Source: an uncultured Neisseriaceae bacterium (GTDB lineage Bacteria > Pseudomonadota > Gammaproteobacteria > Burkholderiales > Neisseriaceae). Taken from it: a stretch of 64,000 nucleotides of DNA. Under the pieces are notes generated by a model, which searched no databases, was not told where the DNA came from, and worked only from the letters and a program-made list of their open reading frames with translations. Both the position numbers and the translations under genes were made by a program. The stretch lies in NCBI GenBank assembly GCA_946481965.1, contig CAMLPN010000005.1, positions 301 through 64,300 of the forward strand, in the 5' to 3' direction. This document shows positions 1-64,000 of the stretch, in pieces (position 1 is the first letter of the stretch; every line of letters begins with the position of its first letter).

Positions 1-2
1 AC

Positions 3-254
3 TGGATGAATAAACGCCACTACTCCGCATTCAGCGGAACAGACCTGGACTTACGCCTGCGTGAAAGAAATATTACCGAAATACATTTAACCGGCGTATG
101 TACTGATATCTGCGTATTACATACAGCAGTTGATGCATATAACCTCAATTATCAGATTGTCGTGCATCAGCATGCTGTTGCCAGCTTTGACCCGGTAGGA
201 CATTCATGGGCATTAAAACACTTTCAGAATACTTTAGGTGCTACCATAATCTGA
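3..254 (+). CDS. Isochorismatase/nicotinamidase-family cysteine hydrolase, C-terminal part (runs off the left edge)
   Basis: KRHYSAFSGTDL...LTGVCTDICVLHTAVDAYNLNY is the typical isochorismatase-family catalytic segment; the frame is open to the window edge. Confidence 0.85.
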   Translation, partial: WMNKRHYSAFSGTDLDLRLRERNITEIHLTGVCTDICVLHTAVDAYNLNYQIVVHQHAVASFDPVGHSWALKHFQNTLGATII

Positions 255-618
255 TTGTTTACAAACAATATGGCAGGGAAATTAAATAACTCATTTTTAA
301 TTTTGATTGATTATTTGTTCCCTGTAAATACTATTACCTATTTTAAAATATAGCTTTGAGCTATAACCTATCTTAAGTTCTGATTAATATGTACTGAAAT
401 TGAAAATATATAAAGTAAAAAAATCCAGACGCAAAAAACTAATTATCTTTTCAGAAAATACCAAAATATACTTATTTAGACTTGAAAATATTTAAATGAA
501 CAACTGTAAAATAGACAAAACAATGACAAAAAAATATAAAAAATGCTATTCTGCTTGATAAAACTGAAGAAGGAATGCTAAATAACTTAGCAATATATAG
601 AAAAAATAGAGAGGATAT

Positions 619-694
619 TGGTGGGTCGTGAGCGATTCGAACGCTCGACCAACGGATTAAAAGTCCGCTGCTCTACCGACTGAGCTAACGACCC
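619..694 (-). tRNA. tRNA-Lys(TTT)
   Basis: Reverse complement GGGTCGTTAGCTCAGTCGGTAGAGCAGCGGAC-TTT-TAATCCGTTGGTCGAGCGTTCGAATCGCTCACGACCCACCA; cloverleaf, 76 nt, CCA end. Confidence 0.97.
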
Positions 695-696
695 TT

Positions 697-772
697 TGGC
701 TCCCCGACCAGGGCTCGAACCTGGGACCTGCGGATTAACAGTCCGTCGCTCTACCGACTGAGCTATCAGGGA
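697..772 (-). tRNA. tRNA-Asn(GTT)
   Basis: Reverse complement TCCCTGATAGCTCAGTCGGTAGAGCGACGGACT-GTT-AATCCGCAGGTCCCAGGTTCGAGCCCTGGTCGGGGAGCCA; 76 nt, 2 nt from tRNA-Lys. Confidence 0.97.
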
Positions 773-784
773 AAGGAAGTGCGC

Positions 785-813
785 ATTATATGGGGTGATT
801 TTTTTCTCGTCAA
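785..813 (-). promoter_or_regulatory. Sigma70 promoter of the tRNA-Asn/tRNA-Lys operon
   Basis: Minus strand TTGACG-17 nt-TATAAT followed by the GC-rich discriminator GCGCAC, just upstream of tRNA-Asn. Confidence 0.85.
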
Positions 814-1676
814 TCCCTTTCGTACAATTTTCTCAGCAATAGAACAGTAATTAATGCAAATTATTGGCGGATATAGAAATTTATTTAGCTAAACTGCACT
901 CACGATAACCCATGCGTTACGAGGTTGATACGCTAACAAGTATTGAAGTTTACAGTTTTGTTTATTCGGGCTTGCAAGACAATTTATTTTAAGAGTTTGC
1001 CGTTAACTAAATTTATTTACACACCTCTTTTACACCTTATGATCTATACATTAATCTTATGAAAGCGCATCTTAAAGTAATTAAAATTGTTAACTTAGTA
1101 TTTACCCTGTTAATGGCAAAAGTTGAATTTCGTTATATCTTGTGCCAATATCATTTCTGAAATAACCTTATATTCAATACCAAATGATCAACAGCCATTT
1201 TACAAATATGAGAATAAATCGCTCTCATAGCATATTTTATGCAAGATAAGCGATCATTCATATTATTGAAAGTAATACATTGTCCATATTGGTATAATTA
1301 CCCTGACAATAGTTAGTCGACGTTAGTCATTTTATATAATGCTTAATTATATAAAAGGGTTTTATCCAATTTGGCCTGAAAAATCTTGTTCTAACCTGTT
1401 TTCCTGAGCGTACCCAATGAAGATGAAGAATCTTTGGAATCTGAGTTTCTTTTTGCTGGCTACTGGTCAAAATATTGGCTAGCTTGATAATTTGTATTTA
1501 TTACTCATCAAGACTATGGTTATTTCAGGATTTATGCAACCGCTCTAGCTGTTTAAAAGTAATTATTGTTTTGATCGGTGAAAAAACAGCTGCAGAATTT
1601 GCCAAGTGTTGCTATAAAAAATGTTGGGCTGACAACGTTTAATCTTTTATTCTTATGAATAATTTTTTGCGCGTAA

Positions 1677-1692
1677 GTGCAATTTCTTGCAC
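1677..1692. promoter_or_regulatory. Candidate AtoC enhancer (upstream activator sequence)
   Basis: Perfect palindrome GTGCAA-tttc-TTGCAC about 85-100 bp upstream of the sigma54 promoter; related TGCAGAATTTGC at 1591-1602. Confidence 0.55.
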
Positions 1693-1777
1693 CCTGAGTT
1701 TAACTATTTCAAACTGTAAAAAAAATTTAATATTTACATTTCAGTACATTATCTTTTTTATTTTGCTACCGACAATC

Positions 1778-1793
1778 TGGTACACGAATTGCA
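1778..1793 (+). promoter_or_regulatory. Sigma54 (-24/-12) promoter of atoDAEB
   Basis: TGGTAC-acgaa-TTGCA matches TGGYAC-N5-TTGCW with the GG and GC dinucleotides 12 bp apart; the sigma54 activator AtoC is encoded downstream. Confidence 0.85.
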
Positions 1794-1855
1794 ATAGTTA
1801 AAGATGTTTTATTGACAGCAATAAACAATTTTTAACGTGTAATCAGGAGTGTTCT

Positions 1856-2512
1856 ATGCAAAATAAATTAATCACCACCGAAAAAATTCGGGGTTTTCTC
1901 AAAGATGGTATGACAATTATGTTTGGTGGCTTTTTAGGATGCGGAACACCCACCAAGATCGTGGATATCATTCTGAAATCAGGCATTAAAGACATAACTC
2001 TTATTGGTAATGACACGGCATTTGTTGATACTGGTGTAGGACCTCTGATTACCAATAATCAGGTCAAAAAAGTCATCACTTCTCATATTGGTACTAACCG
2101 TGAAACTGGGCAAAAAATGATTGCCGGCGAAATGGAAGTGGAATTGGTACCACAAGGCACATTAGCGGAACGTATTCGTTCTGGCGGGGCTGGTTTAGGT
2201 GGTGTACTAACACCTACTGGTGTCGGCACCATTGTCGCTGATGGCAAAGAAGTATTAACCATTAATGGTCGTGAATACTTACTTGAAATGCCTTTGCGCG
2301 CTGATCTAGCTATTATTCTGGCACACAAGGCCGATCGCAGCGGTAATCTGGTGTATCAATATGCTGCGCGCAATTTTAACCCTTTAATTGCTACCGCTGC
2401 GGATACAGTCATTGCACAGGTTGATGAACTGGTTGACGTAGGTCAGATCGATCCAGATGCAGTCATGACACCAGCAGCATTAGTTGATTTTATTATTAGC
2501 AGCAACGATTAA
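1856..2512 (+). CDS. atoD: Acetate CoA-transferase alpha subunit
   Basis: [50 protein letters not shown]; closely matches AtoD. Confidence 0.95.
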
Positions 2513-2524
2513 AGGAAAAAGATA

Positions 2525-3187
2525 ATGGATAAAAAAGAATTAATTGCTCGTCGTGTGGCACAAGAATTACGTGATGGTGACGTGGTCAATCTTGGTATTG
2601 GTTTGCCAACAATGGTGGCAAATTTTTTACCGGAAGGCGTAAATGTAACGCTGCAATCTGAGAACGGTTTTCTCGGTTTGGGTCCGAAAACAGTTGATAA
2701 CCCTAATATTGTCAATGCTGGTGGTCAGCCTTGTGGCGTGGTTCCCGGTGCAGCTATGTTTGACAGCGCCTTTTCGTTTATGCTGATTCGCGGTGGACAT
2801 GTAGATGCTTGTGTACTGGGCGGTTTGGAAGTAGACCAGCATGCTAATTTAGCCAACTGGATGGTACCAGGCAAAATGGTGCCGGGCATGGGCGGTGCAA
2901 TGGACTTAGTAACGGGTGCCAAGAAAGTGATCATTGCCATGGAACATTGCACTAAAAACGGTGATCCAAAAATCCTGCCTGAATGTACGCTGCCACTAAC
3001 TGCTAAAGGCAAGGTAAGCATGATTATTACTGAACTGGCAGTATTCGAATTCAGAAATAATCAGATGTATTTGATCGAAACCGCTGAAGGTGTAGATGTT
3101 GACACGGTAAAAGCACATACCACAGCAAAATTTACTGTCGCGGATGATCTAAAAACAATGTCCATCGCGGGAGCAGTAGCATCATGA
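2525..3187 (+). CDS. atoA: Acetate CoA-transferase beta subunit
   Basis: VNLGIGLPT, LQSENG (catalytic Glu), IRGGHVD, GMGGAMDL. Confidence 0.95.
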   Translation: MDKKELIARRVAQELRDGDVVNLGIGLPTMVANFLPEGVNVTLQSENGFLGLGPKTVDNPNIVNAGGQPCGVVPGAAMFDSAFSFMLIRGGHVDACVLGGLEVDQHANLANWMVPGKMVPGMGGAMDLVTGAKKVIIAMEHCTKNGDPKILPECTLPLTAKGKVSMIITELAVFEFRNNQMYLIETAEGVDVDTVKAHTTAKFTVADDLKTMSIAGAVAS

Positions 3188-4530
3188 TTTCCCGTCTATC
3201 AAGAATTACTACCAATTTGGTGAGCAAATACCTACCCGATCCACTTATTTTCGCCTTAATCCTGACTTTCATTATCTTTTTTATGGCGTGGGGATTAACT
3301 CCTTCACAACCACTTGATTTGGTGAAAATGTGGGGAGACGGTTTCTGGAATTTGCTCGCATTTGGTATGCAAATGGCACTGATAGTGGTAACTGGTCACG
3401 CGCTGGCCAGTTCACCACCTGTTAAGTCAATTCTGGTTTCTATCGCCTCTTTAGCTAAAACTCCAACTCAGGCTGCGATGCTGGTCACTTTTGTTGGCTG
3501 TATCGCCTGTATCTTGAACTGGGGTTTCGGTCTGGTAGTTGGCGCGATGTTAGCCAAAGAAGTAGCCAGACAGGTGAAAAATATCGATTATGGTTTGCTG
3601 ATTGCCTGTGCCTATATTGCCTTTATGACTTGGGGTGGTGGTTTATCCGGTTCGATGCCATTAATGGCAGCTACACCGGGCAATCCTGTTGCCCACCTTA
3701 TGATCACTGACGCTAATCCTCAGGGCATTGTACCGATTTCACAGACGATGTTTTCCGCTTGTAATATTTTTATTACGCTGATGTTAATCATCTGTTTGCC
3801 CATTTTGGTGCGTTTTATGGTCAGAACAGATGGTACGGTGAACGCAGTTAACCCTGAATTACTGGCTCCAGAACCAGATTTTCAGCGCAAATTAGACCGT
3901 AAAACTGCCACCATAGCGGAAAAAATGGAGGAAAGTAAATTTCTGTCCCTGTTAGTAGGTGCGCTGGGGATCAGTTATTTAATTATCTACTTTACCAACA
4001 AAGGTTTTAATATCACCATTAACACCGTTAATTTGATGTTCTTAACCGCTGGTATTTTACTCCATCGTACGCCAATGGCTTATATGCGTGCGGTATCGAA
4101 TGCAGCAAAGAGTACTGCTGGCATCATTATCCAGTTCCCGTTTTATGCGGGTATTCAATTAATGATGGAACATTCCGGTTTAGGAGGTCTGATCACTGAG
4201 TTCTTTATCAACATTGCCAACAAAGACACCTTTCCAGTATGGACATTCTTTAGCTCCGGCATCATCAATTTTGCTGTGCCTTCTGGTGGTGGTCACTGGG
4301 TTATTCAGGGTCCGTTTGTTATTCCTGCTGCACAGGCACTGGGCGCGGATTTGGGTAAATCAACCATGGCCATTGCCTATGGTGAACAATGGATGAATAT
4401 GTTGCAACCTTTCTGGGCATTGCCAGCATTAGCCATTGCCGGATTAGGTGTAAGGGATATTATGGGTTACTGCATGACAGCATTGATCTTCACTACCCCA
4501 ATATTCCTAATTGGTTTGTACTTTTTATAA
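3184..4530 (+). CDS. atoE: Short-chain fatty acid transporter
   Basis: LPDPLIFA, WGDGFWNLLAFGMQMALIVVTGHALA, PSGGGHW; 4-nt overlap with atoA. Confidence 0.95.
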   Translation: MISRLSRITTNLVSKYLPDPLIFALILTFIIFFMAWGLTPSQPLDLVKMWGDGFWNLLAFGMQMALIVVTGHALASSPPVKSILVSIASLAKTPTQAAMLVTFVGCIACILNWGFGLVVGAMLAKEVARQVKNIDYGLLIACAYIAFMTWGGGLSGSMPLMAATPGNPVAHLMITDANPQGIVPISQTMFSACNIFITLMLIICLPILVRFMVRTDGTVNAVNPELLAPEPDFQRKLDRKTATIAEKMEESKFLSLLVGALGISYLIIYFTNKGFNITINTVNLMFLTAGILLHRTPMAYMRAVSNAAKSTAGIIIQFPFYAGIQLMMEHSGLGGLITEFFINIANKDTFPVWTFFSSGIINFAVPSGGGHWVIQGPFVIPAAQALGADLGKSTMAIAYGEQWMNMLQPFWALPALAIAGLGVRDIMGYCMTALIFTTPIFLIGLYFL

Positions 4531-4548
4531 AAATTAAGGGAGTTCGTT

Positions 4549-5730
4549 ATGTCAAAAGTTGTCATAGTAAGTGCCGCCAGAACGGCAATTGGTAGTTTCA
4601 ATGGTTCATTGACCTCTGTGGGCGCAATAGACTTAGGTAAAATTGTTATTGATGAAGCCTTGAAACGTGCCTCATTAGACGCCAACACGGTTAACGAAGT
4701 GATTATGGGTAATGTACTACAAGCTGGTCTGGGGCAAAATCCAGCACGACAAGCTGCGCTCAGAGCTAATATACCAGCAACAGTACCGTCTTTCACCGTG
4801 AATAAAGTGTGTGGTAGTGGATTAAAATCCGTAGCTTTAGCAGCTCAAAGCATTCTGGCTGGTGACAATGATGTGGTCGTGGCTGGTGGGATGGAAAACA
4901 TGTCTCAGGCACCATACTTGCTCAATAGCAAAGTGCGTTGGGGCTTAAAAATGGGTAATGCTGAACTGTACGATACCATGGTCAATGATGGTCTAACCTG
5001 TGCGACTAATCACTATCATATGGGGATAACCGCTGAAAATATTGCTGAGCAATATGGTATCAGCCGGCAGGAACAGGATGAGCTGGCATTACGCTCTCAG
5101 CAACTGGCAACACAGGCTATTAAAAACGGGGACTTTGCCGATGAAATTGTGCCAGTAACCATCAGTACTCGCAAAGGCGATATCGTTTTCAAAGAAGACG
5201 AATACCCTAAAGCCGACGCTACAGCTGAAGGCTTAACCAAACTACGTCCCGCATTTAAAAAAGACGGTACAGTTACAGCCGGTAACGCATCAGGAATTAA
5301 CGATGGCGCGGCAGCATTGGTCGTTATGTCAGAACAAAAAGCCAAAGAACTAGGTTTAAAACCATTGGCTTATATTCGCAGTTATGCATCAGGTGGTGTT
5401 GATCCAAGCATAATGGGTATGGGACCAGTTCCGGCAACCAAACTGGCATTGCAAAAAGCATCACTACAGCTTTCTGATATTGATTTAATCGAAGCAAATG
5501 AAGCTTTTGCTGCTCAATTTTTAGGTGTTGGCCGTGAATTGAAATTTGATATGGATAAAACCAATATTCATGGTGGTGCCATCGCTCTCGGACATCCAAT
5601 CGGAGCCAGTGGTGCACGAATTTTAGTTACATTATTGTATTCTATGATTCATCGCAACAAACAGCTTGGTCTAGCTACCTTATGTATCGGTGGAGGCCAA
5701 GGTGCTGCGGTGATCATTGAACGTTGTTAA
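4549..5730 (+). CDS. atoB: Acetyl-CoA acetyltransferase (thiolase II)
   Basis: [30 protein letters not shown] thiolase motifs. Confidence 0.95.
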
Positions 5731-5791
5731 TCAATAAATAATTTCACAATTAAAATTGATTAATCTAAACGTTATCAATGAAGTTTAAAAA

Positions 5792-5820
5792 TGGTGATAT
5801 TGGCCTAGCCAATATCACCA
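5792..5820. terminator. 13-bp perfect hairpin between atoB and atoS
   Basis: TGGTGATATTGGC-cta-GCCAATATCACCA; a T-tract follows only on the minus strand. Confidence 0.6.
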
Positions 5821-5937
5821 GATTTGTGTCATTACCCAACTCAGGCAATAATCTGAAGCCAATAAAACATCACTACTGCCTGTATACAAACTGATAGTTA
5901 AATTAATATTGCTATCATTAAAGATATCAGAGCACTT

Positions 5938-7758
5938 ATGACTGCCCGTTTTTTCCAACGCTTGTATCCCGATAAAATCAGCGCCCGTATTTTTTTGCTG
6001 GTTACCTTCTTATCCTGTTTTTCTATCATCGTCTGTGCACTCTTAATTGATCGAGAAGGCCGCGACCTACTCAAACAGGAAAAAATTCAAAAACTTTATG
6101 CTGTTACCAAAACCCTTGATTTACTACTGGCCGATACCTATCAACAGATAGATAAAAAATTACCAAAAAATCAGCAAATTCAATTACTCAACCAATATTT
6201 ATCCCCCAAAATTGAACCCTTACTAAAAAACATGCCTAAAATAGCCGCCGGCTATTATCACAAAGATTTAGACGCCATAGTCGTTTATGCACCGCAATCA
6301 GCTTATGGCATCAATGTTGGTAAATCCATACCGGCCACCCACAAAGGGCGAGTAGTAATGCAAAGTGGTGAAGCATTAGTGGACAGTGGTAATCAGATAC
6401 GTGGCAATATCATGAACGCCATGATTCCAATTGTGCGCGATAAGCACATTCTTGGTTATATCTGGGCAAATGAATCACTGGATGATATAGAAAAACAAAC
6501 AACGGTGTTTGATAAAAATGTTCTCACAATCAGCTTAATTTGTATGCTCATCTGTATTTTTATCGCCTCATTTTTATCTCGAAAGCTCAACACCGATATT
6601 AATATCATCAAAAAAGGTTTAGAAAAGCTGCCTTTTGCCCTTGACTCGCGCCTTCCGGTGATTCGCGGCGAATTGAATGAAATTGTAAATGGTATTAATA
6701 GTCTGGCGGAAAAGCTCAGAAAAACCAAAACCATGAATGAACTCATTCTGGAAAATACTCTTGATGGAGTGATAACCGTAGACAACAATGGCGCCATCAC
6801 CATGCTCAACCCAGCCGCGGAACAAATGACTGGCTACAAACTGGAACAAGTACTAGGCCATCCCCACTCTACCCTTGTCGATGATAAAAATTTTCAAAGT
6901 CCTTTACTTGATACTCTCTTTAATGGAGTAGATCACGTTGGCGTGGAGATAGATTATCCTGTAGCAAAAAAAATTATCCGTATTTCTGCCAGTACCAGCC
7001 ACCTGAAAGATTATCAGGGCAAAATTATTGGTGCTGTAGTGATCTTTAAAGATATTACCGAACGCGAAGAAGTGGAAAAACTCATTCAGCAAACAGAACG
7101 ATTAGTAGCGTTAGGTGAACTGATGGCTGGTATTGCCCATGAAATCCGCAATCCACTGGCTGCGGTACGTGGTTTTGTACAATATTTACAAAATGATCTG
7201 CCACGCGCTGAGCAAAATGAATATATTGATATCATCCTCAAAGAAGTAGATTCCATCAATCAGGTGATCCAGCAATTACTGGATTTTTCCGTACCTTCTA
7301 AAAATTACTATGTTTCAGCGCAAGTTAATACACTTATCGAAGAAGTGCTGGTATTAGTGAATTCTTCCCATCGTTCTAATAATATTAGTATCATTTCCAC
7401 TTTAGATAATCAATTACCTGCGTTATATTTAGATAAGGAATTAATTAAACAAGCGCTGTTAAATTTATTGATAAATGCCATACAGGCGATTAAAGATAAA
7501 GGAAACATCGAAATAACCACATTGTTATCCACTAATCAGAAATATCAACTGATCCGGATAAAAGATAATGGTGAAGGAATTAAACCCGAATTACTGGACA
7601 AAATTTTCACACCATTTTTTACTACTAAAATAACCGGTACAGGATTGGGATTGTCAATGGTACAGAAAATTATTGCCTCCCATAAAGGGCAAATTACCAT
7701 CAGAAACAATAAGCTGAGCAGTGGTGTCACTGTTGAAGTTGCCCTTCCTGTTAACTAA
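5938..7758 (+). CDS. atoS: Two-component sensor histidine kinase AtoS
   Basis: Two TM segments, PAS domain (NPAAEQMTGY), H-box AHEIRNPL, N/G boxes; 606 aa; ato context. Confidence 0.9.
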   Translation: MTARFFQRLYPDKISARIFLLVTFLSCFSIIVCALLIDREGRDLLKQEKIQKLYAVTKTLDLLLADTYQQIDKKLPKNQQIQLLNQYLSPKIEPLLKNMPKIAAGYYHKDLDAIVVYAPQSAYGINVGKSIPATHKGRVVMQSGEALVDSGNQIRGNIMNAMIPIVRDKHILGYIWANESLDDIEKQTTVFDKNVLTISLICMLICIFIASFLSRKLNTDINIIKKGLEKLPFALDSRLPVIRGELNEIVNGINSLAEKLRKTKTMNELILENTLDGVITVDNNGAITMLNPAAEQMTGYKLEQVLGHPHSTLVDDKNFQSPLLDTLFNGVDHVGVEIDYPVAKKIIRISASTSHLKDYQGKIIGAVVIFKDITEREEVEKLIQQTERLVALGELMAGIAHEIRNPLAAVRGFVQYLQNDLPRAEQNEYIDIILKEVDSINQVIQQLLDFSVPSKNYYVSAQVNTLIEEVLVLVNSSHRSNNISIISTLDNQLPALYLDKELIKQALLNLLINAIQAIKDKGNIEITTLLSTNQKYQLIRIKDNGEGIKPELLDKIFTPFFTTKITGTGLGLSMVQKIIASHKGQITIRNNKLSSGVTVEVALPVN

Positions 7759-7772
7759 AAAATCTGAAATTT

Positions 7773-9167
7773 ATGTCGGAAAAAATTTTAATTGTCGAAG
7801 ATGAATTAAATCTGCGCAAACTATTATCACTTATACTCTCACAGCAACATTATCAGGTTATTACCGTTGATAATGCTGAAGAGGCCATGGCTATCATTCA
7901 ACAGCAAGACATTGATTTAATTTTGCTGGATAACCGTTTGCCCGGTATGTCAGGCTTAGAAGCACTTAAACAAATTAAAGAAACCGCCCCAGATATCTTC
8001 GTCATCCTGATGACCGCCTATGCCGGAGTAGATACCGCGGTAGAAGCACTCAAATTGGGTGCAATTGATTATATCGTTAAACCTTTTGATCTAAACGATC
8101 TCAAGGCACTGGTAAAACGAACATTAGAACTGGGAAAAGCAAAAAAGCAAGGGCTTAACTTATCGCCTAAAATTGAATTAGTCAGTTCCGATAATAAAGG
8201 GCATATACTTACCAATAGCCCTAATATGATGGAGTTATGTCGCAATATTGCCAAAGTTTCGCAAACCAAAACTACCGTCCTCATCACTGGAGAAAGTGGT
8301 ACTGGTAAAGAACTGGTAGCCAAAACTATCCATTACTACAGCACTCGCTCAACCGGTCCGTTTATTAAAGTTAATTGTGGCGCGTTACCGGAAACTTTAT
8401 TAGAAAGTACCTTATTTGGTCATGAAAAAGGTTCATTTACCGGAGCCTACCAGCGCCAAATAGGTTTATTTGAGCGCGCCCATCAAGGCACCTTATTTCT
8501 TGACGAAGTCGCAGAAATGTCCACCAATTTACAGGTAAAATTGCTAAGGGTCATTCAGGAAAAAGAATTCGAACCAATTGGCGGTACCAGATTAATTAAA
8601 ACAGACTTTCGCCTGATTGCAGCCACCAATCGCAGTTTACAGGACATGATCTCTAGCGGAGAATTTCGACAGGATTTATTCTATCGACTCAATGTAATGG
8701 GATTGTGCTTACCCCCTCTACGCGAACGAACCAATGATGTCATGCTGCTGGCTCGTTATTTTGCCAATCAGTTCTGTCATGAAAACAATAAAGAATTACT
8801 TGATTTCTCAATTAGTGCAGTGGAAGCACTTAATCAATATCACTGGCCGGGCAATGTGCGTGAATTATCCAATGCCATTGAACATGCGGTAATCATGTCT
8901 AATGGATTATTTATCTACCCACAGGATCTGCCCGAACACATTACCAGCCACAATAAAATGCCAGCGTTGAATCCCGATTTTGCCGAGCTTGAACAACATG
9001 GTGTCACCTTAAAAGACAAAGTCAAAAATTATGAAAAAGAACTCATCATTAATGAGTTAAAACGTAATAATGGTCATCGCGAAAATACGGCCAAATCATT
9101 AGGTATCAGTAAAAGAACGCTGCTTTATAAAATGCAGGAATATGAGATCGTTGAAAGTATTAATTAA
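7773..9167 (+). CDS. atoC: Sigma54-dependent response regulator AtoC
   Basis: REC domain (LLDNRLP), GESGTGKE, GSFTGA loop, RQDLFYRL, WPGNVREL, C-terminal HTH. Confidence 0.92.
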   Translation: MSEKILIVEDELNLRKLLSLILSQQHYQVITVDNAEEAMAIIQQQDIDLILLDNRLPGMSGLEALKQIKETAPDIFVILMTAYAGVDTAVEALKLGAIDYIVKPFDLNDLKALVKRTLELGKAKKQGLNLSPKIELVSSDNKGHILTNSPNMMELCRNIAKVSQTKTTVLITGESGTGKELVAKTIHYYSTRSTGPFIKVNCGALPETLLESTLFGHEKGSFTGAYQRQIGLFERAHQGTLFLDEVAEMSTNLQVKLLRVIQEKEFEPIGGTRLIKTDFRLIAATNRSLQDMISSGEFRQDLFYRLNVMGLCLPPLRERTNDVMLLARYFANQFCHENNKELLDFSISAVEALNQYHWPGNVRELSNAIEHAVIMSNGLFIYPQDLPEHITSHNKMPALNPDFAELEQHGVTLKDKVKNYEKELIINELKRNNGHRENTAKSLGISKRTLLYKMQEYEIVESIN

Positions 9168-9368
9168 CTGTATCATGTTTCTTTTAAATTGCAAATACAA
9201 TACGGTTAGACGCTAGCAAATTATAAAGCACGAATTACCCTAAATTAAGAGCCGGTAATCGAATCGTGAACGCCCTTAGTAATCACATTGCTACCATTAA
9301 TATTTCAAAAATGCAGCCAATCTAACATACCCAGATTGGGCACTTAGAGCAAAATTTAGTCAGACAAA

Positions 9369-10139
9369 TTACGAGTATGCATAATCAACAATTAAGGGCG
9401 CATGATCAGAAAATTTTTCTTCTTTATAAATAGTCGCCCGTTGAGCACAGGCAGCTAATTCCGGCGTCGCCAACTGATAGTCAATCCGCCAACCAACATC
9501 CTTGGCATAAGCCTGTCCGCGATTACTCCACCAGGTATATCCGGGTATTTCTGGATAAAGTTGGCGCCAAACATCTACCCAGCCCAGTTCATCTAGTACC
9601 TGTGTTAACCATTGACGCTCTTCTGGCAGAAAGCCGGAATTTTTCAAATTTCCTTTCCAGTTTTTCAAATCAATATTCTGATGAGCAATATTCCAGTCTC
9701 CGCAAATCAGCACATCTCGCTGCAACGCGCGCAGTTCGCGTAGCAATGGTAAAAATTTTTCCATAAAGCGAAATTTAGCCTGCTGCCGCTCTTCAGAACT
9801 GCTTCCAGATGGGAGATAAACCGAAATAACCGTTAAATTACCAAAATCGGCACGCACATAGCGCCCTTCATGATCAAACTCATCCCAACCCAATCCAATT
9901 TGCGTTGCATCAGGCGCTGCCTTGCTATAAATAGCCACGCCACTATAGCCACGTTTTTCAGCTGTATGCCAGAAACCATGCATGCCCAAAGGATTCTTCA
10001 TTTCTGCCGTCATATCAGCTTCCTGAGCTTTTAATTCCTGAACACATACAATATCTGCCTGTGCCTGCGCCAGATAATTTATAAATCCCTTACTGGTTGC
10101 AGAGCGTATTCCATTAACATTGGCTGATATGATTCGCAT
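9369..10139 (-). CDS. xth: Exodeoxyribonuclease III (start trimmed to MRIISANVNG)
   Basis: ANVNGIR, QELK, GYSGV, GDWNIAH, WRIDY, SDHAP. Confidence 0.93.
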   Translation of the reverse strand: MRIISANVNGIRSATSKGFINYLAQAQADIVCVQELKAQEADMTAEMKNPLGMHGFWHTAEKRGYSGVAIYSKAAPDATQIGLGWDEFDHEGRYVRADFGNLTVISVYLPSGSSSEERQQAKFRFMEKFLPLLRELRALQRDVLICGDWNIAHQNIDLKNWKGNLKNSGFLPEERQWLTQVLDELGWVDVWRQLYPEIPGYTWWSNRGQAYAKDVGWRIDYQLATPELAACAQRATIYKEEKFSDHAPLIVDYAYS

Positions 10140-10215
10140 CCGGCGTATCCTTTCGAATAATGATAAAATCAAACTAAAGTTATACGAATCATCTATTCTA
10201 ACATTAAGGAACACC

Positions 10216-10854
10216 ATGTCTGATTTTCGTCAGGATTTTCTGCACTTCGCTTTAGAACAAAACGTTCTAAAATTCGGACAATTCACCACCAAAGCTGGGC
10301 GCCAATCGCCTTATTTTTTTAATGCCGGCTTATTTAATGATGGTTATAGTATGTTACGACTGGCACGTTTTTATGCCCGTTCCATCATAGCCAGTGAAGT
10401 AAAATTCGATATGCTGTTTGGTCCCGCTTATAAGGGCATTATTCTGGCTGCGGCCACAGCCATGATGCTGGCAGAACAAGGCATTAATGTACCATATGCC
10501 TATAATCGTAAAGAAGCCAAAGATCATGGTGAGGGTGGTATCTTAGTTGGTGCACCATTACAGGGCAAAGTATTAATTATTGATGACGTTATTTCTGCCG
10601 GTACGTCTGTACGCGAATCAGTACAAATTATTCAGCAATTTGGCGCAAGCCCAGCTGGCGTTGCTATTGCTCTTGATCGAATGGAAAAAGGAAATAGCCA
10701 TACCTCTGCCGTACAGGAAGTGCAACAACAATATCAAATACCGGTCATCCCCATTGCCACTTTAGACAATTTATTACAAATGCTGGAAAGTGAAAACTCT
10801 CTGGCTGAATATCGCCAGCCTGTGGCAAGCTATCGTCAGCAATATGGTGTGTAA
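10216..10854 (+). CDS. pyrE: Orotate phosphoribosyltransferase (start trimmed to MSDFRQ)
   Basis: KAGRQSPYFFNAG, FGPAYKGI, RKEAKDHGEGG, IIDDVISAG; RBS AAGGA before ATG 10216. Confidence 0.96.
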   Translation: MSDFRQDFLHFALEQNVLKFGQFTTKAGRQSPYFFNAGLFNDGYSMLRLARFYARSIIASEVKFDMLFGPAYKGIILAAATAMMLAEQGINVPYAYNRKEAKDHGEGGILVGAPLQGKVLIIDDVISAGTSVRESVQIIQQFGASPAGVAIALDRMEKGNSHTSAVQEVQQQYQIPVIPIATLDNLLQMLESENSLAEYRQPVASYRQQYGV

Positions 10855-10941
10855 AAATTAACTGTGTAGCAAAAAAATAAAATTGCTGGGTAATTTTAGA
10901 CGATACTATTTTTAGCTGCATAATTAAATGGCAGGCAAAGT

Positions 10942-11508
10942 ATGAATATTGAACACTTATTAACTCAATATGGTTATCTGGCCATTTTTTTATGCAGTAT
11001 TTTTGAGGGTGAGACCATCCTGACATTAGCTGGTTTTTTTGTTCACAAAGGCTATCTATATTTTTTCCCCGCTGTTGTCAGTGCAGCTTGTGGTGGCATG
11101 CTCGGTGACCAACTGTGTTTTTTTCTGGGTCGTTACTATGGCCAGCGCTTACTGAAACATTTTCCAAAGCTAACGCCAATGGTGGAAAAAACCAATCGAA
11201 TGCTTTGCAAACATAGCTCCATTATCATCATTCTGGTACGCTTTATGTATGGCGTACGCATTGCTGGCCCTATTGCCATCGGTATGAGCAAAATCCCCTT
11301 TACCCGTTTTGCTATCTTCAATATTGTCGGTGCCCTGCTCTGGGCAACCCTAATCTTATCGGTAGGCGTCTTTTTTGGCGAATCGGCACACTGGATATCG
11401 GCAGAATTTCAACAATACGCCAGAATAATGCTGATTATCGCTGTTGTCTTTATCATCATTACAATATTGGTGACCTTGTATATCAAGCGCCAACATAAGG
11501 CAAAATAA
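10942..11508 (+). CDS. DedA-family membrane protein
   Basis: FEGETILTLAG, GDQLCFFLGR, RFMYGVR, FNIVGALLWA. Confidence 0.88.
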   Translation: MNIEHLLTQYGYLAIFLCSIFEGETILTLAGFFVHKGYLYFFPAVVSAACGGMLGDQLCFFLGRYYGQRLLKHFPKLTPMVEKTNRMLCKHSSIIIILVRFMYGVRIAGPIAIGMSKIPFTRFAIFNIVGALLWATLILSVGVFFGESAHWISAEFQQYARIMLIIAVVFIIITILVTLYIKRQHKAK

Positions 11509-12115
11509 TTAGTCTGATTGTAGCAAGTTTAAACAGCAAAACTAATCTTGATAATTTCACTAATATCGAACTTGTATAATTTGGTGATTGTCTAAAATTA
11601 GTTATTAGTATGAATGTCGGCAAGTTTGAGCCTAGTTGATCATTTCACTTGACTGCATTTTATGATTATTTTGCCATAGCTAATTATCATTATTAAAAAT
11701 AATATAATTTACATAAAAAAGATATTGTGTATTTATTACAGAATTCATTCTCTTTCATTATGATAGCTAAAATTTAAATAATTAAGTTTAGATTTTATAA
11801 CTGTGATTTGTAGTTTAAATAAATACTTTGAATTCAACTTTATCAGGTTTTTATCCAAAATAATTGCATTTGCACAATTAAAATAATGTTATATACATCG
11901 TTCTCTAAGCTAGCTTATAAAATACAGCCTACTCATAATAATTTTTAAATAACAATTGGATACTCTTACATCAACTATTTTCATAAGCAAAGTTTAATAT
12001 AATGAACTCTTCAAAATTTTTTAGTTGTTATTTTTTCCAATAAATATCTTTCAGTTAATTACTTCAACCATTCAATATTAGCCCCCTTACTGCATTGATC
12101 AAACATAATCAAAAT

Positions 12116-12140
12116 AAAAAACCCGCCTAAGCGGGTTTCT
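12116..12140 (-). terminator. Rho-independent terminator of the porin gene
   Basis: AAACCCGC-ttag-GCGGGTTTTTT on the minus strand. Confidence 0.85.
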
Positions 12141-12168
12141 ATTCCATAATTAAATAAGTTATCTAAGA

Positions 12169-13314
12169 TTAGAATACGTGTTTCAAACCAACACCAAAGG
12201 CAGTAGTTTTCAATTTACCGTAGTTATAGCCATCGTCATCTTCACCTAAACCTTCACGCAACCAACCTGCCTGCACGTTAGCAGTAGTACGTTTAGAGAG
12301 GCTATAATCAGCACCTAACACAACCTGATCATATTTAGTGTTATGTACTTTGGAACCATCAATCTTAACATCAAAGCCGTGAGCATAAGAGATTTTCGGG
12401 AAAATATTACCGAAGTGGTAACCAACAGTCAAAGCAGCTTCCTGACCCTGATTGTCAACAACTACACTGTGATCGCCTACGCCCCCAACAGGATTTTTAT
12501 TTATCCATCTGAAATGAGAAGAAGTATTTTTGGTAAACTGATAACCTAAACCAACAAACCAGTTATTAGCATCATAACCAGCTTCTAAGCGATGTACTTG
12601 ACCATCTTTTTGTTCATAGTAATCATCAACGTAATTACCATTTTCCCAAATTTCATATTCTCTTTCAGCAGAATTTTTCAGATAGTCAAAGCCATATTTT
12701 ACGTAGAAGCCACTGTTTTTATAGTTCAAACCTAAACTATATTTGTCGCCAGCACCCCATCCTGCACTATATTCTCCTTCACGATTACCATTGTTCACAT
12801 TATCACGGGGAGAATACAATACAGTGAATTTAAAACCAGCCCATTCAGGAGATTTATACCCAATACCAACATAACGGGCATCGGTACGAGTAAATTTATT
12901 TAGACCAAGAGCATCACTGTCATCACCGTATTGCCATGCATCTACGTCATCCATATTTTCATTGATCGCATTGCTTAGACGACCGGCAACTACAGTACCG
13001 AATTTTTCATGTTGCAAACCAATGAAAGAGTCACGGTTAGCCCAGCTATCACCTTTACCGTTACTATTACCTAAATGAATACGTGATTCAACCTGCCAGA
13101 TAGCTTTCAGACCATTACCTAAGTCTTCAGAACCTTTAAGACCAATACGAGAACCGTAATCACTAATACCGTTCAGGTATGGACCACGAGAGTAGTCAGT
13201 ATGCTTAGTAGAGTTTACTTCATAGCCTGCTTTTATCTGGCCGTACAGAGCAACCTCAGCCATAGCGGCAACCGGCAAAGTGGTCAAAGCCAAAGCAATC
13301 AGGGTTTTTTTCAT
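12169..13314 (-). CDS. Neisserial-type trimeric porin (PorB-like)
   Basis: Signal peptide MKKTLIALALTTLPVAAMA, SRIGLKGSEDLGNGLKAIWQVE, YSLSKRT, terminal GLKHVF. Confidence 0.93.
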   Translation of the reverse strand: MKKTLIALALTTLPVAAMAEVALYGQIKAGYEVNSTKHTDYSRGPYLNGISDYGSRIGLKGSEDLGNGLKAIWQVESRIHLGNSNGKGDSWANRDSFIGLQHEKFGTVVAGRLSNAINENMDDVDAWQYGDDSDALGLNKFTRTDARYVGIGYKSPEWAGFKFTVLYSPRDNVNNGNREGEYSAGWGAGDKYSLGLNYKNSGFYVKYGFDYLKNSAEREYEIWENGNYVDDYYEQKDGQVHRLEAGYDANNWFVGLGYQFTKNTSSHFRWINKNPVGGVGDHSVVVDNQGQEAALTVGYHFGNIFPKISYAHGFDVKIDGSKVHNTKYDQVVLGADYSLSKRTTANVQAGWLREGLGEDDDGYNYGKLKTTAFGVGLKHVF

Positions 13315-13416
13315 TGCTGTATTCCTTTTCTATGTCGAAAAAACAAACTTCAAAAACCTAATGAAGAGCTTTTAAAGTTTTGCATTAATCGCCGCATTAG
13401 CGATTTCATAGCTGTA

Positions 13417-13445
13417 AATATAATGCTTTAGTTGAAAAAAGACAA
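13417..13445 (-). promoter_or_regulatory. Sigma70 promoter of the porin gene
   Basis: TTGTCT-17 nt-TATATT on the minus strand, followed by the 5' hairpin AATCGC-N7-GCGATT (13387-13405). Confidence 0.6.
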
Positions 13446-13813
13446 TTTCATTTGCAAACACACAACACATTGAATATGGCAAAATATTATTAACGATAAA
13501 TTTTTTCATATTTTATTCTATTAAATCAATATATTATTTAACTAATCCTTATTTTTACTAATTTCTGAGATAAAAAATAAGTGTTGTAAATTTTCAACAA
13601 TAAAGAACCTAAAATTTCTCATTGCCAACATTAATACCGTTTATCGCTACCATAAATTTATTATTTGTCAGCAAGTTTAAACATCTAAAAGCCACTACTG
13701 CTCTGTGTTATACCATCCACATGTAAAAATAGCCTGAATACATTTACTCATCTAAGATGAGATGAATTAATTCAGACTATTCACGCTTTAGAGAACATTT
13801 TAATTTGGTTATC

Positions 13814-16579
13814 TCAGAATTTCGTTTCTATCTGTTCTAATATTGCTGAGGTGATTTTAGTTTCACTGCTTACTGGTATCTGCATATCTTTGCGGCGTAA
13901 TCTGGGCTGAATTGCATCATTAATTACTTCTGTAGCATCGATTATTTCCATTGATAGAGGTTTGGTCTCAATTAATTGCAATGCACCTAAATCAGTAATC
14001 TGCTGTAAATCAATTTTCGCATCCGTTACTGTTTCTACAGCCTCTTGTGGTAACGTATTTTTCGCAGTCTGATTATTTAACTGTTCAGAGTCACGGCAAT
14101 ATTTATCTACGCATGCAGTACCCTGCTCAGTATCTTTCTGATCCAATACAGCCAACACAACTTTTTGCACTTGTTCCACTGCTTGCTGAACAATATCTGC
14201 ATGCTTATCTGTTTCTGTAAGCAATACATTCTGCTGATGGTCATGCTGTGATAACGCTATCTCTGGTTGCAATACCTGTGCGGTAGTTTGCTGCACTTGT
14301 ATCACCAGAGCATCAATATCCAGATAGCGGGTGATTTTGCTGGCAGAAGGAATGAAACGGCGATTCTTTTTACCATTCTGGCGCCGATTATCTTTCTGAG
14401 GCCGCGATTTATTGCGTTTATTCTCGCTGTCATCACTAGCTAGTTTGATCAGTAACGGTTCACCATCCTGAACTTCAGCTATTGATTGACCAATATCTGC
14501 ATTTTGCCATTCAGGATCCTGCTTGCGTTGCACACGCTGGCGTCGACGCCGTTTATCACCATAATCTTCTTTAGAATTATTGATTTCTTGCTTTTTATGA
14601 CTCAGTTCACCGATATTGGTCTGATCAGCTTGATCATTATTGTTCCTATCCTGACGCCGGTTACGCCGCTCGTTTGCTCGAATATCGTTCGCCTGATCAC
14701 TACTAACTGTATCACTAACTTCCGCCAACTCATTTCTCTTACCAGAAGTTGCATTTTTCGTTAATCTGTTAGTGCGTGCCTGACGACGATCGCCGGATAG
14801 CGGTTTACGATTTTTTCTTTGTTCTGTAGTGGCTTTAGCCAATTTGTCTTTAGCTGCTGGCTCAGAATCTGTGGATCCGTTGTGACCAAGCAGATTTTGC
14901 CACCACACAGATAATTTATTCCATAAGCCTTTAGATTGGACGTTTTTACCAGTATTATTTTTTGCCACAACAGGAGCTGGCTGGCTATGTTGAATACCTC
15001 TCACCGCAGCTTCTGGTTTAACAGGTTTATTCTGCCCCATAGAAAAGGGCAATTCATCAGCATTCTCTGGTGCTTGAACCTGATGATAGCTGGGCACAGT
15101 ATTTTCTTCGATGTTATCTGTACGAACTCGGGTAACGCTGTAATGCGGGTTTTCCAGATGAATATTGGGGATCAGCAAAACACACAGATCCAACCGTTCT
15201 TCTAGTCCAAATAATTCAGCACGTTTTTCATTTAGCAGAAAGGTAGCAACATCAACTGGCACTTGAACACGTACTTCGGCGGTATTATCCTTCATGGCTT
15301 CTTCTTGAATAATACGCAATACATGTAATGCTGTTGATTCAATACTGCGGATAAAGCCAGTTCCAGCACAACGCGGGCATATGGTGTGACTACTTTCGCC
15401 AAGAGACGGTTTCAGACGTTGACGTGACAATTCCATCAGCCCGAAACGAGAAAGTTTCGCCATCTGCACACGCGCACGATCTTTTTTCAGTGCCTCACGC
15501 AGGGTATTTTCGACATCACGTTGGTTCTTGCTATTTTCCATGTCAATGAAATCAATAACAACTAAACCACCCAGATCGCGTACCCGCATCTGTCTGGCTA
15601 CTTCTTCTGCAGCCTCCATATTCGTTTTAAAAGCGGTATCTTCGATATCGGCACCACGGGTTGCACGAGCGGAATTGACATCTATAGACACCAGCGCTTC
15701 GGTGTGATCAATTACGATCGCTCCGCCGGAAGGTAATGAAACTTCACGAGAAAAAGCTGATTCAATTTGCTGTTCAATCTGAAAGCGGGCAAATAAAGGG
15801 ATATGGTCGGTGTAATGTTTCAGTCGACTGGTATAAGCCGGCATAACATACGACATAAACTCACTGATTTGATCATATACTTCTTGAGAATCTATTAAGA
15901 TTTCGCCGATATCGGGCTGAAAATAATCGCGAATAGCGCGAATTAATAGTGAGCTTTCCATGAACAGCAGGTAAGGATCACTGTGGTGTGCCGCAGCCTG
16001 CTCAATCGCACGCCACAATTGCACTAAATAGTTTAAATCCCACTGCAATTCTTCACAACTTCGCCCTATACCGGCAGTTCTTGCTATGAGGCTCATGCCA
16101 CGCGGAACATTAAGTTCACTCATAGCCTGTTTCAGTTCTTGTCGCTCTTCTCCCTCAATGCGACGTGAAACACCGCCACCACGTGGGTTATTAGGCATCA
16201 GCACAAGATAACGACCGGCCAGACTAATAAAGGTGGTTAATGCTGCACCTTTATTGCCGCGTTCATCTTTTTCAACCTGAACGATGACCTCTATACCTTC
16301 AGTCAAGACATCCTGAATGCGTACTCGTCCGCCTTCGTAGTTTTGAAAATAGCTGCGGGATATTTCTTTAAAGGGTAAGAATCCATGGCGATCAGTACCA
16401 TAATCAACAAAACATGCCTCCAGTGATGGTTCGATTCTGGTAATGATACCTTTATAAATATTGCCTTTACGCTGCTCCTTACCCAGCGTTTCGATGTCCA
16501 GATCAATTAAATTCTGTCCATCTACAATTGCCACACGCAGCTCTTCTGCCTGTGTAGCATTGAATAACATTCGTTTCAT
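13814..16579 (-). CDS. rne: Ribonuclease E
   Basis: MKRMLFNATQAEELRVAIVDG, IDVNS, VIDFIDM, CPRCAGTG Zn-link, Arg-rich disordered C-terminus. Confidence 0.97.
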   Translation of the reverse strand: MKRMLFNATQAEELRVAIVDGQNLIDLDIETLGKEQRKGNIYKGIITRIEPSLEACFVDYGTDRHGFLPFKEISRSYFQNYEGGRVRIQDVLTEGIEVIVQVEKDERGNKGAALTTFISLAGRYLVLMPNNPRGGGVSRRIEGEERQELKQAMSELNVPRGMSLIARTAGIGRSCEELQWDLNYLVQLWRAIEQAAAHHSDPYLLFMESSLLIRAIRDYFQPDIGEILIDSQEVYDQISEFMSYVMPAYTSRLKHYTDHIPLFARFQIEQQIESAFSREVSLPSGGAIVIDHTEALVSIDVNSARATRGADIEDTAFKTNMEAAEEVARQMRVRDLGGLVVIDFIDMENSKNQRDVENTLREALKKDRARVQMAKLSRFGLMELSRQRLKPSLGESSHTICPRCAGTGFIRSIESTALHVLRIIQEEAMKDNTAEVRVQVPVDVATFLLNEKRAELFGLEERLDLCVLLIPNIHLENPHYSVTRVRTDNIEENTVPSYHQVQAPENADELPFSMGQNKPVKPEAAVRGIQHSQPAPVVAKNNTGKNVQSKGLWNKLSVWWQNLLGHNGSTDSEPAAKDKLAKATTEQRKNRKPLSGDRRQARTNRLTKNATSGKRNELAEVSDTVSSDQANDIRANERRNRRQDRNNNDQADQTNIGELSHKKQEINNSKEDYGDKRRRRQRVQRKQDPEWQNADIGQSIAEVQDGEPLLIKLASDDSENKRNKSRPQKDNRRQNGKKNRRFIPSASKITRYLDIDALVIQVQQTTAQVLQPEIALSQHDHQQNVLLTETDKHADIVQQAVEQVQKVVLAVLDQKDTEQGTACVDKYCRDSEQLNNQTAKNTLPQEAVETVTDAKIDLQQITDLGALQLIETKPLSMEIIDATEVINDAIQPRLRRKDMQIPVSSETKITSAILEQIETKF

Positions 16580-17000
16580 GAAAACCTCGTTATATGCACT
16601 GACGAGGCGTTGTAATTAGTATTTGACACCCGCGGCCTTGCCAATATCAATCCAACACGGCAAATCAAGCAGGCTTTCATCATAAAGAAGTTATAAAGAA
16701 CATGTCGGCGTACCTTAATTCACTACAATTTGCACAGCCGGCGCTACCTAGCAATTTTAACGCTGGAGCGCTTAAAAGAAATAGCCAATCTTCTGTTATT
16801 TTGTCGGGTGCTTGGGCACGTTAGCGGCTGCGCAATCTGGTTTTGTCATACCTTCTCACGTCTGAAACCGAGGCTTGCCACCCGATGGAGTCAAACTTAA
16901 TCACTAACCCTTATTGCTGACGGCTGGTCAACAACATGGGGAAACACGCCTGCAACAGTGCGTTTTCCAGTAAATACGTTAACATTTCATTCTTTATTGC
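16580..17000 (-). ncRNA. Putative long structured 5' leader of rne
   Basis: Visibly GC-richer than other intergenic regions; stem TTGCGCAGCCG/CGGCTGTGCAA (16825-16835 with 16730-16740), internal hairpins, and a CCTCGT/ACGAGG hairpin covering the RBS. Confidence 0.55.
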
Positions 17001-17136
17001 CGCGATACATTTGCTGTTATCCCGACAGTGGGCCAAATGAGCCTTTTTTCTGTTCAGTACCTATTGCCACAATGACTTCGGCTATAATAGCTGATGACTT
17101 CTATTAATTTATAAAAGCTTACGGATTATAAGCAAG

Positions 17137-18126
17137 ATGACAGTTTTAAGCAAAGATTCAGTGCAATTTTTGTGTGTCTGCGCCGAAAACGCAGGCCAAC
17201 GTTTAGATAATTTTTTAATGCGTGAATTAAAAGGTGTGCCAAAGAGTCATATTCAGCGCATTATTCGCAGCGGTGAGGTACGCATCAATAAAAAACGTTG
17301 TAAAGGTACTGATCGTGTGGCAGTCGATGATATCATTCGTATACCGCCTATTCGCGTCGCCACTAAACATGACCATTTTAAAGGCATTGTTGTACCGGCA
17401 CAAGAATTTGAGATTGTTTATGAAGATGATGTGCTATTAGTGATTAATAAGCCTGCTGGTATTGCGGTGCATGGGGGCAGTGGGATCAGTTTTGGTGTTA
17501 TTGAACAATTACGTCGTTCACGCCCTGAAGCACGCTACCTGGAGTTAATACATCGACTGGATAAAGACACCAGTGGTTTACTGATGATAGCCAAAAAACG
17601 CAGTGCTTTAGTTAAACTGCATGAGTCTATTCGTCTTAATCACCCACATAAAATTTATCATGCATTAGCAATTGGCAACTGGCCGGAAAATGTGCATCAA
17701 GTCAAATTACCACTAATTAAATATACCGGCGCACAGGGTGAAAAAATGGTACGGATTGCTTCCAGCGAACAGTCAGGGCAATCCGCTCTCACATTATTTA
17801 AAATACGCCAGCGTTATTCCGGTCCGATGTTACATGCCGTAGGGATTAAGGCCGTAACATTGATGGATATCACGTTAAAAACGGGACGCACACATCAGAT
17901 TCGAGTACATATGCAATCGCAGCTTTGTCCCATCGCCGGTGATGAGCGTTATGGTGATTATCAGGCGAATAAACGGCTGCAAAAAGCAGGATTAAAACGA
18001 ATGTTTTTGCACGCAGCCCAGTTATCTATAGCTCATCCGGTAAGTGGGGAGGTTTTACACCTTTCAGCCCCATTACCGGCGGATTTGCATCAATTTTTGC
18101 AAAAATTAGCCAGCAATGATAATTAA
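17137..18126 (+). CDS. rluC: 23S rRNA pseudouridine synthase C
   Basis: S4 domain GQRLDNFL, HRLDKDTSG, TGRTHQIRVH; divergent from rne. Confidence 0.95.
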   Translation: MTVLSKDSVQFLCVCAENAGQRLDNFLMRELKGVPKSHIQRIIRSGEVRINKKRCKGTDRVAVDDIIRIPPIRVATKHDHFKGIVVPAQEFEIVYEDDVLLVINKPAGIAVHGGSGISFGVIEQLRRSRPEARYLELIHRLDKDTSGLLMIAKKRSALVKLHESIRLNHPHKIYHALAIGNWPENVHQVKLPLIKYTGAQGEKMVRIASSEQSGQSALTLFKIRQRYSGPMLHAVGIKAVTLMDITLKTGRTHQIRVHMQSQLCPIAGDERYGDYQANKRLQKAGLKRMFLHAAQLSIAHPVSGEVLHLSAPLPADLHQFLQKLASNDN

Positions 18127-18161
18127 TTGCTGGCTTAACAGAGATTAAATAATAATTAAAG

Positions 18162-19043
18162 TTAACTAACTAATTGTTGTAACCATTGCTTAAGCTCAGA
18201 GCCATATTGGTGATGACGTAAACTATACTCGATAAAGGTTTTCATATAGCCCAGCTTATTACCACAATCATGTGAGTAACCATTAATTACAAAGGCATCT
18301 ACAGGTTCTTGGCGGATTAACGCAGCAATCGCATCAGTTAACTGTATTTCGCCTCCAGCGCCAGGAGCTATTTTAGCCAGTAAAGGCCAGATATTAGCTG
18401 AAAGTACATAACGACCAACAACAGCCAAATCTGAAGGTGCTTCAGTAATTGCAGGCTTTTCGACGATACTGTGCATAGGTATATTGTGACCTGATTGCGT
18501 TTCCTGACCATTGCAATCAACGATACCGTATTTACTCACTTCGTTGACCGGTACACGTTCAACCATAATCTGGCTATGCTGTGTCTGTTGAAAACAGTGC
18601 AGCATTTTAGCCAAATTGTCAGTTACTGGATTACAGGCATAGTCATCAATCAGCACATCGGGAAGTAATACAGCAAATGCTTCATTACCGACCACAGGCT
18701 GAGCACACTTAATTGCCTGTCCAAGACCATTGGCCTCACCCTGATAAACTTGAATGATATTAACACCTGGAGGACAAACGCTGCGTACTTCCTTTAATAA
18801 ATCAAATTTACCTTTATTTTCTAGTTGTGTTTCTAGTTCAAACGCAGTATTAAAATGATTGGCGACAGCTATTTTAGAACTATGATTAACCAGAATAATA
18901 TCGGTGATACCGGCAGCAACACATTCCTGCACTATATACTGTATGAGTGGTTTATCCGCAACCGTCAACATCTCTTTAGGAATAGCTTTGGTCGCTGGTA
19001 ACATACGCGTACCAAAACCCGCTACAGGAATAACTGCTTTCAT
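18162..19043 (-). CDS. galU: UTP-glucose-1-phosphate uridylyltransferase
   Basis: [43 protein letters not shown]. Confidence 0.93.
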
Positions 19044-19238
19044 TTATTTCCTTAATTTGCAAATATCTTAATATTGAAAAAACTCTTCAGATAAATAAAC
19101 TCTTATCTGCATATGAACCCTTTATTTAAGTTATTTTAACATAGCTGTTAAAAACAAAGTGCTGATTAACCTATTAAGCTATGAAACTCATAAGTTAATC
19201 AGCACTAAATTAAAATACTTAAACAATTTAGCTATTTA

Positions 19239-20876
19239 TCATTGATTGGCCAAAGCTTTAAATACTTCTGCTACCGCTACAGCACCTGGATCAGGATTAC
19301 CAAACAGATTATCCTGATTAATATAAGTAGAACGTCCGGCTCCTGCTCGTTTCATTGTGGCAGTTTTTTCAGCTCCATTCTGTGCTGCTGTAACAGCTGC
19401 CTGAAAACCTTCAGATTTCCAAATCTGTAATGCCGGTTGTAATGCATCAATCAATGTTCGGTCTCCTAAGTCCGCACCACCATAATGTTTCATCTGTTCC
19501 AGACCTGTACTTAATGCATTCACTAATTTACTACCCTTTTGTAATTGTTGTCCGGCTGCGGTCAGGAATATAGACATTAATACTCCACTTGATCCACCCA
19601 TCACCGTTGCCAATCGATCACCAATCAATAAGAACAATTGTGGTAAATCATTTAAAGGTAATTGCTGGTCTTCCAGTTTGCGCTCAATATCTTGTGCACC
19701 ATTGGCAAAAGTCGTACCGGTATCTCCATCTCCCACTTTGGCATCCAGAGCATTCAATCTATTTTCTTGACTAATCAGTGTCGAAGTAATGGTTTTAATT
19801 ATGGCCGCGACTTGCGGATTTTCTGAATAGTCGCAAGTAAATTTTTTAGCTATAGGCGCATGTGCAATGGTTTTTAACGGCGCAAAGGACACCGGTTTCT
19901 GCCAGCCACAAGTTTCAACAGGAGCGTTAATCGCCTGTTCAAAGTAATCATTCAGTTTCAATAACGAAAGAGAAAAACCCTTCATATCCAGCGAAGTCAC
20001 GAAGGCAGCCGGACCAATCAGATAACGAATTTGATCATGCAAGCCAGAATGAGCCAGTTCTCGAGTCAATATAGCCATCTCAAGAGCAGAAACACCCCCA
20101 AGATTATTAATTAACACCGCAAAATGTCCATTACCTGCGTGTTCATGCAATTGTTTTACTAAGGTGTCAATAACAACTTTACTGTTCTGGCTGCTTATCA
20201 AGGAACCACCTGGTTCACCATGAATACCAAGACCTAACTCGCAACAATCAGATTGAATTGCTTTTTTCTCTTCATGTCCCGGCAAATTGCAGCTTTGCAT
20301 TGCCACACCCAAACTGCATAAATTATCACATGTTTGCTGAGCCAGATCTCGTACTTCAGATAGTGATTTTCCCGATTCTGCGGCAAAACCAGCAATTTTA
20401 TGCACCAAGACTGTTCCGGCAATGCCGCGCGGTTGTTTGTTGTCTGGCAAAGCAATATCATCTGCGACGATCACCATTTCAACATTCAGCCCCATGGCTT
20501 TCGCCTTTTCTGCTGCCAAACCGAAATTCAGTCGATCCCCAGTATAATTCTTAACGATTAATAAACAACCATGCTCACCAGTGACTGCAACAATGGCATT
20601 TAACACCGCATCAACACTGGGTGAAGCAAATAAATCACCACATACAGCTGCGGTCAGCATTCCTTTACCCACAAAACCAGCATGTGCCGGTTCGTGACCA
20701 GAACCTCCCCCAGAAATGATCGCAACCCGGCTTTTATCCCAGTCCCGACGAACGACTACACGTATCGCTGGGTCAGTATCCAGCTTGACTAGATTACCCT
20801 GCGGAGCAGAAATAATTAAGCCTTCGATAGCATCATTGACTAATTGTTTACGATCATCAAAAAAGAATTTAGACAT
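19239..20876 (-). CDS. dhaK: ATP-dependent dihydroxyacetone kinase (DhaK-DhaL fusion)
   Basis: SGGGSGHEPAH, KNYTGD, GIHGEPG, then a DhaL domain with DAKVGDGDTG, GGSSG, DRTLIDAL. Confidence 0.93.
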   Translation of the reverse strand: MSKFFFDDRKQLVNDAIEGLIISAPQGNLVKLDTDPAIRVVVRRDWDKSRVAIISGGGSGHEPAHAGFVGKGMLTAAVCGDLFASPSVDAVLNAIVAVTGEHGCLLIVKNYTGDRLNFGLAAEKAKAMGLNVEMVIVADDIALPDNKQPRGIAGTVLVHKIAGFAAESGKSLSEVRDLAQQTCDNLCSLGVAMQSCNLPGHEEKKAIQSDCCELGLGIHGEPGGSLISSQNSKVVIDTLVKQLHEHAGNGHFAVLINNLGGVSALEMAILTRELAHSGLHDQIRYLIGPAAFVTSLDMKGFSLSLLKLNDYFEQAINAPVETCGWQKPVSFAPLKTIAHAPIAKKFTCDYSENPQVAAIIKTITSTLISQENRLNALDAKVGDGDTGTTFANGAQDIERKLEDQQLPLNDLPQLFLLIGDRLATVMGGSSGVLMSIFLTAAGQQLQKGSKLVNALSTGLEQMKHYGGADLGDRTLIDALQPALQIWKSEGFQAAVTAAQNGAEKTATMKRAGAGRSTYINQDNLFGNPDPGAVAVAEVFKALANQ

Positions 20877-21852
20877 AGTGTTTTATAAACTCCACAAATT
20901 GGATTCAGATGTACACTTCACAACCACTTGCAATAAAATTTACTTTTAACCACAGTGTTGATTCTGTCTGAACTAAGCTGTTAATTAGCTCAGGCAAAAC
21001 TTATGTAGTTCAGCTTTTGTTCACGATCATTAATTACTACAACTTTTTTCCTAAACAAACATTAAATATGCCAAATTCATGACATCAATTGGTATTATAT
21101 CAACCTAATTGACATTGTTCTTATTTATTCTTCAAATTTCTTATCTTAAAAGCAGGTTTTTGACTTTAGTCATCTTAATAGATTAAGTAAAAAAATTAAT
21201 TTTTTAATACCATTCTAAAATCTACATTATATTTTTGAATTTACAAAGAAAAATAACCCCACAAAGCTTGTGTTAAAAAACGACACCTGATTCAATTGCA
21301 ATCAAAACTTGATTACGCATATAACAGATATATAGATGTCTGTTAAACTTTGACTTTATAAATTTCGTTGGGAATTCTGTAACAGATAATTCGAATGGAA
21401 AAATCATCCCTCGGTTTTATATCGTTATTATTTAAGTAACCATTCATAGTAAGCATACTTCCAGACTGCTTCGTATTTATCCCAATTTCAGATTAAAATT
21501 TAATATTGCATATTTGTCAAAAATCTCTATTGTATCAATTCTGTCATATAGGGCTATCTCGGCACTAATAAGAATTATCATTGCAAAACTTGTTGTTAAG
21601 TTCTTCTCACCGTTAATATAAAGATTATTATGATAATTAGCTAGTTTGTTTAAATATAAACTCTTTTGGATGAATAAGCATGCTATTGTGATTTACAATT
21701 TTTTTGTCAATATCTTTAAAGCTGGCTATAATTTTTGCATTTGCTAATGCATTTGTTAACAGTCATCTGCTGTTTTAACAATTTAGCTATCCACACTCTT
21801 TTTCAATCTATGATATATATGATTTTAAATCATAATCTGAAAGCAAACATTA

Positions 21853-22818
21853 ATGAAAACTGACAAAGTAGATTATACTGGCAATCATCCAGAAAACAAT
21901 AACAACTGGGAACGCAGTATGCTGGAAAAACTGTTACTGGAAGTATACCGCGAACAACGACGCAATCGTATTTGGCGCTGGGTATGGCGTTTATTATGGA
22001 TTGTTGTCTTTTTGATGTTTATCAATGCTTTAACCAGTACTAAAAGTGAAATGACAGTTAAAGGTAGTCACAGTGCTGTTATTGATTTAACCGGCGTGAT
22101 AGACAATGAAACCAATCAAGCGGATCTGTTGCGTGAAGGTTTAAAAGAGGCTTACAAAGATAAAAATGTCAAAGGTATTATTATTCGTGCCAATAGCCCT
22201 GGCGGATCACCCGCTATTTCCAGTATTGCTTATCAGGAAATTCGTTATCTGAAAACCAAAAATCCAAAAATCCCTGTATATGTTGTTGTTGAGGATATGT
22301 GCGCCTCTGGCTGTTATTACATTGCCAGTGCAGCTGATAAAATCTATGCTGATCAATCCAGTTTAGTTGGCAGTATCGGTGTTGTTGGTAGTAGTTTTGA
22401 TTTTACTGGCCTGATTGATAAACTGGGTATCAAACGACGAGTAAAAATTGCGGGTAACAATAAAGGCATGGGTGATCCATTCGTTCCTGAAACACCAGAA
22501 CAACAACAAATCTGGCAACAAATGCTAACCAGTATCCATAATCAATTTATTAATGCCGTAAAACAAGGTCGTGGAGCACGCTTAAAATATTCACAAAATC
22601 CAGATGTTTTTAGTGGACGTGTATATACGGGAGAAGAAGCCAAAACAGTTGGATTAATTGATGATTTTGGAAACATTTATACCATTTCACGCGATATTAT
22701 TGGCGCACCCCAAATAGTTAATTACACTCCTGATACTAAATGGAGCAAACTTATCGGACGGAAATTTAGTAGCGAGATACAACAAAATCTAGAAAATATG
22801 ACCAATAAACCATGGTAA
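21853..22818 (+). CDS. sppA: S49-family signal peptide peptidase (SppA-like)
   Basis: N-terminal TM, NSPGGS, CASGCYYIA, GSIGV, FSGRVYTG. Confidence 0.88.
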   Translation: MKTDKVDYTGNHPENNNNWERSMLEKLLLEVYREQRRNRIWRWVWRLLWIVVFLMFINALTSTKSEMTVKGSHSAVIDLTGVIDNETNQADLLREGLKEAYKDKNVKGIIIRANSPGGSPAISSIAYQEIRYLKTKNPKIPVYVVVEDMCASGCYYIASAADKIYADQSSLVGSIGVVGSSFDFTGLIDKLGIKRRVKIAGNNKGMGDPFVPETPEQQQIWQQMLTSIHNQFINAVKQGRGARLKYSQNPDVFSGRVYTGEEAKTVGLIDDFGNIYTISRDIIGAPQIVNYTPDTKWSKLIGRKFSSEIQQNLENMTNKPW

Positions 22819-22845
22819 AAAGCTGTCCTCACGGACAGTTTTTTT
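22818..22845 (+). terminator. Rho-independent terminator after sppA
   Basis: CTGTCC-tcac-GGACAG followed by TTTTTTT. Confidence 0.8.
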
Positions 22846-22996
22846 ACCAAAATAACTGGTTCTTTATTAATCAGATTACTTTCTAAATCTTAAATCAAAG
22901 ATATCATAGTTATTATTTAGACCTTTTGGTGCATGACTACTAAACAACATGCACAAGTAAATTTAAATTTTAAATTTAATAACTAGCAAATCGACT

Positions 22997-23320
22997 CTAA
23001 AAATAATTTAAATTTTCCTGCCAGATTGACAGATATAACCAATAAGTTCCAGACAACAGTTCAAACTCTAACCGTTGAATACTAAACAGTATCGACAAAT
23101 GTATCAGCAACTGAGATTTATTTATTAAATAACTTAAGACATGTTTAGTTTCATTTAAGCTAATCAAGATAAAAAATTGAGAAAAAAGATAAATAAAATT
23201 ACCAGCAAAATTTTCTTTGGAAATATAAGTCAAACAGCAAATAAACCTCAATAAAATCTCATTGTTATCAGCAATATCAGCAAACATTTGTAGCAGTGTT
23301 GTATCAGCCTGCGTTATCAT
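22997..23320 (-). CDS. Hypothetical protein or gene remnant
   Basis: 107-codon ATG-started ORF in an AT-rich intergenic region; no motif recognised. Confidence 0.3.
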   Translation of the reverse strand: MITQADTTLLQMFADIADNNEILLRFICCLTYISKENFAGNFIYLFSQFFILISLNETKHVLSYLINKSQLLIHLSILFSIQRLEFELLSGTYWLYLSIWQENLNYF

Positions 23321-23414
23321 ACTCAGGTTAAGAAATTTTCAATCAGATTACTTTGCTCAATCCTTGTTTTAACGAGTATTCAACAAAGTGATTTAATTAA
23401 TTGAAAGTTGATAT

Positions 23415-24920
23415 ATGAATAACAGTGATATACCGCTGCCTAAAGATATTGAACGTCCGGCAGAGACTGTTCTGGTAAATATCACGCCGCAGGAAACCAG
23501 AGTAGCAGTAATTGAAGAAAATACTTTATGCGAAATTCATGTTGAACGAAACAGTGGTCACGGGCTGGTAGGAAATATCTATCTGGGCATAGTTCGGCGT
23601 GTATTACCCGGCATGCAAAGTGCTTTTATTGATATCGGACTGGAACGGGCAGCTTTTTTACATATCGTGGATGTTCTTGAGCAGAGAAAAGATCCGAATT
23701 TAGCATTACGTATCGAACACATGTTGTTTGAAGGTCAATCTATCCTGGTACAGGTAATTAAAGATCCGATAAATACCAAAGGGGCAAGACTATCCACACA
23801 AATATCTTTGGCAGGACGATTCTTAGTTTACCTACCTCAGGATGAGCACATAGGTATCTCGCAGCGCATTGAAAATGAAGAAGAACGCAATCAACTGCGC
23901 GAAAGACTGGAAAATCTACTTCCTAAAGATAGTAATCAGGGATATATCATTCGCACCAGTGCAGAAAGTGCTACAGACAGTGAATTAATGGCTGATATTA
24001 ACTATCTAACCAAACGCTGGCAAAATATACTGCATCTGTCACGCATCAGCCCTCCTGAAACATTGTTGTATCAGGATTTACCGCTAAGTTTACGTGTATT
24101 GCGGGATATGTATAGCGATAACATCAATCACATTATTGTTGATTCAACCATTAATTATGAACGGATGCTGGATTTTGCCAGTCAGTATGCACAGGAGGCA
24201 GCAAGTAAACTGGCATTATACAAAGAGGATTGTCCTTTATTCGAAAAACATGATATTGAAGCAAAAATTAATCAAGCTTTACAGCCAAGAGTAAATCTAA
24301 ATTTTGGTGGTTATATCATCATCGAATCTACTGAAGCCATGACCACCATAGATGTGAATACTGGGGGTTTTGTTGGTGCCAGAAATTTTGAGGATACAAT
24401 CTTTAAAACCAATCTTGAAGCCTGTCATGTGATTGCACGTGAATTGCGATTACGTAATTTGGGTGGCATTATCATTATTGATTTTATTGATATGTTGAAT
24501 GAAGCCCACCAGCAAAAAATACTGGAAGAATTTGCTCAGGCATTAGCCTACGACCGAACACGAGTCACGCTAAATGGTTTCACCAGTTTAGGCCTGATTG
24601 AATTAACCCGTAAACGCACCAGAGAAAATCTAACTCAAATTTTATGTGAACCATGTCCGGTATGCCAGGGTCGCGGTAGGTTAAAAACCGCACAAACCGT
24701 CTGCTATGAAATTCAACGTGAAATCATTCGTGAAGCACGCCGCCTTGATGCACTGGAATTCCGTATACTGGCTGCACCAAGTGTCATTGATTTATTTTTG
24801 GATGAAGAAGCACTATCTTTATCGATGTTAAGTAAGTTTATTGGCAAACCAATATTATTGGCAGTTGAGACCACATATAACCAAGAGCAGTATGATATAG
24901 TGTTGCACACTATAAATTAA
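23415..24920 (+). CDS. rng: Ribonuclease G
   Basis: VNITPQETRVA, IDVNTG, IIDFIDM, CPVCQGRG; no long C-terminal tail. Confidence 0.95.
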   Translation: MNNSDIPLPKDIERPAETVLVNITPQETRVAVIEENTLCEIHVERNSGHGLVGNIYLGIVRRVLPGMQSAFIDIGLERAAFLHIVDVLEQRKDPNLALRIEHMLFEGQSILVQVIKDPINTKGARLSTQISLAGRFLVYLPQDEHIGISQRIENEEERNQLRERLENLLPKDSNQGYIIRTSAESATDSELMADINYLTKRWQNILHLSRISPPETLLYQDLPLSLRVLRDMYSDNINHIIVDSTINYERMLDFASQYAQEAASKLALYKEDCPLFEKHDIEAKINQALQPRVNLNFGGYIIIESTEAMTTIDVNTGGFVGARNFEDTIFKTNLEACHVIARELRLRNLGGIIIIDFIDMLNEAHQQKILEEFAQALAYDRTRVTLNGFTSLGLIELTRKRTRENLTQILCEPCPVCQGRGRLKTAQTVCYEIQREIIREARRLDALEFRILAAPSVIDLFLDEEALSLSMLSKFIGKPILLAVETTYNQEQYDIVLHTIN

Positions 24921-24937
24921 AATTCCACCCAGAACAC

Positions 24938-25732
24938 ATGAATCCACTTAATACAGTGCAGGCTGATAGTCTGTGGCAAACTATTCGTAGAGAAATTGAA
25001 ACAGCGGTCAATAGTGAGGCAATTCTAGCCAGTTTTCTGCATTTAACCGTTTTACGCCACAAAAGCTTTGCGCATATGTTGGCTTTTCATTTGTCTTCGA
25101 AAATGTCTAGTGCGGTTATGGATGCACGTGCATTATATGAAATTTATCTGGAAGCATTACACCAAGATCCAAGTATTATTAGCGCCGCACTGGCCGATAT
25201 TGTTGCTTACTATCAACGCGACCCTGCTTGCGAATCCTATTCACTGCCATTACTGTACTACAAAGGTTTTCATGCTATCCAAACTCACCGAATCAATCAT
25301 TGGCTATGGCAGCAACAACGCCATACTTTAGCCTATTTTTTACAAAACCGTGCCTCTGAAGTATTTGGTGTCGATATCCATCCAGCAGCAGTATTAGGCT
25401 ATGGCATTATGATTGATCATGGTACTGGCGTAGTGATCGGGGAAACCGCAGTATTGGGCAATAATATTTCTTTATTACACGGTGTGACCTTAGGTGGCTC
25501 CGGCAAACAAAGTGGTGACCGACATCCTAAAATCAGTGATGGCGTTATGATTGGGGCTAATGCCTCAGTACTGGGTAATATCCATATACAAACTTGCGCC
25601 AAAATAGGTGCTGGTAGTGTAGTAGTAGAAGATGTACCAGAATATGCAACAGTTGTTGGGGTACCGGCAAAAGTCATTAGCACGGCAGTAAAGTGTAAAA
25701 CACCTGCGCAGGAAATGGATCAACGAATTTAA
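24938..25732 (+). CDS. cysE: Serine O-acetyltransferase
   Basis: RDPAC, KGFHAIQ, VDIHPAA, IDHGTG, RHPKI and hexapeptide repeats. Confidence 0.95.
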   Translation: MNPLNTVQADSLWQTIRREIETAVNSEAILASFLHLTVLRHKSFAHMLAFHLSSKMSSAVMDARALYEIYLEALHQDPSIISAALADIVAYYQRDPACESYSLPLLYYKGFHAIQTHRINHWLWQQQRHTLAYFLQNRASEVFGVDIHPAAVLGYGIMIDHGTGVVIGETAVLGNNISLLHGVTLGGSGKQSGDRHPKISDGVMIGANASVLGNIHIQTCAKIGAGSVVVEDVPEYATVVGVPAKVISTAVKCKTPAQEMDQRI

Positions 25733-26016
25733 ATTAATTACTGCACAGGTAAAACATTTCAACCCAATCATATCTGCAGATAATTAAAATTCGAAGAAAT
25801 CTAAATATTTACATCAGCAATAATTCAATTAGACCACAAAATTGAAAAGTCTAACCAAATAAATTTTCTTTATTTACCAAATTTGAACATGAGTAGGTTC
25901 AATTAATTTATCTATAATCATTCTATATCGTTAAACTATTTCATGTATACAATACCTTAGAAAATCTAATAGGATATTACAAAATTTATTGAAATAAAAT
26001 TTTAAAGCGATAATAT

Positions 26017-26361
26017 TTATAATAAGCTTTTTAGTTTTTGCCATTCATATTTAAACCTAAACTTAAGATAAAAAGCAAAAATGCGCATTCTGATTTTATT
26101 AATAGGGCGATTTTCGTTTTTTTTGATGACATTAATTGCACTTATTAACTCATCTCTATCAAAACATGTCCAAACTGGAGGAATAGGTCCGGTCAAATTG
26201 TAGTGACAAGTAGGTGCCACATAATAAAATAAAACATGTTCAACATAAGATATTGGAAATAATTTGGCTACAGAGGCAATATGGTTATAATCTACTTCGT
26301 TATCAACGAATAGATCTGAAAGAGCATAATAAAGATCTTCTTCATTTAAAGCATATTCCAC
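26017..26361 (-). CDS. Small immunity-like protein (resembles DUF7079)
   Basis: ALSDLFVDNEVDY..IA, YVAPTCHYNL, W..FD.DEL pattern recalled for DUF7079; AT-rich orphan gene. Confidence 0.65.
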   Translation of the reverse strand: MEYALNEEDLYYALSDLFVDNEVDYNHIASVAKLFPISYVEHVLFYYVAPTCHYNLTGPIPPVWTCFDRDELISAINVIKKNENRPINKIRMRIFAFYLKFRFKYEWQKLKSLL

Positions 26362-26661
26362 TCAGTAAACTCCATTTATTCATTTTATTAGTATTTAAGC
26401 AAAAATAATTTAAATTGTCATTTTAATATTTAGCAAAATACAAATTAATTGATAAACAATATTGTGATATATTTTAGAAATTGGAAAACCATTAGATAAA
26501 GAAATTTAATTATTTAAATTATATATTTTTAAATATTAAGTGATAGATAATTAAAACAATCTTAAAAAGAAAAAATTGTGCCAGATAATAAAATGAGAAG
26601 ATATATAAGTTGAACGACAGATATTAAAAAACGCAAACCTTATAAAAAATTTGCGAAAGTG

Positions 26662-26738
26662 TGGTGGCGAATCAGGGATTCGAACCCCGGACACAAGGAT
26701 TATGATTCCTCTGCTCTAACCGACTGAGCTAATTCGCC
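26662..26738 (-). tRNA. tRNA-Met(CAT), probably elongator
   Basis: GGCGAATTAGCTCAGTCGGTTAGAGCAGAGGAAT-CAT-AATCCTTGTGTCCGGGGTTCGAATCCCTGATTCGCCACCA; paired G1, no initiator features, lacks the C4/C5 acceptor pattern of tRNA-Ile2. Confidence 0.92.
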
Positions 26739-26979
26739 ATGTCTCGTCCTTAAGAGAGAGGGAATTATACAATATTTTTCTATTTCTGCAAGCATATTTT
26801 GCAAAGAATATTTATTTATCTGTTTTAAAATAAATTTTTGTTTTTAAATTATTGAGAAATTTAGCTGTGCATGAACGAATCGCTGAATTCATTCTTCGTT
26901 AAGTATCCGTCATGGGTAAACAAACTCTTTGTGGTACAATTGCGCCATTTTGTAAATTAGCCAAATTCTAAGGAATATC

Positions 26980-28071
26980 ATGAGTTTGAAATGTGGTATT
27001 GTCGGTTTACCCAATGTTGGTAAATCCACATTGTTTAACGCCCTCACCCGATCTGGTATTGAAGCTGCTAACTATCCGTTTTGCACAATTGAGCCCAATG
27101 TAGGTATCGTAGAAGTACCAGATGCACGCATGGATGCATTATCGAAAATTGTTAATCCCAAAAGAACACAACCAGCTATTGTAGAATTTGTTGATATTGC
27201 TGGCCTAGTGGCTGGCGCCAGTAAAGGCGAAGGCTTAGGCAACCAGTTTTTAGCCAATATTCGTGAAACCGATGCCATTGTTAATGTAGTGCGTTGCTTC
27301 GACGATGAAAACATAGTCCATGTATCCGGTAAGGTGGATCCAATTGCCGATATTGAAGTGATTGGCACTGAGCTGGCCTTAGCTGACCTGGCTAGTGTGG
27401 AAAAAGCTATAATCCGTGAAACTAAACGGGCAAAATCTGGTGATAAAGAAGCTCAAAAATTAGTTTCAATACTGGAGCGCTTGCAACAGCATTTACTAGA
27501 AGGTAAACCAGTACGTTCGGCAACACTGGATCAGGACGAATTAAATCTGATCAAACCATTATGCCTGCTGACTGTTAAGCCAGCTATGTATGTGGCCAAT
27601 GTGGCTGAAAATGGCTTTGAAGATAATCCACATTTGCAACGCTTGCAAGAATTGGCAGAACGTGAAAATGCACCGGTTGTAGCTTTATGTGCAGCAATGG
27701 AAAGTGAAATTGCTGATCTGGATGATGCTGATAAAGTGGAATTTTTACAAGAAATGGGATTAGCAGAACCAGGCTTGAATCGATTAATTCGCGCGGGTTA
27801 TGATCTGCTTGGTTTACAAACTTATTTCACTGCTGGCGTACAGGAAGTCAGAGCATGGACTATCCATAAAGGAGATACTGCTCCTCAGGCCGCTGGAGTT
27901 ATTCATACCGACTTTGAACGAGGATTTATTCGCGCTCAAGTGATTTCTTATGAAGATTTTATCTCCTTTGGCGGCGAGGCCAAAGCCAAAGAGGCGGGTA
28001 AAATGCGCGCAGAAGGTAAAGAATATATTGTTAAAGACGGTGATGTTATTCACTTCTTATTTAATGTTTAA
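26980..28071 (+). CDS. ychF: Redox-regulated ATPase YchF
   Basis: [30 protein letters not shown] domain [10 protein letters not shown]. Confidence 0.97.
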
Positions 28072-28088
28072 ATAACAATTTATTTCTC

Positions 28089-28121
28089 AAGCAACAGTAA
28101 AATCATTACTGTTGCTTTTTC
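28089..28121 (+). terminator. Terminator after ychF
   Basis: AAGCAACAGTAA-aatca-TTACTGTTGCTTTTT. Confidence 0.8.
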
Positions 28122-28477
28122 TATTTTATATTATTCAAAATAAAATCAGTCACAATCATCTGTACGTGAGTTAATATTCAGATAGTATACAATTATTTAG
28201 TCTAAATTAATGATTTTGGCCAAACTAATGACCATAACAAAATCAACGTTTGATCAACTATGCAAACATTAGAATGAGTAATATGCTGGTTGGAACGCAG
28301 CATAAGCAAACAATTCGTGTAAAATGGTGCATAATTACCGTTTTAGGTCGCGAAAATATCCACTAATTTCAGTTGTGTTATCGCTATTCAGATTAGAGGT
28401 TTTAATTTTTGCAATTACTTTATTTAGGATAGTTTCCTAATTATTATTAATTTAATCAGAGAACACAAAGTTTAATC

Positions 28478-29743
28478 ATGATCAGTATTATCCACGATTT
28501 ACAGCAGCGTGGTTTAATTGCCCAAACAACCGATGCTAACGCCCTTGATAACTTATTAAAAGAACAGAAAATCACTCTTTACTGCGGTTTTGATCCGACT
28601 GCGGACAGCCTGCATATTGGTCATCTTCTGCCGATTCTGGTATTGCGACGATTTCAACTCAAGGGTCATACGCCAATAGCCCTAGTTGGCGGAGCAACCG
28701 GTATGATTGGTGATCCAAGTTTTAAAGCACAGGAGCGTTCCCTGAATACACTGGAAACCGTACAAGAATGGGTAAACAAAATACGTTCTCAACTTGAGCC
28801 GTTTTTGAGTTTTAACGGTGACAATGCTGCAATTATGGCCAATAACTATGATTGGTTTGGCAGGATGAATTGTTTGGATTTTTTACGCGACATTGGCAAA
28901 CATTTTTCTGTCAACAGCATGCTGAATAAAGAATCCGTAAAACAGCGTCTGAGCCGTGATGATGTCGGTATTTCCTTTACTGAATTTGCTTATGCCCTAT
29001 TACAAGGTTATGACTTTGCCCAATTACATCAACGTCATGGTGCTGTTCTACAAATCGGAGGGTCTGACCAATGGGGCAATATTACCGGAGGCATTGATCT
29101 AACCAGACGACTACATCAGGCAACTGTATATGGTTTGACCTTACCATTGGTAACCAAAGCTGATGGGACGAAATTTGGTAAAACTGAAGGTGGCGCAGTC
29201 TGGTTGAGTGCACAAAAAACCTCTCCTTATCAGTTTTACCAGTTTTGGTTAAAAGTTGCTGATGCTGATGTTTATAAATTCCTTAAATACTTTACGTTCC
29301 TGAGTGTCACAGAAATTGATGCCATTGAAGCCCGCGATCAAGCCAGTGGCAGCAAGCCAGAAGCACAACGGATTCTGGCTGAAGAAATGACTCGTTTAAT
29401 ACATGGAGAAGAAGCTTTGGCTGCTGCTCAACGCATATCTGCCAGCCTCTTTTCTGAAGATCAGAGTGCATTAACTGAAAGTGACTTCCAACAATTATCA
29501 CTTGATGGTTTACCTACTTTCCCGATTACGGAATCTGCCAATATTGTTCAGGCTTTAACAACTGCTGAACTGGCTAAATCGAATAATGAAGCACGCGGAT
29601 TTATTAGTCAGGGCGCAGTTATCGTAAATGGCAAAAAAGTCGATAGTGCTGATTATCAATTTACCAATAACGATAAACGTTTTGATCGATACACCATATT
29701 GCGACGAGGTAAACGCAACCATGCCTTATTGGTATGGTCATAA
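28478..29743 (+). CDS. tyrS: Tyrosine--tRNA ligase
   Basis: [29 protein letters not shown]-terminal S4 domain. Confidence 0.97.
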
Positions 29744-29766
29744 ATATATTCAGTTTTTGCATTTAG

Positions 29767-31134
<1,368 letters not shown>

Positions 31135-31150
31135 AATTATATTATTTTAG

Positions 31151-31185
31151 AACCGGATAATACTAATTTATTATCCGGTTTTTTT
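31151..31185 (+). terminator. Terminator after argG
   Basis: AACCGGATAAT...ATTATCCGGTTTTTT. Confidence 0.8.
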
Positions 31186-31225
31186 ATTTACTCACATAAT
31201 GAATTGCAACAATAAATAATACGAT

Positions 31226-31456
31226 TTAATTACTTATCAAAGAACAAACCCTATCTATAGTATCCCCGGCTGAACCTGAGTCAGCATATGTTAAATGATC
31301 ATCAGGTCCTAAAATCCATGCCTCTTCAATACTATTTCCTTCTTCTGGATAACGCGAACTGTGCTCCTCACAGTTAATTTCTTTTTTACTAGAGCTTGTT
31401 CCGCAAACTCCTACTTGTTGCGGAACAGCTTCAACCAACCCATCGGGCTTTTTATA
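31226..31456 (-). pseudogene. Orphan C-terminal fragment of an unknown gene
   Basis: Open frame YKKPDGLVEAVPQQ...EEAWILGPDDHLTYADSGSAGDTIDRVCSLISN with no convincing start or RBS. Confidence 0.35.
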
Positions 31457-31559
31457 TTGTTATAAGAAAGAATATTTGTTAATTCATCCTTTTTTGGAAT
31501 GAGAAGAAATATAGAATTTTTCAAAGATAACTAATAGAAAAATAAAATTATTGTTATCT

Positions 31560-32640
31560 TTATTTTTCTACCCATATTAAATATTGTGATCAGCACAGGT
31601 CAAATTTGTACTCAATTTTAACTGAAAGGGTTCTATACTGATCTGACGCACGTTGTGCTAATGCGATAGCTGATTGTTTATCTTGCACATGCCATAACAT
31701 GGTTCTTACGCCCTGATAAAAGGTATTTTGACAATAAATACCCTGTTTATTAAATCGTAGAGCTGGATTAATAGTATCTTCTAGTTCATAAATCAAAGAT
31801 AAATTTTCTTTTCTATCCACATCGGCTGTTATAGTTAAAGCATAGCAATAATTGAAATCACCTACTAACACATCGGCTTTCTCAATTCTTTGCACAAGTC
31901 TTTTGTTATCAGGATCATTTTGATCACTGATTTCAAATTCATTCCATCTATCTTCTTTATCAGAAAGAGGAAAAATACCTGTATGCTTTAATTTATTTGG
32001 CCATAACTGATCAAACACCGTTACAAATTCATTAAGAGGTCCTGCGGTTGCCTCTTTTGGAATTTCTAAAAAGTTGGCACTTCCAATTTTAATAGCAAAA
32101 TCATATTCTCCTGATGCATGATCAAGCAAGATAAACGCAGTCGACTGGGCGATTTGCTTCATCTCTTCAGGAATAGTTTTACCAAACGCAATTTCCAAAG
32201 AGATTTTACGATATTCTTCATGATGATAAATCAATAAATCAGCCGGACTCAATGAAAGAGAATGATCATGATGCGTTATAGAGAATGCATCCAGATTTTC
32301 AACCCGCGTCCTAAATGCTTCTATTTCAAAAAAATTCAGATCCGGTGCCTGTTTAACGATTCGTATCACCAGCTCAAACTGCTCAATTCGGCCTTCAGCC
32401 GTAAAAATTATTTTATGATTTTTTATATCTCCTCGTGTAAGCTCAGCAATAACATTTAATTGATTATCTATTAAAAGATTATTGAGATTTTCCATGATAG
32501 AGATTGGCTCTAGCGTATTAAATGTCTGCTCAGATGCTTTTACCTGTGTCCAATGTTTGAATAGCAAGAGATATTTTATCTGGAGCGATTGGTTTATCTT
32601 GTACCGATTGAATATCAGAATTTGATTTTTTCTCCAGAAT
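31560..32640 (-). pseudogene. DUF695-family protein, decaying at both ends
   Basis: IIFTAEG, APDL..FEIEAFR, LLDHASGEYD pattern; premature TGA at 31590 with SQYLIWVEK* continuing in frame; no ATG after the AAGGGGG RBS and a likely shifted N-terminal segment. Confidence 0.65.
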
Positions 32641-33203
32641 TTACCCCCTTAATAGATTAATAAAACCCTATCAAATAAGTACCTGAGTATAAGTGAAAAA
32701 TCAGTCATATAATTCATTTATCATAGTTTTTATGGTATAAATCAGATTATAAATAAATTATCATTTATACAGTATCTTAATGATGAATGATAATTTATAA
32801 CATATAAAAAAACTTATAGTTGAATGAATTCAATCCATAAAAAGAGCAAAATAATGCAGATGAATACGAAATTTTTAATACTATGAAAGTATAAACACAT
32901 ATTTTGACAGGCTTAGCACCGCCTATACTTTGACATAGCAGTATAATAACTTGATATAGTTTCTGGAGTTATTTTATGGCATATAAAATTATTTTTATTA
33001 TGAAAAGAATTGATTATTATAAAGTGTATATATTAGGATTGCCTAAAGAAACTATGGTATTGTATAAACATAATACAATAAATTATTTTTATAAATAATT
33101 AATAATATCAATATATTCTCTAATAAATATGATTGATTCAGTCCTAATAAAATCAGTAGATATTAATATTAATTCAGATAAGCAGATACAAACGGAAAAT
33201 ATA

Positions 33204-33880
33204 ATGAAGATATATGATTGTTTTGAACATAATGGTTATGCTGTTATCAATGATTTAATTACTCCTCAGCAACTAACAGATATAGAACAACAATTAGAAC
33301 AGATTGATTTAACTACTATCGGCAGTCGTGAATTTCTGACACAACCATGGTGTTCAGATAGTTGCTAACAATTTGAAATTAATGCTCAGCTTACTTCCTT
33401 GCTCCCAATAAACCCAATGCTATCCAATGCACATTATTCAAAAAATCAGCTGATAAAAACTGGATGGTACCTTTACATCATGATTTAAGCATAGCAGTCA
33501 GACATCAGTTTTCTGATCCTCAATTTACCGGCTGGCCACATAACCAAAATATGTTATTTGTACAACCGCAGACACAATATATGCAGCAACTGGTAGCTGT
33601 GAGGCTACTTATAGATGATTACCAGCGCGAGCGTGGTCCGCTTAAAGTAGTTGCCGGTACTCATCAGTATGGAAGAATCAATGAATCAACGCTACCACAG
33701 CTTCGAGACCAAAAAGGCGAGCAGGAATGCACTCTGTTTAAAGGAGGAGCTGTTATCATGCGACCACTTATTGTGCATTCTTCGTCAAAAGCTATTCAGA
33801 CTAATGGCAGACGTGTACTACACTTTTTATATGCGCCCGGAGATTTGGCTGAAATTATTCCTTTTCAATTCTGTATTTGA
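33204..33880 (+). pseudogene. PhyH-family (phytanoyl-CoA dioxygenase-like) Fe(II)/2OG oxygenase, disrupted
   Basis: FEHNGYAVI start; in-frame TAA at 33366-33368 and a frameshift near 33420; then WMVPLHHD, GPLKVVAGTH, HSSSK, RRVLH. Confidence 0.8.
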
Positions 33881-34083
33881 TTCTCTCAGCAGAACTATTC
33901 AGGATTCATATATAAAACTAATCTCAAAAACAAATACTATTAATTTTTATAATAAATTTAATCTATTGAAAGCAAAAATACATATTTATTATTCATTAAA
34001 TCAAATACGTTTAATTACTTCACTTATTTGATAAATAATTTGATTATATCCTCCATCAAGCAGATATCTGGAGTTTATCAATA

Positions 34084-34881
34084 TTAAATATCTGCCAGGG
34101 AACAATTGCGCTGCCATAAAGAGGTTTTACAACGTAAATGACCAATATACTGTAATGGATATACTGGTACAACTGAAGGGATATCACCGGCACGCATATG
34201 CAATAAATCCCCGGGAGCAACCCATTCAGCCGGCGTTTTGGTTAAAGGCAATCCTGCATAATTATAGGCAGCGACAACCAGTTGCGAACAAAAGTAACGA
34301 TCTGAAGAAAAAGGTGTTACCTGCACCACAGCCATGGTATTCAGGCACAAATGGCGAAAAGCCCGCGGGATAACAGGCAATTCACACACCTTACGGGTAA
34401 CTGTATAAGGCATCTGCTTGATAATCCCCATATAATTGTACTTCCCGCCAGCCTCTGCTATGGCAAATTCACGGATTTTTTCAGCCTGTAATTCATTTAA
34501 TTGCGGATGGCGATAAACGACCAGTAACGGGTTTTCATTAATACTTTCAGTCAACGGCATAATATGTACACCACTTCCCACAGCCTCTGCCACTTCACCA
34601 TCTCCTAGATATAAAAAAGCATGGCTTACTGAAGTGTTACCAAACAAACGTAAAATACGTGAATTGAGGCTAGAATTAGCAGAAAACAAAATATCGCCAC
34701 TTTGTAATTCCATCGGATGCACCAATACTACCCCTGTTTTAGGCGCAGTATTTTGTCGCTGAAATTTTAATGCTATATGTTTTTTCTTGCCAGAACCATC
34801 TGGAACCCGATGAAACTGGGCGGTACAGGCTACTAATAAATAGCTACATAATACCAAAAACAGCAATTTAGAATATTTCAT
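34084..34881 (-). CDS. Lipoprotein, YaeF/YiiX-like permuted NlpC/P60 (papain-like) enzyme
   Basis: Lipobox LLVAC; LQSGDILF, SHAFLYLG (His), YNY, FCSQLV (Cys), APGDL. Confidence 0.85.
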   Translation of the reverse strand: MKYSKLLFLVLCSYLLVACTAQFHRVPDGSGKKKHIALKFQRQNTAPKTGVVLVHPMELQSGDILFSANSSLNSRILRLFGNTSVSHAFLYLGDGEVAEAVGSGVHIMPLTESINENPLLVVYRHPQLNELQAEKIREFAIAEAGGKYNYMGIIKQMPYTVTRKVCELPVIPRAFRHLCLNTMAVVQVTPFSSDRYFCSQLVVAAYNYAGLPLTKTPAEWVAPGDLLHMRAGDIPSVVPVYPLQYIGHLRCKTSLWQRNCSLADI

Positions 34882-35284
34882 ACTGAAATAAGATTAAATT
34901 TTATTAAATATTTATTTTGAAGTTAGATTTGAATTTGTTTAAATAACACAAAATGTTTTTTAATTTAATTAGTTAGTTAATACTGTAACCACATGTTTTA
35001 AAACAAGTTTTAATAAGATAGTATTAAAACAAAAGGCATAATATTATCCTTTTAACGAACTTGTATCTTAACACTAAAATAGCTTTTTTACTATTTAAAA
35101 TGTATAAACCAATCTGACTATTTGTTGTTTAAATAAAGTATTAATTCAAATTAACTTTCTTATTAACAAATAATATTATCCTAGAAATTAACCATTCTAA
35201 TTTACCTATAATATGTTTCTGTTTTTAGGGTAAAAACAAAAACCTTCCTCATAGCAGGGCTTTAATTAATATAAATTAGAAAAT

Positions 35285-36010
35285 TTATCTAACTCCTTTA
35301 GAAACCTGAGTATGAATATCAACATCTACACGGCGATCAGGTGCTGTACATTCGATCAAAGCAGTACGTTTCTTGGCAGCTGACACTTTTTTTCCCAGTT
35401 TAGCAACTACACGCTGACAGATTTTGGTCATTCTGGCTTCTGATTTACCCATGCCAACTACATAGATATTACTTGCTGAAACACCTTTAGATACCAGATA
35501 GTTAGCAACATTTTGAGCACGACGTTCAGACAAAGTTTGGTTATAAGCATCAGAACCTTTAAAATCTGCGTGAACAACCACACGAATTTGTAATCTGTTA
35601 TCTGCCGAATGCATAGCCAAAACATTCAGGGTATCAACTGCTTCATTACGCAAAGTGAATTTATCAAAACTAAACACGAATTCGGCAGTAAGGGAAACAG
35701 TTTCTCGTCGAATTTGTGGTTGAACAGATGCTTGTTCAGTGTAAGGATGTGCACAGTTATTACTTAAAGTTGGATTTGCATCTTCATTGAAACCATTTTT
35801 CCAGCATTCAGGCGTATCGTCAACAGAGTCAGAACCAGCAACGACAATCTCACCTGTATCAGTGAGAGGATTAGAATTTGTTGTATAGCCATTATATTTA
35901 TCACTTGGCTCACTGGTCCAATCGGCTCCCGGTACGACACCATTGGTAAAAGCGGTAGTTTAAGCAGCCGAAGCAACGATCAATGCGCTCAATTTTAGCT
36001 GTTTGGTCAT
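35285..36010 (-). pseudogene. rmpM: RmpM/OmpA paralog with a nonsense codon in the signal peptide
   Basis: ATG 36010 [16 protein letters not shown] then TAA (35960-35962, codon 17); the frame then stays open to 35285 and aligns full length with 36783-37511. Confidence 0.9.
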
Positions 36011-36733
36011 GTAATTCCCTCATCAAAAATTTATTATGTATTGATTTGGTGAAGACTCTTTCTTACCTCATTTAACTAACAATAATGACTAATGATCATT
36101 CATAAACGACGGTTTTAAAAAATGAAAGTAGGAATAAAAATAGAATGGCTTTTTCTTATTTCCCATTCTGATAGTACACTGCTTAGCATTTATATAATAA
36201 ATGCTAAGCATAAAATTTGTCTATTTACCTATAATTATAATATGCCAATGACGCTTTATTTAAATATTACTAAGATTAGTTTCATGAAAATGGATTAGTG
36301 GAATACTTTAAATTAGTTGATATAGTTTTGATTAACTAAATCTGTACTTGCTTGAAGAATAAACTCATGGATAATTTTTTCGAAATTAATCATGTAAAAA
36401 AGTTAATAATCAATTAAATAACCCAAATAGGCCAATCTTAAAACTATATCTTGGATAAAGAAAATAATTACTCACTTTGATAATGAAAGATAGCTGTATT
36501 TATCTGAAATCTGGCAAATTTAATAAATTAGAAAATAGCTTATTAGATGTAAACAATATACATACTGATGAAAAGCGTCACTACAACTTTACATCTTAGT
36601 TAATTCAGTTAGTGCGACACTATTTATCCTAAATTAATATCTTAGGTAACAACATCACATCAGCGACGAAATTTCCAAACCTATTATTAAATGGATATTG
36701 ATTTTTAATAGCATATAAATCTATTAATAAAAT

Positions 36734-36764
36734 AAAAAAACCCTGTCTTAAACAGGGTTTTTTT
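36734..36764 (-). terminator. Terminator after the intact rmpM
   Basis: AAAAAAA-CCCTGT-cttaa-ACAGGG-TTTTTTT, bidirectional. Confidence 0.85.
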
Positions 36765-36782
36765 AATATGCTTAATAAAGAA

Positions 36783-37511
36783 CTATCTTACAGATCTATT
36801 AACCAGTGTACGGATTTCCAGATCTACACGACGGTCAGGAGCAATACATGCAATTAAAGCAGTACGTCTTCTAGCTGCAGAAACTTTTTTACCTAAACGT
36901 GCTACTTCAGCTTGACAGGATGCAGTCATCTGAGCCTGTGATTCACCCATACCAACTGCAGAGATTTTACTTGCTGGAACACCATTAGATACTAGGTGGT
37001 TAGCAACAGTCTGAGCGCGACGTTCAGATAGAGTTTTATTATAACTATCAGAACCCATAAAGTCAGTATGACCAATAACACGAACGGATTGAACATTGCT
37101 ATTAGACAAACGTTCTGCCAATCGATTCAAAGTATCAATAGCTTCGTTACGCAGAGTGAATTTATCGAAACCAAACAGGAACTCAGCAGATAGGGGAACC
37201 ACTTCTCTTTGAATTTGCGGTTGAACAGGTGCTTGTACAACATTAGGATGTGCACAGTTATTACCTAAAGTTGGATTTGCATCTTCGTTGAAACCATTTT
37301 TCCAGCATTCAGGTGTACCGTCAGTAGAGTCAGCACCAGTAACGACAATCTCACCTGTACCAGTGTTAGGATTAGAACTTGTTGTATAGCCATTATATTT
37401 ACCACTTGGCTCACCGGTCCAATCGGCTCCCGGCACGACACCATTGGCAAAAGCGGCAGTTGAAGCAGCCATAGCAACGATCAATGCGCTCAATTTTAGC
37501 TGTTTGGTCAT
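36783..37511 (-). CDS. rmpM: OmpA-family outer membrane protein RmpM
   Basis: [10 protein letters not shown] signal, [31 protein letters not shown] as in neisserial RmpM. Confidence 0.92.
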
Positions 37512-37983
37512 GTTATTCCCTCATCAAAAAATTTGTTATGTGCTGATTCAGCCTGAAATTCGTCTGATCAAAACACAAATACCATTTACAGGCCGCTCAA
37601 ACCGGGCGGGTAGCTTGGTAAATCAGGTCTATACTATAAGAAATCACAGTATAAACTGTCAATATCAAAACCACCAAGGCGAAGCTGCTAGACGACCCGC
37701 TTCCTAATAATGAATCATGCCTAAAAAATAACCCTGTGTCACTTATTTACAACTGAAACCATCGCTTTACTTTGATTTAGTTGTATGAAAACAACAAGAA
37801 AAGCTTTATTATGTTGATTAGTTAAAAGCCATTGTACGATGAAATTATTTAGATTTTCATCTAGCAGATAGATATTGTGTCAAGATAAGAAATTTAAGTT
37901 ATGATGCAGAAATTGAAAAATTTTTGTTGTATTTGAGCTACACTTTTTTAACTTCTTCCGTATGTGAAAGAGACTGAATATAA

Positions 37984-38934
37984 ATGAAATTACAACAGTT
38001 AAGATATGCGGTAGAGGTATATCGACAAAATTTAAATATTTCGGATGCAGCCGAAGCTTTGTTCACATCTCAGCCTGGCATCTCTAAGCAAATCCGCATG
38101 CTGGAAGATGAATTAGGAGTGCCATTATTTGTCCGTCATGGCAAACGTATTATATCGGTTACAACTCCTGGCAAAATCGTCTTAGAAACAGCAGATCGTA
38201 TTTTGCGGGAGGTGCAGAATATTAAGCGTATCGGCACTGAATTTGCCGATCAGGATATGGGTTCGCTCACTATTGCAACTACACATACTCAGGCTCGATA
38301 TGTTTTACCTAAAGTAATTCAGACATTTGCTACGCGTTATCCACTGGTGCAAATCAATATCGTGCCAGCAAGCTCTACAGCAATTAATCATATGGTTTTG
38401 AATGGAGAAGCAGATTTTGCCATTGGTGCAGAGATGGTGTCTGATCACCCAGAATTACATAAATTAAGCTGCTTTGCATGGAATCGCAGTGTCATAGTTC
38501 CCGATGGACACCCCCTATTATCTTTAACCCGCCCCTTATCTTTGCAGGATATTTCAGCCTTTCCATTGATCACTTATGATTATGCTTTTGATGATCATTC
38601 GCATATCGCACGTGCATTTGCACAGGCCAACTGTGATTATCCGAAGGTCATACTGACATCCCCTGACTCAGAGGTTATTAAAACTTATGTACTCAATGGT
38701 TTAGGAATTGGGCTGGCAGCCTCACTGGCCTTTGACCAACAGAGAGATCAGGGTCTGCAGCAGATAAATGCTGAACACTTATTTGAACCATCATTTTCTC
38801 AAGTCATTCTTAGAAAAGACGCTTATTTATGTGGTTTTGCCTATGAATTTCTAGCAATGTTTGCCCCTATGCTGACGCGTAGCAGAATTGAATCTGTATT
38901 ATATGGATCTTTTGATGAGGATTTTTCTATCTGA
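37984..38934 (+). CDS. cysB: LysR-family cysteine regulon activator CysB
   Basis: MKLQQLRY, LFTSQPGISKQI, IATTHTQARYVLP. Confidence 0.93.
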   Translation: MKLQQLRYAVEVYRQNLNISDAAEALFTSQPGISKQIRMLEDELGVPLFVRHGKRIISVTTPGKIVLETADRILREVQNIKRIGTEFADQDMGSLTIATTHTQARYVLPKVIQTFATRYPLVQINIVPASSTAINHMVLNGEADFAIGAEMVSDHPELHKLSCFAWNRSVIVPDGHPLLSLTRPLSLQDISAFPLITYDYAFDDHSHIARAFAQANCDYPKVILTSPDSEVIKTYVLNGLGIGLAASLAFDQQRDQGLQQINAEHLFEPSFSQVILRKDAYLCGFAYEFLAMFAPMLTRSRIESVLYGSFDEDFSI

Positions 38935-39009
38935 ATACAGTATATGAAAATCCAAAACCATTTTATTTTTGTCAATTAAAAATGGCTTTGGATATCTAGT
39001 GTGTAGGCT

Positions 39010-39753
39010 TTAAGGCATAAACATGCCACCATTCACATGCAAAGTTTGTCCGGTGATATATTTAGCTTCGTTACTGGCCAAAAACAACACCGCCGCAGCT
39101 ATATCTTCCGGAGTACCAAAGTGATTCAAGGCAGTTTGTGCCGAAAAATAATCACGCTGTTCCTGTGGTAAGGCAAGGGTCATATCGGTTTCAATAAAGC
39201 CAGGCGCAACACAATTGACTGTTATACCTCGGCTACCGACTTCGCGCGCAAGAGATTTTGTAAAACCGATCAAACCTGCTTTAGCAGCAGCATAGTTAGT
39301 TTGGCCTGCATTACCGATACAGCCAACTACTGATGTAATATTGATGATACGACCAGAACGCGCTTTCATCATGCTGCGCGTCACCGCTTTACAGGCACGA
39401 AAAGCAGATTTCAGATTAATTTCCATAATCTCATCCCATTCTGACTCTTTCATGCGCATCAGTAAATTATCACGGGTAATGCCGGCATTGTTTATCAGAA
39501 TAGCAATATTGCCAATTTCACTTTCAATCTCGCTAACCAGATTCTCGATACTGCTTTCTTCAGCAATCCGTAGTTCGCGCCCTTCACCATCAAATTCAGC
39601 TAAAGCCTCATTGATAGCATTCACGCCATTGGCAGATGTGGCAGTACCAATAACTTTAGCCCCTTTCTCAGCCAATACTCTGGCAATAGCAGCCCCAATA
39701 CCACGTGTTGCACCTGTTACCAGCGCTACTTTACCGCTTAAATTTTGATTCAT
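39010..39753 (-). CDS. fabG: 3-oxoacyl-ACP reductase
   Basis: TGATRGIG, NNAGITRDNL, YAAAK, GQTLHVNGG. Confidence 0.96.
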   Translation of the reverse strand: MNQNLSGKVALVTGATRGIGAAIARVLAEKGAKVIGTATSANGVNAINEALAEFDGEGRELRIAEESSIENLVSEIESEIGNIAILINNAGITRDNLLMRMKESEWDEIMEINLKSAFRACKAVTRSMMKARSGRIINITSVVGCIGNAGQTNYAAAKAGLIGFTKSLAREVGSRGITVNCVAPGFIETDMTLALPQEQRDYFSAQTALNHFGTPEDIAAAVLFLASNEAKYITGQTLHVNGGMFMP

Positions 39754-39764
39754 TATTTTTTCCT

Positions 39765-40709
39765 CTAATTAACTGGATGGCTAGTAATGAAATTTTCCAC
39801 ACTTTCCAAACTGGTTAGTGCAGCACAAACCGTGCTTTTATCAATTCTTTTTGCCAGACCAGCCAGTACTTTGCCCGGTCCACACTCACCATAGTCTGTT
39901 ATGCCTTCTTTAACCAATTTTTCAACAGTTTCGGTCCAACGTACTGGAGAATAAAGCTGTTGTACTAATGCATTTTTAATACCATCCACATCATCATGTA
40001 CAGACACATCTACGTTATGCAATACGGTAATTTGAGGTGCATTCACCTTCACATTGACTAAGGCTTGATTAAGTTGTTCAGCAGCTGGCTTCATTAAACG
40101 ACAATGCGACGGCACTGATACTGGTAAAAGTAAAGCTCGTTTAGCGCCGGCTATTTTGGCCAATTCGCAAGCCCGGTTAATGGCGTCTGTACTGCCAGCA
40201 ATTACTATTTGTCCAGGAGAATTGTAGTTTACTGCCTCAGCTACTGCTCCGGTCAGTTCCTGTTCTGCCTCAGCACAAACTTGTCGCACTATTTGGTCAT
40301 CTAAACCTAATATAGCAGCCATAGCACCTTGACCCTGAGGCACAGCATTTTGCATTAATTGAGCACGCAATCGTACCAGTTTAACTGCATCGGTAAAGTC
40401 CAGACTCTCTGCAGCTACCAAAGCAGTATATTCACCCAAACTATGACCCGCAACAACTGACGGCGCTTGTCCATTCAATTGCTGATATACCCGCCAAACA
40501 GCTACTCCTGCTGTTAACATAAGTGGCTGGGTATTAACGGTTTCATTCAATGATGCAGCATCATCACCATTCATTAATGCCCATAAATCCTGATTTAATG
40601 CACTAGATGCTTGCTCAAATGTTTGTTTGACGATATCCATATCGTTAAAGCCAGACATCATATTGAGACTTTGTGCCCCCTGCCCGGGGAAAAAGAAAGC
40701 TATACTCAT
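39765..40709 (-). CDS. fabD: Malonyl-CoA-ACP transacylase
   Basis: FPGQGAQ, GHSLGEY, NYNSPGQ, VPSHC. Confidence 0.96.
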   Translation of the reverse strand: MSIAFFFPGQGAQSLNMMSGFNDMDIVKQTFEQASSALNQDLWALMNGDDAASLNETVNTQPLMLTAGVAVWRVYQQLNGQAPSVVAGHSLGEYTALVAAESLDFTDAVKLVRLRAQLMQNAVPQGQGAMAAILGLDDQIVRQVCAEAEQELTGAVAEAVNYNSPGQIVIAGSTDAINRACELAKIAGAKRALLLPVSVPSHCRLMKPAAEQLNQALVNVKVNAPQITVLHNVDVSVHDDVDGIKNALVQQLYSPVRWTETVEKLVKEGITDYGECGPGKVLAGLAKRIDKSTVCAALTSLESVENFITSHPVN

Positions 40710-41092
40710 GATTTTCCTTGAATTAGAAAATATGCTAAATGATTATTGAATATTAGTTGATTATATTATAACTGATGACTTTTTTTTACTTATGCAAAAT
40801 ACCAAATAAAAACCATAAAATCTTTAATCTGAATATTTTAATGTCCATTGCTACTTGGATTTACTATCACTAATTTAGGCTAAGCCCAACGATTTTTCAA
40901 AATGAGCTTTTTAGTTAGCAGAATAATGATTTTCTAACTTAACAATAATATTCGATATTAATATTATGTTGTTCTCATGATAAATAATTATCTTGATTTG
41001 TCGGAAAATTAGAACATTTTTCTGCCATGACAACGTTGTTTTACTGTTGGGTTAGCTACCCTCTGATTAAGCCTAACTAGTTAATGAATAAA

Positions 41093-41446
41093 TTATTTTT
41101 CAATAAATGGCTCATATTTAAATTCAATATTAATGGTAGCTTTTTCAATATCGACAGTAACAACACAGCCTACCCACGCTGTTAATCCATTAGTTAAGTT
41201 ATTATCAATACAATATTTTCTTAATTCCACTAAACAATTTAACATATCATAATTGGCTCTAGCGCCTCCAAGAAATTGTTTAATATCATTTGATTCATTT
41301 ATGTAATCAAATTGGCACTGACAATGATCCCCTTCCTGAGATAACTCTGCTTTCATTATAATTATTTTTGCCCTATCAGGAGCTATATTAAATAATATTT
41401 GCCCAATGTCATTATTTAATTGATCATAAGTTTTCGACATTATCAT
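41093..41446 (-). CDS. Putative immunity protein (YezG/DUF600-like), intact
   Basis: L..DIGQIL, LVELRKY, W.GCVVTVD...INIEFKY; lies downstream of the toxin remnant and a paralog. Confidence 0.7.
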   Translation of the reverse strand: MIMSKTYDQLNNDIGQILFNIAPDRAKIIIMKAELSQEGDHCQCQFDYINESNDIKQFLGGARANYDMLNCLVELRKYCIDNNLTNGLTAWVGCVVTVDIEKATINIEFKYEPFIEK

Positions 41447-41472
41447 TCACTTAATTTATTTAAATATTATTA

Positions 41473-41819
41473 TTAATCTAAAATTAATGATTTATATTTA
41501 AATTTAACATTAATCTTAACGTTTTCAATATCGAGTGTAACAATACAAGCTGTCCAAATAGGATTACCATGAGCTAAATTATTATCGATAAAATACTGTC
41601 TTAATTTTACCAAAACTTCTCTTGGATTTGTTGTTGCCCTATCTAAGGTTCATACTCACTTTTTTTCTTATCAATTGTTATATAATTAAATTCTTATTCG
41701 CAAACATCACCTTCTGACCATAGATTGGCTATCTTAATAATAGTTTTAGCATCTTCAGGATCAGAAGCTGTCAAAACTTGCCCTAATCGGTTATATAAAC
41801 CTAGATTATCATTTTGCAT
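41473..41819 (-). pseudogene. Cognate immunity gene of the toxin, disrupted paralog of 41093-41446
   Basis: MQNDNLGLYNRLGQVLTASDPEDAKTII...CE* (TAA 41694-41696), frameshift near 41648, then LVKLRQYFIDNNLAHGNPIWTACIVTLDIENVKINVKFKY; ATG is 2 nt after the toxin stop. Confidence 0.82.
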
Positions 41820-41821
41820 TT

Positions 41822-42651
41822 TTATTTCCATGCAGGGTCATTTTCGAAATCAAAATATTTCGTTTTACTATCAATATATTTAACTTTAAAAACTATTTGG
41901 TCTTAGACTCGTTCTTTTATATAAATGCTCTATCCTAACATTGACCGTTTTCCCTTCTTGCAAGGCTTTAGCCCATGTATTTCTTTCTGTTTCCCTACAC
42001 CACGATTAAGGTTGGCATGCATTAGCAATATGTTAATTTACCAAATCCATTTAGTATTAAAGTTATTAAATGAACACCTTCGTCGCCTGTATTACCTTAT
42101 TTCCCTACTTTCGATTGTTGGTAAGTATTTCTGTCTAATGCATCAAGCTTAAGAGTCGCCCCAACCTTTTTTATTCAACCTAAGTAGTCAATATGATATG
42201 TTCTATTAACAACTACAATATACATTTTATTGGGTTTAGGATTATTAAGTTCTTTATTCCAATTGTCTTTGCTAGCTGATTCAGCTTCATTAGTTACAGT
42301 TTCAAGCTTATAGTGGGCTATTGTTTTAACGTCTGACACCATCCATTTAATTCTTAGGTATTTTAATGCTCGTAACGAATGAGAAAAAAATTTAACAAGC
42401 AAACCAACCAATAACCCTTCTAAAACATTCTTTAAATGACCTTCAGCAGCGCTATCATTAGGATAAGCTTGTGAATACTCTGTAACTGGATGTTGTAGTT
42501 CTTTGTAAGATTGGACTAAATTTACTAGTCGTTCTTGATGAGGGGAAAACCGAAAAATCAGCGACACCGCCAGCAACCATGTTTGACTCAGCTTAGCCAT
42601 TTTCAGTATAGGATTAATAAATTTGAGCAATTTAAATACTGGAATAAAACC
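41822..42651 (-). pseudogene. Polymorphic toxin C-terminal region with a DNA/RNA non-specific endonuclease domain (Endonuclea_NS_2-like), multiply disrupted
   Basis: Reconstructed across 2 stops and about 3 frameshifts: YHIDYLG*IKKVGATLKLDALDRNTYQQSKVGK*GNTGDEGVHLI..ILNG../NILLMHANLNRG/ERNTWAKALQEGKTVNVRI..Y..TSLRPNSF/KVKYIDSKTKYFDFENDPAWK*. Confidence 0.85.
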
Positions 42652-42991
42652 AATATGATAATTTGATTAATATTTAATAATGAAATACTTAAATAACTGT
42701 TACAATTAATTAAGCAACAATCACTCTTTCATTAAATCATTAATATATAAAAAACTGCTTATTGGTCATATCTGAATCCACAGCCACATCATCTGCATTT
42801 AGGCTATACTCAGACTTGCTAATTATTGCAGACAAACGTAGCGCAATTATTCCACTTGAACATAGCTCAATTTAGTAACTAGCAATTAAACCTTATTACC
42901 AAAAATAAATATAATATTGTTATTTAAGGCTATGTAGCAGATTTTAATAAATATCGTTGTAACAATTTTTTATCATATTTATTTAAATAAA

Positions 42992-43954
42992 TTAATATTT
43001 AACAGTTACAGCACCCCATGCAAAGCCACCACCAATACCTTCTAGTAATAATGTTTGGCCACGCTGAATACGACCAGATTTAATCCCCTGGTCTAATGCC
43101 AAAGGAATGGATGCAGCTGAGGTATTACCTTGTTCAGCTAAGGTCACTATTACTTTATCCATAGGCACTTTAAGATGACGGGCAGTAGATTCTATGATAC
43201 GTAAATTGGCTTGATGCGGAATGATCCAGTCTATATCAGTAGAGCCTAATCCTGATTTCTCTATTACTTCCAGAGCAATATTAGCCAAAGCTTTAACAGC
43301 AAATTTGTAAACTGCTTGTCCATCCATATACAGATATGGCGAACCCTCAATCTGCCCTGCAGCTATTTTCCCGGGGGTTTGTAGTATATGACTATAAGCA
43401 CCATCAGCCCGCAATTCAGCATGCAAAATGCCACCTTCTTGATTTGAAGCACCCAGTATCACTGCACCAGCGCCGTCTCCAAATAATACACAGGTACGAC
43501 GATCATTCCAGTCCAGCAAACGGCTGAATGTTTCGGCACCTATGATTAGAGCTTTAGTAGCCATGCCGCTTTTGATATAAGCATTAGCTGTGGCCAGAGC
43601 ATACATAAAACCTGCACATACTGCCTGCACATCAAATGCCGGACAACCAGCGATACCGAGCTTGTTTTGAACGATACAGGCTGTTGCCGGAAAGGTCATA
43701 TCTGGGGTAGAAGTGGCAACAATAATCAGGTCAATATCTGTTGCTACAATACCGGCATCCGCTAAGGCCGCCTGTGCCGCTTTTACTGCCAAATCACTAG
43801 TTTGCTCATTTTCAGCAGCAATATGACGCGCCTTAATACCTGTTCGAGATGTAATCCACTCATCCGATGTGTCAACAATTTTACTTAAATCATCGTTGCT
43901 CATACGGCGCATTGGCAAATAACTGCCAGTACCAAGAATATGGGCATTTAGCAT
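42992..43954 (-). CDS. fabH: 3-oxoacyl-ACP synthase III
   Basis: [31 protein letters not shown]. Confidence 0.97.
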
Positions 43955-44030
43955 GGTTTATTCTTCAGATAAAAACAAAGGGCTATTGTAGACAAAGTCG
44001 TTTAATTTGTCTGCCTCTGTAAATTGATGA

Positions 44031-45056
44031 TCATTGTTCGGGCGAAGACAATTGCTCAGCGACACCCGCTTGAATTTTGGTAATTGAGTCTGCTTTAATC
44101 GCTTTATAAGCTTCCTGCAAAGCAAAACTGAAACCCGTAGCATCTGTACCACCGTGACTTTTCACTACCACGCCTCGCAAACCCAGAAAAATAGCTCCGT
44201 TAAAGCGACGTGGATCAAGACGTCGTTTAAAACTTTTGAATACCGGCAAAGCAATCAATGCGGTTAATTTATTAAACCAACTGCGGGTAAACTCTTCTTT
44301 AATGACTGCTCCAAAAAATTTCACTGCACCTTCAATACTTTTAAGCATGGCATTGCCGGTAAAACCGTCGACAACCAATACATCTACTTCAGCGGTAAAA
44401 ATAGCATTACCTTCGACATTACCCACAAAATTGAGCTTACTGTCACGCAAGAGCTGATGTGCCTCTTTTGCGGCTGCATTGCCTTTGATATCTTCGGTAC
44501 CAACATTTAATAAACCTACTCGTGGCTGAGTATTCTCTGGCATCAAGGAAGAAACTAACTGACTTCCAGCAACTGCAAACTGCAATAACTGTTCACCACT
44601 ACAATCAACATTTGCACCCAGATCCAATACCAGTGTCAGGTGATTATTATGAGCAGGCAGAAATTTAGCAATTGCCGGTCGATTAATACCGGGTATGGTT
44701 TTTAATACAAATCGTGCCGTTGCCATTAACGCGCCGGTATTACCTGCGGAGACAGCAGCCTGTGCATTACCTTCCTTGATCTGGTTGATGGCAACACGCA
44801 TAGAAGAATCCCGCTTATTTTTCAAAGCTGATGACGGTTCTTCATCCATATCAACTACTTCACTAGCCGGCTGAATGGTCACCCTACCTAAAGAAGCATT
44901 GCTTTTAGCCAGTGCAGCTTTGATAAGTACTTCATCCCCTACCAGAATCAGTGCTGCATCACTTTGTAGCTGTAAGAAATTCAACGCACCCTGAATGGTG
45001 ACATCCAGTCCGTAGTCGCCGCTCATTACATCAACGGCGATAGTTTTTAAGGTCAT
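44031..45056 (-). CDS. plsX: Phosphate acyltransferase PlsX
   Basis: IAVDVMSGDYG, SAGNTGA, LDLGAN, KSHG. Confidence 0.95.
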   Translation of the reverse strand: MTLKTIAVDVMSGDYGLDVTIQGALNFLQLQSDAALILVGDEVLIKAALAKSNASLGRVTIQPASEVVDMDEEPSSALKNKRDSSMRVAINQIKEGNAQAAVSAGNTGALMATARFVLKTIPGINRPAIAKFLPAHNNHLTLVLDLGANVDCSGEQLLQFAVAGSQLVSSLMPENTQPRVGLLNVGTEDIKGNAAAKEAHQLLRDSKLNFVGNVEGNAIFTAEVDVLVVDGFTGNAMLKSIEGAVKFFGAVIKEEFTRSWFNKLTALIALPVFKSFKRRLDPRRFNGAIFLGLRGVVVKSHGGTDATGFSFALQEAYKAIKADSITKIQAGVAEQLSSPEQ

Positions 45057-45059
45057 AGA

Positions 45060-45587
45060 TCAGTTCTCAGGTAAAGATTGATTTGCAACATTACAATAAT
45101 GTTCATCAATATCAAGTGCATCCCATGGATAATTGATCCACCAGTCATCCACTTGTATCGCACTGTAAAATGGCATATCAGCTGGCAAAACTCCTTTTTT
45201 GGGTTTGCGCTTTTCATGCAATACAGCTACACCAAGCTGATTGAAGCCTTCCTGCTGTAATTCCCGGATACAGTATTCCAGTGTAGCACGGCTATCATCC
45301 ACTTCATCAATGATCAGTAATTTTTTGTCTTTAAGTTGTTGATCAAATCCTTCAGTCCACTGAATTTTCTGAGGAAGATCAGTCGGCTTATCATTGACAT
45401 CATAATAAGATAAAGTGACGGTATACACAGGTATATTCAGATAGCTACGTAATATTCGTGCCGGAATAAATCCGCCGCCACCGATGGCAATCATAGCATC
45501 AAATGAATGCTCTGATGCCTGAATTTTTTCTGCCAGTTGTTTAATAGCACGATGTATGTCTTCGTAGTTATACCAGATTTTTTTCAT
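45060..45587 (-). CDS. Type I phosphoribosyltransferase (purine-salvage-like)
   Basis: IGGGGFIPARIL, PRPP loop LIIDEVDDSRATL, WINYPW. Confidence 0.85.
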   Translation of the reverse strand: MKKIWYNYEDIHRAIKQLAEKIQASEHSFDAMIAIGGGGFIPARILRSYLNIPVYTVTLSYYDVNDKPTDLPQKIQWTEGFDQQLKDKKLLIIDEVDDSRATLEYCIRELQQEGFNQLGVAVLHEKRKPKKGVLPADMPFYSAIQVDDWWINYPWDALDIDEHYCNVANQSLPEN

Positions 45588-45684
45588 GTAAAGCTCGGAT
45601 CAGTATAAATTAGGCCATAACTGGCAATAAATTGTGAGTATTGCATAGATATCTATGCAAACAATACCTGTAAATAATTAATAC

Positions 45685-45721
45685 AAAAAAGCCAGTGATT
45701 GCAACAGCAATGCCTGGCTTA
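45685..45721 (-). terminator. Terminator after rpmF
   Basis: Minus strand AAGCCAG...CTGGC followed by TTTTTT. Confidence 0.7.
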
Positions 45722-45749
45722 CACACATGTCAAATAATCACTAATGTAA

Positions 45750-45929
45750 TTATTCACCTTTGGCTTTAACTACTTTACGACCACGGTACATACCATTTGG
45801 AGAAATGTGGTGACGCAAGTGTACTTCGCCAGTATTAACATCGGTAGAAACCTGCACTGCGGTCAAACCGTCATGTGAGCGATGCATACCGCGTTTAGAT
45901 GATGATTTTTTGTTTTGTTGAACTGCCAT
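45750..45929 (-). CDS. rpmF: 50S ribosomal protein L32 (59 aa, missed by the ORF track)
   Basis: [22 protein letters not shown]...[17 protein letters not shown], translated by hand. Confidence 0.96.
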
Positions 45930-45959
45930 GTTAAAGCTCCTGATAAGTAAGTTAATTCG

Positions 45960-46463
45960 TTAGTGGCCGCTTTTCAACCCCGCCAGTTTGGCAAAAGGAT
46001 TATCTGAGGCCTGATTGTTTGATGATGCCAATACGTGATCACAATCGTCGTGTCGCGGTGCAACCGGAATAGCCATGAGAATCTGGTCTTCAATTAATGA
46101 AATCAGATTAAACTCTTGCTGCCACAAAGCACCTTCAAGTGTTTCATCTGCGACCATAGCTTCATCCAATGATTGTTCATCCCTAAACAGAACAATATGA
46201 GACTGATCATCTAAAACCCAAGAAACTGCCTGTAAACAGCGTTGGCATACCAAATGCAATTCGCCTTTTACATGCACATTGATAAAAGGACGTTGCCAGC
46301 GATCAATACCACCGCGAGCCTGAAACTGTATTATGCCGTCACGTTGCGCCAGAAGTTCATGTGACCAAACCCGCTTGTCCAGTTCCTGCAAATGTACTTC
46401 ACCACCGCATTGCTGCTGTTCGCGCGTAAACGTGAGCGTATCTATCAAAATAGGGTCTAACAT
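45960..46463 (-). CDS. yceD: YceD/DUF177 family protein
   Basis: CQRCL, LIEDQILMAIP, NPFAKL; directly upstream of rpmF. Confidence 0.9.
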   Translation of the reverse strand: MLDPILIDTLTFTREQQQCGGEVHLQELDKRVWSHELLAQRDGIIQFQARGGIDRWQRPFINVHVKGELHLVCQRCLQAVSWVLDDQSHIVLFRDEQSLDEAMVADETLEGALWQQEFNLISLIEDQILMAIPVAPRHDDCDHVLASSNNQASDNPFAKLAGLKSGH

Positions 46464-46515
46464 AAACGGCCGATGATATAATTTAAGCTTTCTAATGTCA
46501 ATGAGTTTGCTATTA

Positions 46516-47106
46516 ATGAAGATAAAGAAAAGGTTAATTCTGGCTTCCAGCTCACGTTTTCGCCAACAGCAGCTACTACAATTACAATTACCATTTGAAG
46601 CGGTGAATCCAGATTATGACGAATCTCCATTATTCAATGAAAATGCTGCGCAAACAGCTTTGCGACTGGCAGCAGGAAAAGCAAATTCTGTAGCCAACCA
46701 ATTTCCGGACGCACTAATTATTGGCTGTGATCAGGTGGCATGGTGTGGACATCGTCAGCTTGGAAAGCCGCAAAACGTAGCAAAAGCACAACAAATGCTG
46801 GCCAGCATCAGCGGAAAGGAAGTCATTTTTTACAGTGCACTGGTATTAATGAATCCGGCAGAAAAACGATTACATCAACACATTGATGAAACCCGAGTGA
46901 TGATGCGTGATTTAACTCCGGCTCAAATTGAGCATTATCTAACACTGGAACCAGATGCTATCTACTGTGCTGGCGCAGCAAAAAGTGAAGGTTTAGGTGC
47001 GTTGCTAATTAAACGCATTCACAGTTCTGACCCGAATGCTTTAATAGGCCTGCCGGTTTTTCATTTGATCGATTTTTTGCTGGCTGAAGGAATCCATATT
47101 TTATGA
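46516..47106 (+). CDS. yceF: Maf-family nucleotide pyrophosphatase (YceF type)
   Basis: LILASSSRFR, IGCDQV, GKP, CAGAAKSEGLG, NALIGLP; divergent from yceD; start uncertain (46495 or 46516). Confidence 0.85.
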   Translation: MKIKKRLILASSSRFRQQQLLQLQLPFEAVNPDYDESPLFNENAAQTALRLAAGKANSVANQFPDALIIGCDQVAWCGHRQLGKPQNVAKAQQMLASISGKEVIFYSALVLMNPAEKRLHQHIDETRVMMRDLTPAQIEHYLTLEPDAIYCAGAAKSEGLGALLIKRIHSSDPNALIGLPVFHLIDFLLAEGIHIL

Positions 47107-47816
47107 CTACCCCTACTTTATATCTGATCCCAACGCCGCTGGGCACAGCTGATACTCCCTGTTTATTACCTCATGAACAGGCACAAATTCAGACACTAAC
47201 AGATTTTGTTGTTGAAGCTGAAAAAACAGCGCGCGCTCATCTGAAGGCATTCGGTATTAAGACACCGATTCGCGAACTTAATTTGTGCACTTTAAATGAA
47301 CACACTTCTGAAAAAGACATAACAGCTTTGTTGCAACCTTTACAAGCAGGCAGAAGCATGGGGCTGTTAAGTGAAGCGGGCTGTCCAGCGGTTGCCGATC
47401 CAGGCGCTCAATTGGTTGCTAAGGCACATCAGGCTGGATTTGCGGTTGTACCGCTTATTGGTCCTTCCAGCATTATGCTGGCTTTAATGGCATCGGGTGC
47501 AAATGGGCAGTGTTTTGCTTTTAAAGGCTATTTACCCACCGAAAAAAACGCACGCATTAATCGCTTAAAAGAACTGGAAATACGCTCGCGTCAGGAGAAT
47601 GAAACGCAACTATTTATTGAAACACCTTATCGCAATGATGCTCTACTGGCCGATACCATCTCGACTTTACACCAACAAACTCGTTTATGTGTCGCCACTG
47701 ATTTGACTCTACCCTCACAAAAAATTATCAGTCAGCCGATAGCTGCATGGCGGCAAATGAAAATTTTGCCTTCATTAAAAAAACGACCCTCTTTATTTGT
47801 GATCTACACTGGTTAA
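47103..47816 (+). CDS. SAM-dependent tetrapyrrole-methylase-family methyltransferase (RsmI-like)
   Basis: LYLIPTPLG, LSEAGCPAVADPG, GPSSI, FIETPYRN. Confidence 0.85.
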   Translation: MTTPTLYLIPTPLGTADTPCLLPHEQAQIQTLTDFVVEAEKTARAHLKAFGIKTPIRELNLCTLNEHTSEKDITALLQPLQAGRSMGLLSEAGCPAVADPGAQLVAKAHQAGFAVVPLIGPSSIMLALMASGANGQCFAFKGYLPTEKNARINRLKELEIRSRQENETQLFIETPYRNDALLADTISTLHQQTRLCVATDLTLPSQKIISQPIAAWRQMKILPSLKKRPSLFVIYTG

Positions 47817-47861
47817 TCACTAATCGGACAAAATTTTTAAACATCATTGGAGCAAATAGTC

Positions 47862-47890
47862 TTGTCAGCGTGAATTTGACTGCCTATAAT
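47862..47890 (+). promoter_or_regulatory. Sigma70 promoter of tRNA-Pro
   Basis: TTGTCA-17 nt-TATAAT, 13 nt upstream of the tRNA. Confidence 0.8.
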
Positions 47891-47903
47891 GCTGATCTTC
47901 ATT

Positions 47904-47980
47904 CGGAGTGTAGCGCAGCCCGGTAGCGCACCTCGTTCGGGACGAGGGGGTCGAAGGTTCGAATCCTTTCACTCCGACCA
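47904..47980 (+). tRNA. tRNA-Pro(CGG)
   Basis: CGGAGTGTAGCGCAGCCCGGTAGCGCACCTCGTT-CGG-GACGAGGGGGTCGAAGGTTCGAATCCTTTCACTCCGACCA. Confidence 0.97.
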
Positions 47981-47987
47981 GATTTGA

Positions 47988-48023
47988 AAGCCACCTTACT
48001 GTAAATTGTAGGTGGTTTTTTTA
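47988..48023 (+). terminator. Terminator after tRNA-Pro
   Basis: GCCACCT...AGGTGGT followed by a T-tract. Confidence 0.7.
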
Positions 48024-48218
48024 ATGATTTATGCCTGTTTGTCAATATTTCCATTTATCACTAATAACCTGATTTATTTAAATTTTTTTATATTTAAGCC
48101 CATAATCCATCAAAAATATTGCAGATTTATTGTTTTTGAAAAATTTCATAGTTTATCTATATAGTTTTACAAAATAATTTGATTTATAAACAGATAAATT
48201 TTTTTTGTAAAATAATTG

Positions 48219-48247
48219 TTGACACTATGCATTCTGCAATACATACT
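48219..48247 (+). promoter_or_regulatory. Sigma70 promoter of dctA
   Basis: TTGACA-17 nt-CATACT. Confidence 0.65.
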
Positions 48248-48340
48248 CAAGTGAAAAAAAAGCGTATCTATAAACGCATATAAACAAAAAATACCGGCAG
48301 TTTATTTTTAATTTAAATATCAATTACTTTGAGGTAAATC

Positions 48341-49627
48341 ATGATACCTATTGATACTAATAAGGCGACTTCTCCAACCAAGAAAATACGTTGGTACAAA
48401 GTACTTTACATACAAGTCATTATTGCCATTATTATTGGTATTCTGCTGGGTCATTATTTTCCGACAACTGGTGAAAGCATGAAACCTCTGGGTGATGCTT
48501 TTATCAAGCTGGTAAAAATGATTATTTCCCCGGTCATTTTTCTGACTGTCGTTTTGGGTATTGCTGAAATGACAAACATGAAAACCATGGGTCGTGTGGT
48601 AGGTAAATCAATGGCTTACTTCATCACATTCTCAACACTGGCCTTGGCCATAGGGATGTTAGTAGCAAATATTGCCCAGCCGGGAAGTGGTCTGAATATT
48701 GATGCAAGTACCTTAGACAGTAGTAAAGTTGCCGAATATGTGGAGAAATCGCATGATTCCAGTCTGACTGGTTTTTTAATGAATATTATTCCCAACACCA
48801 TATTAAGTCCGCTGAATAATGGCAATATTTTACAAACATTATTTGTAGCCATCTTATTGGGAATATCACTGGCATTAACCGCGGAAAAATCACGTCCATT
48901 AATTGATTTTTTTGAGACATTGTCTGCACCAGTTTTTAAATTGGTATCGATTTTGATGCAGGCAGCACCAGTGGGCGCATTCGGCGCCATGGCCTTTACT
49001 ATCGGCAAATATGGTATTGGTTCTATTGGTAATTTGTTATATCTGATTTTAACTTTCTATGTCTCCTCTGTTTTATTTATATTGTTAGTATTAGGTGCAG
49101 TGGCCCGCTACAATGGTTTTTCAATTATCAAACTGGTGAAATACATCAAAGAAGAATTATTACTGGTACTTGGTACCAGTTCTTCTGAGGCAGCACTTCC
49201 AACTTTAATGCAGAAAATGGAAAAGGCTGGTTGCCAGAAATCTATTGTTGGTATTGTTGTTCCGACAGGATATTCATTTAATCTGGATGGAACCAATATT
49301 TACATGACCATGGCTGCATTATTTATTGCACAGGCCTGCAATATAGATTTAACCTTACAACAGCAAATTTTACTTCTTCTGGTAGCAATGCTTAGTTCTA
49401 AAGGTGCTGCCGGAGTAACAGGTGCAGGTTTCATTACACTGGCAGCAACCATATCTGTTGTCCCTTCTATTCCGATAGCTGGTATGGCCTTAATTTTAGG
49501 TATAGATCGGTTTATGTCTGAATGTCGTGCATTAACCAATCTTGTTGGTAATGCCTGTGCCACTATAGTCATTGCTCGCTGGGAAAAAGGACTGGATACG
49601 AAAAAACTAGAAGAAGTAATGAAATAA
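48341..49627 (+). CDS. dctA: C4-dicarboxylate transporter
   Basis: [48 protein letters not shown]. Confidence 0.93.
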
Positions 49628-49668
49628 CAACACACAATAAATCGTTTATTTGAAGAATTAATCATATT

Positions 49669-49703
49669 AAAAAAGTGATGAGAATATAATCTCATCACTT
49701 TTT
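49669..49703. terminator. Bidirectional terminator between dctA and metG
   Basis: AAAAAGTGATGAG-aatataat-CTCATCACTTTTT. Confidence 0.85.
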
Positions 49704-49755
49704 CTTGATTTAAAAAACACAGTTTAATTAAATCAACTTGAGCCAATAAGGGTTA

Positions 49756-51816
49756 TTAACCAACCTTCATGCCCGGCTGAGCCCCGCTATCCACATCCAG
49801 CAAAAAGAGCTGGTCATTACCCGAAGCTGAAGTAATCATTCCTTCAGAGAAGCCAAATTTAGCCATTTTACGTGCAGCAAAGTTTACGACCATAATAACC
49901 ATTCGTCCCACTAATTTATCCGGCTCTGGATAACTGGCAGCTATACCAGAAAATACTGTACGTTGTTCAAATCCAAGATCAAGCTTGAATTTCAATAACT
50001 TACTACTACCCTCAACTTTTTCACACGCCAATACTTTCGCCACTCTCATATCAATTTTCATAAAATCATCAAATGATACGGTAGGAGCAACAGGTTCATA
50101 TTTATTCTCAACTGTAGTAGTTTGTGCAGTCTGAATATTCTGTTTATTAGCAGCAACTAAATCATCCATTTGTTTTGCCTCCACTCGTTGCATTAAATGC
50201 TGATAATGATTGATATTGTGACCAGCAGGTAATATTGACTTGCTATCCGACCACTGCAGGGGAGCCACATTCAGAAAAGCAGCAGCCTCGGTTGCCAGAT
50301 TAGGAAGTACCGGTGATAAATAAACTGTTAAAATGCGGAAGGCATTTATTAACTCACTACATACCTGTTGTAGTCGTGCGTCTTCACCCTCCTGTCGAGC
50401 CAATTCCCATGGTTTATTAGCATCAACATATTCATTAACCACATCAGCTAAAGCCATGATTTCACGTAAGGCACGTGCATATTCACGTGCTTCATAACTG
50501 GCAGCAATGCTTTCACTTTGTGCTTGTAATTGTGACAATAATTTACTGCTACTTACATCAGTTAATTTACCTTGAAAGCGTTTACTGATGAAACCGGCGG
50601 CCCGTGCAGCAATGTTGACATATTTTCCGACCAGATCACTATTAACACGAGCAACAAAATCAGTCAGATTTAAGTCCAGATCTTCAATTTTACTATTGAG
50701 CTTTGCAGCAAAATAATAGCGCAACCACTCAGGATTTAACTTTTGTTCCAGATAAGAATGAGCAGTAATAAACGTACCACGAGATTTGGACATTTTCTGT
50801 CCATCTACAGTCAGAAAACCATGGGCAAATACGCCAGTAGGTTCGCGAAGATCGGCATATTTTAAAGTAGCCGGCCAGAACAGTGCATGAAAATATAAAA
50901 TGTCTTTACCAATAAAATGATACATTTCGGTTGTGGTATCAGTTTTAAACCAGCTATCAAAATCAATACCAATACGATCACATAAATTTTTAAAAGATGC
51001 CATGTAACCAATGGGTGCATCCAGCCAAACATAGAAATATTTATTCGGTGCATCTGGAATTTCAAAACCAAAATACGGGGCATCGCGACTGATATCCCAG
51101 TCATTTAATTGGTCAGTTTGCAACCATTCATTCATTTTATTCAAAGCTTCAGCCTGCAGGTGTGGCTGTTGGCAACCATCGATAAGCGTCGAAGTACCCG
51201 CCGTCCATTGTTTCAGATAGTCAGCACAATCCCCCAGCTTAAAAAAGAAATGCTCTGATTCTTTCAGTACCGGCGTTGCGCCCGAAATAGCGGAATAAGG
51301 TTTGATTAATTCTGTCGGGCTATAAGTAGCACCACATACCTCACAATTATCGCCATATTGATCCTGTGCATGGCATTTTGGACATTCTCCTTTAACAAAC
51401 CGATCAGGTAGAAACAGTTTTTTTTCTGGATCAAATAATTGTTCGATGGTGCGACTCTCTATTTTTCCGTTTTGTTTTAAAGCCAAATAGATTTGCCGTG
51501 ATAAAGCTTCATTTTCCGGTGAATGCGTGCTGTAATAATTATCATAACCGATACCAAAGCCAGTGAAATCGGCCAAATGACTCTCACGCACACTGGCAAT
51601 CATTTCTTCCGGGGTAACTCCTTGCTTTTGAGCAGCCAGCATAACTGGCGTACCATGTGTGTCATCTGCACAAACATAATAGCATTCATGGCCACGGGAT
51701 TTCTGAAACCGTACCCAAATATCTGTCTGAATATGTTCGACCATATGCCCTAAATGAATGCCGCCATTAGCATATGGCAAAGCAGAAGTCACCAGTATTT
51801 GTCGTTTTTGAGTCAT
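49756..51816 (-). CDS. metG: Methionine--tRNA ligase
   Basis: PYANG.IHLGH, CPKC Zn knuckle, KMSKS, C-terminal tRNA-binding domain. Confidence 0.97.
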
Positions 51817-52741
51817 GATTTTGTATCGTTATATTAATAAAATAGGGAAATTATAACAGAGACGTTTTTCTCTCCATAGCTATCATAGAAGTAAGTGTCA
51901 TAACAAATCACATTTTCTGCCTAGTAGGCTTATATTGCATACACAAACTAGATAATCTTTTTATTTCTCATGTAGATCTATCCATAATGATTGCTGATTA
52001 CTTTATATTTTATTAATTTGTGATATATAACATCTAATTTTCTTTTGTTTATTAATCGCTGCTATTAAGGATACTTACCGCTTTTCTCCTACTAATAAGC
52101 ACTTACTCTTACCACGTGAGCAAAAATTTCTACTAACTCAGTTTATACTCCGCAATCGATTACCTTTCTAATGTAAATTTAATTATCAGGTTAAACATAG
52201 GTAATATTGCTTTTAAAGATTTTATCTGCTGTGCAAAATTTAATTTCCGTGATAAAGATTATTTTCATCCATAACGGCAACTTGCTTAAAATATTGATAA
52301 TTGTATAGAAAAAGAATTATTACGCTGGCAAAATGCTCATTTATGGAGTTTGTCGCCCTTTTAGCCAAATTTTTTTTAAAAACCACATTACCGTAAAAGA
52401 CTAGTGATAGTTTGTTATTGATGATTTTTAAATTTATTACTAAATCAGTTTGCTAGTTTTTATCCAAATCCACTATATTGATAAATAACCCAAAATTAAT
52501 AGTCTATATCGACAAAAATATTTTTATCTCTAAGTTTAATTAAAGGTATATCCATTGATTTAATTATCTATATTTCATAATTTAAAATATTTGATAATGA
52601 TATTTTGATCTTAGAAGTTCTACAACTAATAAAAATAGAAAATTAAACTTCCGAAAAATACCATTATCATTTTTATCAAAAAACAACTTTTCTAAATTGA
52701 TCAGATATTATGGAACAATTGTAGATACCAGCAGTTTTAAA

Positions 52742-53347
52742 TCAACTTAATGTTTGTTTTTCTGCTTTAGCCCATTCTGGCAATACCCATTTCACAGCAT
52801 CATGCGGTTGCCAATGTCGCATTTGTTCCAGCAGATTTTCCGCATCATCAGCCACACACAGCAAATCCATATTTTGCTGTGGCATAAACCCAGCATCAGC
52901 AGTATTTTGTAACATTTGTAACAAAGGATCAAAAAAGCCTGCAACGTTTAAAATACCGATCGGATACGGATGTAGTTTCAATTGTGCCTGTGATAAAACT
53001 TCAAAAAGCTCTTCATAAGTACCCAAGCCACCTGGCATTGCTATAAATCCTTCGGCCAGTTCTATCATTTTATTTTTGCGATCAGTCATATTGGCGGTTT
53101 CATACAGCTTATTCAGCCCCAAATGAGCTCCTTCCTTTTTTTTCAGAAAAGTTGGAATCACACCAATAACTTCACCACCGTTTTCCAAAACTGACGAAGC
53201 AATGGTACCCATTAATCCGATATTGCCACCGCCATAAACCAATCGACATCCCTGTTCGGCTAGCACTTTCCCCAAGTTTTGGGCAGCTTCAAAATACGCT
53301 TTATTTGTACCCAAATTAGAACCACAATAAACAACAATACTTTTCAT
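52742..53347 (-). CDS. LOG-family protein (TIGR00730-like)
   Basis: VYCGS, YGGGNIGLMG, RK..M, PGGLGTYEEL; start uncertain (53347 or 53359). Confidence 0.9.
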   Translation of the reverse strand: MKSIVVYCGSNLGTNKAYFEAAQNLGKVLAEQGCRLVYGGGNIGLMGTIASSVLENGGEVIGVIPTFLKKKEGAHLGLNKLYETANMTDRKNKMIELAEGFIAMPGGLGTYEELFEVLSQAQLKLHPYPIGILNVAGFFDPLLQMLQNTADAGFMPQQNMDLLCVADDAENLLEQMRHWQPHDAVKWVLPEWAKAEKQTLS

Positions 53348-53464
53348 ATTTCTTTCCATTTATTTTCAGATTGCCATCGTTCAAGCAATCAATTATTTTT
53401 ATTACCCCAACTAAAATATCAATTTAGACTAATTTAATTTTTCAATACCAATGCAGATATTCAA

Positions 53465-54541
53465 TTAGATAACTGCAACTGGATAGGAGCCAATCACTTT
53501 GACAAACGCAGAACGCTGTTGCAATTCAGCCAGTGCCGCATAGATCTTCTGATCCTGCTGATGCCCCTCTATATCAATAAAAAACACATATTCCCATAAT
53601 CCACCATGACTGGGTCTGCTTTCCAGTTTGGTCATGGAAACGCCATGATCAGCAAATGGTTGCAGCAAGCCATGAACAGCACCAGCCTGATTAGGTGCGG
53701 CCACGATAAGTGACGTTTTATCTCTACCACTAGGGTTAGTATCATTATGCCCTAAGACCAAAAAGCGAGTGGTATTATTTGGCTCGTCTTCAATATTATT
53801 AGTCAGCGCACACAATTGATAGTATTCAGCAGCCATCAATGAAGCAATAGCTACCGCACTGCTGTCCTGCGCAGCCATACGCGCTGCTTCGGCATTACTG
53901 GCCACAGCAATGCGAGCTACACCAGCCGGCAAATTTTTATCCAACCAGTTACGACATTGCGCTAATGCCTGAGCATGCGCATACACTTTATCAAAACCCT
54001 GCTGTTCATTGTTTTTGCGCAATAAGTGGTGATGGATGCGTAATATCACCTCTCCACACGCTTTTAAGGGTGTTTTAACCAACAAATCCAGACTACGCCC
54101 GATAGAACCTTCAGTAGAATTTTCTATTGGTGTGATTACATAATCGGCTTGATTGGCTTCAACCAGTCGAAATGCTTCATCAATTGATGAACAAGGCTGT
54201 GTTTGTACTGCCTGACCAAAATGTTTTAGTGCCGCCTGTTCAGTAAACGTACCTTTCGGTCCCAGATAGGCAATGGTTAAAGGACGTTCTAAAGCCAAAC
54301 ATTCGCTCATGATTGCTCGCTGCAACCGCGCAACGGCCAGATTGGATAATGGTCCGGGATTTAACTTCTGCACTCGACGCAATACAACTGCTTCCCGTTC
54401 AGGTCGATAAATAACCTGATCTCCCTTTATGTGCCCAATTGCCTGAGCATGAGTAGCACGCTGGTTAAGTAAGCGTAAAATTTCACTATCAATGTGATCT
54501 ATGGCATCACGGTGTGGTTTTAGTTTTTCGTTATCAGACAT
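53465..54541 (-). CDS. pheA: Chorismate mutase/prephenate dehydratase
   Basis: RDAIDHID CM domain, YLGPKGTF, PIENSTEG, NTTRF, ESRP. Confidence 0.96.
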   Translation of the reverse strand: MSDNEKLKPHRDAIDHIDSEILRLLNQRATHAQAIGHIKGDQVIYRPEREAVVLRRVQKLNPGPLSNLAVARLQRAIMSECLALERPLTIAYLGPKGTFTEQAALKHFGQAVQTQPCSSIDEAFRLVEANQADYVITPIENSTEGSIGRSLDLLVKTPLKACGEVILRIHHHLLRKNNEQQGFDKVYAHAQALAQCRNWLDKNLPAGVARIAVASNAEAARMAAQDSSAVAIASLMAAEYYQLCALTNNIEDEPNNTTRFLVLGHNDTNPSGRDKTSLIVAAPNQAGAVHGLLQPFADHGVSMTKLESRPSHGGLWEYVFFIDIEGHQQDQKIYAALAELQQRSAFVKVIGSYPVAVI

Positions 54542-54574
54542 AATAAATAGTAGCGTTAATAATTATAACTGGCA

Positions 54575-54612
54575 CAAAAAAAGCAGCCTGAAACGAATTT
54601 ACAGACTGCTGC
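54575..54612 (-). terminator. Terminator after the MFS gene containing a DUS-like motif
   Basis: Minus strand GCAGTCTG-N11-CAGGCTGC followed by a T-tract; plus strand contains AAGCAGCCTGAA. Confidence 0.65.
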
Positions 54613-54618
54613 CATTGA

Positions 54619-55842
54619 TTATCGGTGTTTATGCCAAGCACTACGGGAAAATGCCCATAGCAATACGGCACCTAAACTGGTTGAAATCAGCATCATGGTT
54701 GGCATAACACGCATAGTACCATTGTGTAACAAAGTAGTAAGCCAGCCAACCGTAGCGGCAATCAAAAATTGCATGGTACCGAGTACCGCATTGGCACTAC
54801 CAGCCACTTCGCGGAAGTAACTCATAAAACAAGCCTGTGTATTGGAACCAACCAAGCCTTGTGAACCAATTGAAAACATGATTAACAGCAGTAACAAAAA
54901 GAATGGTGGCTTATCTAATCCCCAAACGACAATAGTCAACAAAATATTACAAAATAATTGCAGCACGACACCACTGAGTAATATATTTTTAGCTGGTGTA
55001 GTACGCAAACGATAAGCTGTTATGCGGTTAAACATCATCATGGTAATTACATTGGCTCCAAACGCCCACGAATACTGATGAGAACTTAAGCCATACAAAT
55101 TCATATAGACAAATGAAGACTCAGTCAGAAAAACAAACATCGCCGCAAAGCCGGCAGTTTGAAAAAACATGAACCCCAGAGACTCGCGTTCCCGAAAAAC
55201 CAGGACAAAATTTCGTTTAATTTTACCGAAAACACGACTATCTAATGGCTGTATTTGCATATTGGCACGCGGCATAAATTGCCAGATACAAATCATGACC
55301 ACCAGTGCATAAAATACCAGAAAAACAAAGATACTGCGCCAGCCACCCAGAGCTGCCAATGCAGTACCAAGCATAGGTGCACCCAAAGGCGCCACTAAAG
55401 TAATTATGCCAATTGTAGCAAACATTCTGGCTGCGGCATTACCATGAAAAAAATCACGAACGGTCGCGCCAACGGTCACGGTTGCCATACCACCGCCCAT
55501 GGCCTGTATCCAGCGCCAGAATAACAGCTCTTGGGCCGAATCCACAAAAATAATGGCAATAGAAGACAGTAAATAAACACTCAGGCCGATTAAGGCGATA
55601 ATTTTTCGCCCTTTAATATCTGACAGCGACCCGCCCATTAACTGTCCCAAAGCCACACCAAACATAAAACTGGACAGACTTTGCTCAATTAAATGAATAT
55701 CTGCATGCAGAGAAACAGCCATCTGCGGTACAGAAGACAAATAAATATCGGTAGAAAAAGGCATAATGGCCACCATTATTGATAATAATAAGGCCAATTT
55801 GCGCGGATTAATCGATAAAGGTCGCGATGATTGATCAACCAT
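54619..55842 (-). CDS. Bcr/CflA-family MFS drug-resistance transporter
   Basis: PFSTDIYL, GSLSDIKGRK, RWIQAMGG, GWRSIF, SANAV.GT.QF. Confidence 0.88.
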   Translation of the reverse strand: MVDQSSRPLSINPRKLALLLSIMVAIMPFSTDIYLSSVPQMAVSLHADIHLIEQSLSSFMFGVALGQLMGGSLSDIKGRKIIALIGLSVYLLSSIAIIFVDSAQELLFWRWIQAMGGGMATVTVGATVRDFFHGNAAARMFATIGIITLVAPLGAPMLGTALAALGGWRSIFVFLVFYALVVMICIWQFMPRANMQIQPLDSRVFGKIKRNFVLVFRERESLGFMFFQTAGFAAMFVFLTESSFVYMNLYGLSSHQYSWAFGANVITMMMFNRITAYRLRTTPAKNILLSGVVLQLFCNILLTIVVWGLDKPPFFLLLLLIMFSIGSQGLVGSNTQACFMSYFREVAGSANAVLGTMQFLIAATVGWLTTLLHNGTMRVMPTMMLISTSLGAVLLWAFSRSAWHKHR

Positions 55843-56008
55843 AATTCACACCAACTTATATCTAAAATGGTTTAGCAAGCCAATAAAACACCTGCCAGCG
55901 TGTTAACAGGCTGTCAGTGACAGCAATATCCTGATTTGTGCCAGCAAATACCAGTATGGTAAAAATCTATCCTGCATAAATCTGATTTTGGAGCAGTTAG
56001 TGACAATA

Positions 56009-57154
<1,146 letters not shown>

Positions 57155-57169
57155 TTACCCTAAAATAGC

Positions 57170-57195
57170 TTCAGGCAGCTTTAAAGGCTGCCTGA
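57170..57195. repeat. Inverted pair of DUS-dialect-like motifs between alr and dapE
   Basis: TTCAGGCAGCT-ttaa-AGGCTGCCTGA; each arm is one mismatch from AGGCTGCCTGAA. Confidence 0.55.
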
Positions 57196-57271
57196 TAGCA
57201 TATTTATCTTTATAAACCAAATCACACTACTTGCCAAATATTTAACGGCAAATCATTGTGTAATGAAATAA

Positions 57272-58330
57272 TTATTCGTATGCCATTTCAGCGCGTTTAA
57301 CATTGCACAGCAGTTCATATGCAATGGTGCCTGCTGAAGTAGCTACTTCATTGACATTGACCACATCACCCCACAGCTCAACCTCGCTACCCAAAGCATG
57401 CTGATGGTCGGCCAGCTGTACAGTAAGCATATCCATCGATACCCTGCCCAGAATACGACTACGTATACCATCTATAGCAACTGGTGTCCCAGTTGCGGCT
57501 CGCCGCGGATAGCCATCAGCATATCCACAAGCCACCAGTCCTACCCGTGTCGACTGCGTAGTGACAAAGCTGGCACCATAACCAATGCTCTCACCCATCT
57601 GTAACACTCGTTCACCAAACACTTTACTAATTAACCGCATCACCGGTTTGAAACGGTTATCAGTACCACCTAATGGCGAAACCCCATATAACGCCAGCCC
57701 TGCTCTGCCCCAGCCACGCTGACTTTGTGGATAAGCCATCATTGCCGCAGAATTGGCCAGACTCACTTCACCGGCTAAATTGGCACAGGCCAGATCAAAT
57801 GTATTAATTTGTTCGGCAGTCATCGTTTTCATCGGTTCATCAGCGCAGGCAAAATGTGTCATTTTCACCACTTCTGCCACTTTATCACTTTGCACCAATG
57901 CCTGATAAACAGGTGCATAATCATGGGGGAAAAAACCAGTACGGTGCATACCTGAATCCATTTTCAGCCATACATTCACAGGTTTTTGCCATGCAAAAGC
58001 CAGTAACGCTTCCAGCTGCCATTGATTACCTACTACTGGCCATAAATTGTAACGATCTACTAACTCATACTCTTCAGCAGCGAAGACACCTTCCAACATC
58101 ACAATTGGATTATCAATTCCGGCCTTACGTAGCTCAAGCGCTTCATCAATCGAAGAAACCGCAAAACCATCCGTCAGATCTGTTAATGCCCGCGCACAGT
58201 TAATAGCACCATGACCGTAAGCATTGGCTTTCACCACCGCCAACATCCTGCCATTGCCATGCATCTGCTTTAATGTCAGAAAATTCTCTCGTAAATGATT
58301 TAAGCGAATTTGCGCAACCAAAGGGCGCAT
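57272..58330 (-). CDS. alr: Alanine racemase (catabolic DadX context)
   Basis: AVVKANAYGHG, KMDSGMHR.G, GYADGYPR, GRVSMD. Confidence 0.96.
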   Translation of the reverse strand: MRPLVAQIRLNHLRENFLTLKQMHGNGRMLAVVKANAYGHGAINCARALTDLTDGFAVSSIDEALELRKAGIDNPIVMLEGVFAAEEYELVDRYNLWPVVGNQWQLEALLAFAWQKPVNVWLKMDSGMHRTGFFPHDYAPVYQALVQSDKVAEVVKMTHFACADEPMKTMTAEQINTFDLACANLAGEVSLANSAAMMAYPQSQRGWGRAGLALYGVSPLGGTDNRFKPVMRLISKVFGERVLQMGESIGYGASFVTTQSTRVGLVACGYADGYPRRAATGTPVAIDGIRSRILGRVSMDMLTVQLADHQHALGSEVELWGDVVNVNEVATSAGTIAYELLCNVKRAEMAYE

Positions 58331-58523
58331 AAATAATCTCCTTGCTGAGAAAAATATCGAGTTGTAGTCATGTTATCCCATTCCTACTGTAAACCACATC
58401 AACAGTTTTACTTACATGGAATACACTATATGCACATTATACTGCTACCCATGTCTAAACCAAGCAGGAAAATATTTTTCATCATTGCTAAAAATAAATT
58501 ACTTCTTCATTACAGAAAAAAAA

Positions 58524-59780
58524 TCATATATAGCGCGCCAACGATAAATCTTGGCAATCAATTTCAGGTTTAATCCCACTTATCAAATCAGCCATAACTC
58601 GTCCACAGCCCAGCCCCATTGTCCAGCCTAAAGTACCGTGACCGGTATTGATAGATAAATTAGCAAAACGGCTACCGCCAACAATCGGTGTACCGTCGGG
58701 TGTCATAGGACGTAGCCCGCTCCAGAATTGAGTCTGATGATTATCATAACTAGCCGGAAACAACTCATTAACGACCATTTTCAGTGTTTCCTGACGTTGT
58801 AAGGGTAAATGAATCCGATAACCAGATAATTCTGCCATTCCCGCCACACGTATCCGCTGATCAAAACGCGTTACTGCTACCTTATGCTTTTCATCAATCA
58901 CAGTTGAAACAGGCGCAAGCGTTTCATCTGCTATTGGCAATGTTAGAGAATAGCCTTTAACTGGGTATACCGGAATCCGAATTCCCAATTGTTTTAACAC
59001 AGGACGAGAAAAACTACCTAAAGCGCATACATAATGTTCGGCACTAAACCATTCATTATTGGCTTTTATCCCTTTGATCAAACATTTATCCTGCCGAATT
59101 TCCGTGATATGGTGCTTATACAGGAACTTTACTCCTATAGCAGCACAACGTTCAGCCAATTTTGTCGTGAATAAATGACAATCACCCGTACCATCTTCTG
59201 ACAAATACAATCCTCCGGCTAACTTTCCAGCCATATGTGCTAAAGCCGGTTCGTACTCAACACAATCCATAGCAGAATTTAACAACCGTACTGGGGTATT
59301 CCACTCCTGCAAAATCGCCAAGTCAGCTTTAGCTTCAGCCATTTCTTCATCAGTACGAAAAATCTGCAAAATTCCCTTTTGCCGGCCTTCAAACTGAATA
59401 TGCTCTTCAGCTTCGAGCTCTTTAAGCATGGCACGACTATATTCAGCAATGCGCACCATACGCTCCTTATTAACCGCAAAACTACGCTTATTACAGTTTG
59501 CGTACATCTGCCAAAGCCATTGTAGCTGAAATAAACTACCATCTGGACGAAAGATAAACGGAGCATGCTTTTTAAAAAACCATTTCATTGCCTTAATCGG
59601 CACACCCGGCGCAGCCCACGGAGCAGAGTATCCATAGGATAGCTGGCCGGCATTAGCAAAACTCGTTTCCAATGCTGCCTGTTCGCCACGTTCCAGTACC
59701 GTTACTTCATGTCCGGCTTTAGCCAGATACCAGGCAGTACTTACCCCAATAATACCTGCCCCCATTACCAACACTTTCAT
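58524..59780 (-). CDS. dadA: D-amino acid dehydrogenase
   Basis: GAGIIG, TSFANAGQLS, YPVKGYS, GLRPMTPDG, GHGTLGWT. Confidence 0.95.
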   Translation of the reverse strand: MKVLVMGAGIIGVSTAWYLAKAGHEVTVLERGEQAALETSFANAGQLSYGYSAPWAAPGVPIKAMKWFFKKHAPFIFRPDGSLFQLQWLWQMYANCNKRSFAVNKERMVRIAEYSRAMLKELEAEEHIQFEGRQKGILQIFRTDEEMAEAKADLAILQEWNTPVRLLNSAMDCVEYEPALAHMAGKLAGGLYLSEDGTGDCHLFTTKLAERCAAIGVKFLYKHHITEIRQDKCLIKGIKANNEWFSAEHYVCALGSFSRPVLKQLGIRIPVYPVKGYSLTLPIADETLAPVSTVIDEKHKVAVTRFDQRIRVAGMAELSGYRIHLPLQRQETLKMVVNELFPASYDNHQTQFWSGLRPMTPDGTPIVGGSRFANLSINTGHGTLGWTMGLGCGRVMADLISGIKPEIDCQDLSLARYI

Positions 59781-59941
59781 TGACTTAAATCCTTAACAAT
59801 AAAATTTTCTTATTTTTGACAGACACATCAGCTTTGTAATGACTATTAGTCTAAACAAATATATACAATGAATTTCACTTTTATCAAACCCAAAAAAATA
59901 GTATTTTATTAAATTCAATTAACATTAAGGAACAAAGCAAC

Positions 59942-60403
59942 ATGAATATTGATAAAATTGATATGAAAATACTCTCTATTCTGCAAAAAAATGCTCGTAT
60001 TACCATGACCGAGCTGGCTGATACAGTAGGTCTATCCACTACCCCAGTAACCGAGCGGGTTCGGCGACTGGAGCGAGAAAATATCATCACTGGCTATCAT
60101 GCCCGACTCAATCCGCGCGCGCTCAATCAAAGCTTACTGGTATTTGTTGAAATCAAACTGCGTTCCAAATCTGGCAATATATTTGAAGATTTCCGTCGTG
60201 AAGTACTCACGATTCCCCATATACTGGAATGCCACCTCATTTCAGGAGAGTATGATTACTTGATCAAAATACGCTTACCGAATATGCATGCCTATCGCAA
60301 TATGCTTGGTAATATATTATTACAATTACCGGCAGCAGCAGAAAGTCGCAGCTATGTAGTCATGGAAGAAGTGAAAGAAGATCACATCCTGCATTTAGAT
60401 TAA
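59942..60403 (+). CDS. lrp: Leucine-responsive regulatory protein
   Basis: LDKIDMKIL-like start, ELADTVGLSTTPVTERVRRLE, CHLISGEYDY; divergent from dadA. Confidence 0.93.
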   Translation: MNIDKIDMKILSILQKNARITMTELADTVGLSTTPVTERVRRLERENIITGYHARLNPRALNQSLLVFVEIKLRSKSGNIFEDFRREVLTIPHILECHLISGEYDYLIKIRLPNMHAYRNMLGNILLQLPAAAESRSYVVMEEVKEDHILHLD

Positions 60404-60614
60404 GCAAGAAAAGCCATTGATACATCGCCAGTGCAGGAAACTAAACAGTATTTACAATGGCTAAGAAATTTAAAACCAGCCATAAATCTAGCCACAGATC
60501 GAAAATTAATATACATTACCAGACTAATTGGCTAGAATAATATTTTAACCAATTGAAATTAAGCAATAAAGCTCTCCATTTCCTTGCCTATTAATCTTTT
60601 AATAAGAGTTTTCA

Positions 60615-61358
60615 GTGTCTGAAAAAATATTTAAATCTGTGCTACTGAGTTTGTCGGTTTGCTTAGCCCCTATTCTGGCTCAAGCTGATTCCATTGGTCT
60701 GGGTGCTAGCTGGACAAATTCGCCCTATAAAGGCTATGGTGGACAGTTTGAACCATTGCCACAAATAGATATAGATAATGGCAAATTCTTTATTGATGAT
60801 TTAAGTATCGGTGCTTACCTATATAAAACTGATAATCAGGAAGTCACCGTTGATATAAGTTATTTGCCAGTTCAATTTAAACCGAAAGACACAGACAACC
60901 GACAACTGAAGAAACTAGACAAACGTCATCCCACAGCCATTGCCGAACTTGGTTATTCCATCACCACGGCAATCGGTAATATTTCCACCACCATTGGCGG
61001 AGATATCCTTAACAACAGCAACAGCGTATTACTGGATGCCAGCTATAATTTAGCGTTTAGCGGCGATAAATGGGTGGTATTACCATCCCTTGGGCTAGGC
61101 TGGGCCAACAGTCATCACAACGACTATTATTATGGTATTTCACATCAGGAGGCCAATCGTTCTGATCTGCCTGTGCATCACGCCAAATCATCTTTTACAC
61201 CTTATGCATCCCTCACAGGTAGCTATAAAATGACCAAACAAATCAATGGCTTTGCTGGCATGCGTATCGATAAACTAACTGGTGATGTCAAAAATAGTCC
61301 GATGATTGAACACAGCGTCGTACCCAGTATTTTTGCCGGACTCAATTATGCATTCTGA
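60615..61358 (+). CDS. mipA: MipA/OmpV-family outer membrane protein (GTG start)
   Basis: Signal peptide, SPYKG, LDKRH, HNDYYYGIS, SPMI, terminal YAF. Confidence 0.85.
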   Translation: MSEKIFKSVLLSLSVCLAPILAQADSIGLGASWTNSPYKGYGGQFEPLPQIDIDNGKFFIDDLSIGAYLYKTDNQEVTVDISYLPVQFKPKDTDNRQLKKLDKRHPTAIAELGYSITTAIGNISTTIGGDILNNSNSVLLDASYNLAFSGDKWVVLPSLGLGWANSHHNDYYYGISHQEANRSDLPVHHAKSSFTPYASLTGSYKMTKQINGFAGMRIDKLTGDVKNSPMIEHSVVPSIFAGLNYAF

Positions 61359-61783
61359 ATTTAATATTATTTGATTCTTATATCTCAACCGCTCAAAGTG
61401 AAAACAATTATGTGAACGTAGAATTAACATTTTTGCATCAAAACATAAACCCATTACAATCATAATTTATCACCAGAAAACTCTATCCATTAGTATTCTT
61501 ATTTACACCAGCTACTTATTTGCTGTAATGATCTAAAAAAACGTCAGGCACATTTCTGCAAAACCATCATTAATGGTTATTTCAAATTTCCTTTGACACC
61601 ATTTGGCTGTTTAGGAATCAAAACCATCTATTCAACGCTACTATTCTTCTTGATAAATTCCAAAAAAATTTTCAAATCACTGAATAAGGTAACTCTAACC
61701 ATTGCAAGCAGCTAAATTCAGCCTGTGTTTGTTATCAACATTTATAATGACAAAGTTATAATATTTTATTCTGAAAAATAACT

Positions 61784-62668
61784 TTAGCTAATCAATTCGT
61801 TTCCCTCAAATAAAGCTGCCAGCAAAGCAGTTTGCTCATCTAAATCACTTTTGTTCTCATTCAAAAACAAATACACAGATGTCGTACGATGAGCTCCCTG
61901 CAACAATGGCAACACAACTAACTCACCATTAAGCAATTGAGTTTTAATTCTTTCCTCAGGCAACCAGCCATAACCTACCCCATTAATTACAGCTTCAATA
62001 GCAGCTTCGACAGTGGTAAACGTCCAGTTTTCGGCCGTAGCTACCTGTCGATCAGCTAATTGCTGCTGGTCACGGCTAACAATTTCAATTAAAGGATAAC
62101 GAGCCAAATCATTCTGACATAAAGGAGGCGGCAACTTTAATATAGGATGGTCACGCTGTACGACAGCGACAAAATCCACATTTAGCAACCATTTCCCTGC
62201 AGCAACCATCTCATTAGGAGAAGTAATAATATAGACATCAGCACGGCGCTGCTGCAATGTCGCAAATCGTTCACTACGTAATACTTCCGTCAGGTGAATT
62301 TGAGTAGACGGGTAAATCTGCTGAAAATGACGCAGCACTGTAAACAGACGTGATTTTGGAAAAATACTGTCTACCACCAAATCCAGCCGTGCCCGCTCCC
62401 CCCCTTTTAAAGCCAAAGCACGATTTTCCAAAGCTTGAAAACCACGCAATAATGGCGACGCTTGCGCCAGCAATTGCTGCCCCATTGGTGTTAACTCAGC
62501 CTTGCGCCCCACTACCTTAAGTAAAGACACACCCAGTCGTTGCTGCATTAAACCGATCTGATAACTCAAAGAAGACTGACTGCGGTGACAGACCGTGGCT
62601 GCACGCGCAAAACTGCCGTAATTGACTACTGCCTGTAATAATTGCCATTGCTCCAGCGTTGTTTTCAT
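61784..62668 (-). CDS. LysR-family transcriptional regulator
   Basis: TTLEQW, GSFARAA, SQSSLSY, GRKAELT, GYGWLP; start 62668 or 62680. Confidence 0.92.
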   Translation of the reverse strand: MKTTLEQWQLLQAVVNYGSFARAATVCHRSQSSLSYQIGLMQQRLGVSLLKVVGRKAELTPMGQQLLAQASPLLRGFQALENRALALKGGERARLDLVVDSIFPKSRLFTVLRHFQQIYPSTQIHLTEVLRSERFATLQQRRADVYIITSPNEMVAAGKWLLNVDFVAVVQRDHPILKLPPPLCQNDLARYPLIEIVSRDQQQLADRQVATAENWTFTTVEAAIEAVINGVGYGWLPEERIKTQLLNGELVVLPLLQGAHRTTSVYLFLNENKSDLDEQTALLAALFEGNELIS

Positions 62669-62678
62669 ATTGAAACCC

Positions 62679-62693
62679 ATCGAAATTTTCGAT
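62679..62693. promoter_or_regulatory. Candidate LysR recognition site
   Basis: Palindrome ATCGAAA-T-TTTCGAT containing T-N11-A, between the divergent LysR and pad genes. Confidence 0.7.
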
Positions 62694-62773
62694 TATTTTA
62701 GCCTAAAAATAGCGTTATTAATCTAATAAACAAATCATTAAACTATCCTGGTTACTTAATGTGGAAAACAATC

Positions 62774-63277
62774 ATGCAAAAATTTGATAAAAATGACCTT
62801 AGCCAGCTTTTAGGCAAACAACTGGTATATACCTATGATAATGGCTGGAATTATGAATTCTATGTCAAAAACAGCAACACCATAGATTATCGTATCCACA
62901 GTGGTATAGTCGCCAATCGCTGGGTAAAAGATCAGCATGTTTATATCGTGCAGGTAGCCAAATCAGTTTATAAAATATCCTGGACTGAGCCTACTGGCAC
63001 AGACGTTAGTTTAATGGTTAATCTGGAAGATAAAATCTTTCACGGCACCATATTCTTCCCGCGCTGGGTGATGAACAATCCAGACAAAACGGTTTGTTTT
63101 CAAAACCAGCACATCGCGCAAATGGAAGCCTATCGTGATACCGGCCCAGCCTACCCAACCGAAGTTATTGATGAATTTGCTACCATCACCTTTATTCGCG
63201 ATTGTGGCATAAACGATGACACAATAATTAATTGCCCGGCCAGTGAATTACCAGCTGATTTCCCGCACAATTTATAA
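62774..63277 (+). CDS. padC: Phenolic acid decarboxylase
   Basis: YTYDNGWNYE, IDYRIHSG, SWTEPTGT, HGTIFFPRWV, TVCFQN, EFATITF. Confidence 0.95.
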   Translation: MQKFDKNDLSQLLGKQLVYTYDNGWNYEFYVKNSNTIDYRIHSGIVANRWVKDQHVYIVQVAKSVYKISWTEPTGTDVSLMVNLEDKIFHGTIFFPRWVMNNPDKTVCFQNQHIAQMEAYRDTGPAYPTEVIDEFATITFIRDCGINDDTIINCPASELPADFPHNL

Positions 63278-63290
63278 TTAATTTGTAGAC

Positions 63291-63325
63291 CAAACAGGGT
63301 GATAATCTATTATTCACCCTGTTTG
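63291..63325 (+). terminator. Hairpin after pad
   Basis: CAAACAGGGTGA...TCACCCTGTTTG. Confidence 0.7.
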
Positions 63326-63619
63326 CTTAACTAAACAGCTAGCAAATCGATAACCACCAATAATGGCATTCAGCGTATTCTTATAGATAGATTATTTTTT
63401 CAGGCCAGATACGAATGCCAATCTTCTCGGCCACTTAGTTTATTACTGGGTCAATTTTTCTTGTCGATAATGAACAATTGCCGCATAAGGCAAATCTGCT
63501 TTTTGTCCAACTATCCTATCTTGCTGGTTATACTACGCAGTAATTTCTTAGACTGAATGTTTTTCAAAAAATGGTTGCTACATATTTTGGCTGCTTCGTG
63601 GCAACACAACTAAACAGCA

Positions 63620-64000
63620 TTACAAATTAGGTATATTCTTAATCATTTCTATACACATCAAATAATCATAAAGCGGAAATAATTGTTTAAATCCTTTTGC
63701 CAGTTTTTCAGCCAAATCAGCGCGTAATACATCTTCAATATGATTATTAGTAACCATTACCGCCAGATTTTTACGATTATACCAAGTGGCTATTTTCGCA
63801 TCCTGTTCCTTAATTAACGGGCGCTTATAACTTTCACCGACAAGCTCAAAAGGCTTTTTTACACATCGCGTGATTTCTAGAAATTTGGCAGTATTATTCA
63901 ATATTTCTTCGCGAAAAATATCCATAGTTTGTTTGGAGGCACAATAATATCCAAGTCCATAGCGATAACAATCCGCACTAATTTCAAAAAAATAAGCTGG
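63620..64000 (-). CDS. DUF2461-family protein, C-terminal part (runs off the right edge)
   Basis: The frame is open from the edge: PAYFFEISADCYRYGLGYY...MDIFRE, GESYKRP, F..L.PLYDYL. Confidence 0.75.
   Translation of the reverse strand, partial: PAYFFEISADCYRYGLGYYCASKQTMDIFREEILNNTAKFLEITRCVKKPFELVGESYKRPLIKEQDAKIATWYNRKNLAVMVTNNHIEDVLRADLAEKLAKGFKQLFPLYDYLMCIEMIKNIPNL

What the first reader, a model, noticed from the sequence alone, without database searches (positions are those of the whole stretch)
40710..42991. Hidden polymorphic nuclease toxin-immunity cassette inside the fatty-acid synthesis operon
Sequence: 2.3 kb of AT-rich DNA splits fabH from fabD. Stitching minus-strand frames gives a toxin C-terminus with DEGVHLI...NG...N..LMHANLNRG...E.TWAKALQEGKTV.V.I...Y....RP.SF, followed 2 nt later by an immunity gene and then a second paralog, all co-oriented with fab. 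Established: this is the DxGGHLI/N-L-N His-Me-finger signature of Endonuclea_NS_2 toxins, which are normally followed by a translationally coupled immunity gene. No Rhs, PAAR, VgrG, CdiA or MafB delivery domain, integrase or transposase is visible. Inference: a toxin module was inserted in an essential operon, where immunity genes get constitutive read-through expression.
Basis: partly seen in the sequence, partly recalled or inferred. Interest (0 to 1): 0.7.

Follow-up and report, generated by a model that had tools for sequence, protein, structure and literature searches.

The report
Dead nuclease toxin, surviving immunity gene
A bee-gut Snodgrassella carries, between two fatty-acid synthesis genes, a 1.6 kb fragment taken from neighbouring Gilliamella-type bacteria: a wrecked DNase toxin gene, its wrecked antidote gene, and a second antidote gene that is still intact and probably protects against the neighbours' toxin.

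Summary
Between fabH (42992-43954) and fabD (39765-40709) lie 2282 bp of AT-rich DNA. On the fab strand it carries a PF13930 nuclease remnant and two YezG/EsaG-type immunity paralogs.

The toxin is not a hidden working gene. It lacks its first ~280 codons and a start codon, and has two stop codons and six frameshifting indels. The adjacent immunity gene is also broken. Only the second immunity gene (41093-41446, 117 aa) is intact. It keeps all 17 family-invariant residues and has dN/dS of 0.2-0.46 among strains.

The acquired block is 41044-42655. It is 80-85% identical in DNA to a Gilliamella toxin-immunity island and is missing from the closest Snodgrassella species. In most Snodgrassella species this slot holds an unrelated 288-aa gene. 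At least two cassette variants exist among strains.

The donor toxins are a 515-578-aa Orbaceae polymorphic toxin family. Its carrier region shares a domain with "internal virion protein D" of T7-like phages.

Best reading: an orphan immunity gene plus toxin debris, captured from Orbaceae. This kind of event is already described for Rhs modules in bee-gut bacteria.

First-stage notes on this same window had already flagged both the dead/intact immunity pair and the phage-like module.

The parts
42992..43954 (-). fabH (320 aa), upstream neighbour of the interval
   Evidence: ORF. It is 80-99.7% identical to the FabH orthologues next to the same interval in the other Snodgrassella species.
42656..42991 (.). 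AT-rich (24% GC), ORF-less left flank. Shared with the closest species G005, so it is not part of the acquired cassette.
   Evidence: 81% identical to G005 interval positions 1-312. GC. No similarity to the Gilliamella islands.
41832..42655 (-). Pseudogene: the 3' half (codons ~283-569) of an Orbaceae polymorphic nuclease toxin. About 42262-42655 is the remnant of the 'internal virion protein D'-like carrier domain. About 41850-42279 is the remnant of the Endonuclea_NS_2 domain.
   Evidence: 67-69% amino-acid identity to residues 281-496 of an intact 569-aa Gilliamella toxin, and 80% DNA identity. PF13930 hits. Lesions: stops at 42175-42177 (TGA) and 42097-42099 (TAA); frameshifting indels near 42581, 42545, 42040, 41982, 41892 and 41866; an in-frame 15-nt deletion near 42287.
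41473..41831 (-). imm1: pseudogene of a YezG/DUF600-like immunity gene, probably cognate to the toxin remnant
   Evidence: Two ORF pieces in different frames plus an internal stop. 45-48% identical to imm2. The C-terminal piece hits PF04634 at E 0.033. Three family-invariant residues are substituted (T85A, N86H, G93A in imm2 numbering).
41093..41446 (-). imm2: intact 117-aa YezG/EsaG-like orphan immunity gene
   Evidence: Intact ORF. 77% identical to a Gilliamella protein and 75% to Ca. Schmidhempelia bombi. 12 of 19 family members hit PF04634. The AF2 model (pLDDT 91) matches DUF600 BH3703 and S. aureus EsaG with probability 1.0 and TM 0.68-0.72. dN/dS 0.22-0.46 among alleles at this Snodgrassella locus.
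41044..41092 (.). 3' tail of the acquired DNA, downstream of imm2
   Evidence: DNA homology to the Gilliamella island runs to about 48 bp past the immunity stop codon. Homology to G005 resumes at about 41043.
40710..41043 (.). AT-rich (24% GC) right flank, shared with G005. In G000 it has lost about 230 bp that other cassette-bearing strains retain.
   Evidence: 87% identical to G005 interval positions 531-864. The extra 230 bp in L067 and L068 partly match G005. The last ~75 bp before fabD are conserved in G004, G005 and G000.
39765..40709 (-). fabD (314 aa), followed by fabG (39010-39753)

Best explanation
The fabH-fabD interval of this Snodgrassella genome holds a 1.6 kb piece of an Orbaceae (Gilliamella-type) toxin-immunity island, acquired by horizontal transfer.

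What the piece contains:
- The 3' half of a polymorphic nuclease toxin gene with an Endonuclea_NS_2 (His-Me finger) C-terminal domain. It has no start codon and lacks the first ~280 codons of the carrier region. It is now a pseudogene.
- The adjacent YezG/EsaG-type immunity gene, also a pseudogene.
- A second immunity paralog, which is intact and evolving under constraint.

Proposed mechanism: imm2 is an orphan immunity protein that binds and blocks a NucA/EsaD-type DNase delivered by co-resident Orbaceae, or by other Snodgrassella carrying the same C-terminal domain on CdiA. That would protect the cell without it making the toxin. The toxin and imm1 remnants are hitch-hiking debris.

What is shown: the anatomy, the foreign origin, the decay of the toxin and imm1, the fold and family of imm2, and polymorphism of the slot.

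What is inferred: that imm2 is expressed (from read-through out of plsX-fabH or from a local promoter), that it protects the cell, and which toxin variant it neutralises.
For: Anatomy and family:
- PF13930 hits in two frames.
- 67-69% identity over 215 residues to intact 565-578-aa toxins of Gilliamella, Frischella and Orbus.
- imm2's fold matches DUF600 and EsaG, including the EsaD-EsaG complex 8guo. 12 of 19 homologues hit PF04634.
- Zhang et al. 2012 (PMC3482391) list DUF600 as the immunity family primarily associated with Tox-NucA.

Foreign origin:
- The cassette is at 31% GC, against 43-44% for the fab genes.
- It is 80% (toxin) and 85% (imm2 plus 48 bp) identical in DNA to Gilliamella scaffolds, and that homology ends exactly where homology to the cassette-free relative G005 resumes.
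- Among the 12 other Snodgrassella species genomes, none matched the toxin's carrier region. Only S. gandavensis matched the nuclease domain strongly, as a CdiA-CT orphan.
- The hemA gene beside the donor island is only ~42% identical to Neisseriaceae hemA. Cluster members are named Gilliamella.

Decay:
- 2 stops and 6 frameshifting indels in the toxin, shared with strain contig L067.
- imm1 has 1 stop and 1 frameshift, and 3 lost invariant residues.

Constraint on imm2:
- It has no lesions, where the lesion density of its neighbours predicts ~3 (Poisson P = 0.05).
- It retains all 17 invariant residues.
- It is intact in five independent assemblies, with dN/dS 0-0.46.

Precedent: orphan toxin/immunity exchange among bee-gut bacteria is documented for Rhs modules (PMC8125069).
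Against: - There are no expression data.
- Promoter-like and terminator-like sites are no more frequent than in shuffled sequence, so neither read-through nor a dedicated promoter is shown.
- The selection evidence is modest. The Poisson P is only 0.05, the within-Snodgrassella substitution counts are small (6 synonymous, 6 non-synonymous), and the pairwise comparisons are not independent.
- imm2 itself does not reach any Pfam threshold.
- The toxin that imm2 would neutralise is not identified. Adjacency differs between genomes: in Ca. Schmidhempelia and in contig L103 an imm2-type gene directly follows a toxin C-terminus, whereas here imm1 does.
- How the donor toxin family is delivered is unknown, so it is not shown that Snodgrassella is ever a target.
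Confidence: 0.68

Rival explanations
1. The whole cassette, imm2 included, is non-functional debris of one old transfer. On this view imm2 is intact only because it is short and has not yet been hit.
For: - Everything around it is decayed.
- P(no lesion by chance) is about 0.05, which is not negligible.
- There is no expression evidence.
- G000 shows continuing erosion of the locus, with a 230-bp secondary deletion.
Against: - imm2 is intact in five assemblies that differ by up to 9% in DNA. Their dN/dS is 0-0.46, and the family-invariant residues are all retained in the window copy, while imm1 lost three of them.
- The imm2 AF2 model is confident and native-like.
Confidence: 0.24
2. One reading: a functional, hidden toxin-immunity module lodged in an essential operon. 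The toxin would be made by frame-stitching or recoding, and the module would act as an addiction or competition system.
For: - Toxin and immunity are co-oriented with fab.
- The His-Me finger motif pieces are still recognisable.
Against: - There is no start codon, and the first ~280 codons of the carrier region are missing.
- Two nonsense codons and six frameshifting indels are spread over 800 nt.
- No other copy of the carrier or the toxin exists in the genome to recombine with.
- The cognate-position immunity gene is dead.
Confidence: 0.02
3. The AT-rich insert is retained for a cis effect on the fab genes, for example by supplying or insulating a promoter for fabD-fabG. The coding content would then be irrelevant.
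For: - fabD-fabG must be transcribed across or from within 2.3 kb of foreign DNA.
- The last ~75 bp before fabD are conserved among G000, G004 and G005.
- AT-rich DNA offers many -10-like sites.
Against: - G005 manages with 864 bp and no cassette.
- The conserved 75 bp lie outside the cassette.
- This idea does not explain codon-level constraint on imm2.
Confidence: 0.06

Closest known systems
EsaD-EsaG (Staphylococcus aureus T7SS) and YeeF-YezG (Bacillus subtilis LXG toxin): NucA/Endonuclea_NS_2 DNases with DUF600 immunity
   Same: The toxin domain family is the same (PF13930). The immunity fold is the same: imm2's model matches EsaG and the EsaD-EsaG complex 8guo with probability 1.0. The immunity gene lies immediately downstream, and immunity paralogs sit in tandem.
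   Different: The hosts here are Gram-negative and there is no LXG/WXG T7SS carrier. The immunity proteins are shorter (111-136 aa against ~150-170) and only marginally match PF04634. In the window the toxin is a truncated pseudogene.
Orphan Rhs toxin/immunity modules and orphan immunity genes of bee-gut bacteria (Steele and Moran 2021, PMC8125069), and the acquired interbacterial defence islands of Bacteroidales cited there
   Same: A C-terminal toxin fragment without its secretion domain, plus linked immunity genes. The module moves between co-resident gut species, and the proposed role is defensive.
   Different: This is not an Rhs module. The carrier belongs to a different, unannotated Orbaceae toxin family. 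The module sits alone between fabH and fabD rather than in an array behind a full-length toxin or in a recombinase-associated island. The toxin part is beyond recombinational rescue in this genome.
Orphan cdiA-CT/cdiI modules
   Same: The closest intact relative inside the genus is a CdiA-CT orphan in S. gandavensis. It has the same nuclease domain (61% identity to the Gilliamella toxin's C-terminal domain) and an immunity protein 43% identical to imm2. The same C-terminal domain plus immunity pair is fused to CdiA-like proteins in Leclercia, Providencia, Proteus and Photorhabdus.
   Different: The window's pre-toxin region has no VENN motif and no similarity to the CdiA entry region.
MuF polymorphic toxins (phage-capsid-associated carrier; Zhang et al. 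2012, PMC3482391)
   Same: A carrier region homologous to a phage virion protein is fused to swappable C-terminal toxins with immunity genes. One Orbus copy lies in an island with an integrase, a small terminase-like gene and a primase.
   Different: The shared domain is 'internal virion protein D' (phrog_6651) of T7-like podoviruses, not MuF. Most copies are plain chromosomal. Distant homologues sit behind a DUF4123 T6SS adaptor, which points to T6SS rather than capsid delivery.

Membership tests
Endonuclea_NS_2 / Tox-NucA toxin domain (PF13930) | Profile match above the gathering score | tested here: met
   N-terminal piece 28 bits against a cut-off of 27 (E 2.8e-6). C-terminal piece 16 bits in another frame. 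Intact homologues score E 5e-37 and 2e-41.
Endonuclea_NS_2 / Tox-NucA toxin domain (PF13930) | One continuous reading frame carrying the His-Me finger (D-x-G-G-H-L ... N ... N) so that an enzyme can be made | tested here: not met
   The motif pieces DEGVHLI and NLNRG lie in different frames. There are 2 stops and 6 frameshifting indels, and no start codon. It is a pseudogene derived from a family member, not a functional member.
YezG-like / DUF600 immunity (PF04634) | Profile match | tested here: inconclusive
   imm2 itself has no hit at E <= 0.05. However, 12 of 19 homologues that are 40-95% identical to it do hit, with best E 8.9e-7. The C-terminal piece of imm1 scores E 0.033.
YezG-like / DUF600 immunity (PF04634) | DUF600/EsaG fold | tested here: met
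   AF2 pLDDT 91 and pTM 0.82. Foldseek hits 2ia1, 3i0t (BH3703, DUF600) and 8gup, 8guo (EsaG) at E ~1e-5, probability 1.0 and TMq 0.67-0.72. The next hit is at E 0.14.
YezG-like / DUF600 immunity (PF04634) | Encoded directly downstream of a NucA-type toxin | tested here: met
   True in the window and in Gilliamella, Frischella, Orbus, Snodgrassella gandavensis, Leclercia, Providencia and Photorhabdus.
YezG-like / DUF600 immunity (PF04634) | Neutralises its cognate nuclease | not testable with these tools
   Needs co-expression or binding assays.
Orbaceae 515-578-aa polymorphic toxin family (unnamed) | Shared carrier region followed by a variable C-terminal toxin and an immunity gene | tested here: met
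   Window 42666-42037 matches residues 281-496 at 67-69% identity. Family members carry PF13930, Fic, Tox-REase-3, CdiA-CT, ParB or deamidase C-termini. The window has only the last ~140 residues of the carrier.
CdiA-CT/CdiI orphan | VENN (or equivalent) pre-toxin junction and a CdiA-type entry region upstream of the toxin domain | tested here: not met
   No similarity to the S. gandavensis CdiA VENN or entry region in any frame.
Rhs / PAAR / VgrG / MafB-linked toxin | The corresponding N-terminal or core domains in the interval | tested here: not met
   No such Pfam hit in the three minus-strand (fab-strand) frames or in the 151-aa pre-toxin ORF. None in the intact 569-aa homologue either.
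Orphan (acquired) immunity gene | Intact immunity gene, no functional cognate toxin in the genome, foreign origin | tested here: met
   This is the only PF13930 match in the assembly, and it is broken. There is no second copy of the carrier or of the immunity gene. DNA identity to Gilliamella is 80-85%. The assembly is 94% complete, so absence elsewhere is not absolute.

The most novel reading that the evidence does not exclude
The fabH-fabD junction of one Snodgrassella lineage may be a recombining slot for immunity genes captured from Orbaceae. Three states or variants were seen: empty; 3' toxin half + imm1 + imm2; and C-terminal fragment + imm2.

These genes would defend against an undescribed Orbaceae polymorphic toxin family. 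Its carrier contains a domain shared with internal virion (ejection) protein D of T7-like phages. Delivery would be either as T6SS cargo (DUF4123 adaptors flank distant homologues) or through phage or satellite particles.
Probability: 0.3. Interest if true: 0.62.

Novelty: new member of a known kind. Interest (0 to 1): 0.42.

Why it matters
Snodgrassella and Gilliamella live in contact in the bee ileum. A Gilliamella-derived immunity gene kept intact in Snodgrassella, while the linked toxin rots, is a concrete and testable case of cross-class acquired defence in a simple, experimentally tractable gut community.

It also points to an unannotated Orbaceae toxin family, with 92 homologues and at least six kinds of C-terminal toxin. 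The carrier domain of that family is shared with phage ejection proteins, and its delivery route is unknown.

The position between essential fab genes is a curiosity rather than a principle. That junction already hosts an accessory gene in most Snodgrassella species.

Tried and rejected
- **Active hidden toxin.** Rejected on the lesion count and the missing 5' half.
- **CdiA-CT orphan origin.** This was suggested by S. gandavensis. I rejected it for the window because its pre-toxin region matches the Orbaceae carrier, not CdiA.
- **Flanks or the G005 interval as remains of the 288-aa gene found in other species.** There was no tblastn or blastn signal beyond the last 75 bp.
- **Mobile-element signature.** No integrase or transposase, no bounding direct or inverted repeats, no tRNA-like or Rfam element.
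- **Expression test.** The promoter and terminator scans were uninformative: 17 found against 19 expected, and 3 against 2.4.
- **Profile search of the immunity family against PDB sequences.** It gave nothing. The fold search did.
- **AF2 model of the intact 569-aa homologue.** The model was poor (mean pLDDT 61, carrier domain below 50), so I ran no fold search on it.
- **NCBIfam.** No model for the toxin, the immunity protein or the 288-aa slot gene.
Full report
**1. What is in the interval**

The window is contig C5 of a 2.18 Mb, 79-contig assembly. On the minus strand lie plsX (44031-45056), fabH (42992-43954), a 2282-bp gap, fabD (39765-40709) and fabG (39010-39753). The gap has 24-33% GC, against 43-44% for the fab genes.

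I translated the three minus-strand frames with X at every stop and scanned them against Pfam. PF13930 (Endonuclea_NS_2) hit twice:
- profile positions 2-71 at 28 bits (cut-off 27, E 2.8e-6) in one frame;
- profile positions 92-125 at 16 bits in another frame.

The intervening 'LMHANLNRG' piece lies in the third frame.

Downstream are two paralogous small genes:
- 41473-41831, split over two frames and with an internal stop;
- 41093-41446, an intact 117-aa ORF.

**2. The toxin is a truncated, multiply broken pseudogene**

A homologue search with the intact small gene led to bee-gut metagenome scaffolds. In these, a 569-aa protein with a C-terminal PF13930 domain (E 5e-37) is followed by an array of immunity genes and short orphan C-terminal fragments.

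Window 42666-42037 matches residues 281-496 of that protein at 67-69% identity.

Aligning the DNA to the intact gene shows the following damage in the window copy:
- it starts at about codon 283, so it has no start codon and lacks the first ~280 codons of the carrier region;
- in-frame stops at 42175-42177 and 42097-42099;
- frameshifting indels near 42581 and 42545 (these two compensate each other), 42040, 41982, 41892 and 41866;
- an in-frame 15-nt deletion near 42287.

A metagenomic contig from another strain (L067, 98% identical) has the same lesions.

The assembly contains no other PF13930 match, no other copy of the carrier region and no other copy of the immunity gene. No toxin can be made here, and there is nothing to recombine with.

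**3. The immunity genes are YezG/EsaG-type**

imm2 itself misses every Pfam threshold. However, 12 of 19 homologues that are 40-95% identical to it hit PF04634 YezG-like, with best E 8.9e-7.

An AlphaFold2 model built on that alignment is confident (pLDDT 91, pTM 0.82). In the PDB it matches only two things:
- the DUF600 protein BH3703 (2ia1, 3i0t);
- S. aureus EsaG, including the EsaD-nuclease/EsaG complex 8guo.

These hits have probability 1.0, TMq 0.67-0.72 and E about 1e-5. The next hit is at E 0.14.

DUF600 is the immunity family that Zhang et al. 2012 associate primarily with Tox-NucA (PMC3482391).

imm1 is dead: it has a stop and a frameshift, and three of the 17 family-invariant residues are substituted. 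imm2 keeps all 17.

**4. The block is foreign and came from Orbaceae**

The genus is Snodgrassella. Genome G010, placed in the window's genus, has a contig identical to a named S. gandavensis LMG 30236 record.

The cassette's DNA is 80% (toxin part) and 85% (imm2 plus 48 bp) identical to the ~30% GC scaffolds. Members of the immunity protein's cluster are named Gilliamella apicola or Gilliamella spp.. The hemA gene on those scaffolds is only ~42% identical to Neisseriaceae hemA.

Other close immunity homologues are in Ca. Schmidhempelia bombi (75%), Orbus and an unnamed Orbaceae bacterium.

The closest Snodgrassella species (G005; FabH 99.7% identical) has an 864-bp, 24% GC, ORF-less interval. 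It shares 336 bp after fabH and 334 bp before fabD with the window, and lacks everything between. Homology to Gilliamella ends within a few bases of where homology to G005 resumes. The acquired block is therefore 41044-42655.

No repeats, integrase, transposase or RNA element marks the junctions.

**5. The slot is variable**

- In 10 of the 12 other Snodgrassella species, the fabH-fabD interval (924-1338 bp) is filled by a co-oriented gene of about 288 aa from an unknown family. It has no Pfam, NCBIfam or PDB hit.
- In other Neisseriaceae, fabH and fabD are about 100 bp apart where both were captured (two genomes, G021 and G029).
- The 288-aa gene was not found anywhere in G000 or G005.
- Among cassette-bearing strains, L067 and L068 keep 230 bp at the right junction that G000 has deleted.
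- A further contig (L103) has the same right flank (95-97% identical). Upstream of an imm2 allele, however, it carries an in-frame toxin C-terminus instead of imm1. That stretch is 90% identical to a Gilliamella orphan C-terminal fragment plus immunity unit.
- G000 and L067 differ by 0.6 substitutions per 100 nt in the toxin remnant, but by 3.9 per 100 nt in imm1 and imm2. This also suggests recombination within the immunity region.

**6. Is imm2 maintained?**

The toxin remnant and imm1 carry 10 disabling lesions in 1183 nt. At that density imm2 (354 nt) should carry about 3, and P(0) = 0.05.

Five alleles from this Snodgrassella locus are all intact. Pairwise dN/dS is 0-0.46: for example 6 synonymous and 6 non-synonymous changes between G000 and L067 (binomial P 0.015), and 0.31 between G000 and L103 (P 0.003). 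These pairs are not independent.

This favours constraint but does not prove it.

Consensus scans found no excess of promoters or terminators. In particular, there is no convincing terminator between fabH and imm2. Read-through is therefore possible but not shown.

The last ~75 bp before fabD are conserved across species and may hold fabD's own signals.

**7. The donor toxin family**

The carrier region defines a family of 92 detected homologues. They are mostly 515-578 aa and come from Frischella, Gilliamella and Orbus. One N-terminal region of ~420 aa is joined to different C-termini: Endonuclea_NS_2, Fic, Tox-REase-3, CdiA-CT, ParB and glutamine deamidase. That makes it a bona fide polymorphic toxin family, which NCBI names only by its C-terminus or as hypothetical.

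The part retained in the window (family residues ~283-420) is a conserved helical domain. It also occurs near the N-terminus of 1000-1500-aa proteins that match phrog_6651, 'internal virion protein'. By tblastn it matches genes annotated 'internal virion protein D' in T7-like Pelagibacter, Roseobacter and Desulfovibrio phages. This bears out the first-stage note e1-5274494.

Delivery of these toxins is unresolved:
- One Orbus copy lies in an island with an integrase, a gp3-like small terminase and a D5 primase.
- Gilliamella and Frischella copies are plain chromosomal.
- Rhodobacterales homologues (32% identity over 282 residues) sit directly behind a DUF4123 protein (E 3e-23), a known T6SS adaptor family.
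- An AF2 model of the full toxin was too poor to use.

The same nuclease domain plus immunity pair is also fused to CdiA-type carriers in S. gandavensis, Leclercia, Providencia, Proteus and Photorhabdus.

**8. Verdict**

The finding is real and correctly assigned to family. It is not a working toxin-immunity module hidden in an essential operon.

It is a horizontally acquired fragment of an Orbaceae toxin island that has decayed to one intact orphan immunity gene. It sits in a junction that already tolerated an accessory gene.

This kind of event, orphan toxin and immunity modules exchanged among bee-gut symbionts with a proposed defensive role, is already described for Rhs modules (PMC8125069). 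I therefore class it as a new member of a known kind and give it moderate interest.

The more novel lead is the uncharacterised Orbaceae carrier domain shared with phage ejection proteins.

Noticed in passing
L010:575-1502 and the equivalent intervals in L008, L009 and L011-L018: In 10 of the 12 other Snodgrassella species, a conserved co-oriented gene of ~288 aa ('...HLCWIDTDIGF...') sits between fabH and fabD. It has no Pfam, NCBIfam or PDB sequence match. It was not found anywhere in G000 or G005.
   Followed up: partly
L061:3829-5535 (Gilliamella scaffold); also L085:8283-9977, L097:10001-11554, L098:10001-11638 and L099:10001-11698: An unannotated Orbaceae polymorphic toxin family of 515-578 aa. 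Its carrier region contains a domain homologous to 'internal virion protein D' (phrog_6651) of T7-like phages. At least six different C-terminal toxin types are attached to it.
   Followed up: partly
L100:8944-12519 (Rhodobacterales-like metagenome contigs; also L101 and L102): A distant homologue of the carrier (525 aa) has a weak RelA_SpoT-like C-terminus. It is preceded by a DUF4123 T6SS adaptor and followed by a 161-aa gene and an HD_4 hydrolase. All of this lies inside a small element with an integrase and a cI-like repressor.
   Followed up: partly
L097:6608-20265 (Orbus wheelerorum): A toxin of this family lies in an island with an integrase, a gp3-like small terminase, pRha and a D5-type primase. 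This resembles a phage satellite.
   Followed up: no
L081:8237-10321 (Ca. Schmidhempelia bombi): The homologous toxin is also fragmented there, into ORFs of 246, 159 and 98 aa. The imm2-type immunity gene downstream is intact. This may be a second case of toxin decay with immunity retention.
   Followed up: no
L026 / L093 (S. gandavensis, 2.8 kb contig) and L058 (G010:C25): A CdiA locus with VENN junctions ('AVENNYLS') and an array of orphan cdiA-CT/cdiI modules. One of them has an intact PF13930 nuclease and a YezG-like CdiI.
   Followed up: partly
window 41473-41899 compared with 41832-42655, against L067: Strain divergence jumps sixfold at the toxin/imm1 boundary, from 0.6 to 3.9 differences per 100 nt. 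The imm2 allele in L103 looks mosaic, Gilliamella-like at the 5' end and G000-like at the 3' end. Together these suggest gene conversion or recombination in the immunity region.
   Followed up: partly
L027:3452-8268 (G008 chromosome): A typical Rhs C-terminal array, with the 'DPIGLAGG' core end followed by orphan toxin/immunity units. It is unrelated to the window's cassette.
   Followed up: no
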